In this document: piece after piece, positions 1 to 64,000 of the stretch
Layout of the letters: each line of letters starts with the position of its first letter
Position numbering within the stretch: position 1 is the first letter of the stretch
From: Octopus sinensis
Lineage: Eukaryota
Reading direction: 5' to 3'
NCBI RefSeq assembly: GCF_006345805.1
Contig: NW_021825323.1
Location: 868,001 to 932,000, forward strand
Length of the DNA stretch: 64,000 nucleotides
The notes under the pieces: model-generated
Seen by the model: only the letters and a program-made list of their open reading frames with translations
Database searches by the model: none
What the model was told of the DNA's origin: nothing
Program-made: the position numbers and the translations under genes

Positions 1-345
1 CGGACAGAGCGAGATTTTCCAGCGAGAACGTGTCCGAAGAGGTAGAATCCCAACATTTGTGCGTCTGGCAGATTTTCAGCCAACACGGAGAGAGATTGCA
101 ATTCTTAGGCATTCCTTGTCAAACAGGTTCCCGATGGAAGGGAGAGGGAGAGTCTTTAACCAGACACCGCTGCCTTCGCAGCGACCTGCACGGAGGCAAG
201 CGACACGGTGTTGATTGGAGACAGGAAGGAGGCCTTCGAAAATTGCCTGACAAGAGATTTCGTCCCATTGACGCTGTACAGATTGAGAAATGGGCAGCTT
301 CGAACCAAACCGAGCCTCCCACCGACCACGGGCACGTGACCTATA
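1..345 (-). mobile_element. Fragment of CRE-like non-LTR retrotransposon (C-terminal region), cut by window edge
   Basis: ORF 76..387 (QRQWDEISCQAIFEGLLPVSNQHRVACLRAGRCEGSGVWLK) is closely similar to the peptide encoded at 3895-4100. Confidence 0.85.
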
Positions 346-689
346 TTGTGACCTAGATTTTGTCATATTTGACCTAGATTTTGACACGGATGATTATTGA
401 TCCTGTAAAATTAAATAATATTTTTTATAAACATTTTATATATACCTTCATTTGATTTAATGTCACAGTCATCTTCTCAATTCAAGTCCGATGTTTCTTC
501 TTCCTTATCTTCATCAATATTTAAACATTATAAAATTTAAAGTCACTTTCATTCCGCATAAATTTATTATACCTTTTAGTACGAAAATATTAAATACAAT
601 TAAGAAATATTTATTAATATTATCAGTAAATTTTTAGAATGTGTAACGCGGATGGCGCGCGACATTTAATATCCGACATAGTGAAATCT

Positions 690-1513
690 GTCAATTTGTT
701 TTCATTCTTCTGGTTAATTCACAGATTATTTATGTCATTTATTTTTTAACATCTTTTGAGTTTCCAATTCACTTTCGCTGGTTAGTTGATATGAGATATT
801 TGGAGTGCCGAACTTTAATCACTCATAGAATTGTTGATTAATTAATATACTTATTTAAATAATAAATATTATAATATTTATTAAATTATGAAATTTGTCT
901 ATATCCTTTGTTATTGTTGTTTTTTGTTTTTACCGTTTTCTTAGAAAGATGAGCGAAGAATTCAACTATTCAGACAAGTATTTCGATAATATATATGAAT
1001 ATAGGTATTTTTAATCTATTTTAACTTATGATAGACATGTCATACTACCACACTCGTTATCTCCGAAAATTCCTCACACGAGACTACTTACAGAATCAGA
1101 ATGGAGATCATTGGGAGTAAAACAGAGCTACGGATGGGAACATTACATGATATATAAGCCAGGTGTTATTTATGCTTTGTTTAGTTTTAGAACCCCACAT
1201 TCTTCTCTTTCGACGTAAACTCAATAAAAATACTTGATTCATTTCTTTTTTAATCTTTGTTTGTTTCAATTTTTTGATAATTAGAACTTAAAAGCACTTT
1301 TTTAAAATAATACAATTGATAACACCCATTTTTACGAAAGAAGGCATTTTGCCGACGTTGATTTACATAATTAATGGAAGCGACTAGTTTCTAATTTTAT
1401 TCAAATTTTAAAATTGACAAAAAAAACGCTTTTTCGGTTTAATAGTGTTTGCGTAAGAACAGTGGACTGAATATAGTCCTGAGTAGATTTTTCAATACTT
1501 AATTTTATTTTAC
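690..1513 (+). repeat. ~825-bp direct duplication unit carrying CKS1 (copy 1; copy 2 at ~8121-8942)
   Basis: Near-identical sequence from tcaattt...ttcttctggttaattcac to ttttattttacaa at both loci. Confidence 0.95.
949..1237 (+). CDS. CKS1: Cyclin-dependent kinase regulatory subunit CKS1, 3 exons
   Basis: Removing 30- and 28-nt GT-AG introns gives MSEEFNYSDKYFDNIYEYRHVILP...[30 protein letters not shown]. Confidence 0.97.
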
Positions 1514-1629
1514 AATTTTAACATATTTTGTGACATCGGCTGCGCGATACCTGACGTGACCTTGAAATATGCAATTATGACATTGATGGGATTAAATTAT
1601 AAATCATTTGCTATTTGTTATTCAATTCA

Positions 1630-4600
1630 ATAATTCTCTCTCTCTTTCCATTTCTCTTTATTCTCTCTCTTTTTCCATTTCTTTTTGTCATCCATTTGTT
1701 CATTGTTTTTATCTTGCTCTCTTTTTATGTCTTTCTGTTTCCAACCCACTTCTGTTCTATGCTCTACTTGCGAAGTTAGTAACAACCGCAAGAAAGGGAG
1801 AGTCTGTTCTAGTTGCGACAGATTCTTCCACCTTTCTTGCGTGCGTCTTTCCAGGCGCGTTTCTGCCTCTCTCTTAATTTGGGACTGTCCTTCCTGCCGC
1901 TCTTGCCAGCCGTTCAGTGTTCCAGCCCGCAAGAACTCCCCGAAAAACGCCATTCGCTGCATCCCCGTCTGCCGAGGAAGTTCTCAAATCTATCAAGCTC
2001 TTCCGTCGTCTCCGGAAAATCCCATCCAGAATCCCAAAAGCTGCGCGTATCTTTGCAGCCTCCTCCTTGTCCGCCGCAATCGATAATGCTTTGGCATCTG
2101 ATGGCCATTCCGATTGGCTTAAGCTGTTTTGCTTCGCCTCTTTCGGTCTCGGTTTTGCCCCATTAAGAGCCCGTGTGAAAACCTCCTCCATTTCGCTGGC
2201 TACAATTGTCAAACAAGAATTGGCCTTGTACGATAAGAACTTTTTTTCCATCGGCTGGCTGCGGGACCACCTCGCTAGCTCCGAATTTCCCTCTGGTTCA
2301 CCATCCCATAATGTGTCCTCTCACGCGAATGACGTCGACTACCTCAACAGAAAGATTAATAGTAAACTCATGGACGGGGACGTTCGTGGTGCAGTTAGGC
2401 TGGTTGCCTCGACAAGTTCCCTTTTGCCCACGACCCCTGCTGTTTTGAATTCCCTCAGGGAAAAACATCCCCCTCAGCCAAACGACTTCAGGCCTCAGCC
2501 ATCCCCTGACACCCTCGCTCTCAATCCTTTTGCTGTCTCGGAAACTCTTGTACTGAATGCCCTGAGGGACTTTTCACCTGGAAGCAGTGGTGGTGTAGAT
2601 GGTCTGAGACCAGGTCATCTGAAAGACCTGACGTCTCCCACTACCGCCGAAGCTGGTCGAAAACTCCTACGCTCAATCACCAACCTGTGCAACCGTTTCA
2701 TCTCCGGTTCCCTCCCCGATTTTGCTCGTGATATTTTCTTTTCCGCCAACCTTACTGCCCTCGGGAAAAAGGACAACGGCGTGAGGCCCATCGCCGTGGG
2801 CAATATTTTCCGGAGGCTCTCCGCTAAACTTCTGTGTCGAGCCATTGTTCCCTGCTTGTCCTCGAAGTTTCTGCCTGTCCAACTCGGGGTTGGCGTTCCT
2901 AACGGCTGCGAAGCTGCTGTCCACTCAATTCGTGATTTAACTGAATCATTTGAGGAGTTTATTATGGTCAAATTGGACGTTTCCAACGCATTCAATTCCA
3001 TCAGACGGGACCACCTTCTGGAGTGCTGTCGTGAATTAGTCCCTTTCGCCTATCCCCTTGTGCATCTCTCATATGCTTGCTCAAGTATCCTTATGTTCAA
3101 CGATATACTATTTCTTCGTCTACCGGGGTTCAGCAGGGTGACCCCCTGGGCCCTGTTCTTTTCGCCTTGGGCGTTAATAATATTGCCCACTCTGTCCGTT
3201 CCCCAATTAACATTTGGTACCTTGATGATGCGACCATTTGTGCCCTCCCGATGTTGTTTTCGGCGACCTCCGTTTCATTATTCCTTCCCTCTCGGCCAAC
3301 AAATCCGAAGTGGTGAACATCAATCTTAACCCAAATTCATTCACTGTCGCAACTTCCACGTGCCAAAATATCCTTTCTGACGTCCAAGTCACCGACAAGT
3401 CGAATTTGATGATCCTCGGTGCTCCCATGGGTCCTTCTGCCCTTGAAGACACGTTGTCTTGCAAAATCTCTAATCTTTCCAAAATGATCGAGAAGCTCAA
3501 AGACATCGAGCCTCATGTAGCTTTCTTCCTACTGCGGAATTACTTTTCTATGCCTAAGGTCCTTTACACATTAAGGTGTGCTCCCTGTTTCAAAAGAGAC
3601 GACCTTCTGTCAAATCTGGATAACATCCTCAGGCTCGGTACGAGCTCGCTATGTAATCTGGCCATTGACGATCCGGGTTGGTCTCAGGCATCTCTACCGG
3701 TGCGCTGGGGCGGCCTGGGCATGAGATCTTATTCCGATCTCGCCCTCCCAGCCTTCCTTTCCGCACGCTCTGCTTCACGTATTCTCTCAGACATCGTTCT
3801 CAGAAACCTTCCCGAACGCAAATTGTCTGAAGATTACTCTGCTGCCTGTGGTCGGTGGGAAGCTCGGTTTGGCCCGTGTATACCTGATTCCACATCTATC
3901 CAGCGCCAATGGGATGAAATCTCCTGTCAGAAAATATACGAAGACCTGATCGCCGTCTCTAATCAACACCGCCTCGCCTGCCTACGCGCAGGTCGCTGTC
4001 AAGGCAGCGGTGCTTGGCTGAAGGCCCCCCCACTTCCGAGCATCGGGACACTGCTCGACGGCGATTGCCTCAGAGTAGCTATCTCCCTCCGCCTCGGTTT
4101 GAAGATCTGTGAAATTCACAAGTGCCGCTGTGGGGCCATGATCGACCAGTACGGACTACACCCTCTTTCCTGCAGACGCAGTGCTGGGCGTGCCCCACGC
4201 CACGCTGCCCTAAATGACGTCGTCCTGAGGGGGCTCAAAGCTGCCGGAATCCCATCAATTCTCGAACCAGTCGGGCTTGCTAGGGGAGACGGAAAGAGGC
4301 CTGACGGTCTATCCACCTTCCCATTCGAGTTCGGAAAATCGCTGATATGGGATGCAACTTGCTCAGATACTTTTTCTGAACTAAATCTTCCTCCTTCAGC
4401 TGTCGCAGCTGGCTCTGCTTCTCGCAGAGCAGAAGAATTAAAGATTTCAAAGTACACCAATCTCTCGGAACGCTATCTGTTTACCCCGATCGCCGTGGAG
4501 ACCTCTGGCGTAATCGGTGACAGGTCACTCATTTTCCTCAAAAAGCTAGGTCGTCTGATTTCTCGCAAGAGAAACGACACGCGTGAGTGTGGATGGCTCC

Positions 4601-4700
4601 TTCAGAGGATTTCCCTTGCCATTGTACGTGGAAACTGTTTCTCCATCTACGAGGCGGGGAAGTCCTCTTGTTAACTCTCTTTTCTCTCTGTTTTCTTTTA
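1630..4700 (+). mobile_element. Near full-length CRE-like non-LTR retrotransposon (PHD finger, RT, restriction-like endonuclease), about 3 frameshifts
   Basis: C4HC3 PHD motif in ORF 1685..2086; RT motifs RPIAVG, KLDVSNAFNS, GVQQGDPLGP, YLDD; CCHC knuckle plus RHAALND, KRPDG, WDATC, K..KY, PIAVETSG. Confidence 0.9.
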
Positions 4701-5134
4701 AATATACCAAAATATTAAAAAATTATAAATCTTTTAATTAGACCGCGACTCATTCTTATCATTTAATAATTTACTAAATTAGCTAAAGACTCTCTCATTT
4801 TGACAAAAAATTATATTTGTAGGAATTTAATTATCAGAAATTAATTTTTTTAATGGAAAACCTAAATTTCTTGAGTTATTTCTAGCGTGGAAGTATATTT
4901 TGCAGCAATGTTCTCGTACAAAGGTTATGTAAAGAATAGTTTGGAATATCAAATTTTAAAAGATGCTTTACAGGATAAATTTCCTGAACATCTTACAAAG
5001 CAAAAAAAATATAGACTAGTTAAGAAAATTGAAAATTTTACTGTAATTAATGAAAGGTATCATACAAATTGTAAATGTATAGATTGTATCTTAAATGTGC
5101 GAATTCAGATCACAAGCTAGTGATTTGTCTAGAC

Positions 5135-7213
5135 CAGTGATTCTCAAGTGCGGCCCCTGGGGCCGCATGCGGCCCCTAGGATTTAATTTGCGGCCCCTAG
5201 GTTTTATAAATGTTTTATTTTTTAATTTAATATTTTTAAATTTTATGAATAAAAAAATGTCACGTTTTTTATTTGTTGTTGTGATGTCTGATTCTAAACG
5301 TTGTCGAAAACTTTCCGAGGAAAATAGGATTTTTCAACACATCTGGGAAGAAAAATATTTCATTATTGAGATCAATGGAAAGGCTCTTTGCCTAATATGC
5401 CATTCTATTATTGCAACTCTAAAAACGTATACAATCGAACGGCACTACCGTTTCCACTCTATTCTTTATGACAAATTCACTGGTGTTTCTCGGACGAAAA
5501 AACTAAAACAAATGAAAGAAGATTATTTAAAACGATCATTTACTTTCAAAAGTGGCACATATTCGTCTAATATTAACCTGGCATCATACAAAATTAGTTA
5601 CCTATTGGCTAAAAATATGAAGCCTTATTCTGATGGCGAATTATATAAAACGGCAATCGAAATATTTGCATCGGAATGTTGTTCGCCCGCTGTTTTCGAT
5701 ATTGCACACAAGTTACCTCTAAGTAACGATACTGTTACTAGAAGAGTCAGTGATATATCTGATAATCTGATTAACGAACTTTTACAGTATGCAAATTGTT
5801 TTGTAATTTTTAGAATTTGTAAAGATTTTCAATATTATTCTTTTGCGCTTGATTGTTCCAAAGATATTTCAGATATCGAACAATTAGTAGTGTTTATAAG
5901 GGGAGTAACATCTGACTTTCGAGTATACGAAGAATTTTTTTCATTGAATTCACTTCACGGAGAAACTAAAGGAACACAGATTTTTTCTCCAATTGTGAAA
6001 TTAATTGAAGATTATCAACTGGATCCAAAAAATTAGTTTCAATTTCAACTGATGGAGCCCCTTATATGATTGGCAGTAAAACTGGTTTTCGTGGACGTAT
6101 GAATAAATGGAGGTGTGATAATAACTGGACTCCAGTATTATGGCATCATTGCATTATTCATCAGGAAAACCTAATTTCCAAAAATATTAAAATGGAAAAT
6201 GTTTCTGAAGTAGTGATAAAAATTGTCAATTGGATTCGGGCGAACGCCTTGAATCACCGAAAATTTAAAACATTTTTAACTGAAACCGATTCGGATTATG
6301 GCGATGTCCTTCTTTTCTCAGTAGTAAGATGGTTAAGCCGTAGCTCTTGTCTCAAAAGGTTAATTTCTTTTATTTTTATATTTAGATTTTATCAACTTCT
6401 CCCTGAAATTATTTTATTCACTGAAAATAAAGTGGACAATGCATTATTGAAAGACAATAGATGGGTAGCAGATTTAGCATTTTATGTGGATCTATCGGTG
6501 CATCTGTCTGCCCTAAATGTCGAACTACAAGGGGAAAATAAGCTAAATTATCAAATTTATGGATATATAAATGCCTTCGTTAAGAAATTAATTTTATGGA
6601 AAGCGCAGATATCAAATAATGATTACACACATTTTCCTTATTTGTCAGAAAATTCCGAAAGTGGCTCAACTGATAAATATTTAAAAATAATTGAAGATTT
6701 AAATTTGCAATTTGATGCAAGATTTCAGGTTTTTAGTATTTAATTTAAGCTGACAGAGCTTTAAAGAAGGTGCAAATTCAATGAGATTATTTGCATCTCC
6801 ATTAATTATGAAAAGTGAGGAGGTTTCCGGGATTTACCAACTGGAATTGATTGATTTGCAAAATGATGTTGAACTGAAAAGTTTGTTCAACAACATTTCA
6901 ATAATTGACTTTTATTCGAGAATTCCAGAGAACCGATTTCCGAATTTAGTCAATAATGCAAAGAAAAATTTAGCAATGTTTGGATCAACATATGTCTGCG
7001 AATCGACATTTAGTAAACTCGTTCGAATTAAAACAAAGTTTCGCAGCAGATTGACTGATACTCATCTGAGTGATTTGTTACGTACTTCAACAAGTAGAAT
7101 TAAACCTAATTTTGATTATTTGGTTAATAAATAATTCTTAAAAATTATTTGCGGCCCCTGTAAATTTTTTTTTTTAATTTGCGGCCCTGAGCAAAAAAGC
7201 TTGAGAATCACTG
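5135..7213 (+). mobile_element. Buster/Charlie-type hAT DNA transposon, complete
   Basis: 14-bp perfect TIR CAGTGATTCTCAAG; 8-bp TSD GTCTAGAC (5127-5134 and 7214-7221); subterminal TGCGGCCC repeats at both ends. Confidence 0.97.
5284..7134 (+). CDS. hAT transposase (GTF2IRD2/SPIN-like), 3 tiny introns, one apparent 1-nt frameshift in an A-run near 6030
   Basis: BED-like CLIC...RHY, SFALDCSKDISD, STDGA, HCIIHQE, VRWLS, FGSTYVCESTFS. Confidence 0.9.
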
Positions 7214-8373
7214 GTCTAGACAATGAACCCGAAATGGAGATCGTTGCTAACAGTTTGCATGACTTCTCGCATGACGGAGTTAACAAAATTGAATATGAAT
7301 GTCGACAACGATATTTCACAGTTAAAAATGAGATTATTTGAAAAGTCATTCGAAACTGTGAAATTTGTAAATTTGCGCGACCCTTAAAAGTTTTAACTTT
7401 TTTAAATCCTAGATTGGAGATATAAATAACCATGTCTTTGCATCCTGCCCAAATGAAAGATTTCAGATAGATCTTATAGATCTGAAAAGTTTTTCTACTG
7501 TAAATAAAAATTTTAAATGGATTTTAACGGTCATTGACGTATATAGCAGGTTAGTTTTTTTAAAATTTTTACAGATTTGCATTTGCGAGGCCGCTCTACA
7601 CTAAGTCCTCAAATGAAGTTTGTGAAAACCTCAGATCATTATTTTTCTTAAATGGTCCGTGTCAATTTCTTCAGTCCGATAATGGGACTGAATTTAAGAA
7701 TCGTGAAATGACCAATCTATGTGAGGAATTCAATATCAAACGAATTCACGGAAGGCCAAACAATCCCCGCTCACAAGGGATTGTCGAACGCTTCAACCAG
7801 TCAATTACAAGAAAAATGGCAAAAATGATCGACAATGATAATAAAAAGTGGCTGGAAAAATTAGAAAATGCAGAGTACAGTTATAACATTTCTGTCCACT
7901 CATCTTCTAATGAGAGCCTTCGTTGCGACTGGATAAGTTTGAATCTCCATATTATCCATCTGCAGAAATTATCAGTATTTTATCAAACAATCGCGTTGAG
8001 GTAGTTTAAACATTTAACTTTAATAGATAAAAAATTCGAAAAATAAAAAAAATAAAAAAAAAATTCGATGAGCGAAATTTCGATTGTGCCAATGTCCAGA
8101 CTTAAAAAATAATTAACAAGTCAATTTATTTTTATTCTTCTGGTTAATTCACAGGTTATTTATCATTTATTTTTTAACATCTTTCGAGTTTCCAATTCAC
8201 TTATGCTGGTTAGTTGATATAAGATATTTGGAATGCCGAACTTTAATCACTCATAGAATTTTTGATTAATTAATATATTTGTTTAAATAATAAATATTAA
8301 AATATTTATTAAATTATGAAATTTGTCTATATCATTTGTTGTTGTTTTTTGTTTTTACCGTTTTCTTAGAAAG

Positions 8374-8662
8374 ATGGGCGAAGAATTCTACTATTCAGAC
8401 AAGTATTTCGATAATATATATGAATATAGGTATTTTTAATCTATTTTAATTTATGATAGACATGTCATACTACCACATTCGTTATCTCCGAAAATTCCTC
8501 ACACGAGACTACTTACAGAATCAGAATGGAGATCCTTGGGAGTAAAACAGAGCTACGGATGGGAACATTACATGATATATAAGCCAGGTGTTATTTATGC
8601 TTTGTTTAGTTTTAGAACCCCACGTTCTTCTCTTTCGACGTAAGCTCAATAAAAATACTTGA
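8374..8662 (+). CDS. CKS1: CKS1 paralog (copy 2), intact
   Basis: Same exon structure as copy 1; amino-acid differences S2G, N6Y and HIL to HVL. Confidence 0.96.
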
Positions 8663-10239
8663 TTCCTTTCTTTTTTTAATCTTTGTTTGTTTCAATTTTT
8701 TGATAATTAGAACTTAAAAGCACTATTTTTAAAATAATACAATCGATGACACCCACTTTTACGAAAGAAGGCATTTTGCAGACGTTGATTTACATATTTA
8801 ATGGAAGCGACTAGTTTCTATTAGTTTTATTCAAATTTTAAAATTGACAAAAAAACGCTTTTTTTGTTTAATAGTGTTTGCGTAAGAACAGTGGACTGAA
8901 TATAGCCCTGAGTAGATTTCAATACTTAATTTTATTTTACAAAGTATTACTTTTTCACAATTATAATAAACTTAGGACTGTTTTTTAATATATTTTAACA
9001 TTTTGGCAATCAATATTTCCTAAATAACTAATAAAAGAAATAATTAAAAACTTCTTAGTATACGTCCATTAAAAAATTTTACGAAATTAAATCAATAATA
9101 AAATAAATTAGGTACTTTTGTAGAAAAAGATTTTTTTAAGAAAAATTAATCTTTTAGATTTTTTTATTTAAAAACTCGAATAAAGTATTTTATTTTAGAT
9201 TAACAGAGATGGTAATCACAAAGGCAATCTTGGATTCTGAATGTTTGTCCGCTAAAATTTATTCAAATTCTACACAAAAATAAATTCTATAACTATTTGA
9301 GATTGTCAACTTTTCCCCTTATAAAAAATTCTGAAAGCTATTAGTTGATAAATACCAATATCTTTCATTTTTATTGTGATTATTATCAAAACTTTAATTT
9401 TGCTGTTTATAAAAGTCTAATTCCATAACAAATATCGAACGGGTGAACATAGAAAAAATCGTACAACACAGATTGGCTTTTCTTGAACATGTTGCTCGTT
9501 GTGATTCATTAGATATAACCATTATGCTTAGCATAATGCTGGAAAGAAAAGTCTGGGCAGACTGAAGACTCGATGGCTATCAATGGTGAAAGTGAAATCT
9601 CCAAGTGTCGGACAAGAGTTAATTGGATGACATAATCTAACCTAATTTCATAGGCGTCCCTAGGAAAAATAATACAATCCGTCTTGATGAAGAAATTTGG
9701 CTTTGAAGGTGTAAAAAAGTACGGAAAATTTTATTGACTGAGTTACAAAGATGCCAACAAATTTCCAGCCACCTTTAGCTATCATCGGTGAGGTTGGTGG
9801 CTTTGTATCCATTTGAATTTCTCATATTGTCGATGATAATAAGAAGAGACTTAAAAAATTCCAAGAAGTGACTGAAAACTTATTGATAAAAAGTAAAACA
9901 AACGATGCTTAAAGAAAATGGCCATATGTGAGAAACTGATAATTCAAAGCCGACGGCTATTAAATGAAGAAAAAATTTTTTGATTTTTTTGTTGGGAAGG
10001 TTTAAAGGACCGCATCACTGAGGATATTCTTGATATGGTAGTTTTTTGGGTGAAAGATTTGCGAAGAACTTCATGATTTGTGGGGAAAAGGATTTTGCCA
10101 ATTTATCTGTACTTTGCCAAATTGAAGTTGGCGCACACAGACTGACACATACCATCCCATTTTATTATTAAGATTTTTATTTTTTTTCATTTAATGATAT
10201 TAGAGATAAAAAAGAGTCCGGGAGGAAAGACAAGCTTGA

Positions 10240-10730
10240 TCTGCAAGCATTGCCAGAGAACGGTTAGATCCCGGCCAAATTGATAGCTTGCGTGTTGCCG
10301 CGCATGATTGTAACAGAGATTCTCTGTCTCAGCCAAAAGGATTCGCGTGCATCCCTGTTTCTCCAAGCGATAAGGAGGCCGACGTCCTTTAAGAACTTGG
10401 ATATTTGCGGGCCGAAGGTCTCAAATGCCAAAGAGACAAAAGAATGTTGGGCGGCGAGTTGTCTTTATTTATCGACTTTGTGGGCTTCCGCCAAAGCCAA
10501 TCCAGGAGATGATGTTGAGGAGAGTATCGCCGATGGGGACCAAGTGTCTGTGCACGTAGCGTCTCAGATCAGGCATTTGCCATTTCGAAATGGGAAGGTT
10601 GTCATCCCATCGAGGCGCTTGCCGTCTCCCCTGTCCAGACCGACTGGTTCAGGTACATTCTAAACCGGTAGCGTTGAGTGCACTCGAGATGACGTCGTTG
10701 AGTGTCCCGTAACGAGGCAAACGGCCTGCA
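10240..10730 (-). mobile_element. CRE-like retrotransposon 3' fragment (endonuclease domain)
   Basis: Minus strand encodes EPVGLDRGDGKRLDG...DATCTDT...KVDKY...FETFG...QRISVTIMRGN. Confidence 0.85.
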
Positions 10731-11739
10731 TTGGATTATTATATTTGTGATAATCCAAAAATTATATTTTGACGTCACAAGGTCAAAAATGTAACCAGTT
10801 CCCCATATTTTCATCTTACAAATTAGTCAATTTCAGTTTGCTTTAAATGATCTTTTGAAGAAATTTCAAATTCAAGAAAAAGTTGGTTGTTAGCTTTAAA
10901 AGTTTAACAGAATTTCTCATGATTTTCAGGAAATAAGTCTGATTTGAAGACCATGTTGGCTCTGTAAAAAGTATTGCCAAGTATTTGATCAATTCTAATT
11001 ATTCCTCAAATATTATTTTAAATGGACCCCAATTATTCTTTAATAAATTAGCTTGGGCATGTTTTAGATATATAAAAACTCATTAGATGGTTACGTATTT
11101 AAGAACGTAAGACCTTTGAGAAAGTGTGGAGGTATTAATGTTTCAAGAGATGATAAAAATTTGAGCTTGATTAGAAGATTTTTTATACAAAACTTAACCC
11201 CAAAAATGTTATCCCAGTGGATTATGAGTGTGGAATATACTGATAGAACATTTACCGTAAAAAACAGTTTAGTTGTCAAACTGTAGAGATTGAAAAGAGG
11301 ATTACTGGAGTTGAAAATGTAACACTAAAAGTCTCATAATTTTCATTTAAAGGGACTATTTAATATCAGAAAATCAATTGGAAATGCAGATGATGTGCCA
11401 ACTATCAAAGGAACAAGATAGTTAATGAAGACATAAGCAAAGTTATAAACAACAAGTATATTTGAGATATACGTATTGAACGAAAAATCCTGAAAATTGG
11501 TATTTTGTCTTCATATTATCTCGTATCAGATCTTTTTAGCCATTCAGAAGATAATCAAAAAACAATCAAAGCTATTTTTATGATTCTGACAATTCCTATT
11601 CATTGTTCTAAACATGCTAAATGCTAATGGCCGTTCATTGAAGAATACGCTGCAAGACTATATTTCCGAGTTCTTGCTAAAATTAATGGGCTGAACTAAT
11701 GTTTGAAAAAAATCATGATTTTATTTCAAAGTTGTCAAT

Positions 11740-12070
11740 TCTAAGGCTGGCGGCTAACTCCATCCTCAACAAATTTCTAACGGAAGTTCACCCTTTCAAA
11801 ATTCTTCTGCACCGTTCCGCTCAGATCAACCTTGCTCGTTTCCGCTCGGGTCATCATCACTATTAAACTTCTACGCTCACACAGTGGACGAATCGATCTT
11901 TTCTTTCTGTAACCTCCTCTGTGTTGACGACTACTCAACCGATCACCTTTTCCGCTGTCCTAGTCTTCTCCCTATATATAGAAAACTTGCTGTTCACTTC
12001 CCTGACTGAGGTCCTTGGAAGCAAAATACATGCAATCAAATCTTTTAGAGTGTTGGGGTTTCTGTTTATT
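11740..12070 (+). mobile_element. Degraded jockey/I-like LINE 3' end
   Basis: LARFRSGHH...DHLFRCP peptide resembles the LINE C-terminus at 21010-21435. Confidence 0.55.
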
Positions 12071-12077
12071 TGTCAGA

Positions 12078-14350
12078 TCAGATGAGAACGTGTGAAGACA
12101 TTCAATTTGAATTGATAGGGGTTACTGTTCATTCTGGGAATTCGGAAGCGGGGCACTACTACTGCTTTATCAAAGATTTGACTCATTTCTTTCAGTGGTA
12201 TTCATTCAACGACTCTACAGTGACCATGTTCAACCCTAATGACATTCCTAGCGAGTGTTATGGGGGGATCCGCTATTAAAGTTCGGTTAATCCTCCACTC
12301 TTAGGGCAACAACGCTTATATGTTCTTTTGCTTGTTTATGTGCTGTAGATTGATCTGATTGCTATGTCAAGTCCCAATTTGTCCAATTTGATATGTCTTC
12401 TGTACAGAATTGCTTAACCCTCCTGTTCCTCAGATTAGACTTGATGCCAGATCGAATAAAATATTATTTATCATACCACGCAGCGTGGGAGAAAAGGATT
12501 GTATGTCTCCCATTTAATCACGACAGAGTCAAGTCACCGAGGAAATTGTTGCCAGTGTGAACGAAACTCTGACTATTATGATTAAATTAATATTCATAAC
12601 ATTCAGAGACAACGCGGAATGTATAACTACTCAGGCTGTCCAGCGCTTGGCATCCGATTTGAATGTATTGGGCGTTCTGACTTGTCTACTTAGGAGAGTA
12701 CATTTTTGTCAACCCTGATCAAGACGGGACAGAACCTGGAGATCGTGGCGGATATTTTTGCTTTGCTGATTAAAAGTCTTCTCGCCGTTTGGGATTTGAC
12801 TAAGGATTTGTTGGAGGGATTTGTGAAGGGACTCCGATCGTATATTTTCGATGTGTTTTCTTTCATTACTTATCTATCCGGTTAATTGGTTATAATTAGT
12901 GTAGAATTTGATAAAAATATAGTAGATGAAGTTGTCATTCCCAATTCAATTACGAAGAAATGTGTTCGTATTCGACTGCCCTTCCTCAGGAATGTATTTT
13001 ATCACTGCATAAAATTTTGACAAATCTTGTCCAATACATGCAATTCGTGAAAAACATATCGAGTAGTACGAATGTCTAATTTGTAGAGACCAATCACGAG
13101 TTTTTGTTTTATTACTTTAATCTCCTCACCTATTTCTCAGTGACGAGAGTAAAGAAGGAAATGGTATGGATTATATTCAATATGTAGTCCACAGAATATA
13201 CAAATATATTATATGATTTATTATATCCCGATATATTCCACTCTGAAATTCCCTGTGACTACGCCAAATGTGCAATCGTCGTGTATTGGGTGCATATTTG
13301 CACTGATTGTCCAACTAATGTCATTCGTGCTCTCCAGTGTCCATTGCTCTGCACTACTATTGACCAATGCCACATTTTGTCCACTCTTCGTGATTATTCG
13401 TAGAATTGACGAGGATGACTCGAATCAAGTCGAGTTTAATTTGTTTTTTATTCACTCCTATTATCGACTATTATTGCTCTTTTCCGAGAAATCTGAGACT
13501 GTGGCTGTGTTGTTGGCTCAATCAAGGGGAATTCGGTTAATTTACCAGATAATTGTCCCTCTCATGTCATATCCTGAGGTTTGATGAATTGATCTGATCC
13601 AGGCCATCGACGAACTGTGCTATCTTGTGATTCTACTAACTTTTGGCTATCCTTAACAATGCACTTACAGTTGCCAATTTAATGAATTTATAATTTACAT
13701 GACCACAACCATCCTTCCTCTATATGCCTCAAAGCATGTTTGGGCTATGTTTATAAGGTGTTTTCAGTTGTGCAGAATAATAGATTTTCAGATATTCTCT
13801 TCACTACGAACGCGAATCTCAAGTTGTTTTTGAGTAATGAAGATTTTAAGGATTTGTCTCAGATTTTTCATCTTCAAATGTTCAAAGACTCCACGGACGT
13901 GTACTTTCACCCTAAATCCGGCGAGGCTGAGGGATTGCTGAATATAATTTCTCTGTTTTCTGATTCACTTGTTGTAATCAAGGAAATGGTAGGCTTTTAC
14001 GGTCTGTTCCACATTTTGATATTTCCAGATGAGGATTATATGGATATTTTGTTCCGCGGGGATCAGAATTTAATCGCAATGTGCGTTAACCTACTCAGTG
14101 GGTATACTTTTGCCACAATCCGATCATCCACACTCGGTATTGCATTTTTTACATTCTAGAAATGCTGCAGCATGTTGTTGATTTGTACCAAATTGAATTT
14201 GTGGATCATCTCGCTAAGTTACTCTTGAATCTCCACAACCGGCTTGATGAATTTTTACTTTATTCCGGTCCTGAGCCAAAGAAGAGAAGAAAATTGTCAG
14301 TTCCGACGTTGAATATAAAAAGAAAAACTCTGGAGAAAGAGCAAGAATAA
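12078..14350 (+). pseudogene. 5'-truncated, degraded ubiquitin-specific protease (USP34/USP24/USP9-like)
   Basis: His box FELIGVTVHSGNSEAGHYYCFIKD...WYSFNDSTV...ECYGG followed by broken exon-like ORFs; no Cys box seen upstream. Confidence 0.65.
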
Positions 14351-14354
14351 TCTC

Positions 14355-14600
14355 CTTAATAAACGAAAGAATTATGGTGATTAAAAAGAGATTGTCTACG
14401 TACGAGACAAGAAAAGGGTTCCGACTAGATAATCACCAATTTGAGCTCAATCGGAAAGCTTTTTACAGAGGATTGAAGGAAGTAACACTGAAAACCTTAT
14501 CCAACTGGATAGTGAAGAGTGTGGAACATATTGGGAGAATATCTGGCGGAAAAAACAGTTGAGTGGTCAGATTGTGGAGATTGAGAAAAGGATGACTGGA
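14355..14600 (+). mobile_element. R4-like non-LTR fragment (pre-RT region)
   Basis: RKGFRLDNHQFELNRKAFYRGL matches RKDFQKDNACFELNRRRFYRNL at ~59150-59220. Confidence 0.65.
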
Positions 14601-14792
14601 GTAGAAGGCGTAACAGTTTAAAACAGTCCATTGTTTGTATTTGATGAAAAAATTAATCCTAGCAGTATGTAAGATGAATTAAATTTAATTTATATTGTTC
14701 ATTACTGAGTACAATCAAACATTGTAAATTCAGTTTTTTGTGAATTTGTAATTTAAGCAAAACACAGCACAATTAGTAAATCAAACTTAATA

Positions 14793-15682
14793 TGTCACAT
14801 GCCCTGTTCGTTACCATGCCCCGCTCGTTACCATTGCTCTAAATTTTTAAAGTTTCAATTTAAAATATTTAAATGATTGAAATATATTTACTTATTAATT
14901 TAAAAATTAATAATATTATGGATTTTTATTTTTTCAATGCTTAACCATTATCATTAAAAAACAATAAATTAAGCATGCTGTTTTATCTCATGGTTATGGT
15001 TAGGGTATAGGTTAGGGTTAGGGTATAGGTTAGGGTTAGGGTGAAGGTTAGGGTTTGGGTGAAGGTTAGGGTTTGGGTGAAGGTTAGGGTTTGGGTGAAG
15101 GTTAGGGTGAAGGTTAGGGAATTGGTTGGGTTTAGGGTTTGAAAAAATTTAAAGTAGAATTTTCGAATGGAGATACAAAGATTGTTCACATGAAAGAATC
15201 AAAAAAGGACAAATTTAATTTTTCGTTTTAAACTTCAGATCTATATATGATTTTAAACTAAAAAACTGGATAAAGTTTGAGTTTTTTATAAGAGATCTAC
15301 AGATGATTTTAAACCTTTATCTTTTTACATTTCAAAAAATGTTTTAAATAAAACTAAAAACTGGTTAGAGTTAATTATAAAACTATCAAATTATGTGCCT
15401 TTAAAGCGTTTCACACAATTCACATTTTTAAAATATGTTTTAATGTGCTTATCAGTCAAAATGGTTTGTTGTATAAAAATATTATTTTAATTTATTTGTT
15501 TTAAAGCATCTTTTAGTATATCATTAAATTGTACTCTAATTAACCTAATATATAGGTTGAATTTTATGTCGTTGTGATTGATTATTAATTTTTCTAAAAA
15601 ATTGAAAAATCATTAATCAATTATTCTCAGAAATAATTCGGAGGTAACGAGTGGGGCATAGTAATCCCTGAGGCATGTGACA
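14793..15682. mobile_element. 890-bp non-autonomous TIR element (TGTC...GACA, Ginger-like) containing a telomere-like array
   Basis: ~40-bp imperfect TIR tgtcacatgcc...atgcccc.ctcgttacc; 5-bp TSD TAATA at 14788-14792 and 15683-15687. Confidence 0.9.
14992..15140 (+). repeat. Interstitial TTAGGG-variant hexamer array with 18-bp higher-order unit
   Basis: GGTTAG, GGTATA, GGTGAA and GGTTTG units in 6-nt phase; (GGTTAG GGTTTG GGTGAA) x3. Confidence 0.95.
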
Positions 15683-15899
15683 TAATAAGACATATGTTGA
15701 TAAAACTGCATTAAAAATTAAACTGTCACGACTAATAAATTTCTTTTAATTACGGAAGTCATGGTTTAAAAAAGATGATCAATAAAATTTCTCAGTTTTG
15801 TATAGGTGATTTTGTAATTTTTTCAAAATCTCATTAGTTATTAATCTTGTTGAGAGGCAATTCTATATTTATTTGTTAAATTGTATAAATTCTTAGTTT

Positions 15900-16813
15900 T
15901 GGGGTATTATTATTCATATGAATACTTTGGCAAACGTAAGTGCGGTCTGAAAATACCATTAGTTTGGTCACGAAAACAGTAAACTATATCAGAGGTCATC
16001 CCCTCAATCACCGGCAGTTTAGTAAACTGCTGACAGATATTAATAATCAGTTCAGCGACATTTCTTTTTATACTCCGGTCCGCTGGTTATCACTTCACAA
16101 AGTTGTTAAAAGATTTTATTTGTTGAGATCGAAAATAATTTTATTTATGGAGATGAAAGGGCAAAACACAGGCGAAATTAAAAGTCAATCTTGGATCAAA
16201 GATTTGGCATTTGCAGTGGATATTACCACACATATGTAACTCAGTTGTCAGATCACACCAAGTGTTTTATTTTGAAAATAAAATTATGGAAGTTTCAGCT
16301 ATTAAATGAAGATTTATCTCATTTTCCTACGTGCAAAGAGCTCAGGAGTACTGTTGATGCACATAATGTAATGAATTTTTCTCAGTATGAAAGACAACTA
16401 GAATCGTTGTAAAGGAATTTCAAGAAAGATTTAATATTTTTTCGTCTTAAAAACTTTAAAAAGTTTGCGACAAAAATCATTGCTATGTTTGGTTTGACAT
16501 ATGTGTGTGAACAGCTTTTTTCATTTATGAAATTGACAAAAACTGCTCAAAGAACAAGATTAACTGATTAACATTTATCCTCTTTAATAAAAGTCGGAAC
16601 TACACGAATAACTCAGCCTGACATATCAAAAAATGTATCTAAAAAAGATGTTAATCCTCTGAAGCAGATCTCACCAAAATTAAAAGGCGATGATTGAATA
16701 ATTTAGTTTTTCTTATTTTGGTTATTCATCATAATAAATATCAAAATTAATTTTCCCTTAATGAGAAATTATTATAAATGCTGCCCTCGAAGCGAAATGA
16801 GTTTGACACCCCT
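15900..16813 (+). mobile_element. Degraded SPIN/GTF2IRD2-like hAT, 3' half with right end
   Basis: VNYIRGHPLNHRQF, VRWLS, WIKDLAFAVDIT, MFGLTYVCEQLFS; terminus gagtttgacacccctg followed by gtctatag. Confidence 0.85.
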
Positions 16814-17839
16814 GGTCTATAGAATATTGGCCAGTGCTCATTTTATATTTTTTGCATGAATCGAGACTAGTATATGTAAAACGTCGACAAACCTGTTTTG
16901 ATGTCAATAATTTTAAATAAATTAATATAGAATAAAAGAAAAAAAACATATATGACCACGAGTGCAAGATTTCTTGCTCTCAAGTACGAGATTACTCTAA
17001 ATTGGATGTTAACCTTATTAAGGATTGTCATGAGAGAAAACTAATGGATGCATTAAATCCCAACTCAACAAATGCATGCAGAAATCACATGTAAATATTC
17101 GGGAGTCCAGCGTATTGCTAATTAATGGAAATAATTGTCCAAAGGCTGAGAAAAAAACTTTGCATGCGATCATTGTGGTTCGAGAAAAAAATATGGATTA
17201 TTTAACTACATGATGTAAATGATATGTGTCGCCAATTCGAAATAAAAAAAGCAAAAGATCAAAAACACACTTCTGTCAACTGTGACAAATTATAGTGCTG
17301 AAATAAGAGTAAACATGGCATTGCAAATCAAGCAGATTTTGATTCTACCAGAAATGAATTTCCTTAAGTCATGAAGTCAGGATTATCTAAACAAAGTTAG
17401 GATGTCAGTAATCCTCAACTAGAGAGCAGTCACGAGATCTTAGTCAAAATTGTGCCAATCGTTCGGGGATTATCCCCAATGATTGGGATGGTGAATTGTT
17501 TCACATAAGTTATCTGTGCCCCCCTCTCCTGGATACTTCCAGTTCCCTCTGTTTCTCAATAATTCCCTCAGAAACTCGAAATCTTCTGCCGATGTATACT
17601 TTTTCCCATTACAGTTAGGTCTTGATATCAACCCTTTCGCATTTCATGTAAATTCAGTTTTTTGTAAACTCATAATTTGAAAACTGCACTAAAAATTAAA
17701 CTGTCGCGACTAATAAATTAAACATAGAAAAGTAAGATTGGTTTTACGAACATTTGCATTAATCTGTGTAATAATAATGGTTTATAAATTAATTGAAGAA
17801 ATAACTAATTATAATAATAAAATACAAATACCACACGTG

Positions 17840-20311
17840 ATGCTTCGTGGAAGGAAGTTGGTGTTTGATGACCCAGGGAGTTGCCTAAACCAAGCCAAAG
17901 GTATAATATTGAGTCAATGTAGATTTGTACGAACTGAAGCGAGTGGAGCAATCGCTATCAACAGTGCTGGAGTTTGTTCAGCAAAGGAGACACCGTGAGT
18001 GGAGTGTGGAAATAGAGAAGCTAATTTCATTCGTGTTGGAAGTGAGCTATGAATTGAAGAATGTGAGTGGAGTGAGGAGTGCGACAGTCCATTTTAAGAA
18101 CATATGTCAGCAAGTGTAGTGGTGTGTAATGTGTAGACTCACATCGAGTCACTGAAAGGAGTGTTGTTGACATTCCTGGAGTGGTGTGAGGAGGAGATGG
18201 AGAAGGAGTGTGGAGAGAGTAGAAGTGTGGGCTACGTGGTGGTATGTTACCAAAACATTCTGGAAATCCTATCGGGGGACACTCGGATGGTGTGTGTGTA
18301 CCACAATGTGGCACAGAAAGGTAGTAGTGGAGTGTGTGAGGGCAGGGGTACTGTTGTGTGTCAAATATGAACGAAGGAGAGAGTTGCGGCGTATTTGTTA
18401 TGCTGTATTTACACATTCTTATGATAGATTCACGCACATGTCAAGAAGCGGAAGGGAGGGGAGGACAAAGTGTTGTTGGACACGTATATGGAGATACTCC
18501 AGTGCGCCACACGGCTGGGGATGTCGCAGGTGGGTGTCCTCACTCACCCCAGGAAGCATTCAAGGCCGCTGAGGAAATAAGCAGACTGTGTCCCACTGGC
18601 CGCCTCAAAGTGCGTTATTACAGGGCACTCAGTCAAATACTGCAGTGGGGTGCCTACAACTATAATGCCTACGTCCATCTCGAAATGCTCAAAATACAGC
18701 GCAGACATGCCTCCCCTGACGACTTGGCATTGTATTCCCCTCATTCACTCAGGTTGGCTTCCCAGACTGTCTGCGCTCTCCTCTGCATTCCCCCCTGGCA
18801 CACACACAACAACATTCTCTCTCTCCTCCCCGACTGCCAACATCCCCCCACTCGCCATGAGTTGACTCGAGCTATTGTATTCCTCTCTCTCATTCCAGAC
18901 TGCCGAGAATGTCGAATCACTCGTCTACCCTCCTTTGAAGGGCTTTCTCCCCCAAATGGACGATCTTGTCCCCCCTCCCCTCTTCCTACACAGGCTGGTT
19001 GACAGACTCGACTTTATACGTACTCACCCTCTCCTCACTGTCTTCCACGACACAATACTCCACATGTCCATTGCCCATTATATCCTCAAGTTGTGTCATG
19101 TTTATGACACTATTCACTTGCACTACCTCCAATGTCTGTCTGACTATATCGGCCACTCTCCTCTCCTTACTCTCATCGCCCAACTGTCCCATCGACTGGA
19201 CAATATTGTAGTCCTCCCACACTGACCCACAGATCATAATCCACGACCACTCCCTCAGCATCCCACACACCCCACACACTGACCAGTTGACCAACATGGC
19301 ACAACTACTCAATCGAGTCATCTCACAATTCCCCCACCGTCCACACGAACCACCACACGCCGCTGTCGAACGATACAATCAACAAGAGAAACAAGAACGA
19401 GAAAATATGGCACAACGACTGGCCATTCTCAAGAACATGGACAAGGCTAATAAGGAGGTATTACTCTTCCTTATTGGTTGGTGGTGGCAGTCCCCGACAA
19501 GCCTAAAAAAGTGGTGATGGACATTCCCAAACAGTTCATGCGCGAGTCAGTCCTCCCTGTCGAGGAGTCGTCCGAGGGGCAGTCCGCCATTCTTACCAAA
19601 ATCCGTCTGGCCAATGTCCGAGAGAAAATAACCAACCTCAAAGCCACCAAACTCGCCCCCAAGTTGGTGGAGTGGCTCGAGTCGGGCAAAGTCAACTTGG
19701 AGACCGTCGAATTGAGTTGGATCTCCGCACAAGTCTCGGAGGAAGTGCGGCAGGAGAGTGAGAACATTTGTCGACGCCAGAATGACTTGGATGCCACCAT
19801 CCGCTATTACTCACACGTCCTCCGCACTACTGAATGTGAGGAGTACAAAGAACGTGTCTTTCAGTCATATCCTCCTTTTTATGAAGATTCGTTGGGGAGT
19901 CGGGTGTCCTCCTTGGTTATCGTTGATTAACTATTTTTAGGTTGCCGCTAAAAATAGGGCTGTGGAAGAGCAGATCGATCGTCTGCGGAGTCTTGAGTCA
20001 TTTTGTCTGCCGTTTGTGGACTTTTTAGGCGAAATGAGACGTGCCCGATTGGAGGTTGGAGTACATTCTGATGTCAGGCAGAACTTGTCGTCTTTGCGGA
20101 GGCCTGTGATTTGGCCAGAGTAAACGCCCTGAAGGGACGGAAAGAGCAGAGGAAAGCCCAAAGGAAGGAAAAGTGGGAGGAAAAGGAGGGTCTGCGTCGT
20201 GGGGCGGGGGCGAGTGGTGCTTTCGTGGAGTCGGGTGATCGGAGACCCAATGGAATTTCGCGGAGTGGGAGGACTGGGTTTGATAAGCGTGAGGTCGACC
20301 AATTTGAGTGA
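17840..20311 (+). CDS. EIF3A: Eukaryotic translation initiation factor 3 subunit A, divergent and shortened, many tiny introns
   Basis: Spliced RRHREWSVEIEKLI...HFKNICQQ, YQNILEIL...YHNVAQK...CVKYERRRELRRIC and MSQEAFKAAEEI align with the eIF3a N-terminal/PCI region; charged coiled-coil tail. Confidence 0.85.
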
Positions 20312-21009
20312 GCTATATGTTTGTATGTGTAGAGTCATCGGCCAGAGAAGAAAGAATATGAACTCTTAGTGACACTTTATATTTTTTAGAGACGCGGGAT
20401 TCTTTTATGTTTACTCTCTATTTGTTGTAATAAAATAACACTTACATTATTTGCTCTGCAAACTGATAGGGACATTTGTGATTTGATACTTTTACATACT
20501 CGCAATTTTTACTTGCTAAATTAGACTATCTTCGTTGATGATGACAAATTTTACTGAATGGGTTTTTAATTTTTCTATGGTGTCTGAGGTAGAAGATGTC
20601 AAGCATTTGTCCACACCTTGTTGCAAAGTGATAAACGGTCTTTTAGATTAGTTGCAGTTGCTGCATCTATTGTTTCCGTTATTGAAAAACTAGTTTTCAT
20701 CTTGCAGTAAGCACAGCGGCGGATTGTTTCCATAGGCAAGCTACCCACTAGATTTATTGACATCAACTTCAGCATTCAACAAAATAGAGTGCAAGGGCTT
20801 CTTTTTAGTAAATATTCACGTTGGATTTTCATCAAATTCGTTATTGTCAATCCATTTATATTTTCAGCATTGTATTTTTAAGGTACAAATGTTTTCTTTA
20901 AATAAGTGAGTCGCAGAATTCCTCTTCTATTTAGACAAAATTTGCTTTATGTTTCAAAGTCACCAAAAAGTGACTCCGGGCCTCTTCTGAATTCATTTCT
21001 TAAAGTTAG

Positions 21010-21435
21010 TTACTTAGTTACCCCGGCTTCTCTAGCATGTAGGAAGCCGGCTGCAATCAGGTAGCGGACAGCGGCGATCGGGCGCTCCCAGAGATCCCGA
21101 ATCCCAATAGGTGGCGACTGGTGAGGCGGTCCAGGACAGGAAAAAAGGTCTTCAGGGGCGAGGGTGCGGAGTGTTTCGAAAAAGAGTGGATGATGTCCCG
21201 AGCGAAGTCGAGCAAGCTGGACACGGAAGTACCTGTCGAGTGATTGCTCTGAAGGATGGACTGGTGGCGGAGGAGAATCAAGGAGTTTGTTATTTTTAAG
21301 CATCCTGATAGCACGAGTTGAGATGTAATCGTGAATTAATTTCTTCCCAGTTTTCCCATTGTTCTTTAAGAGTATTTTTGAGAGAGGTCTGCATTGATCG
21401 GCTAGAGTAGTGATAATATGTCTTTGATCGGCCAT
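21010..21435 (-). mobile_element. Jockey/I-like LINE 3' fragment
   Basis: PPPVHPSEQSLDRYFRVQLARLRSGHHP...DLWERPIAAVRYL. Confidence 0.7.
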
Positions 21436-21555
21436 CCTGGACTTAATGGAATCTATATCAGTTCAATAAGATTTTATGTTAATTGAAAAAGTTTTTAAAT
21501 TTGGAAAAATGACCCAGAATTTAAAGAAAGTTATATGTGATGAGAAAAGTTTCAA

Positions 21556-22110
21556 TTAAAAATGATCCCAAATCAAAAAAAAGTCCCCTGTGGATCTTCC
21601 TTCACGGAATCCCCATTGTACGGACGAAAGCAGATTTTGTGATTCTAGATAACAAGAAAGTCTGTTAAAGACAATATTTTCCATAGTTTTGGAGAAAGCA
21701 CAAATCAGACTAATCGGCCAATAGTTCATTGCTAGCAGTTTCGGTTTATCAGATTTTGGTATCATTCAAACGATCGTACATTTCCATGTCGATGAAACAT
21801 GTCCAGCTGGCGTCAAACATCATAGTCAGTGCTTGCATCACAAGTTCAGACGCCTTCTTCAACAATATCAGACGAATATAGTCGAAACCAGATGATTTGT
21901 TCTTCAACCCGGCTATTGCCTTTTCAACCTTCACTTGTGTTATCGTTCCACATAATGGTCCTTCTAACAACTGCGAAGAGTTGAGTTTCTTCACAATCCT
22001 GTCATACGTCCGTCGTGAAACGGAGGAATCGATCTCTTGTACCCGACTGAGTTGGTCCCTGAGTGCATCCGGGACGAGATCAGAGCGGATGTATTTACTA
22101 TCTTGAGTCC
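21556..22110 (-). mobile_element. LINE reverse transcriptase N-terminal fragment
   Basis: IPKSDKP...NYWPISLICAFSKTMENIV..RL....QWGFREGRST. Confidence 0.85.
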
Positions 22111-22217
22111 CTTGGCATTATTTTTGCTAAGATGTTGGTATATTTTCCAGAAATTAGGATTTCGTTAATCCCAAACCGAATTTTAATAAAAACGAGTCCT
22201 AAATGTACAAGAACGTT

Positions 22218-23950
22218 CTTATGTATATCTTCTATAAACTAAATTAAAAAGAGTTTTAAGTCAAAATGATATTTTCTTGGTTATGGTAAATTTCATTTAA
22301 TGGAAAACAAGACTTGTGGAGATTGAAAAGGTCGCTAGGTGCTAAAGACTTATTTTAGTCTCCCTTGTTTTTAAAATAATCCTAAAAATGAAGACGCTTA
22401 TAATTTTCTCCTAGCGCTAATTATGAACTATGTCTAAAGAAATGTACTAACCCGAAGTAATCTCTCTGAGTAAAAATAGAGATGAACGGCTTGTCTGAAC
22501 TCAAGCCCGTTAGCCTCGAAGAACCCAAAGATACGAAATAAAACAAATTTTCTCATTCAGTTGTAACCTCCCCTCTTCTATGACGTGGTGGTTGTGATTT
22601 AAAATCCATTTAACCATCCGAGTAGTTTCATTAATGTCAATGTAAATAGGTCAATCAGAGATTTTTATTGTCAACTAGGTCATCATAATTTGAATTTTTA
22701 TTGATATAATTCAAAGAAAAACCGAATTTTAATTAAAACAAGTCCCAAAATTAGCGATAGATATGTATTTTGATGTCTAGGTCAAATGGAGGATAGCGGA
22801 TTTCTTCACAGGGATAATTCACCAGTTTAAAATCACTGTCATAATAAAAATAGACTTGATTAATGACATTCTGATGGTTGGTAACAACCTTCACAGTAAC
22901 TCCATACGACTTAAAAATTGCTTCTTCAAAACGAATACGCTAAATCTTAAGGATTGCAATCAAACCGAATAACTTTCTTCTTTTGACGGAATAATTCCGA
23001 AATCAGAAAGTTTTCTAGAATATATTAGACGATAACTTAACTCGTCTAAATTAATTTCCTTGCGCAATTCCAACACTTTACTGAAATATTTCAGTTCTCC
23101 ATCAAGAATTTCTTTAAAATGCCGTCCATGTTTATTCCATTCATGTTCCCTGAGTTTAATTTAACTTGATAATTACCAAAACATTTCATTCGGATGATTT
23201 TTTAGGTCGCTAGAAAAATATTTCTCTAGTTCTTTTTTTATTGGCTAAAAATTGATTTATTGAAACAGTACATTTAATTTAACAATAGAAAATGGACATG
23301 TCCCTTCAGGACTGAGATTTTTAAAGAACCAGAGGCCGTGAATAGTCCACGTTGATGATTCCGATTTTATGTAATCTTTATTCTTATTGATTATAACATA
23401 TTAAGTAAACTTCAGCATAACCAGGCTGCCACTGTAAGGCATAGACATATGATACAGAATTCATTCTAGATTAAAATTATGATAATTAATTTTTAGCATC
23501 TTTTTTAAATAATTTCTATGAACAAAACTAATCAACCCAATTTATGCAGCTAATGTATACGTTTGAATATTGTTATTTCGTTTTAGGTTATCCTAATGAA
23601 TTTTTTAGATAAAATTTATGGTTAATTTTTAATAAAAACTTATTTTTATTCTAGATTTTAAAGAATTGACTAATTTTAGTTAATCGAGAAATATGAATTC
23701 CATGCAACCCCTCCCAGTCCTTTTTATCGATAAAATAAAGATCATTTGTTCGTTCGACAATATACTTATTAACATCAAGTCCATCGTACAGTGGATACTG
23801 CCAAACATTGGCATCGTTGTACTGTTTATAAATTAATTTGACGTTGAGACATTAAAAGCACAACATTTACATTTTCTTCGTCGCATTTCCATTTTCTGTT
23901 TTAAACATTTTTTCCCCTGCAATAATTAAATTTTATAATCCAATATCTTA
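22218..23950 (+). repeat. Segmental duplication, copy A (copy B at ~34586-36561)
   Basis: Colinear high identity from ttatgtatatcttctataaa to caatatctt; copy B has a ~200-bp deletion and a SINE insertion. Confidence 0.95.
22751..23464 (-). CDS. Ribonuclease T2 family protein (copy A), 5 tiny introns
   Basis: Spliced MNSVSYVYALQWQPGYAE...TWTIHGLW (CAS I)...FWEHEWNKHG (CAS II)...QVYFYYDSDFKLVNYP; start codon uncertain. Confidence 0.88.
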
Positions 23951-24330
23951 ACCATCTTGTATCACAATGTAAAGATAGACATAGATTGCATCGACTTATT
24001 GAATTAATAATTTTCCCTCGCAGTGATGCAATTGTTGTAGATCTGGACGAATTGATGAAGTCTTTCAAAATTTTATGTTGTGACAAAAAATATCTTTTTA
24101 ATTGTTCAACTTTCTCTTTTCGTATTAAGGAATTTAAGAAAAGTCTTGGTTGAACTCTGGATGTAATGAATTAAAATACCGACAAAGATTTCCTCTTTTA
24201 GGTAATGAAATAATTTTATTCCATATCATACGTGTGCATTTTTTCATGTTTATCGTAAAAATATAGTCTTCTTCCCATTTGGCATTAAATTTATATGATT
24301 TGGACGACTTTTTGTTACACCTCATTATCT
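23840..24330 (-). mobile_element. Degraded, internally deleted hAT transposase fragment
   Basis: FNAKWEEDYIF...NLCRYFNSLH (BED-like) and LHCDTRWL. Confidence 0.65.
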
Positions 24331-24911
24331 TTTGCTCAAAATAAATTATCTTTTACGACCATAAAAAATTTATTCCGTCATGCTCAATGAATAAAATGTG
24401 AAACAGTCACAATCAATAGTGAATTTAAGAAGTACAAATATAATTATGAAGAAATAAATAAGAAATTTTTAAATTAACGATCTAATATCTTATAGTGAAT
24501 TTGGTGATTAGGGATATACTGAAAATAAAGAACTATAGAATCATTGTATATAAAAGGAAAAGAAGATTATAAAAATATCAAATCACTAATTATTGTACAT
24601 GTCAACTAAATTATCTAATAATTAGATTCTAATTAAAAGTCCTGATCGTCACTGATTTCCCTCTTTCGCTTGGAAAAAGAATTTGCCACAAAATTCATCT
24701 CTTTTTTCATTTCTACGGTAATTTTTTTTCAGCTGAGTGTCCTCTTCGATTTATATTTCAAGTTCATGTTTCAATTTTAAAATATTATTTTGACTGGTCT
24801 AAAAATTGGCGGATTAGAGAGGTTTTAATGCACTGGAATAACTAATGATTAAAAGATGAAAAATGCTTTTATAAATTAAAAATAAAATATTTCGTAGTCA
24901 TAGTTCCCACA

Positions 24912-26700
24912 ATGACAGAATTGATTTGTCCAGAGCAACTGGAGGACACAGACCTGCTTATCATTGAAAATCCTCATCTTTCAACCGATTCCGTGGACAA
25001 TTCTATTTCTAAGAAAATAGAATGCAAGTACGATTACTTCGAAGCAACCACCGATCCTCTGGAAAACCAAAAGTATTTCCCAAACTAACAAATTTAGACT
25101 CTTAGAAGTCAAAAGATGGCCTACAAAACTTACAATTCAGAAGAACAAGAACTTTTGAATTTTGTCTCCAACCTTCAGTCTCAGTACGTCAACTTGTACC
25201 CTCAGGCGAGTCCACTCTTCCTTCTTCCCTTCAACGAATGCAATATAAAAGTAATTATGACTCTAAATAAAGAAATTTGTGTCACTGACAATCATCCCGA
25301 CTCTTCTAAAATACTCCGACCTTTTTATGTGGGAAGACTGCAGTCGATTTGTGAGCGACTTTCTTAGTTTAGAACTCCTTCCATGTCCTTATAAGTTGGT
25401 AAGTGCAACCTACGATTGTAAGCCAAGGACTTTGTTCTCTCCAAACACAGTTTTAGCCCGACAATGTGGCAACTGTTTTGAGTACAGTTCTGTCCTCTGT
25501 TCCCTCCTCCTTGGGGCGGGATATGACGCATATGTCTTCAGTGGATATGCTTCCAGAGAAGTATGTCAAATGATTGAGAAACACGTGGAATATGACCACA
25601 ATGATCCTTCAGAGGAGGTCGAGGTATATTTCGTGGATATCAAACCAAGGGGTCCAGCAAAGTGACAGCCAAATCTCCACGTACCTTAAGCAGTCAATAT
25701 GTCAAGTCAGAGATTTAAAAGGCTAAAGCCAAGAGGGCCAAAGAGGCCGAGAAACTGAGAGAACATGAAAGAAACTGTCAAAAGGAGCGGGAAATGCCAG
25801 AATTTGATTCACTTTTTGGACGTCGAATTCATTCTTGGGTGTTGATTTTGCCTGGAAAACGGGAGGTGGTGGAACCCTTCTTTATCGAGCCTTTGACGGG
25901 GTCGGGAAAGTCAGTGAAGGACCCGGACTTTGTAGGGATCGAATCAATTTGGAATGACCAGAACTACTGGATGTGTACACACAAACGCCGAGGACAGGAA
26001 TACTCCTTGTCCTGTCTAAATTATGATTTGGAGAACACGGAAGTGTGGGAGAAAATGTTCCCTTCTGAGGAGACCACTGAGGGTCCCCACTGTGAAGACT
26101 TGGGGGAAGACCTTGAAGACTTGATTGAGGAGGACAAACCTATATTTCGACCAGTCAAACTACCCAAATCGTGGTGTCTTCCAATTCGGGTCAATTTAAA
26201 AGGTGCAAATTCGAGTCGTAAAAATCAGATTATAAAACTCACAATAAAAACTCAAAACGAATTTTTTACTACAACCGACAGCCAATCGAGACCTTTACTC
26301 CATACTCAATGCCCGATGGGGTCATTCGGAGGGTCACAACCTTCTCAGACTACGACCGTTGACCGTAGTAATTCACGTGATAGAAAACTGCAAACTCTCG
26401 GTCGACGAATTCTACAAAAACAGAGTCGATAAACTTGAAAAAAGAACGATTAATCAACAAACCAACACTTTTTGTGAATTCTTCGAGTCTGGACGGCCTA
26501 GATATCTGAAGGGTGGTTTAAACACATGTCCCAAGTTGGTAGAACACGAATATGGTCCTGCAGAAACGAAAAGAATAATGCGATTCAACCACAGGGGACG
26601 TCTGGACTGTCTGACCTCCCGCGAAATGACCGCGAACAAAGTCGTGGAGTACTACGAAGGGAGGGATGACTTCATGCTTTCCAGAATCTATTTAAAATAT
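24912..26700 (+). pseudogene. DRC7: Dynein regulatory complex subunit 7 (CCDC135), disrupted and 3'-truncated
   Basis: PLFLLPFNEC, QCGNCFEYSSVLCSLLLGAGYDAYVFSGYASRE, RIHSWVLILPGKREVVEPFFIEPLTG; frameshift near 25115, in-frame TAA near 25716, homology ends near 26690. Confidence 0.8.
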
Positions 26701-27240
26701 TCAGTCTTCAGTCACATAATGGTGCAATCATGAATAAGATAGCTAAAATCAGAGTTGTCGCATTTATAAAAACAAAATTTTTTTGGAACATTATAGGCCT
26801 GGTTTGTTTATTTTCAACAAGATAAGGAATCAAATTTTTATCATGGAAGAGTGAAAATCGTATCCACTGTATTAACACGAGATGACTCAAAATTTCAAAA
26901 ATATGCACAATCGGTAATAATCAATGAGACGACACGTATATTCTTATAAGAACAAAGTAGAACCAAGGACAGCAGTCTCGAATTGTACAAGAAAATAAAA
27001 GATATTTATAACAAATTAAAATTAACTACAATATTCCCATTGCCTTTCACCACTTTTCAAGAAGAAAGGCAGGTTTGCATACCTGAGAAACAATCATATT
27101 AGAGGAAATAATCGTCAGATATTAGTTAATAAAATACTTAATTAAACTTAAAAAATCGACTGATTTTATTAACAAAAATATTGCAAAAAAACTCAGACAG
27201 CCTCATCTATAGAGAATCACCTAAAAACCGCACAAACTCA

Positions 27241-30200
27241 TTAACGAGGTGAAGAATACTTGGAATCTTCAAATCTATAACCCCTAACAGGATGATAACT
27301 TGGTCTATAAGGTAATATCAAAATAGAAAAACCCTCGATAACTACTTCTAGGACGAATACTAGCCCTAACGATTCTTTCCACTGCTGGATACGAATGACC
27401 TCGTTCCTGTGGCCTCAAATTCAACGTCGGTTTAGGAAAACTAAACAAATAATCAATCCTGTTCAAACCAAACTCCAGGAAGCAAACAAGTTGGAAAAAT
27501 AGTAGAATCGGGATATTTCAAGCATTCGTATTTAGTACTAACATATAATTACAAAAATATATCAACCAAACAACTGAATTGGACACAATCCTCTCTGAAA
27601 ATTCAGATTCCGAGATATCACTATACGTGGAACTAAAAGAAATACCGATCCAGAGAATGAGCGTAACGACTCAGCGAAACATATCCCGACATTCCATCAA
27701 AATAGGCAGGGTCAATAGTCAATTTCTTAAAAAGTACACTTCAGATAATTACTTGATCAGGATTGCTTTCCAAATTGGTATAAATGCTCTTAAGAAAAGA
27801 AAACGCCTTGTTTTCACAACCCACAAACATCTCTGCATATCCAAGCTCGTTACGTGACTCTATTTTAGAGTAAATCAGAAAATATACTCCACGTATCGTC
27901 GAGGTTTTTGCTGACAGTCTTTACAGTCTGGAGAAGTCTATTCTCGTCTATGAAAGGAAGTAGTGCGACTCCTTGCCACGCAAATCTCTTTCCGTTCAAA
28001 TCAACTTCAAAATCTGAAGGATAGAAATCCAAAATGGGCGAATCCTAAGAATCCACATTATTCCACAACTCACCTCGTCTGTCATCAACGAGGACAATGA
28101 TTGAGGTATCAACGAACCACTTCTTGGAGGTAAAACAGCCATGAGTTGTTCTAATGGTCGATACTTTAGAAAATTAGGCAGAAAACTCACCGGTTGACTA
28201 TGTGCATCAAAATTGACTTTCAATTTCCCAAGACTCTTAAAATCAGACGCAAATGGGGAGTAGTGATAAGGATAGTACCATGACCAAGAAGGACAGCCCT
28301 ATAAATGATATTGACATACATACAACCTGGTAGTAATATAACATTACCCAACATAACCCAATCGCATACTCATCCGCAACTTTATGACGGAAGTCACTAT
28401 CTCCTTCGACATTAAACTTGGTTTGGTAGTATCGAGGCTTCCAACCATCCTCCCAGAGACGAACATTGTCATTCTCGGCCGATACTTCACCGGCTGAGGG
28501 TATTTTGGCAGACGGAGTTTGGATTGTGTTCTACTCTCAGCAATTTCATACAAACCTCAGAACGACGTTTATGTGGTTCTTCTTCCACAGACGAATCACC
28601 CGACTTGTGTCTCCAGTCTCTGTTCATCGCAGCAGAAAGATTTTCTTGCTTCCGGCGATAAAACAGCTTTAAACTGATGTTAACAAATGATACATCTTTG
28701 TTACGCCTGTTCTTAAAAATTTCGTCTTCGGCATGTCCAAGCGCTAAACTAATGAACAAATAAAGACCTGTAAGCATTTTTTGTACTCCTTCTAGATTGA
28801 CGTAACCACTTTTTGTTAGATATCCCTACCGTTAAGTTTAATTTAATACCTTTATTTTATAGACCACATTTTTGTATATTTCAACAAGTCGAGGAATCGC
28901 CTCTTCTCTAAAAATTAATTATATTTTAATTGAACTAATAGTTCATTACACAATGTATAAACATAATATTTCTAGTTATTTGAATCAAAATAAATAATTA
29001 ACACCAACCGGATATCAAGAGAAGGCAAATGTGGGAGGAAATCATTGCCAACAAAAAAGCAAATAAAAACCCAATCATCAAGCACTCTCTAAAAATAAGT
29101 AATGAATATACTTCAAAGTCATATTTAAAGGGAGGGTTGACAAGTCTTAATTGATTTGACAAATATTCTCGAAGAATGTTGAGAGGAATAAAAATGAAAC
29201 GCACAATATTGGCGTACAGAGATAGTCCTGGATCGACATCAGACGCCGCAGTCCCACGACATTCCTCAGTCACATGTCCTTTAATAAATTAACCAAATCA
29301 AACCAAACTGCCCACAAATATCACACGGCTTTGGCTTATTTGGAATAAACTCTTCCCGAAGGATAGTGAAATGTGGCTCGTGAGTAGCCAAGCCCACAAT
29401 GAGTCATAAAAGGGACATACCAAGCATAATGAGATCGGCTAAAAATAATAAAATCAGCAAAATACCGTCTGCTCCAAATATGCAGTGTTTTGTGTTCGGA
29501 TCGTGTTGTGGTTGTCCTGTAAATAGCAAACACCAAAGATACCCCTCTGTTTGCGGATATAGTCCATAATTTTATGTTCCCCCTCTCCTGGAACTGACGA
29601 TGTGGATAAAATGACTCGAATCCGCTGCCAGGCTGGGACCTGATTACACCGGGAATAAACATAGGCTCTTAAAGCACAAGACAGGATATCCATAAATTCA
29701 GTCCCCTTTAAATAAACATAAGAAATGACCGGAGTGATGCAATTGCTATCAAATTCAAGTTGTTTTGGAATATCATTGAGATCGAATCCTTGTTCTAGCA
29801 ATTTGGCTTTGATTTCTGAAATGCTTTCAGCTTTGATGCTGAAATAAAGATTTTTTAACTGACTTTAATTCCTTGGCAGAACGGAACCGTCGAGATCTCT
29901 GTTGGTTCATTTTTGCTCGCGGAGCCTAAGAATATAAGAAAAGACATACCACTCCGTCCACAGCCATGTATATAAGCTTAGAAGGTCTGACCATACTGAA
30001 TATTCTGTCTACGTATTCAAAGATGGCTAGCATCATTTCTACTATGTTGGAAGGGGGTTTTCTATCAGGTTAGTCTTCGGAATACTTGTCTTCTGGGTGA
30101 CTACATGGGTGAATTATAGCATTCATGTCAAGGTAGAGGTTGTCGAACTCAATATTATTTGGGTTGGGTTTAGACAAGTCTGCGTCTGAGTCCTTTGAAT

Positions 30201-30293
30201 TTTAATTATTAAAAATACATTTTTTTCAATTCCGTAAACTACTATACCCGGATAATTAATAGTCAGCCATTTGAACAACGAGGGGACACCCAT
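27241..30293 (-). CDS. XRN2: 5'-3' exoribonuclease 2, many tiny introns
   Basis: [101 protein letters not shown]. Confidence 0.96.
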
Positions 30294-30567
30294 AGTAGAA
30301 AATAATATTTAAATTATTATTTTGGTAATTGTGATAGAATATGTTATAATATTAATAAAAATAAAAAAACAAAGATAAGAACGTTAAAGAAAACATTACC
30401 AAAAGCAGACGATCTAACTTTCCTTCACAAAAATCACATTTTGATTAGATTAGATTTTTTTGGATATTTAGTTACGATTTTCATAAAAAATTTAATTTTT
30501 TTAAATAAATAAAAAATATTTTTTTAATTAATTATTAACGTGCTTATTTTAATTTTGTTGTTTGTGT
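30294..30567. promoter_or_regulatory. Probable bidirectional promoter, XRN2/FAU
   Basis: 274-bp AT-rich gap between divergent start codons. Confidence 0.5.
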
Positions 30568-31031
30568 ATGCAGATAATTGTAAAAGGAGTTGAAAAATCA
30601 TTTGTGGTTAATTTAGATCAACAAGGTACTATTCATGATCTAAAGGTCTGATTTAAAATTATACAATAATTTTAGAAATACCTTTCTTCCCATTATAAGC
30701 TCAATGGGTCTGATCAGGTGTTGTTCTCTAACAGTCATGTGTATCTTGATAATGACAAACTCGTGGATATTACTAACAAATCGGTTAACCTCCTCCTAAA
30801 ATGCCCCGGAGGTCGTCAGCACGGATCACTCATGCACGTTGGGAAAGTGCGGAATCGAACTCCTAAGGTGGACGGAAATGTTTCTTAAGGTTTTAGATTC
30901 CGAAGACAGAGAAGAGACGCAAAAAAACTGGTCGTTGTCACAGGAGAGAACAGTACAATAAACGAGTTAAGTGCGTCAAGATTTCTACCATGAGAAGGGT
31001 GGGACCCAATTCTAATGCTAATAAGAAATAA
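30568..31031 (+). CDS. FAU: Ubiquitin-like FUBI fused to ribosomal protein eS30
   Basis: Two introns (30 and 29 nt); ...CPGG RQHGSLMHVGKVRNRTPK...KKTGR...GPNSNA. Confidence 0.95.
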
Positions 31032-31120
31032 TTTGTCTCGTTGATTTTATTTCTTGATTCTTTTTTTTCTTTATTAATTTGATTTATTTACTTTGAACAT
31101 ATTCTTAAAGTTTAAATATA

Positions 31121-32883
31121 CAGTGCAATTCCTTATTGGGGCGACCCCGGACGTGGGGCACCCTCGGGTTTTGGGGCAATTTGAATTTCTATTAGGAGTT
31201 TTTCTGTTTATTCTTTATAAGATAAACCCCGTTATGGGGCATTTAATATTATATATATTTTTTAGTTATAATTTTTGAATTTTATTTTATAATAACTAAT
31301 AATAACGTGTTTCTGTTGTTATGCCGAAGAGAATTTCTGTCAAAGACAAATTAGAGATTGCAAAGGCTTTAAAAACGAAAAATATGTCTGAAAGACAAGT
31401 TTTAAACAAATTCAAGACAAGCAAATGGACTATTTCTAGAATCAAACGAGAAATATGTAATTTTGATGGATGTGAAGGTTCTGAGGGCTTCAGAGAGAAC
31501 CCGATAATAGTGATAAACATTCATTTCTCGACAAGGTCGTTTTTACTTCATTTCAAAAATAATAATTAAGTATGCATAAATTTCTATAGATTAAGAAATG
31601 ATAATTTAGTAGTTTCCGAACCATTATTACAATCTACTGCCAAGAAAGCAGCTCAAATTTTTAATTTATCAGAATTTAAAGCTTTCAATGGATGGCTTGA
31701 TCGTTTTAAGAAACGGCATCAACTTTTTTTAAAACAATTTCTGGTGAAAAAAGTCATGCGACACATCCATGCTGAAAAGCTTCTTTAAAACTTATGATAA
31801 TCACATGGAAGCATATTCCAGCAAGGATATCTTCAACTGCGATGAGTCTGGATTATTTGTCAAAAAATCCGACTGTAGATCCTTCGTAGAGTTAACGGAC
31901 ACTTGTAGTGGTGTCAAAAAAATAAAGAAAGAGTTACCGTTCTTTTATGTACAAATTCAATTGGTGAGAAAATGAAACCTTTGGTAATCGGAAAATACAA
32001 GTCTCCTCGTTGTTTGAAAAATTTTAATATTGAACAGCATAATGTATTATATATGTCTTCAAAAAATGCTTGGATGACAAGTTATATTTTTAATGCATGG
32101 TTATGTATGTGATAAATGAACAAATGAAGGAGAATAACAGACATATTTTATTAATTTTGGATAATGCAGGATGTCATAAAGCAGATGATTATTCCAATAT
32201 AAATTTTTTATATTTGCCTAAAAATACTACTTCGCTGCTTCAACCGCTTGACATGGGAATAATTCGCTCATTCAAAACATGTTACTCACATGAACTGGTT
32301 AAATTCATATGTTTTTTTGAATGCAAAGAATTAATATTAAATGGTATTCACTGTATATAAATAAATCTTTTAGGCCTATCAAATATAAATATGAGAAATG
32401 TTTTGCTAGCAATTGAAGATGCTTGGATGAATGTTACTAAAGAAACGATTACAAATTGTTGGAATAAAATTAATGAGCAACGTACACATGATGTGAAAAA
32501 ATCGAAGAAACTGTCAAGGAAGTTATATCAGTAGAAATCTCTGGTATAGAAAATGACAACGCATTATATGACGGAGTTATAAAATGTCAATCTATCAAGG
32601 AACTAATTTTTTCAATTAATGCAATGGAAGATAACATTTTTCAGCATGCTCCAGAGATATTAAATGAATTTTATAATTTTAAGAAGTTGACAATGGATCG
32701 ATTAATTCAAAAGTACAAATTCGGAGCGAAAATAACGGATCATTTCCCGACAAGTAAAGACTAAAATTGTTAAATGAAATTAAGAATAAACATCTTTTGG
32801 TTTTAAATTAACAAAACGTTAGTTTTTTTCGTTAATATTAGAAAACCCCTCTATCTGGGGAAACCCAAAAAGAGGTTAGACTG
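31121..32883 (+). mobile_element. Tigger/pogo DNA transposon, frameshifted
   Basis: TA|CAGT...ACTG|TA ends; FNGWLDRFKKRH, IFNCDESGLF, KPLVIGKYKSPRC, NAWMT, LILDNAGCH, PKNTTSLLQPLDMGIIRSFK. Confidence 0.9.
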
Positions 32884-32889
32884 TATTTA

Positions 32890-34580
32890 CGAGGTTGTAA
32901 CCAATGAATAAGTCCTCAATAACATATCCGTATTTGCATTGTTTGGGGAATATAGTCAGAGCCAAAGTCCGCCTCAAATCTCGTTATATAACATAAGGGA
33001 CTAATTGACACCGAGCATAGAAAGAGACCCAAACGATCATCCCGACCTCTGTCGGCATAATGATTAAGTTCTTTCGAAGTAAAGACAGAAAAGCCCAGAC
33101 TACTGGCTAAGTATTAAAGGGCAGCTCCATCCATGTTCGTTGTTTCACATCCATAGCTCACATTTCAAGATCTCCGGCTAGGATTGCCAAGGAATTTTCT
33201 TCAAAGAACGTCTCAATGACAATTGAATAACGCCTTAGAGACTGAGTACATTCCATCAATGGTCAGCCAACCAGTAGTCGTGTGCAATTCAAGCACAATA
33301 AGTTCACAGAGAGTCACCTCCACAAGTCTGATGTTCCTCATCTTCAGGTCGCTCTGTAATAGACTGAGGTTCCTGTTCCCGCCACTGAGTTTGTTTTCCA
33401 TGGTATATTAATAGAAATGTAGTCTTTAAATTCCATTTTCATTCTTTCAGCTAAGTCTCATTAATGACCAAGATGTCAGACTTCTCTGAGGATAGGAGAA
33501 TCCTTCCGTTGTCGGCGACTAACCTCCCGTGAAAGTGCCGCCACCTTGGCTAAAGGAAACGTATCAATAGTTGGCTTTTCAGACATTTCGAAGGCTTGCC
33601 CCTCTATCAAGTCCAGAATTTCACTTTGGCTTCCTTCTGGTTGTTAAGGGGCCCGTTTTAAATTGCTTACTTTCTGTGGAACACAGATCGGATCTTTTTG
33701 AATGCCAAATTCGACAGTCATCGCAATCCACTGTTTCGAGAGACTCAGCGTCCGTCTGTACACCAGCATCAGAGAACAGTCCGTTTCTTAACGATTTCTT
33801 TCGGAATTTTTCCTCCAAAAGTTTTTCATTCGAAACTTTTATATTAGGTGCATTCCTTTTGGGAAATTGTTTATTAGAGATGTCCTTAGAATCCTTCAAA
33901 GAGTTTTCAACTTTAACTTTCCAATTAAAAATCGTGCTCTAGCTGTCAGATGGTGTCACAGAGGTTCCCGAAGTAATTTTTGATTGTCGCATTACTCCGA
34001 TTCTTCTCTCCAGTGACTGTTTAGCGACTGGGCAACTTCCCCAATTGGCTCTGTGCGTCGACAGGCCACAATTAATATAGAAAATACCCCCAAATAGAAA
34101 GCGGCGCAGAGACTCCTTGTAGAAAGATGCAATATGACCGAAATTTTTACAGCGAAAACATCGCACTTAAGGTCGTTTAAATGATTCAAATCTCAGTGGA
34201 GTGAAACCAATTTTCAATCCCAGAGTTATCAGAGACTGTGCTTCGACTTTGTCGGTTACGATGAGTTTCTCGAGAGTTAGAGGCTCCCCATTTTTATAGA
34301 ATCTTTCTAATAAAAACCCCTTGGAGATTACTCTCGACAAAAGCTTTTCGAGATCACAGTCTCGAACCAAATATAAAATTTTTCATATTATGAGTTCGGA
34401 CTTGATAAGAGTAGCCATCTCAATCGAATGGCCACGCATTCCTAAAGGATGATTCTGGTCCAAATCGATCTGAAAAGAGCGAAAGTCCTCTTTCCTTTTA
34501 AATAGTAGCTCATATGAGCTCATATTTCCATTGTTTTTACACAAATTGATTTGCTCAATCAAAGGTACAAGAACCAAGCA
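32890..34580 (-). mobile_element. LINE 5' portion: gag-like ORF1 with zinc knuckles plus start of APE endonuclease, degraded
   Basis: RCFRCKNFGH, INCGLSTHRANWGSCP; downstream ILAGDLEM and DDRLGLF decayed APE-like motifs. Confidence 0.7.
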
Positions 34581-34951
34581 CTTGTTTATGTATATCTTCT
34601 ATAAAATAAATTAAAAAGTTTTTTTAAGTCAAAATGATATTTTCTTGGGTTATGATAAATTTCATTTAATGGAACGCAAACTTGTGGAGATTGAAAAGAT
34701 CGCTAAGTGCTAAAGATTTATTTTAGTCTCTCTTGTTTTTAAAATAATCCTAAAAATGAGACACTTATAATTTTCTCTTAGTCCTAATCATGAACTATTT
34801 CTATTTTAAATGTCAATGTAAATAGGTCAATCAAATAATTTTATTGTCAGCTAGGTCATCATAATTTGAATTTTTATTGATTTAATTCAAAGAAAAACTG
34901 AATTTTAATAAAAACCAGTCCCAAAATTAGTGACAGATATGGATTTTAACT

Positions 34952-35641
34952 TCAGGGGTTAAATGGAGGATAGTAGATCTCATCACATGGATAATTCACG
35001 AGTTTAAAATCACTGTCATAATAAAAATAAACTTGGTTAATGACATTCTGATGGTTGGTAAAAACCTTCACAGTAACCCCATACGACTTAAAAATTGCTT
35101 CTTCAAAACGGATACGCTAAATCTTAAGGATTGCAATCAAACCGAATAACTTTCTTCTTTTGACGGAATAATTCCGAAATCAGAAAGTTTTCTAGAATAT
35201 ATTAGACGATAACTTAACTCGTCTAAATTAATTTCCTTGCGCAATTCCAACACTTTACTGAAATATTTCAGTTCTCCATCAAGAATTCCTTTAAAATGCC
35301 GTCCATGTTTATTCCATTCATGTTCCCTGAGTTTAATTTAACTTAATAATTACCAAAACATTTCATTCGAATGATTTTTTAGGTCGCTAGAAAAATATTT
35401 CTCTAGTTCTTTTTTTATTGGCTAAAAATTGATTTATTGAAACAGTACATTTAATTTAACAATAGAAAATGGACATGTCCCTTCAGTACTGAGATTTTTA
35501 AAGAACCAGAGGCCGTGAATAGTCCACGTTGATGATTCCGATTTTATGTAATCTTTATTCTTATTGATTATAACATATTAAGTAAACTTCAGCATAACCA
35601 GGCTGCCACTGTAAGGCATAGAGATATGCTACAGAATTCAT
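34952..35641 (-). CDS. Ribonuclease T2 family protein (copy B)
   Basis: Same exons and catalytic motifs as copy A; an extra C near 34955 ends the protein about 8 codons early (real or assembly error). Confidence 0.85.
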
Positions 35642-35923
35642 TCTAAATTAAAATTATGATAATTAATTTTTAGCGTCTTTTATAAATAATTTCTATGAAC
35701 AAAACTAACCAGACCCAATTTATCAGCTAATGTATACGTTTGAATATTTTTATTTCGTTTTAGGTTATCCTAATAAATTCTTTAGATAAAATTTATCGCT
35801 AATTTTTAATAAAAACTTATTTTTTATTCTAGATTTTAAAAAATTGACTAATTTTAGTCAATCGAAAAATATGAATTCCATGTTACCACTCCCAGCATTT
35901 GTTCACTCGACAACAATATACTT

Positions 35924-36359
35924 GGCCCCTTTGGCTGAAGACTAAGCTATGAATAATGAATCTGGACAGTCGTGAGTTCGATTCCGAAGGAAGCTCGTTT
36001 TCATCCAGGGGTCAATTCTCGTTATCGTTCCCCTGCCCGTGAGGCAACGAGTACTGCTGGCACGACACAGTTGGAAATGGGGATCTCTTACCTTCCTTCC
36101 GGTCTTAGCGTGGCGTTATGGGGTCCACCATGTCAGTTGGAACTTCCAATCGGATATGGCAACGCTCAGGAGGCACTTAATGCCTACCGAAAAAAGGACT
36201 CTTAGAACTCTGACCCTGGGACATCGTCGTCTCAGGCCGTTCATGTGGGCAGGATCGAACCTTTCAGTAGGATCTCCCTCGCTTGAATCGGGAATCACGG
36301 GGATTATAATAATTAACTGGCTTGCCCGTGTTTGGTCTTTAAATAAATAAAAAAAAATA
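35924..36359 (+). mobile_element. tRNA-derived SINE
   Basis: A-box-like TGGCTGAAGAC at ~35932, B box GTTCGATTCC at 35976-35985, TAAA/A-rich tail, 12-bp TSD AACAATATACTT; empty site in the paralog at ~23757-23767. Confidence 0.9.
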
Positions 36360-37299
36360 AACAATATACTTATTAACATCAAGTCCATCGTACAGTGGAT
36401 ACTGCCGAACATTAGCATCGTTGTCCTGTTTATAAATTAATTTGACGTTGAGACTTTAAAAGCACAGTCGTTCCAACATTTAAATTTTCTTTGTCGCATC
36501 TCCATTTTCTGTTTTAAACATTTTTTCGCCTGCAATAATTAAATTTTATAATGCAATATCTTGTGCCTCTGATAATTCCGTCAAATCGAAAGCTAAAAGT
36601 TGCTTCATTCTGTCAAATGGGTCTGATCAGGTGAAGCATTTAATATTTGGCTCTAAATTTTGAATTTTATTTTGTGATAGAAGAGAATTTCTGTTAAAGG
36701 CAAATTTGAGATTGCGAAGGCTTTAAAAGCTAAAAGTATGGATCGATTAATTGGATCGATTAACTTTAAAAAGTTAACAATAAATCGATTAATTCATCGA
36801 GTATTTTAATATTTTATTTTCTGATTGGAATAAACGCCTTCAAAGTTAACTATAGTGGTCTTAATCAGTCGTGGTATAAATTTAATAATTTCTGTCCTAT
36901 TTTTTACAAATATTTTGTATTGTCATTAATTTTATCATCTTGGTACAAAAATGAAAATCTTAAAATGAGTGGAACCGTTTTGTAGAAATTTTTATTCTAA
37001 TTTGTTTAGAATAATACATTTTACTGTAAAATCGGAATGTTTAAATTTGATCCAAGTCTTTTATTATATGCGGTAAATTTTGTATTTAAATAATTTTATT
37101 GGGTGTGGGAATTGGATTGAAATGAACCTACCATCTTTTTTGGTGGAAAAAGCACGTGTTACAAATTTAATGATCATTAAAGACTATGTATCACTTCGGT
37201 TCTAAAAACGGAAAATAAACCTTAATTTTTAAAATTCATCTTCCGAAGCACGACCGACTGGATATATACCTTTGTTCCTTTTTGTATTCCAACGCAGTC

Positions 37300-38900
37300 T
37301 GAGTGGTTTTTGTAGTACTTAGAAAAAATGCCGTACGACAGGGATCATTTTAACTTTTGCTTTGTGAATAATTCCCAGTTCGCTTGCTAACAAGCCGTAT
37401 TTCTACATTTTCTTCTCTTGAACTTATTTCAAGCGACATTAGAACTTTATTTCGACCTCGATTAGAGTAATCGATCTTGCCGTAGACAAAAGATCGGGTC
37501 TGTTGTTTCCCCAGCAGTATCGGTTCTGATTGTTGTATCTATCCTTATTTTGGCAAACTCATTAGCCATGCCATATTGAACTGAATAGGCCTTGAGCCTC
37601 TTGGTTTTCCCGAGTGAAATTTTTTTACAAATGAAGATGTAAACACTTCATGACTCCATTATGTCTTCTGAAGTAGGAGCTGTTGAGTATTTTTTCACAT
37701 CTCGTAGCGAGGTGCTCAACTCTTTTTTTTGTAGAATCACAGTGGTTATAGCTATTTTTACCATACCAAAAAACAGGCTGCGGTATAACATCCCTTCATT
37801 TAGTGAAAAGTTGTTTCAGTTTATTAGCCACCCTGCTGATTCGACGAGTTGATTCGACGACTTATATAAAATTAAGTGCAAATATTTTTTCTAAATTTTC
37901 TCTAGGAGATCTACCAGTTAAATTTCTTTCAGTTCCTTAGGTTTCAATTCCTTTGCAGTGCCAATATTATAGTTTCGAAAACAAAACCACAATTGTGGCC
38001 GTATGCGTTTTTTGTATGACTTTTAGAATTTCGGGCCTTCTCAAACAGTGATTGGCTTTGTGCTCAAAATCTTCAAGAAACTTTTGAAGTATTCTTTCAG
38101 AATTAATTTTTATAGACTCGAAACCCCGCCTCAGTTTATCTTTTGATAAATATAGTTTTTCTTTGTCTGATTGTCGAAAATGTATCTAATTGTCCGTTAG
38201 GATTTGGCAAATTTTGTCGATGCATTCGAATTTTAGAGGCGCGATATCAATAAACCCAATATAATATTTTTACAAGGATACATAAAAGTACGTCTGTAAA
38301 GTGCTTTCATCCTGCCTATCTTACTGTAAAACTCAGGAACGCGGGGGAATGAATCAGAAATGTGTTGAAAATCTCATTGCTTTTCACAGGAAACAACTCA
38401 GGTCAAACCTTAAAATACACTATCCGATGAAGATCAAGAACTAAGACTTATACTACGTTTCCAAAGCAGAACACTTTCATTAATTTTTAATAGAATTGAC
38501 TCCATAACTTTTTGTTTAAGCTCCAGTTGTGATCTTAATTAATTAACAATTTGGGGAATTTTGAATAAATATTCCAGTGAGAGGATCCGTGACAATAAAG
38601 AACAATTGTATGGATAATAAATCACTTTGTAGGATCTCACAATCATTTTTTTGATCAATTGGGAGGCTCACAGTCCATCTCTTAACAATACTTTTTAAAA
38701 AGTGGTTATTCACAAAGAAATTCCTAAGAACTTGACCACATGGAATAAAAAGTTACGGTCGAAATGGCTTTTTGACATCGATTCATAGTGAGTAGAAATT
38801 GTTTTGATACTCCTTATTGATAAACTGATTAATGAGGGCTTGTTATTTTGCACCTTGGCATTACTTTTTTGTCCAAACTGATTATCGGTAATTAAACAAA
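37300..38900 (-). mobile_element. Heavily degraded R4-like non-LTR element (RT plus RLE), with a small opposite-strand RTE-like insert near 38290-38470
   Basis: Minus-strand remnants IDVKK, ILQSDLLS..LFFIVTDPL, NRPDL...LIEV, KYGLLASELG...KVKMIPVV. Confidence 0.65.
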
Positions 38901-39181
38901 ATAAATTTATAAAATCAGAGAGTTTTGAGTTTACGCATTTAGTTATATTTTGTATAGATATGCATTTGTAGTAATTTTTAGAACAAAAATATGTCTGAAA
39001 ATTATGGACAAAATGTAAAATACTATGACAACTATGATCATATTTGTTAAATTACATCACTTTGACAGGCAGTATTGACAAAATATAACTTTTTGAAAGT
39101 TCTATGTAATTTTGATCGCTAATTTAGAAGAGTAGATTGATTAAAGTACTATTATATAACAAATTCTAGACATATTGTTAA

Positions 39182-40394
39182 TCAATTGCCGTTCGTATGA
39201 GATGGTGATGGTTGGTAAACTTCCGAAAGAACGTCTAGAATGGAAAGGAGACCGTCATTTCCTCCAAAATTCTCAATTATTTGTCGCAATCTAAAAAAAT
39301 GATAAACCCAAAAATCTTAACTGGCATTCCAAGTCAATAAGCGTCCTTCTAGTGTGCTCGTAGCTGCCAAGTTCATCAATTTTAGCAAGACATTCCAATT
39401 TCTCTTCATCGTTGTCCACCCGGCGTTTAAGGGTTCGTTTAAGTTAAGAAAAATAAACTAAAATTTAAAATTTGACAATTTTAAAGGATATTCATGACAT
39501 CTCCTTCTGGCCCTTCTTCAAGAATAGCGTGGGTAATGACATACGAAAACTTTCCTTCAGTCAAATCACTAGCTAGTCCTTTCATTCGAAAATACTGCCA
39601 AAATAAAAATTATGAAAACATTTGAAGAATAAAGATCGGCAAAATCGTCCCTAATTTGGAAATAGACACCAAAAACATCACAAAACTCTGAATAATCTCT
39701 ACAATCATCACAGTCAAACCTCTACCTTGTATCACAAAGGCTAAACAGCTGACACAAACTCACCACAAGACTAAAAAGTCCTCCAGTTTCTAAAATTTTA
39801 ATGACATGTTTTACTATATTTTGCTATTTGATAATATTGTGCGATTGTAGGGCAAATGAAAGAATCCCTGAAATAAATTTCCATTCCTTGACCTTCGTGA
39901 AGTCGCATCATATGATCTAAAAAATATTGAGATGTCTATAAACCACAAAAGATGTGAGAGGCCTCAGGTTTTCCCAAAGCAAGAATTCGCGAAAATGCCA
40001 AAAAATATACATAATTCGCGGAATTTAGTGTCATTGGAATCCCGTAAATAATATGTGAGGCTAGAATAACAAAAATCAACAAACAACCTTTGACACCTCG
40101 GCGAAGTTTTGCGGAGTCTTCAATATCGTCAATTCTACAAAAAATGCCAAAATAGGAAATACAAAAGACTGGCGTTGTGAAGAAGACCGCAGATTTCAGT
40201 GATTGCGCAAAGTTTGTCTACCGGTATTTTTAGCCAGGTGTTGAATGCCTTAAAATTGAGATTTTTAGTTCTACTTGTGCAAACGATTTTCGAAAATTTT
40301 TTCCGGGGATTTTTTCAATGTATCTGAAAGGCGCAAGTACAAACTAAAAATTTTGGTAAAATTAGCTGACCTTTTCTCCACATAATTCGTCCAT
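39182..40394 (-). CDS. GGPS1: Geranylgeranyl diphosphate synthase
   Basis: [66 protein letters not shown]; tiny GT-AG introns plus one AT-AC intron. Confidence 0.96.
39437..39491 (-). other. U12-type (minor spliceosome) AT-AC intron, 55 nt
   Basis: 5' ATATCCTTT, branch-like TTCTTAAC, 3' AC; removal restores the frame; no GT-AG solution avoids a stop. Confidence 0.8.
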
Positions 40395-40466
40395 ATTAAT
40401 TAATCTTTTTAAAACATACACATTAATTTGAAATATAAAATTATAATATATTATTTCTTCATTGTG
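40395..40466. promoter_or_regulatory. 72-bp bidirectional promoter region, GGPS1/HMG gene
   Basis: Divergent ATGs at 40394 (-) and 40467 (+). Confidence 0.5.
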
Positions 40467-41491
40467 ATGCTTCGATCATTACTCATTAATTTGTTAAAAT
40501 TTGTATTTTTATTTTAGAACATTAGCTCGCCGTATAAGCTTGAATTCTCAATACATCATAAATGAAGGCTACAAAAGCTTTGTGATTCACAAAAGAAAAC
40601 AAGACAGCCTACGATTTGAAAGTGGGCTTGTTTTTAGAAATACTTAGCTAATGAGGAATATCTTGACTATTGTGCACAGGAATGGGAAAAGATGCCTCAA
40701 TATCGTAAAAATGTAAGATTTTTTTAATATTTCTGATATATATTGCAAATTCTGCCTATAACCAGACAAAAAATATCCCAATCAAACGAAACCAGTCCGC
40801 TAAGACTGCCATTTCTGAATTTTATAGTAATTAAAAGATCTTAATTCCAAGAAATGCAGGCAGTCAAGTTCGGGATGCCAGTTCCCCCCAAAAAGCTGAA
40901 TCTCCATTTCATCGAATCATACAGAAAAGCAGAATTAGATAAAAAAGAATACAATTTTAAGCAATTAATGGCCAAAACATCAATGAGTCTCCGTCGTCGT
41001 GTCTGGACAACTCCTGAAGTACAAAAATATCAATTTTTGTTGTATCTTAGTGGAGAAATGCAACTTTTGATAGAAAAATATTCCGAAGCTTTTAATTTAT
41101 GGGCTCAGAAGGCAATGAAACGTGGACAATATAACCTTGGTTTTTTCCCTTCATAATTCTTGACAGTTCCGGCGGAGTTTCTCCCAGAAAATGAAATGGA
41201 CAAACAAAAATTAATTGATCGAGATTTACTTAACATTGTTTTGCCCAAAGTACTCAGAGCGACCTCGTTCTTGCTGTTTGTACACGAAAAAACTAATTTA
41301 ACGACAGTTTCTGAGGTCGGTTTGATTGGATTGTAATGTTTTTAGGCTCTCCTGAAGGATATGGTGAGTGAGTGGAGAAAATTGCCAGGGCAAGTGAGAA
41401 AGGTGGTTTAACAAAGCTTATTTTTTAGGAGTACAAATCTAAATCTGAAAAACTTAGAGCACTTCCATTTGAAATTGAGATTGATTCGTGA
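40467..41491 (+). CDS. HMG-box protein, TFAM-like, probable mitochondrial presequence
   Basis: MLRSLLINLTLARRISL N-terminus; HMG-like helices CAQEWEKMPQYRKNIY, GMPVPPKK...EKYSEAFNLW and TSFLLFVHEK...SEWRKLPGQVRKEYKSK; some exon joins uncertain. Confidence 0.65.
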
Positions 41492-41898
41492 CTTTTTTTT
41501 ATGTCTTTGGTTCTATTAGATTATTTGTAATACTTTTGAGCAGATTAGTCTTATTATTTCATAGCCAAGCAAAATTATCAAGAAATGATATTCAAGAGAA
41601 TGATAGTTTTCACGAAATTGGACATATGAAACTTGCTGCTAAAGGTTGAGATAATTATTGGCCATTTTCTACGATGTTTGCTTTTAAACTTGATATAAGC
41701 AGTTCGAAATATTTCAGACGCCCACTGAACTTGGTCATTTTATTTTACTTGATCAAAGATTAATTTTAAGGAAAAAGATCCGCTCTGCTAAGTCGTTTTT
41801 AAAAAGAAAACTAATTCTTTAAATTGGCTTGTCTTGGATTAAACTCGATACAATTTAATCGTTTATTATTAAGAATTTTCTAATTGACATACCAATTA

Positions 41899-42469
41899 CA
41901 GTAGACTATCCATTTAACGAAAAAAAATTTAACGAAAATATTTATTTTACGAAAGTAAAATATTTTTTTACGTTTTTCCTTAGATAAATTCAAAAATAAA
42001 ATTTTTTTTTCTTTGTATTAGTGAATATTTAAATATATTTAACGAATATTTAAATAACGAAAATTAAAATTTTTGATAAAATTTTAAAATAATTTTTCCT
42101 CGCTATTTCTTTGTAGTAAACCATGTGTGCAAGGGTGAACAATATGAAGAAAAAAAGAAAAACTTATCAAATTCAACAAAAACTGGAAGTTATTGATTTT
42201 AGGAATAATCCTGCTGTTACTCAAGAAAATTTGGCTCAGTGGTTTAATATGCCTATTGGAGTGATCAATTCAACGTTGAAGAAATATTTTTTGCAAGAAT
42301 CTGGTGAACATATTCACCTAATTACAAATTTGAGAAATATATTGGCAAAAATTAAAAAGAAGGAACCTAAAATTACCGATTACATGACACATTTTAATTA
42401 AACAATTTTTTTCGTTAAATTCATTAACGAATGCTCAATTTTCATTTTCGTTAAATGAATAGTCTACTG
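41899..42469 (+). mobile_element. Internally deleted Tigger/pogo element (571 bp)
   Basis: TA TSD; ~25-bp TIR CAGTAGACTAT.CATTTAACGAAAA; ORF 42123..42401 fuses the N-terminal HTH to C-terminal KITDY. Confidence 0.92.
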
Positions 42470-42829
42470 TAGTATGCCTGAAGAAAAAAATTGAGATCAG
42501 CAGAAAATTAAAAGAGATAAGAAAGTTTTTTTTAACAAGGGGTAGCAATTTACATACCTCCTTTCTCTCTTCTTTCTCTTCTCTAATGTCATCTAATGAC
42601 TGAATCGCTAAACATCTACGGATCGACCTTCATGTGAAATTATGGTAACTCATGCTCTCGCACTCAATCACTTAAACTTGTGGAAACATTATATGTATAA
42701 AATGTATTTTTAAATGTCATTAGACAAATCAATCTACTATATAGGTTCTTATAAAATACAAGTAAATATGTCAAATTAATTAGAATATGTATGAATAAAT
42801 CATCAAATCAATTTGATATCTCCTTCCAT

Positions 42830-43015
42830 TCGCGGTTGAGACTTCCGGTTCCTTGGGCAGTAAGGCAATCAGCTTCGTTCAGGAGATCGGGTCCCGCATG
42901 TTTGCCATCACAGGCGACGCCCGCGAATCGAGATGGTTTTTCGAGCGGATATCCCTTGCGATAGTGCGCTCTAACTCTTTCTCGATCGCGTCGGCTTCCC
43001 GCCCAGGAAGCTTTT
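42830..43015 (+). mobile_element. CRE-like 3' terminal fragment
   Basis: AVETSGSLG...RESRWFFERISLAIVRSN. Confidence 0.8.
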
Positions 43016-43390
43016 AATTAATTAACTTATTGTTAAATTAATGCAGAAATGTTTTTTAAAAAAAAAAAAATTTGATATCTCTAATCAGCATAGAGGCAAA
43101 TACATGATGTTTTGGATTTCCTGTCATTAATAAAGAAATGCAAGTCTTTAGTGGAATTGAGAATCTGCATCTAGGACCTTTTGATATCATTTTCTCGATG
43201 ATACGATTCGTGATTCCAAAGTAATAACGACTACATAAATGCTTTTTTATGACGCAGAGATACAATCAACCTCATTTCTGGCTCATTTGCCTGAACAATG
43301 ACGAGTTTGTCATGTTCATTTTCAGTTTTTAGGTAACCCAATTTGTTAATGAAACAATAGTTCGAGTGTTAATTAAGTGAATTTATGATG

Positions 43391-43640
43391 TTAATTCTTT
43401 GATTGAGAGGACGCGCGAATAGATAGGCAGTTTCCGCGCAATATCGCTAGCGAAATGCGCTGAAAAAGCCAGCTAGACTCATGTCTTTCGTGATTTTTCC
43501 TCGAGATCATCAAACCGATTTCTGAAAGGAACTCCAGGGCTTTCGGGCCGATTATCCCACTCGTCTCGAAAGCCAGGGGGACGAAAAGGCAGGTGTTCTC
43601 CAATGAAACGTACTTTGCGAATGAGGCGTACTTTGCGTTT
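43391..43640 (-). mobile_element. CRE-like 3' terminal fragment
   Basis: FVPLAFETSGIIGP...ESSWLFQRISLAILRGNC. Confidence 0.85.
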
Positions 43641-43985
43641 TTTTAGGTATAGTTTATCGTTTTTAATTTTAAACTTTTTCGATTTTTTTATGATGTGTAC
43701 AACAATTCAGTCATAATACTATTTATATAAAAGCCCCGTTATATTTCCCGAGTTCATAAACTTGCAAAACCAAATTTCGAAGGAGTCGACATGCTTATTG
43801 TCAACATTTAGAAAACACAAACTTTTAAGAAAACATAAAACACAATTTTTATAAACTAAAATAAACAAACATATCAACTTTTTGAGGATTGTTTGATATT
43901 CATTAAAAACGGACACACAAATACAGAAAAATGTGAACTAAAATCAAGAAAAGCATATTAAAGAAAAGAATAAAAGTTGATAGTA

Positions 43986-44468
43986 TTAATCCAGACGGTT
44001 TTTTCTTCGTTGTTTTTCCTTCTGTCGCATCCTGAGAGTTCCGAACTGCTTCTTTTTCTGGTTTTTCTTCTTCTTCCGATCCTTACATGCACCACGTTTT
44101 ACTTTACTCTTAAGTCCGAACTTAAGACTCAGTAAATGCATTCAAACTTTATTGAGACGGTGAATAGGCTCTACTTTTAGTACATCCTGAGGAGTGTTAT
44201 AGATTAGGGCAAATCCAGTCGTCTTTGTGTTCCCAAATTGAGTTTTAAGGCCGTGGCAAATTACTCGATCGAGAGTGACATTGTGCATTTTTGCCAAATA
44301 TTCCCTCACTGCTTGGCGGGTAGGAGTGCCAGTGGTGGTGTGGCGAATAGTAAACATCATCTGTCTCCTATCCAAGAGAGGGTTCTTCATAGATTTTTGT
44401 GTTGATATAGTTATGGATTTGTCAGTCTAATATTTTATTAAAAATTTGAAACACACCAGAACACCCAT
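43986..44468 (-). CDS. RPS24: 40S ribosomal protein eS24
   Basis: NPLLDRRQM...GLKTQFGNTKTTGFALIY...EPIHRL; two tiny introns; basic tail. Confidence 0.96.
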
Positions 44469-44759
44469 GAAAAGCACGACAAAATATTTTATTCGAATTT
44501 ATGTTAATTAAAAATAACTAATTCTAATTATAAATTTTCTTTATTTTCATTTAAAATTGACGCACGTTTGACATAAAAAATACTAGATCTCCTCTTTAAA
44601 TTTCATAGGAAAATTGTTGCGGAAATTATTAAAGCCCAATAAACTACTTTTTACTAATATATTAAATATTAAAAATATTTAATATTAATTTTGTTAGCAA
44701 ATAAAATATATTGATAATATGTGTATCCAATACACAATTCTGTCTACTGTGGGGAGACT

Positions 44760-46229
44760 ATGAGCCAGAAGGACTTTGACAGTGTCTACCTTAAGCAATG
44801 TGTTTTGGAGAATTGCACCCCTTCCACAAAAATCAGAAATAACGCCAAATCCAAATTAGTGAACATTGAGGCAGATAAGTTGGAGTAAGTAACATTGATT
44901 ACCCCTCTCAGCAAGTCTGACTGGAATGCTCTCCTCAACACACTCAGCATGAACAGAGACATGGAGCGAGTAGTCATCCGCAACTCCCGAATGATAAAGG
45001 GGAATGCTTCCAATCACAAGCCTCCAATTGAAGATAACACCCTACTAAGAAAACTAGTCCAATCAATCAGTGGATTGGTCTCCTCAGACAAATGGCTGAC
45101 CACACTCCACTTGGAAGGTCTCCTTTTGACCAAAGGACACATTTCCTGTATATTTAAAGTAACTGTTTGTTGACTAATTCAGTTTATGAGGACATCGGGG
45201 ACTAAATTAAAGTCTTTTTCCTTGGCTTACTGCAATATTGGAGATGAGGGAGTGAAAGTTGTGTCTGAGGGACTTCTCGAGTCGGTGACTCAACTTAACC
45301 TGAGTGGATGTGGGTTGTCTAATGAGGGCGTGTCTATGCTCTCTCAAGTCATTCGAGTAAGGCAAATACTCATTTGTAGTCCCAAGCACTGAAGAGACAC
45401 GAAGAGGCCTGGAAGGACACTCTCCGATACCAACTTCCCAACTTTGATAGAATGAGTTGTCTCCGACGTCTCACTCTTAACGACAATCCTCTTATCGATG
45501 ATGAGGGAGTGGGGATAATGGCCAATACACTCGAGAGTAATGTCTGGGTTAAGGGTGGGTCACTGTCCTCATTTCTAGCCCTCGATCTTCAGCGTTGTGG
45601 CATAACTGTCCGGGGAGCTCAGAGTATTCTTGACATGCTCAGACTAAACACTTCTCTTTTAGTGGTTGACATACGTGGCAATTCAATTAGTATATTTCTA
45701 CTTATTTTTTAGATTCTTCAATCCTCCAAGCCATTCAAGAACAGTTGCAGATCAATTGTGGTAATGGAGAGACTTCGGTAGGGCTATTTTGTCATGTGGC
45801 AGTACAAGTGGATGGAAATGCCTGTCCCCACCACCAAGACGTGTCCTGTTCAAAGTCAACTCAGTCAGCTGAATCTTGAACTAGCCAAAGTCAGTGAGGA
45901 AAAGAAGGAGTTGTGTGACCAAATAGCCTTGGTTGGCTACTTATTTGACTTTATAGTTACGCAATGAAAATACTCGTCTGAGGAATGAACTGTCCAAACA
46001 TTCCCTCGTCGCCAACAATGAGTTTCTCAGTTATATTGAAGACACTTTTCAGCAGTTTAACGATTTTTTTGCATCTCTCGGGTAACGTGTGTGGTAATTG
46101 TTTAGCATACAGTCACAGACTCAATCAATAGTCCAGCAGTATTTGGCAGGTGCACACGTGTCCAGTAAAGTGGAGTCCTCCAACTATGAAAATGCTAGTT
46201 CTAATGACTTATTTCCTCATTCAATCTAG
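44760..46229 (+). CDS. CEP78: Centrosomal LRR protein CEP78
   Basis: DWNALLNTLSMN, RHEEAWKDTLRYQLPNFDRMSCLRRLTLNDNPLI, WVKALDLQRCGI; 7 tiny GT-AG introns. Confidence 0.9.
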
Positions 46230-46692
46230 TTTTATTATTTTAAATGAATTATATGTTCTTTTTGTTACTTGTTTTTACCACCAGTCATGAGTCGAATGCC
46301 TAGGTTAGAAACGTTGTACATGGAGATTTACCTCTCCTTGTGCGTGCAGTACATTAATGTCATTGTGGCTGTTCTTGTATGTGCCATCATATAGGATCAT
46401 TATATTGAAAGTAAAAGTGACTTGTTCGTCTTGACACCCATTTTCGTGGAAACAAAAGCAAATACATCTGCGAAAATACAGCAAGATTAGAACAATGAAT
46501 GGAAGAAAGTAACTTGCCTGTGTCTGCCGGGCAGGAAAAGAAATATAAACAATTATTTGTCTGACTTTAATTTTTTGGCTGATTATGGCTATATTTGTTA
46601 AAAAACAGTTATTTAGTCAAATAATCATTTTTTAATAAAAATAGATACAATAACTATACCATTTCGAAACCGCAAGCTCAAAAAATATTTTT

Positions 46693-48360
46693 ATGTTAAT
46701 CCAATTGATAAACGGAGTTGCAAAAAACTCATACAAATCAACTTGTATGAGTCTGTTCAGCAGAAGCCTGACCAGTATTTCTGGAACAAATGCCCTGGAA
46801 GTAACAGATCCAAAAATTCTACAATTATTACTTGCCGAAAAAACCAGACAACATGAAACTCTTAATCTAATTGCTTCTGAAGTGCTTCATTCTAATTAAC
46901 ATTAGAATTTTTCTAGCTGTGCAGTTGCAGAGACAAACGCCTCGTGTCTAAACAGTAAGATGACTGAAGGATATCCTGGAGCTCGGTGACAGTGGTAAAA
47001 ATATGTTAGATACTATGGGGGATCGTACATTCTTGATAAAATTGAACGACTTTGTCAGTCAAGAGCACTCTCGTTATTTGGATTAAAGGACACTGAGTGG
47101 GCAGTCAACGTCCAATCTTTGTCTGGCAGTCCTGCAAACCTCCAAGCTTACAGTGCTCTTATCAAACCGAATGAGCGAATTATGGCCCTTGAACGTCTAC
47201 ACGGAGGACAGTAAGTTACTTGATTAACCACAGTTTCTCGCATGGGTTTACCACCTCAATATCATCCCAACTCTTTCAGTTTATGCCTTACAGACTAAAT
47301 GCAATATTTAATCTTTTATTCGCCAGAGAGACAGCCTCCTTATCGACTACGAGGAATTGGCTGATACAGCCAGATTATTCAAACCTAGAATAATTGTTGC
47401 TGGCACTTCTTGCTATTCCCGTCTCATTGATTACGCTCGATTTAAAGAGGTTGGTGAATGTTATTCATCAGATTTGTGATGACGTGGGGGCATATCTGAT
47501 GGTGGACATGGCACATATTTCTGGACTAGTTGCTGCGGGAGTAATTCCTAGTCCATTCCCCTACGCCGATATTGTAACTTCCACCACTCATAAAACTCTT
47601 CGCGGTCCTCGGTTTGGACATTTTGTCAGTAAACTAGATCTGGAATCATTTTTGTACGAAAAAGTGAAAATGAACCAAACTTGGTTTCTGCTCTGGATTT
47701 TTCAGTTTTTCCAAGTTTTCAAGGGGCCCCTCATCTGCACACGATAGGAGCCCTAGCTGTAGCTCTAAAAGAAGTGTTTTTTACCATAATTGTACCTAAG
47801 GCTGCATCCCCGGAATTTAGGAAATATCAATCACAAGTCGTAACAAATGCAAAAGAGTTATCCAAATGTCTACAATCTCTAGGGTATCAAATTGTGACAG
47901 GTAGAAATTGGTTTTTATTGAAAGGGGGAACTGATAATCATCTTATGCTAATTGATCTCCGTTCTATTGGTCTGAACGGAATATGGGCTCAGCATATGTG
48001 CGATTATGTGGGCATTTCACTGAACAAAGGCACCTGTCCTTATGACGACAATCAAACTGTCCCCGGAGGGATCAGAATTGGTGTTGCATTTATGGATAAT
48101 ATATTTATAGGAACTGCTGCTATTACATCGAGAGGATTGCAAACCAGTGATATGCAACAGGTAGCAACACTTTTGAGCAAGGCATTGGAAATTGGCAAAA
48201 AAGTGGCACATAATACAAGTTCTTAATGTTTTTTACACAAAAAGAAGAGTTGAATGACTTCATCCACCAAATTCAAAATGAAGAAGAATCAAATATATTA
48301 CAAAAACAAATTAAAGAATTCGTTAGCCAATTTCAAGCTCCGGGGCATTCCATAATTTAG
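46693..48360 (+). CDS. SHMT2: Serine hydroxymethyltransferase, mitochondrial type, divergent
   Basis: [59 protein letters not shown]; 10 introns of 22-30 nt, one GC-AG. Confidence 0.93.
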
Positions 48361-48519
48361 ATATCTTTCATGGAACATTAATATATTTAATTAAATTTGA
48401 TTCTTTCTAAAATTTTTTGGCTCTCATTTTCAATTTTTAGTCGATCCATCGTCATTATTCTTCCAAACTTGTACTTTTGAATTAGTCAATTCATTGTTAA
48501 CTTTTTAAAGTTATGAAAT

Positions 48520-49170
48520 GCACTTATTATATCTCTGGAGCAAGCTGAAAAATGCTATCTTCCATCGCATTGATTGTAGAAACTCGTTCCTTAGTAGATT
48601 GTCATTGTACAACTCCTTCATACAATGCGTCGTCATTTTTTATACCAGAAATTTCCCTAATTTTCCATATTCGTGGGATAGTATTATTGTTACAGGATTC
48701 TTTAGTATCGATGTGAGATATTGTAATTTATTATCACCCAGCCCTTGAAATGAAAACTGTTAATGTTGTCATGTTCAGTTGCATGGGATTGCTTGAGCTT
48801 TTCGCTGCTTTTGAGATAATATAATTGAAGGATTGGTATATGATAGTGGGTTGATTGCCTTCCATGTGTTATTTGATACTAGGTTTGGAGAGCAGAAGGA
48901 GATATCCGGGGAGGTAGTGTTGTGGTTTGACTGGTATGGTTGGTGGGTATATTTTTAGGGGATTATTGAGAATGTGTAGACTGTCTAATTGATCATATAT
49001 TTAATTGTCGCAGGGATTGCCAGGGTTCGATTTGTACTAGGATGTGCGATGTGAATTGAAGTCCCATACGAGAAGAAGATTATTTTTGTTGTTAAAGGTT
49101 TCAAGATGTGGATTATATGAGCACGGAATGGCAGTTGAGGTTAAGGGAATGTAGATGTTAATTACATTGA
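48520..49170 (-). mobile_element. Degraded LINE APE endonuclease fragment
   Basis: Minus strand NIYIP...LVWDFNSH...TSPDISFCSP. Confidence 0.65.
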
Positions 49171-49444
49171 GATTGGTTTTAATTTTATATTTTATTTTAA
49201 TAGATTGTAGCTCTTTTTTCTCACCGACTTTATATCTGAATCTGAAGTTTTCAGATATCTATATCTGAAGTCGTTTGATGTTTCGATGTATGAGATATTT
49301 TTACTGCTAAACGTAATTAGGCCACCATTGGAGGAAAGTCTATCAAGTCGAATAATGGAATAAACTGAAATTTTTGGCGTTTTTTGTATTTCATTTAATT
49401 TACTTTCTTGTATTAAGTCAATATCGAGGTTGTTTGAGATAATA

Positions 49445-50050
49445 TGTCGCGAGCGCTGCGAGCGACCGAGCGCAGCGAGCGATCACTCAATTTCTAGATG
49501 CGATCAATCAACAAATTCATAAATTGACAAATAGCCGGGCTGGTATTTGGGTTTAAATATATTCGATTACAAAAATTAAAATCGATGCCAAAGCAGAATG
49601 TGCTTTAAAACCGATTTCATAAATAAAAATAAAATTTTAAAATTTATAATTGATATTTTAGAATAATGAGAAAAAATCTAAATGCTTCATAATTTATTAA
49701 AATGTCAAAACAAGAATCTTCTGAAGGAGCAAGCCTGTCTGCACAGTTCATTTGTGATTAGAAGACCTAATTTTAGAGATTGAAACGAGAAATAGCAATG
49801 AGATCTGTCAAATTATTACCCCCTCACAACCTAAACCAAATTAGCGTTCAGTATTCATTGATTTTACTTTTTATATTAAGGTCTACTTATAAATTATTTT
49901 ATGGGATTCAATGGAAAACTTAAGTTATTTCAATTTTAATTTTAAATCATGTTAAAATTTTAAATAATTTAATAAATATCTTTGTTGATGACAGGCTTGT
50001 TAGGCGTCAAAGTCGCTCTCAGCGCTCGGTCGCTCGCAGCGCTCGCGACA
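49445..50050. mobile_element. 606-bp MITE (TGTC...GACA, Ginger-like)
   Basis: 29-bp perfect GC-rich TIR TGTCGCGAGCGCTGCGAGCGACCGAGCGC; TSD TAATA at 49440-49444 and 50051-50055. Confidence 0.93.
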
Positions 50051-50349
50051 TAATAAAGTATTTGAGCTCCATGAATTTGTTTTGGATTCCTTCATGTTCA
50101 ATTGGAGACGCATTTATTTAAAATTTGTCGACTTTAAATCTCGAAATTGCGTAAATTTTAATTCTTAGTAGACTATATAATCGGTCGCGTCCAAAGTGGA
50201 TAAATTTATGTTCATACTACCGTCGATTATTGTTATTTTCAGTTCTATCTCTTTAATAGTAAAAACGGAGTTTAACATTATCTGGGATGAAATAACAAAT
50301 TTCATTTTCAAATGTTAACATTTTTGCAAAAAATTTGATTTTTCATCAT

Positions 50350-51063
50350 TTTTTGGCGTAATTTCGCTCTGCATTATATCTTCCGATTGAAATTTCTTAA
50401 TTTTGCTCTGCATTCTGATGATATACTGCGCGTTAATTTACCGAGTCGTTATGGGAGCATCGGCACCCGCTCTTGCTGGGATTTATCCATCCCATGTTAC
50501 CTATCATCGTTGTCAGCTTCCATTAATTCCGTCAACTCTGTTCTTTTTCCATCTTCTGAACAGTGCGAGTTGTTGGAATATGCAGCTGGTGTCAACGAAT
50601 GGGTTTCCAGGGGGTTTAAAATCCCGGACATTCCATCTGTTCAAAGGAACTGGAATAACATGTATTGCTCGCACGCGGGGACGGAAAACGTCCTGATGGG
50701 TCGACTTAATTCCCGTTCAGGGAGTCACTGGCCCTTGTGTGGGATGTTGCCTGCGTAGACTCATTTTCCTCATCATCGCTAATCGACCCTGCTTCCCGTC
50801 CTGGATCTGAATTTGCCCTTGTCGAATCTAGGAAAACTGCAAAATATGCCTCGGTGACGGATACCTGGTGCTTCATCCCCTTGGCTTTCGAGAACAGTTG
50901 GATAATTGTACCCAAAGCGCTCAAACTACTCTCAGAGATTGGTTTAAGCATCTCTAGAAGGAGTCACGACGGTCGTGAAACAAGCTGGCTTTTTCAACGG
51001 ATATCATTTGTGATATTACGTAGGAATTGGCTGTCCATTCCCTCGGTGACTATTTTATATTAG
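50350..51063 (+). mobile_element. Multiply deleted CRE-like 3' fragment
   Basis: LPSRYGSIGTRS..DLSIP, DGKRPDG, WDVACVDSF, KTAKY, SWLFQRIS. Confidence 0.85.
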
Positions 51064-51551
51064 CGAACAGTTCTTTCATGTTTTTCTTTACAAAAAAATT
51101 AATTTCCTTTCTCCTCTTCTTTAGTTTTTGGAATAAAAATGCTCTCTTGAATATTATAAATTCTAATTCTGAGTTCTTTACGATCCAAAGCATTGACAAA
51201 TCTTCTTTATTTCCTGTATAATTTTTGTTTTTCTTTTTTAAATTTGCAAGTCTCTTCATTTTGAACGTTTCTGTTATTTGAACCTTTTTAAGGATAACTT
51301 TTGGCGAATACGTGTACTCTTGAAAAATATTTCCTTTGGAAACAGAAATATAGTAACATAATCCCATCTAAACAAAATTCTTGACAAATGAATAAAAAAT
51401 CAGTGGATTTAAAAGACTTTTATTGATATCACTGACAATTTTAATAAGATTCTTAAAAACACTTTAAAGTTGAAGAGGAATTGTCATAACAAGAGACTGA
51501 CAATGCGACATGCAGTGAAAATATCACACATTTTTATCGAAAGATTGTCCC

Positions 51552-53191
51552 TTATCTCAGAAAACAGTTGTATCCATACATTGCTGCTACTTCATCTGTG
51601 ATACATGCACTAATATTTTTCCGCTAATGGATACGCGCACCCTGCTTTGATAAACACTGGTATAAAGAGTCTTCTTCCACACAGATATAAAAGAAACAGA
51701 TTTTGTTTAAGCTCCATATAGAAAAATAAAAAGTAGAGAAATATATCAAATAAGCTCCACGTAATTTAATGCCTTGTCTGTGAGAATTACTTTCAAGACC
51801 AATTCTGTTCCAGTTCTGATATCTTGAGTTGTGCTCTCCTTATTACTAAACAATCCACACAACACGGCCTGGGTAAAACTATCAAAATTACCTGAAAGGG
51901 AAGTTCACATAAGTCTTTACTAAGAGGTTTCAAAGAATTAACAGAACACACAATCGGACTGCCACTGTCTAACGACACCAATCCGCAGTCGTTTTGACGA
52001 ACCCAAAGTATTTTGCAACGATCAGAGTCCATAATTACGTAATCTCCTTCATTGAACTGTACAGATAGGGCTGTGGCGTGTTCCTAATTCGTTAGTTAAG
52101 CCTTTCCGTCATACTTTGAGCTGTTGTTTCATCATAATCAGATCTTGACTGTAAAAAACAGAATTAACATAAAAATGGGAATTGCTTACAAAATGAGACA
52201 CGACGACCTGAAAATATAAGAATAAATAAACTTGATGATTAAATCGACGGTCTAATCTAACAAAATATTTTGAAGAAAATATATCTGAAGTCAAATCTGG
52301 GCATTTGTCAGAGCCACAATCTTCTACCACAGGTAAAGTGGGCTCGTCGAAAATAACAGAATCAAACTTCAAATTAACAAGATCATTGCTCTGGTTTTCA
52401 GAAAACTGAGTTTCTTTAAAGTTTCCGCGTTCGACTTGATTTTGACAAATTCCCATATCATCAAACGAAATCAAGTCTTTGGACTCAACGATGCCGTTAA
52501 AACATAGCAGATCATTGGATATTTTCTCAATCTGAGACTCATTCGGAACAACCTTTTCTTCCACAGGAAAGTCAAAATCAATTAAATTTGTCGAACAGTC
52601 TGGGGAAAACTCGATTAGTGCCGGGTTTCCTGCATTATTAGAAAGCTCAATATTGAGAGTGTCATTAAAATCATTTCCAGTTTCAAAAGAATTTGAGTTA
52701 GTTTTTATTTCCGAATCAGTGGGATTGAGATCGTTTGAGTCTTGATCATAGAATTTTGTGTATTTTTTAGGCTCTTCATTTTTTGTCACTTCAGATTCCT
52801 GTATATTTATGTTTGGAACTGTTTTTCGTTCGCGGGAATAGGAAACATGAATGTTTTGTCCACAAATAGAGTATCCGTCAAACTCAATGATTATTCTTTC
52901 GGCTTGTTTTTGATTTCTGACATTGACAAAACCAAATTTTCTTGCATTATCTCTCGATATTATTCGAATATCCAGGACCTCAGAAACTTGTTGGAATAGA
53001 TTTTTGATGATATGTTCGTTTACTTTTTGTGGAATATGATTTACAAACAATAAAGACTCGTGAAATTTATAATCAGAGTCGTTGTGGACAATTGGTTTTG
53101 AGAAAGTTTTTTGACTAAGTTTAGAATCATTATTCCTAAGTTGTTTATAAAGTGATTGAGAAAATAAATTGTCCTTGTTTGGATCAATCAT
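51552..53191 (-). CDS. RRM plus Tudor-domain protein (Vreteno/TDRD10-like)
   Basis: RNP2 LFVNHIP and RNP1 KFGFVNV; extended-Tudor VVVSHFVSNSHFYV...RCKIL...LKPLSKDLCELPFQAVLC. Confidence 0.75.
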
Positions 53192-53354
53192 CACGTGAAC
53201 AATATTTAAGTCGATTTTATATAAATATTATTTTAATAGATAACAACAATTTAATTAAATTAAAAATATTCTTTTCTGAAAAAAACTAGAGTGATTTTAT
53301 GGAAAACCTAATTTTTGTTCATATTAACTAGGCAAAGAGAAAAGTTCAATTTAG

Positions 53355-53690
53355 ATTAGTCGCCGAGCGGATGAACATACAATTTCCACGTAATCTCGTG
53401 AGGGATACCTTTTAAAATTGCAGCTCGTTTCACGACTGTCATGATTTTTCGTTGAGATGATTAAACCAATTTTTGACATGAATTTGAGAACTTTTGGCCA
53501 ATTACCCCGCTGGCTTCGAAAGCCAGCTGGATGAAGCAACAAGTGTCAACCAAGGAAGCATAATTTGTGATTTTCTTAGTTTCAGAAAGAGCGGAGCCTG
53601 ATCCAGGGGAAAAAGCAGAGTCTATGAGTTATGATAAGGAAAACGAGTCAAAACGAGTTACATCCCATACGAGGGCAAGTTCGATCTTAA
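53355..53690 (-). mobile_element. CRE-like 3' fragment, degraded
   Basis: LVWDVTRFDSFS...ETRKITNY...HDSRETS...RGNC. Confidence 0.75.
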
Positions 53691-53699
53691 AAAAATGAT

Positions 53700-54740
53700 C
53701 ATATAGTGCATATCGTCTACTTTTTAGATTTGCATTTTCATCTTGTCGAAGAAGTACATAGTCCCCACGTTCATCGTACTTCCATTTTCAACGTTCTTGC
53801 ATTTTGAAGCCTGCGCATTGTAGCATGACATAGACTTGCTTCTTCTAGTTCGTCAAAATTATATGCGAGCAGAGATTGTAGATGTTCATCAGGCAAGCCG
53901 TTCAATCGATTAACATCCAAGAAAAGATAAAAGGGTACTACTTTCATGGTTCCATGTATCATAGGAATATATGATTCGTTGGATATTTTGGTATTTACTA
54001 AATACACCATTAACTGCTGAAGCAGAAGAAAGTCATCTTTTAATAGATTGGTTAAATCTATAATTTTAATATATCCTCTCAGAATGAACCTGAATCCACA
54101 GAGCTCGGGGCCTTCCAAAAATATGTTTCAGTCAATATTCTTGACATAGACACCATCAAAAAATTAATTGGCCCCTGTATGTACACAAAACTTTGCTAAA
54201 TAAATTTGATATTTCGCCAGTGGTTTTCAAATGTGTTAGTTCGACAATCCAAAATCTTAAAAATGAGTCAATCACAACGAAAATCTTAATAAACATCATT
54301 CGTTCGATTACCCATGAATTATTTTCGTTTTTTCCAGCATATCGTTGTACATTGATCAGATCAGCCATATAGCGATCTCGAAGTTGTCTAGCAAAATGGG
54401 TGTAAAGTGGACGCATTTATTCACAATTTTGCCGACCTCAAGTCTCAATAACTTCTGCCGGGTATTTTGGGGTAATTACCGGACTTAAAAATGTTGTTTT
54501 CAATATTTATATACTTAGGGAAAATTCGCTGTGAGCATAAATCAGAAAGATGAGCTTTTAAAACAGCTTCCTGGAATTATTTGTGAGTTTTTTATTTCAA
54601 TATAAAATTTCAATATATTATTACAATTTATTCTCACCAGGGATAAAAAGAAACAATTTGCATCGTTTTTGGTCAGAGATGTCCTTGAAAGTTCTTCCAC
54701 ATATGAAGAGACTGTAAATCGACTCAAATCAACGCCCATT
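53700..54740 (-). CDS. Unidentified intron-containing gene or pseudogene
   Basis: Three adjacent minus-strand ORFs with tiny-intron-like GT..AG segments; no family recognised. Confidence 0.35.
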
Positions 54741-55199
54741 ATATCACCATGCTACTTCATTGTAGGTTCAGTTGACGAATCAGATGTTTTGTAAAATTAA
54801 TGACTTTGAAAGAGGACTGTGATTACACGTACCTCTACCGCATACAATCTTTAGAATATGACCGACAACAGCAACATTGGGAATCCATGGTTTATTCTGC
54901 AGACAAATTATGATAATTATTAAATACACGTCAACAAGGATACCAATATATGATAGAAGCCACTATAAATGTACTAATTCTACCATTAATGATTATTAGT
55001 CCATGGAAAATGATGGATTGATCAATGTACTGAGTAAAATTCCTCTGCTAAACAAGGTCGTTTTGTTTTGCTTTAGAATTAGTTGACTGTATATTCTGTC
55101 GTATTTGACATTAAACGGTCTGAACTTTTGCTTTAGATGCAGTACTGTACTCAGCCCAAATGTCCTCTTTTTTAGCTTAATATCACCAATCTCCTATAT

Positions 55200-55560
55200 C
55201 AGGGTTTCTTAACCGGGGGTACATGCGCCTAGGGGGTACGCGAAACAATTTTTGTGATTATTCAGATATGTTTCGATTCTTGCACACTTGTGGAATTTTG
55301 GAGTAAAGTATTCGTTATTGATTATGGCTAGCATGCAATATTTAATTCCTTATCCAACAACATACTTATGCGAAACTGCGATGTCTTGTTTATCATTTAT
55401 TAAAAATAAATCTCGTAATCGATTGAAAGTTGGAGATGATATGCGAATCGCTCTTAGCAACATGGATCCGAATATTAGAAAACTTGTTGCAGAAAAGCAA
55501 CAACAAATATCTCACTAGAATTAAAACTTTACACTTTTTCGACATATATTTATTTACTTC
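55200..55560 (+). mobile_element. Internally deleted Buster-type hAT (left TIR joined to the dimerisation domain)
   Basis: CAGGGTTTCTTAACC...GGGGTAC repeats; PTTYLCETAMS...KSRNRL...DMRIALS...KQQQISH. Confidence 0.8.
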
Positions 55561-55569
55561 CTTCTGAGT

Positions 55570-57720
55570 GAGTTCAAACGTTCCGCTTTCGAACAAGCAA
55601 TTGCAAACCTTCAGGATGAGCAGGCATACTCAACCGTCGGGGCAATAACTTGTTGATAGACCTTGCTGACACAATCTTTCAGGGGGAAGGGACTCTTCTT
55701 TAACAGAGCTTTCAAGACGTTCCACTTCCGAAGACCTTAAATAGAACTTCCTTCACGCTACTTGAGAACGTCTTAAGGAGTCGAAAATTACGCCAAGGCT
55801 TCTAGGAACGCGAAGAGGGAATAGGCTTGTCTCCAATGAATAGTTCCAGTCCATTCTTGAATCTTCTATCAGTAGTGAAGAGGATGAATTGGGATTAGAT
55901 GCAGACACACACACATGTTTGCAGGAGCTAATCACATACACGGTTGAGGTGTGACTGGACCATTGCAACAGCCAAGAAGGAGATTTTTCTTGCAGCGATA
56001 ATCAGGTCGTCCGCATAGGATAAGAACATAATGTCTGGGTCATTAGTAATGGGTAGGTCATGTAGAAATAGGTTAAAGAGGAGGGGAGATAAAGGGGAGC
56101 CTTGTGGGACACCATTGGGCAGTAGTCTTGGTCTTGAAGTAGTATTGTCAATACGGACCCTTCCGCGTCGGCCAGTTAAGAAATTTTCCAACCACAGTTT
56201 TATGTTCGGATGTAAGTTCGAATCGAATATCTTTCGCGTTAGAAGTTTCCTCGGGACAGAATCAAAGGCTTTTGTATATCGATGGATACTAAGACCGTCC
56301 GTATGTGTGTTCCCATGTGAAACTGTCAGTAATAAACTGGGAGACAGAACACAAATGTGTCGTTGTGGAACGATCTGGTCTAAAACCGTGCTGAAATTCT
56401 GGCAATTGTTGAACAGGAGAGATTCGCGTTAATACAAGCTTTTCCAATACTTTCGATAAAATACAAGTTATTGAGATCGGTTGGTATGAAGAGGGAACAT
56501 CCTTTGGTTTCCCAGGCTTTAGAATTGGCGTAATTAGGGAGTTTTTCCATATATTAGGTATCGTACGTAAGTTGATAGAGTCGTTATATAGTATTGATAG
56601 TACGATCCGTGCCCAGGGTCCCAGGTGTTTGAGGTGAATAGCACAAATCTCGTCGGGGCCACAAGCACGGGTGGGACGTAGAGATTTAATAGCCTTGTCA
56701 ACATCATCCGGTGTGAAGAAGGTGGAATACCGTTCTGGTCGCGGTTCAATATGTGGAGTGCGGAAGAAGTCTTTATGGCTGATCGATACGTAGTACTTCA
56801 TAATCTTGTTTGCAGGTTTGCGAGCGAGTTCCGAGGAATTGTTGGCAACGACCTTAGTTCCTTCGTCCTCTTCGCCGATAAGGCAATTGATCCTTCTTAG
56901 CGTTTCCCAGAAGGTGGCGCAGGAATTTTTGTGACATAATCGTCCAACGAGACGACTCCACTTGAGTCCGTTATTAGTCCGGAACAGTTCAGAAATTTTA
57001 ATATTCAACGAACGTACAGTATGATATGAATCATTGGACTTGTTTTTCTTCAGGGCATCCCGTTCTTTGATAAGTGGTAGGATTTGTGATGATAATCTTG
57101 GATTAAACTTCTTTTATGAAGCGACAGGTATAAATAATTTATCGGCTTTCAAAATAATAGTAGACAGGATCTTGTCCGTCCTTTCCACCGTGCAATTTTC
57201 CATAGTGAGATCGAGCAGGCAGTCGTCCACATACGACCCGAAACCATGCCAGTTAGCCTTCGAGTAATTTTTGAACTTGTAGAACAGCGCATTGGGCAGA
57301 AAGGCCTTCTAAGTCTCAGTACAATTGGGTTATGGTCGCTTGAGAAACCATAACAAACATTCCACAAGATATATCCAGCCAAGGATGGAGTGCAGAGAGA
57401 CAGGTCCGGGGATGTTGGGCTGTCTCTTCTGCGGGTTGGTGTCCTTGTATGAGCGTATGGGTTGTTTAGGATAGTCAACGGAAAGAATGTGCTCGCCTCG
57501 AATGTCGGCCGGTTGAGACCGGAGCCAGAGCGGATGCTTGGCATTTAGGTCGCCGCATAGCAGCAAGTCCTTTAGTCCGCAAAGTTTCAATAAGTTGGGC
57601 GTATACTTTGGAATAAAGGAAGTCGTAGAACTCTGAGGTGGGACATATAGATTGCACAATGTATAATGTCTTGAGGGTGAAAAAGGAACTTCGCGCAATA
57701 ACGAAGTGGTCAAATGTTTG
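55570..57720 (-). mobile_element. Jockey/I-like LINE ORF2 (APE plus RT), frameshifted
   Basis: NLYVPP, GDLNAKH, SPDLSL, SDHNPI; YQPISITCILSKVLEK, QHGFRP, GVPQGSPLSPLLFN, YADD. Confidence 0.9.
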
Positions 57721-57769
57721 CATTTTCATTTATATAGCCAATGTGAGACAAAAAGACGTAAAATTAAAA

Positions 57770-58010
57770 CTCATTCGGTTCAATTGTGAAAATCCGAGTT
57801 GGCGCAAACTTTCTCACGGATATCACTATCTCGATAACAAACTTGTTATTTGTGTCCACGATAAATCGAGAAATACAACTACTCTTTTCGGCGTGAAAAT
57901 CACTTCACAAAATTTCCACAACCAGGTAAAAGTAAAAAAGATCCACAAATATGACATTTTGGCAAATGAACTGGGGGCAATCCACTGGTCGAAAGCGAAA
58001 ATCACTAAAA
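57770..58010 (+). mobile_element. R4-like RLE fragment
   Basis: VHDK...QVKVKKIHKYDILANELG. Confidence 0.7.
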
Positions 58011-58689
58011 TTCTTTAAGACCCATTTGGATGGCTCGACATATCCAGAGAATGTTATTGTTAAACCATAAAGATCATGCAAGCTGAGATAAGACATGAGT
58101 TATTGATCCGTTTTGAGGAAATAGCTCCTAAATCTGAACTGCGCGTCAACATTGATTTGACCATCCAAGTAGTGAACGTGAAACTTAAGAGGGAGTGGTT
58201 TATATAGCAAAATACAGTTATTATTTTATTATTACGAAGAAAATCACTAACAACTTTCGCTCTTAAAAGACTGAAAAATTTATGGCTAGGAGGTAAACAA
58301 ATTGCTGCTTTTTTAAAAATCAAATTATACAATATTTTTGTATAACCAGTCTTATTAAGAAACTCTTTTACATACGCACTCGCAATGCATGAAATTGAAA
58401 TTCTGAAATCCTTTTATAGAATGCAGCTCAGATGCATTTTAAGAATATTCCGGCCAAAGCACATCTAAAACAACTACCTTTACTCCTTTTACAATACACA
58501 CCTCCCAGACAAAGAGATAAAAAGTAACAGATGGGGCTTATTCGGTCACATCTTAAAAATGAACAGGAACACGCTAATCTCACAATGGAACACCACTACA
58601 CTCCTCATCCGAGATCGACCATCAGAGGAAGACCATATATTCGCTCCCAACCTTTCTACATCAATACCTAACCTTGATTGGAAATTGTC

Positions 58690-59900
58690 TAGAAGAACTC
58701 AAATTCCAAATTAGGAAAGTTCAGTCAGAGAGACTTTCGAAAGCCAACTCCAAAGATGCAGCAAAGGATGGTAAATACTGATATCCTGGCTGGATTAAAC
58801 TCTGCAATTTATCATATTACAAAAGATGATCCGCCCCAAGATATTAATCAAATTACCGATATTCTTTATGCTACACAGTGTGCTTATTTGGCCTTAACAA
58901 CAAGAGCCAGACCACAGAGCACATGGTTAGAAAACACGGAAAGAAAAATCTCTAAATTAGCAGATGAAATTGACACAGTTCGTTCCTTCTCCAAACAAAC
59001 CTTGCCTCAGGCAGAAAAGCAAAAGGCAATGGATGTTCTCTGCCGCTACGGATATAAGAAGTCTAAGAAGGGAGAGCTAACCAGAATTGAAACTCCATTG
59101 AATGATCTAATTAGAATAAAAGAGAAACAGATATCTATTCATTCCTTGAGGAAGGATTTCCAAAAAGACAATGCGTGTTTTGAATTAAACCGCAGAAGAT
59201 TTTATCGAAATTTATCTTCGAGCAATGAAGCCACCCTATATGGGTTTGGTGATGGTGAGTGCTTGTCATTTTGGGAAGATTTCTGGAGCAAGAAAAATAT
59301 GGGGCCCGTAGTTTATGATTTTGTGGGTGTGAGGTGTACTGGCGGTGAAATCATGCGACCTCAACTCACAAGTGATTTTATTATGGATATGCTCAAATAC
59401 GCATCTGACTGGAAGGCATGCGGATGTGACGGAACGTATAACTTTTTCTTAAAGAAGATGGATTGTTTGCATGGGTTTTTGTGTGGCTTGCAAGACCGTT
59501 TAAGCAAGTTGAAGTGGAGAAATTTCACAAATACGACCTCCTTGCAAACGAACTGTCGGTTCTCTATGAAGCAAAAGTGAAGATTATTCCAATTGTCTTG
59601 ACATGGGATGGAGTTGTCTCAAATTTCTTTAAAAGTCATATGGACAAGTTATCCATTGAAGAAGGAACGAGGACATACATCCAGTCTGTTGTGCTGAAGA
59701 GGACTCTAGAGAGTATGCTTATCGAGCACAGACATGGGATGAAGGTAGACAACGAGGAGTACGCCTCTGCCGCCAATCAACTTGCGGAGCTGGCATGTCG
59801 TGAGGACACTCAGCTAAACAATTACTTTGACGCAGAAATGAAAAATGATGAGAATTTTGTTACAAACTCTTCTTCCAAGCGAAATTATTTTATTTTTGTA
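58690..59900 (+). mobile_element. R4-like non-LTR element with RT domain deleted
   Basis: Pre-RT FELNRRRFYR...WKACGCDGTYNFFLK joined directly to RLE tail VEVEKFHKYDLLANEL...IIPIVLTWDG. Confidence 0.75.
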
Positions 59901-60967
59901 GGACTTAAAAAAGAAAGACATTTTGCAGTAGTTGACCTCATTTTTCAGTAATCTTTCTAGACTGTTTTTCAGTGACCAGGGCGGTTATTTTGAAGAAGAA
60001 TATTTCGTGAATACTGTGTTCGCAACATCGCAGACCCCACATCCTGCAAATCCAAACTGCACCATCTCTTTTTTCAGAATGTTTTGCAAGCAATTCGTTC
60101 AGGGCACTAAAACTGAGAATATAAATTTAAGATCTTACGATGAGTAGGACCAATGATGTGATATTCTACAACTCTAGCCTGCCTGGGGAATCATTTTTGG
60201 CAATAAGGGGGACCAGGTTAACGCGGAAGGAGAGGGCAATACTATTCAGATCAAAGATACTAAGTTGACTACAGTTAATAAGTTTTTGGTAGACAGAGAA
60301 ATCAAATAAAAACAGCGGTGGTTTGTTTAATTTCCTATTTCCTGGGATTCAGAATTAGACTCGGTTTTGCCTGTAACCACTTGGCATATTAACTGTCTGT
60401 GTAATTGACAATCTTCGTGTGTGAATACTTACTTATTGCCCAAGTCCACAGTCTTTTCAACGTTAAGATTCAGCGTGATTCCCGACTCACAAAGCCCTGA
60501 TCAATTTCATGTATCTTGAGTCGCATGACAAATGTGAAATTTTAATTAAGTTTTTTGATTCCGGGAGAATTGCATTAATAATAATAATGTGTCTCTTTAG
60601 GTCTCAGGCTTAGGGCATCTAATTTCTTAATTTACCGCAATTAAGTTAGTTAAAGAAGGAATTCTTGACTGTAAAGCACCAGGAGGCACCTAAAAGGAGA
60701 TTTGATACGATAACTAATAAATCATTATTTCAGTTAAAAGCCAGATGTCATCAAACAAGTTTCTTCATTGTTAAAACACAAGTTTCTCAGGAATTTAATT
60801 TTTATGTAAGACGTATCTATAGCCGTAGGATATTAAACACTCTTAGGAAATTGATAATTTCCTGAAAATTGAGGCATTTTTATGCGCAAAGAATCGATAC
60901 TTTTTTAACTCAAAAAGTAGAATAGACTAGTAAAACTCGAAAAATTGAAAAATCAAAACCGTAATGA

Positions 60968-61970
60968 TTAAGAAGCCCCTTCCAAACCATTCAAAAGACC
61001 CTCCTTCTTCTCCTTATTCATAGCCTTTCGCTGAGTCAATGAGAGCTTGGGAGCCTTTTTGACAGTCCTGACAATTGACAACACCAAAAGAACATTTGGG
61101 CTGGACACCTCTTCTTCCCTACATCCACACGCATGGGATTCTCCCTTATCCTTTGATGACACCTCAAATATGTCTCCTCCATATCCTCAGGCTTCACAGC
61201 CGAACTCAACTTAGAGAATTGTTTAGCATATTTCTCGCTATCATATTCACGCAAATTCATTGCATATGAACTCACGTGCTTACCCAAAATACGATCCCTC
61301 AAATTTTCTGGGAATTTTTTGGTCCTATCAGATTTTTAGCCATCAAACACACCCATGTGGAATATCAAGTCCACCATCCAAGGCCCCTTTCATAGCGGCA
61401 AACACCTTGGCTCCCCGAGAGGAAGAAGCCAGACCAATGTCCATGATGACTTTCAATGGTTTGCTTTGTCCTTCGGCATGTTCAATTTGATAATCCTCTC
61501 CGATTTTACTCTCGTCGGTGTTTCCTGCATATATTCCGGCCAACCCATATTTCGTCAAAACCTAAAATATAGCCACATATCACATACTCTTCGAGCAAGT
61601 AAAAGACCTGTGCAGTAAGCGGCTGAATAATTGCTCAATCCAAAGTTAACTCCATAATTTGGGAGTTCGTGGGAATAAGCAGCACAAACCACGTGATCTC
61701 CGTTAAGTTTCCAGACTACGATTTGGCAAATGACATTTTTGTTCGTTATTCTGACCACTAAACGATGTTTAGGAGATGCGTATTTATTCTTGTATTGGAC
61801 CACAAGTTTTCTACGACGAGCATAGTTAGTGAGACACTCTGGAATAATTATTTAACTAATATTACGTCGTCGGCGTCTGAACTTTACTTGAAATCGGCTG
61901 AAATATGATTTATTTTTGACAACTTTGACTAATGCCTAAATTTTTAATATCTAGGAACATAACCAACCAT
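60968..61970 (-). CDS. RPL5: 60S ribosomal protein uL18
   Basis: [67 protein letters not shown]; 5 tiny introns. Confidence 0.97.
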
Positions 61971-62468
61971 CTAAGAAAGTAAAACGTTGCACGTTTTTTT
62001 GTATTAATTTATTTTTGAATTAAATAATTAAATGATTAAATTGAAATACAAATTTTTTAAAGAAAACATTCATTTATATACTGGTATTAATTTAAAGACA
62101 TTTTGAGAAGGCATGTGACATTTCAGACTAGCGACCCTTAACGAAAAAGCAATGCATCATTTTGCCTGAAAATTTTTTGTAGCGTCTTTGAGTTTCTGCA
62201 TTAAATATTCCGAGAAAGCCCCTGGACCTTTTGAATATTTTTTTAATCGAAACGTGTTCAAAAGAGTGGAGCATTTTTCACTCATCGGCTGGAGATTAAG
62301 AAAGTCAAAATTATAGCTATTTAATTGATTGATTTCTATAAATACTGAGATTTATTGATATAATGAAGAAATATCCGAGTCCCTCTAATATAAAAACCTT
62401 TTAGGATTAAAATAAGTAAAAGTTGATAAATTTATTAAACGAAAAAAGATTTTTGGTAAATAACCAGA

Positions 62469-63710
62469 CTAAACACGAAAATGATTTCGTTGTTGTTTAT
62501 TGCGACCACTTTGAGTACGTAAAGTAGAAGCAGTTGATGAAACATCAGACATGGATCTCCGAGATCGTACACTTGCAGTGGAAGACATTGACAGTCGTGC
62601 TAATTTCATATTAGTAATATATGTCAAACCGTATTTATTTTGATCTTTAATTATTATGTCGAGAGTTTTTTGCATCGAATCTACATCTTCTGGTGTAAAT
62701 TTATTTCCGTCTCCAGAATCAGGTGTTATCAACGTCATCCCAAAATTTTCCTGAGCTACTTTAAGTCCTGGAAATGATCAATCTCACATCTCATAACCTC
62801 CGGAAAGCACAATCAAGTTTGTGTAGCCACGTTCGACCAAAGTAGTGGCTGCTTGATGAATGTTTTTTTCATCCCAATCGTAAACAATAATCAATTTGTT
62901 TTCTTTGGTTTTCTTTAAATTTTTATCCTCATTTCATACATAAGCTAGCATTTCTTTGGTCTCGTAGTTGTGCATTCGAGAGAGCATTGTCATTGGATAT
63001 GAAAGTGCTATATTTATGTGATTCACAAAACCAGTTTTTATGTGGCCTTTCATGTACAGGTCTTTATCCCTTAAATCCAATAGCAGATATGGAGACAGGG
63101 AATCTTCCGGAGTTAGACATTGATCAGTTTTTTTAACAGGTTCCTTTAAATAGGGCTCCATATTTTCATCCAGTTCTCCAGATCCGGATATAAGCCTATT
63201 ATATTAGCATAGAGAATACGTCAATAATGTCGGACGGGAATGTGATTTTGAGTTATTCCCATTGATATTAGTAGATGATGAAACCTCTTCTAAAACAAGT
63301 TCAAAAAACTTGCTAAAAGAACCATTTTTTGTTACATTTTTGGACAAAGCTAAGTCGACGTGTTCAATTTGTAAAATCTATGTGAATCTGCATCAAATTA
63401 TATTTTTATAAACCATTTGAATGAATGTTGTCAGTTTTATTCGTTTGAATATTTCGTTAGACCGAATTCGGAAATCTATATAAAAAGTATTCCAAGTACT
63501 TGTTCTGACATATTCCATATCTTGTGAATATTTGGCGCTGCTGCAGCCTATTAAATATTGTCACTCTTGGTAATAAATACCAGTATCAACCACGCTTGAT
63601 ACATGGTCATATTTTGGATTTTTTTTGATTTTTATTTCCAGGATCTTAATTTGGTAATCAACATATACTACACTCAGCGGTTTTGTGTTTCTTTTAGCAT
63701 TATATGACAT
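62469..63710 (-). CDS. CEP41: Centrosomal rhodanese-domain protein CEP41
   Basis: KYDHVSSVVDTG, IFKRIKLTTFIQM, YLLLDLRD...SYPMTMLSR...IIVYDWDE...AATTLVERGYTNLIVLSGGLKV. Confidence 0.9.
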
Positions 63711-64000
63711 TTAAATCAGTGCAATCCACAACCTATTAAATAAGTATTGTAATTGGTCCCATGGAAACGTTATTTTTATTTGCACTATCATAGAAACATA
63801 ATGTAACGAAAAACTAATTCCACATATGCCACACATGAGACTGTTGTCTTAAATATATTTTTCAAAGATGCGCGGTTGCGTGTTATACTCCTGAGAGTAT
63901 CAAGGTCGTCTTCATGAGAAAACAGTAGATAGGGTTATTTATGGATGTTCTTGGAACGCCGATTTGTTGTCTTTGTAATATGATTTTATTGCCTCAAAGA

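Follow-up and report, generated by a model that had tools for sequence, protein, structure and literature searches.

The locus raises the question of how a short mobile element came to carry telomere-like DNA, and whether that DNA plays any part at telomeres or in the loss of DNA. It lies in the window, by which we mean the whole stretch of 64,000 nucleotides that was analysed, on contig C1794 of a 2.7-Gb assembly (G000). A sequence-only reading had described an 890-bp element with inverted ends and a TAATA target site duplication (TSD), containing about 150 bp of phased TTAGGG variants, and this description was borne out (Table 1): the array keeps a 6-bp phase and has 11 TTAGGG units among variant hexamers. 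The terminal inverted repeats (TIRs) are perfect over 11 bp within about 40 bp of imperfect repeat, with TGTCA at both ends, and the 17-bp subterminal repeats are likely transposase-binding sites. A coding role of the array was ruled out by early stops and by a downstream relic that is out of frame. A solo LTR was ruled out too, as the ends are inverted and the parent has an integrase gene between them and no RT. We think it probable that the element is an internally deleted copy of an integrase-encoding transposon of Ginger2/Tdd-like type, that the array marking the site of the deletion is likely a patch from break repair, and that it is now a passenger.

Table 1. Features of the element and of related sequences, in positions of the window.
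Feature	Position	Strand	Basis or remark
Non-autonomous Ginger2/Tdd-like element, family F1, subfamily A	14793..15682	+	890 bp
TSD, left copy, TAATA	14788..14792	.	single copy in empty allele of run X1
TSD, right copy, TAATA	15683..15687	.	sequence
Left TIR with two 17-bp subterminal repeats	14793..14834	+	sequence
Right TIR with one subterminal repeat	15641..15682	+	sequence
Parent element's 5' non-coding region, to the eroded transposase start-codon region (14984-14989)	14835..14989	+	alignment to array-less, integrase-bearing L043, L076, L083, L085
TTAGGG-like variable tandem array, in place of the deleted transposase gene	14990..15139 (array proper 14992-15139, about 148 bp)	+	
Relic of the last transposase codons (C-terminal SH3-like part), with an extra short deletion particular to subfamily A	15140..15210	+	
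Parent element's 3' non-coding region; nested retroelement insertions frequent here in other copies	15211..15640	+	
Local duplicate of both element flanks, lacking 52 bp around the target	17647..17719	+	own separate contig in run X1
L113-family Ginger transposase gene fragment, rve core 7564-8004	7219..8110	+	
Non-autonomous Ginger element from a sister family, 606 bp, TAATA TSD, no array (control)	49445..50050	.	
Isolated 13-bp match to the element terminus	62109..62121	-	no subterminal repeat, no TAWTA flank

Regarding the distribution of the element, a DNA similarity search returned 58 matches (best 40 of 596 candidates). Exact left ends were found 36 times, all on small contigs, and TAWTA together with the terminus gave 102 matches, 96 of the 100 listed being on small contigs. 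Counting by hand from the terminus matches, we arrived at about 59 loci for this family (F1), all on small contigs and two of them belonging to a related family. Of the two-ended copies, 17 had been retrieved through DNA similarity alone; a perfect 5-bp TSD flanked 16 of these, and it was TAWTA in 14 of the 16. Of the 36 two-ended F1 loci, 33 had a 5-bp TSD, and no duplication extended to 6 bp; an array was present in 31 of the 36, a sample biased towards array-bearing copies. In 23 of the 25 copies with a measurable distance, 194-199 bp separate the left end from the array, and the two exceptions had lost a subterminal repeat or received a nested insertion. The earlier view of a mobile unit that distributes telomere-like tracts is thus upheld by a multi-copy TIR element with TAWTA TSDs that holds the tract at a fixed internal position, and the tract is no peculiarity of this copy, given that arrays were analysed in 41 F1 copies. 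The extra length of longer copies was due to nested LINE or hAT insertions; nested LINEs were frequent near element positions of about 780-790 (L005, L006, L008, L009, L017-L019 and L028).

The F1 copies form three subfamilies according to the array, namely C with 54-72 bp (5 copies), B with 138-360 bp (10 copies) and A with 125-372 bp (26 copies, the focal one among them). Loci that occur in duplicate and copies whose array is interrupted by an insertion are excluded from these counts, and the relations between the subfamilies were judged by inspecting the alignment. The canonical share of F1 arrays was 34-44% depending on the subfamily, the oldest-looking fillers being already impure (33-36% canonical), and the longest pure TTAGGG run was two units in the focal array and at most three in all 41 F1 arrays. 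The arrays diverge from the canonical repeat, differently in each subfamily, and the units that expand are variant ones, not canonical ones. Array length showed no link with purity (rho -0.03, 26 copies). By tandem gain of such variant units the array grew from about 54-72 bp to 125-372 bp. The G4Hunter maximum of the focal array was 1.40 (1.56 for pure TTAGGG), and the strict G3N1-7 pattern had no match in it, with three matches when loops of up to 9 were allowed; G4 folding is plausible as a prediction.

The small contigs that carry F1 belong to a second animal genome with tiny introns, probably that of a small parasite, which was assembled together with an octopus. Genes on these contigs have inferred introns of 24-30 bp and the GC content of the window is 36%, while in dicyemids the median intron length is 27 bp and the GC content is near 37% (parts of PMC6543705 and PMC6736024). 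An innexin on one small contig, filed as an octopus protein, did not exceed 46% identity with any of the other proteins listed, and no dicyemid-named protein appeared among the 120 matches listed. Furthermore, in run X4, whose sample code is that of run X1, the array was covered and the flanks and the element body almost not at all; the array signal in the runs is swamped by TTAGGG of the host. Because of the tiny introns, the GC content, the divergent innexin and the X4 coverage that lacks flanks and body, the second genome is likely that of a co-assembled dicyemid, as the sequence-only reading had supposed the host might be. Innexin matches occurred on about 33 small contigs of G000, which suggests that the innexin family is expanded in the co-assembled animal. 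A duplicated segment of the window (735-1490 and 8163-8919) contains a gene with introns of 30 and 28 bp that we take, from its translation, to be CKS1-like. A 75-bp satellite lies at or near four contig ends (L117, L121, L128 and L153) and a 95-bp one near two (L147 and L151), and both are candidates for the centromeric or subtelomeric DNA of the small genome.

The origin of the array can be read from copies that do not have it. One of them (L043) has both ends and part of an integrase gene, and a search with it gave more decayed array-less copies (L076, L077, L079, L081, L083 and L085). All of them share the left region of F1, and most also its terminus, and they contain relics of an HHCC and DDE integrase (rve E 7e-6 in L083); pieced together, they reveal an HHCC finger at the N-terminus, a DDE core and a short domain at the C-terminus. 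When the junctions were tabulated, the left non-coding region of these parents ran on into a start codon and a gene. In subfamilies B and C the parental sequence ends two bases into codon 2 and is followed by the array, and the left junction of subfamily A is an eroded version of this one. The right junction is common to the three subfamilies and falls at the same base near the gene end (near the last 50 codons), and the focal copy retains VEFSNGDTKIVHMK at 15154 as a C-terminal transposase relic. Therefore, from both junctions, the array replaces most of the transposase gene, and the deleted stretch would be about 1.2 kb long by analogy with the sister element L098. The junctions share 1 base of microhomology only, and the left one shows no in-register bases of telomerase type. 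The array is absent from the ancestral homologues and there is a deletion at its site, as is characteristic of short-ITS insertions. Since the array sits exactly at the deletion junction, it is likely a filler from break repair that later expanded and has been carried as a passenger since. Family searches of the assembly returned no intact parent of F1 or F2 (a second family, see below), so that for F1 we can only infer the mobilising enzyme.

Regarding the class of the element, near-identical sister elements of 1603-1606 bp (L098, L099 and L111) have TGTCGC ends, a TAATA or TATTA TSD and one integrase gene with four inferred introns of 24-29 bp. In L098 the TIR is near-perfect over about 38 bp and the Pfam matches were rve (E 4e-11) and H2C2 (E 3e-6); the C-terminal SPY/HPY segment gave a weak PF22938 match (E 0.024, under the cut-off), and YPYY was not seen. 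A profile search reached integrases of molluscs and rotifers and KRBA2-like ones (E 4e-41 and 1e-34 for the latter), and KRBA2-like proteins have been placed in the Ginger2 clade (PMC3575427, in part). No fewer than eight related types of terminus were found next to TAWTA, the sister families having TGT[CG][AG] ends. Because array-less relatives have a broken integrase-type gene and intact sisters have ends of the same kind, we regard the element as a non-autonomous Ginger2/Tdd-like one. The best named relatives of the sister transposase were microsporidian proteins (41-50% identity), a similarity that makes a horizontal-transfer link between parasites possible. Compact autonomous Ginger-like elements (L098:1913-3518, L104, L108 and L113) had Dictyocoela and Nosema proteins as the closest named ones. 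In the window itself, an L113-family transposase gene (4908-5039 and 7219-8110) is split by an inserted hAT at about 5040-7218.

The fit to Ginger2/Tdd, as described in parts of PMC2836005, PMC10045372 and PMC3575427, lies in the TGTNR termini, in the 5-bp TSD, the group having 4 or 5 bp and TDD-4 and TDD-5 having 5 (PMC2836005), in the AT-rich target, and in an H2C2 (HHCC) finger and DDE integrase as the sole gene, with no RT or RNase H. Nevertheless, there are differences from what those parts report: the target is TAWTA, not the RTATAY of published animal families (PMC2836005); the elements are very compact, at about 1.6-2.1 kb, whereas the table of PMC2836005 gives 2.7-6.7 kb; the TIRs are of about 40 bp and imperfect (11 bp perfect), against about 45-300 bp; there are introns of 24-29 bp and a C-terminal (E)SPY/HPY SH3-like tail, GPY/F and YPYY being absent from Ginger2/Tdd; the nearest named proteins are microsporidian; and the derivatives have a telomere-like filler. 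The class is therefore given as Ginger2/Tdd-like, being set by the features above, with size, TIR, target and tail all differing. Ginger1 was rejected, because there is no 4-bp CCGG/CCGT TSD and no C-terminal OTU, Ulp1 or PHD domain was found, for which the 1.6-kb sister element has no room.

A scan of 623 kb gave one TTAGGG-like array outside F1, and it belonged to a second family, F2, which is unrelated to F1 and has TAWTA TSDs (L177:941-1629, that is, G000:C1794:79740-80428, and L178-L202). Among the F2 copies (best 40 of 184 candidates) the TTAGGG-like blocks lie in 55-bp units and in some copies reach about 2.5 kb. What F2 retains of a Ginger transposase is its first 44 codons, with 50% identity to L113, after which the repeats begin; the junction is less exact than that of F1 because the F2 parent was not found. 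Of the 16 two-ended F2 rows, all had the array and 14 a perfect TAWTA TSD. The two families match in sequence within the array only, and the F1-A and F2 arrays share a 26-base variant word. All the arrays in about 1 Mb of small-genome DNA belonged to F1 or F2. On the other side, 400 kb of this DNA sampled blind contained no array, and the non-autonomous elements met there belonged to families of 606, 666 and about 880 bp that have no array, the 606-bp one being also present in the window. Since array-less derivative families multiply too, the array is not needed for mobility.

The focal site was also seen without the element. One contig of run X1 joins 14787 to 15683, with 895 bases skipped and 5 shared, which is a precise empty allele with one TSD copy (depth 33.9). 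In a second element-free allele (window 14758-15748, depth 21.3) about 99 bp around the target are absent, perhaps through a simple deletion or as the scar of an imprecise excision. The two depths sum to the flank depth of 55.8 and no filled junction of the focal site was listed; since the X1 data are assembled mixed-cell contigs, which drop rare variants, this does not show that the filled allele is absent. X1 does contain the filled junction of another assembled copy (L004), and its depth over the element body is about 38 times that over the unique flank. This figure comes close to the count of 36 left ends in the assembly, a rough agreement as depth is not copy number. The element was not covered in run X3, which bears on the matter in neither direction. 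The empty allele is most simply read as an insertion polymorphism, though it may also stem from a precise somatic excision, and the focal copy would be a recent, polymorphic insertion.

Two other claims of the sequence-only reading stood in part. It had likened 17648-17720 to an empty relative, and 17647-17719 does join a match to 14723-14754 (28/32) with a match to 15702-15741 (38/40); against the reconstructed empty site its best local alignment score was 71, compared with at most 32 in 300 shuffles. However, 52 bp around the insertion point, the target itself among them, are absent there, which makes the stretch a rearranged local duplicate instead of an empty site. In the assembly, the left flank of the element is single-copy. 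The 13-bp match to the terminus near 62.1 kb exists as well, but it is likely due to chance, because 4 of 100 shuffles reached as many matches to the 11-mer (at most 1 mismatch) as the real sequence; as it has neither a subterminal repeat nor a TAWTA flank, a second element end was rejected.

Regarding the telomeres of the small genome, no telomere array was found at the 40 ends of 20 small-genome contigs, and the parasite telomere motif was found neither at these ends nor among long TTAGGG matches. Six tandem TTAGGG units gave 1016 matches, those listed being on large scaffolds, and 14 units gave 47, which on small contigs fell only on C9474 and C11827. These two are not assigned to the small genome, because they have no small-genome match outside the repeats themselves and C9474 is host-like in appearance. 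Both contain kilobase TTAGGG blocks interleaved with short spacer repeats (C11827, as L204, L206 and L208; C9474, as L203). A telomerase RNA-binding domain was matched once, on the large scaffold C28, and not on small contigs, where a parasite gene might escape detection owing to its tiny introns and rapid evolution.

We propose the following course of events. In a single founder, a break inside the element would have been repaired with the loss of roughly 1.2 kb and the gap filled by TTAGGG-type DNA, which may have come from telomerase, from telomeric DNA or RNA, or from another repeat; the insertion of telomeric repeats with a deletion at repaired breaks has precedent (PMC7215372, in part). 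The short derivative would have retained its ends and so multiplied in trans, with an intact Ginger transposase binding the subterminal repeats, excising the element and inserting it at TAWTA. Slippage would then have altered and lengthened the array separately in each subfamily, in the manner of a minisatellite. The same kind of capture would have happened independently in F2.

This proposal has to be weighed against others. The donor might have been not the parasite telomere but another repeat with a degenerate GGTTAG tract, possibly octopus DNA, and F1-A and F2 might have exchanged the array; this concerns the donor only and is compatible with the array being a passenger. Similar variant hexamers do occur in degenerate tracts on a host-like contig (L207) and in run X4, where the window flanks are lacking, the oldest-looking fillers were already impure, and a parasite telomerase or telomere was not found on the small contigs and the 40 ends searched. 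However, the junction word of subfamilies B and C had 13 matches, all within F1 and none on large scaffolds, the word shared by F1-A and F2 was absent from the five host-like loci with TTAGGG tracts that were tested, and no donor was identified, so that we hold this origin possible but rather doubtful. It is less probable, and in our opinion unlikely, that the arrays were selected as helpful to the element, by binding telomere-repeat proteins or forming G4 and so raising copy gain or shielding it from silencing. Capture in two families does leave room for selection on the tract: two sequence-unrelated Ginger derivatives have TTAGGG-like tracts inside the deleted gene and a variant word in common, every array in the 1 Mb lies in one or the other, all the two-ended F2 rows have it, at up to about 2.5 kb, array-bearing copies are the majority in the (biased) F1 sample, and G4Hunter reaches 1.40. 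Nevertheless, these are only two founder events, the blind 400 kb gave derivative families lacking the array, and the arrays drift away from the canonical repeat in different ways.

The sequence-only reading had gone further, proposing that such tracts could seed telomere healing or breakage and matter for somatic DNA elimination, and this found no support. Under that proposal, the elements would distribute telomere seeds or break sites for programmed elimination and the empty allele would be a precise somatic excision, as with ciliate TBE elements. The likely host belongs to a group with reported somatic rearrangement (PMC6543705, in part), the array position is fixed, and the element-free depths in X1 account for the whole flank depth with no filled junction listed. 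Efficient telomere seeding generally needs hundreds of bases of exact repeat. None of the 41 arrays has more than three canonical units in a row. Furthermore, none of the 40 contig ends carries an array, each of the 29 arrays that could be located in the first 30 loci is followed by the element's right half or by element sequence, an X1 contig bridges the site, and X1 contains both the filled junction of L004 and an element body of high depth. We consider telomere seeding or breakage for programmed elimination very unlikely as the meaning of these arrays. A bolder version, in which two dicyemid Ginger families swapped their transposase for functional telomere-type DNA that recruits telomere-binding proteins and either favours the element or marks it for somatic removal, would make them an animal counterpart of TBE and the X1 empty allele a somatic product; we give it very little credence. 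A repair patch turned passenger is the reading that we retain as probable.

As parent and derivative are both present in the genome, the telomere-like tract can be pinned to the very deletion that made the element non-autonomous. Its capture in two unrelated families suggests that there is a general way for small DNA transposons to acquire and spread interstitial telomere-like sequence. A further outcome is the recognition, in a likely dicyemid, of a Ginger-type lineage that is compact and diverse, seems to have been active recently and has TAWTA as its target, and if the tract were functional in somatic elimination it would offer a direct handle on the poorly understood genome rearrangement of these animals. 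In the literature searched (mainly open-access, Repbase apart), neither Ginger elements of dicyemids nor Ginger derivatives with a TTAGGG-like filler were found described. The parts of PMC6736024 that were available contain neither 'telomer' nor 'transpos-', and hence no description of dicyemid transposon families or telomeres; the same holds, for telomeres, for those of PMC6543705.

Among known systems, the TBE elements of Oxytricha are similar in being DNA transposons that carry telomere-like repeats and in having a host that is reported to eliminate DNA from its soma (PMC4724952, in part). However, TBEs are Tc1/mariner elements with three ORFs, an ANT TSD and the telomeric repeat at the TIR tips, whereas here the repeat is internal and the family is Ginger-like; a TBE-type element was accordingly rejected, as the repeat is not at the TIR tips and there is neither a Tc1/mariner transposase nor an ANT TSD. 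Short ITSs at double-strand breaks, as treated in part of PMC7215372, resemble our case more in origin, with TTAGGG-type DNA at a junction, loss of the target and comparison with array-less homologues, but here the patch lies within a mobile element, has been multiplied by transposition and is heavily degenerate, and neither in-register bases nor a telomerase-RNA fragment were found. Finally, repeats borne by MITEs, such as Xstir of Xenopus and the GTCY microsatellites of insect MITEs (part of PMC6947457), share with F1 the spread of an internal variable tandem repeat by a non-autonomous TIR element; what differs here is that the repeat is telomere-like and that its origin is pinned to the deletion of a transposase gene.
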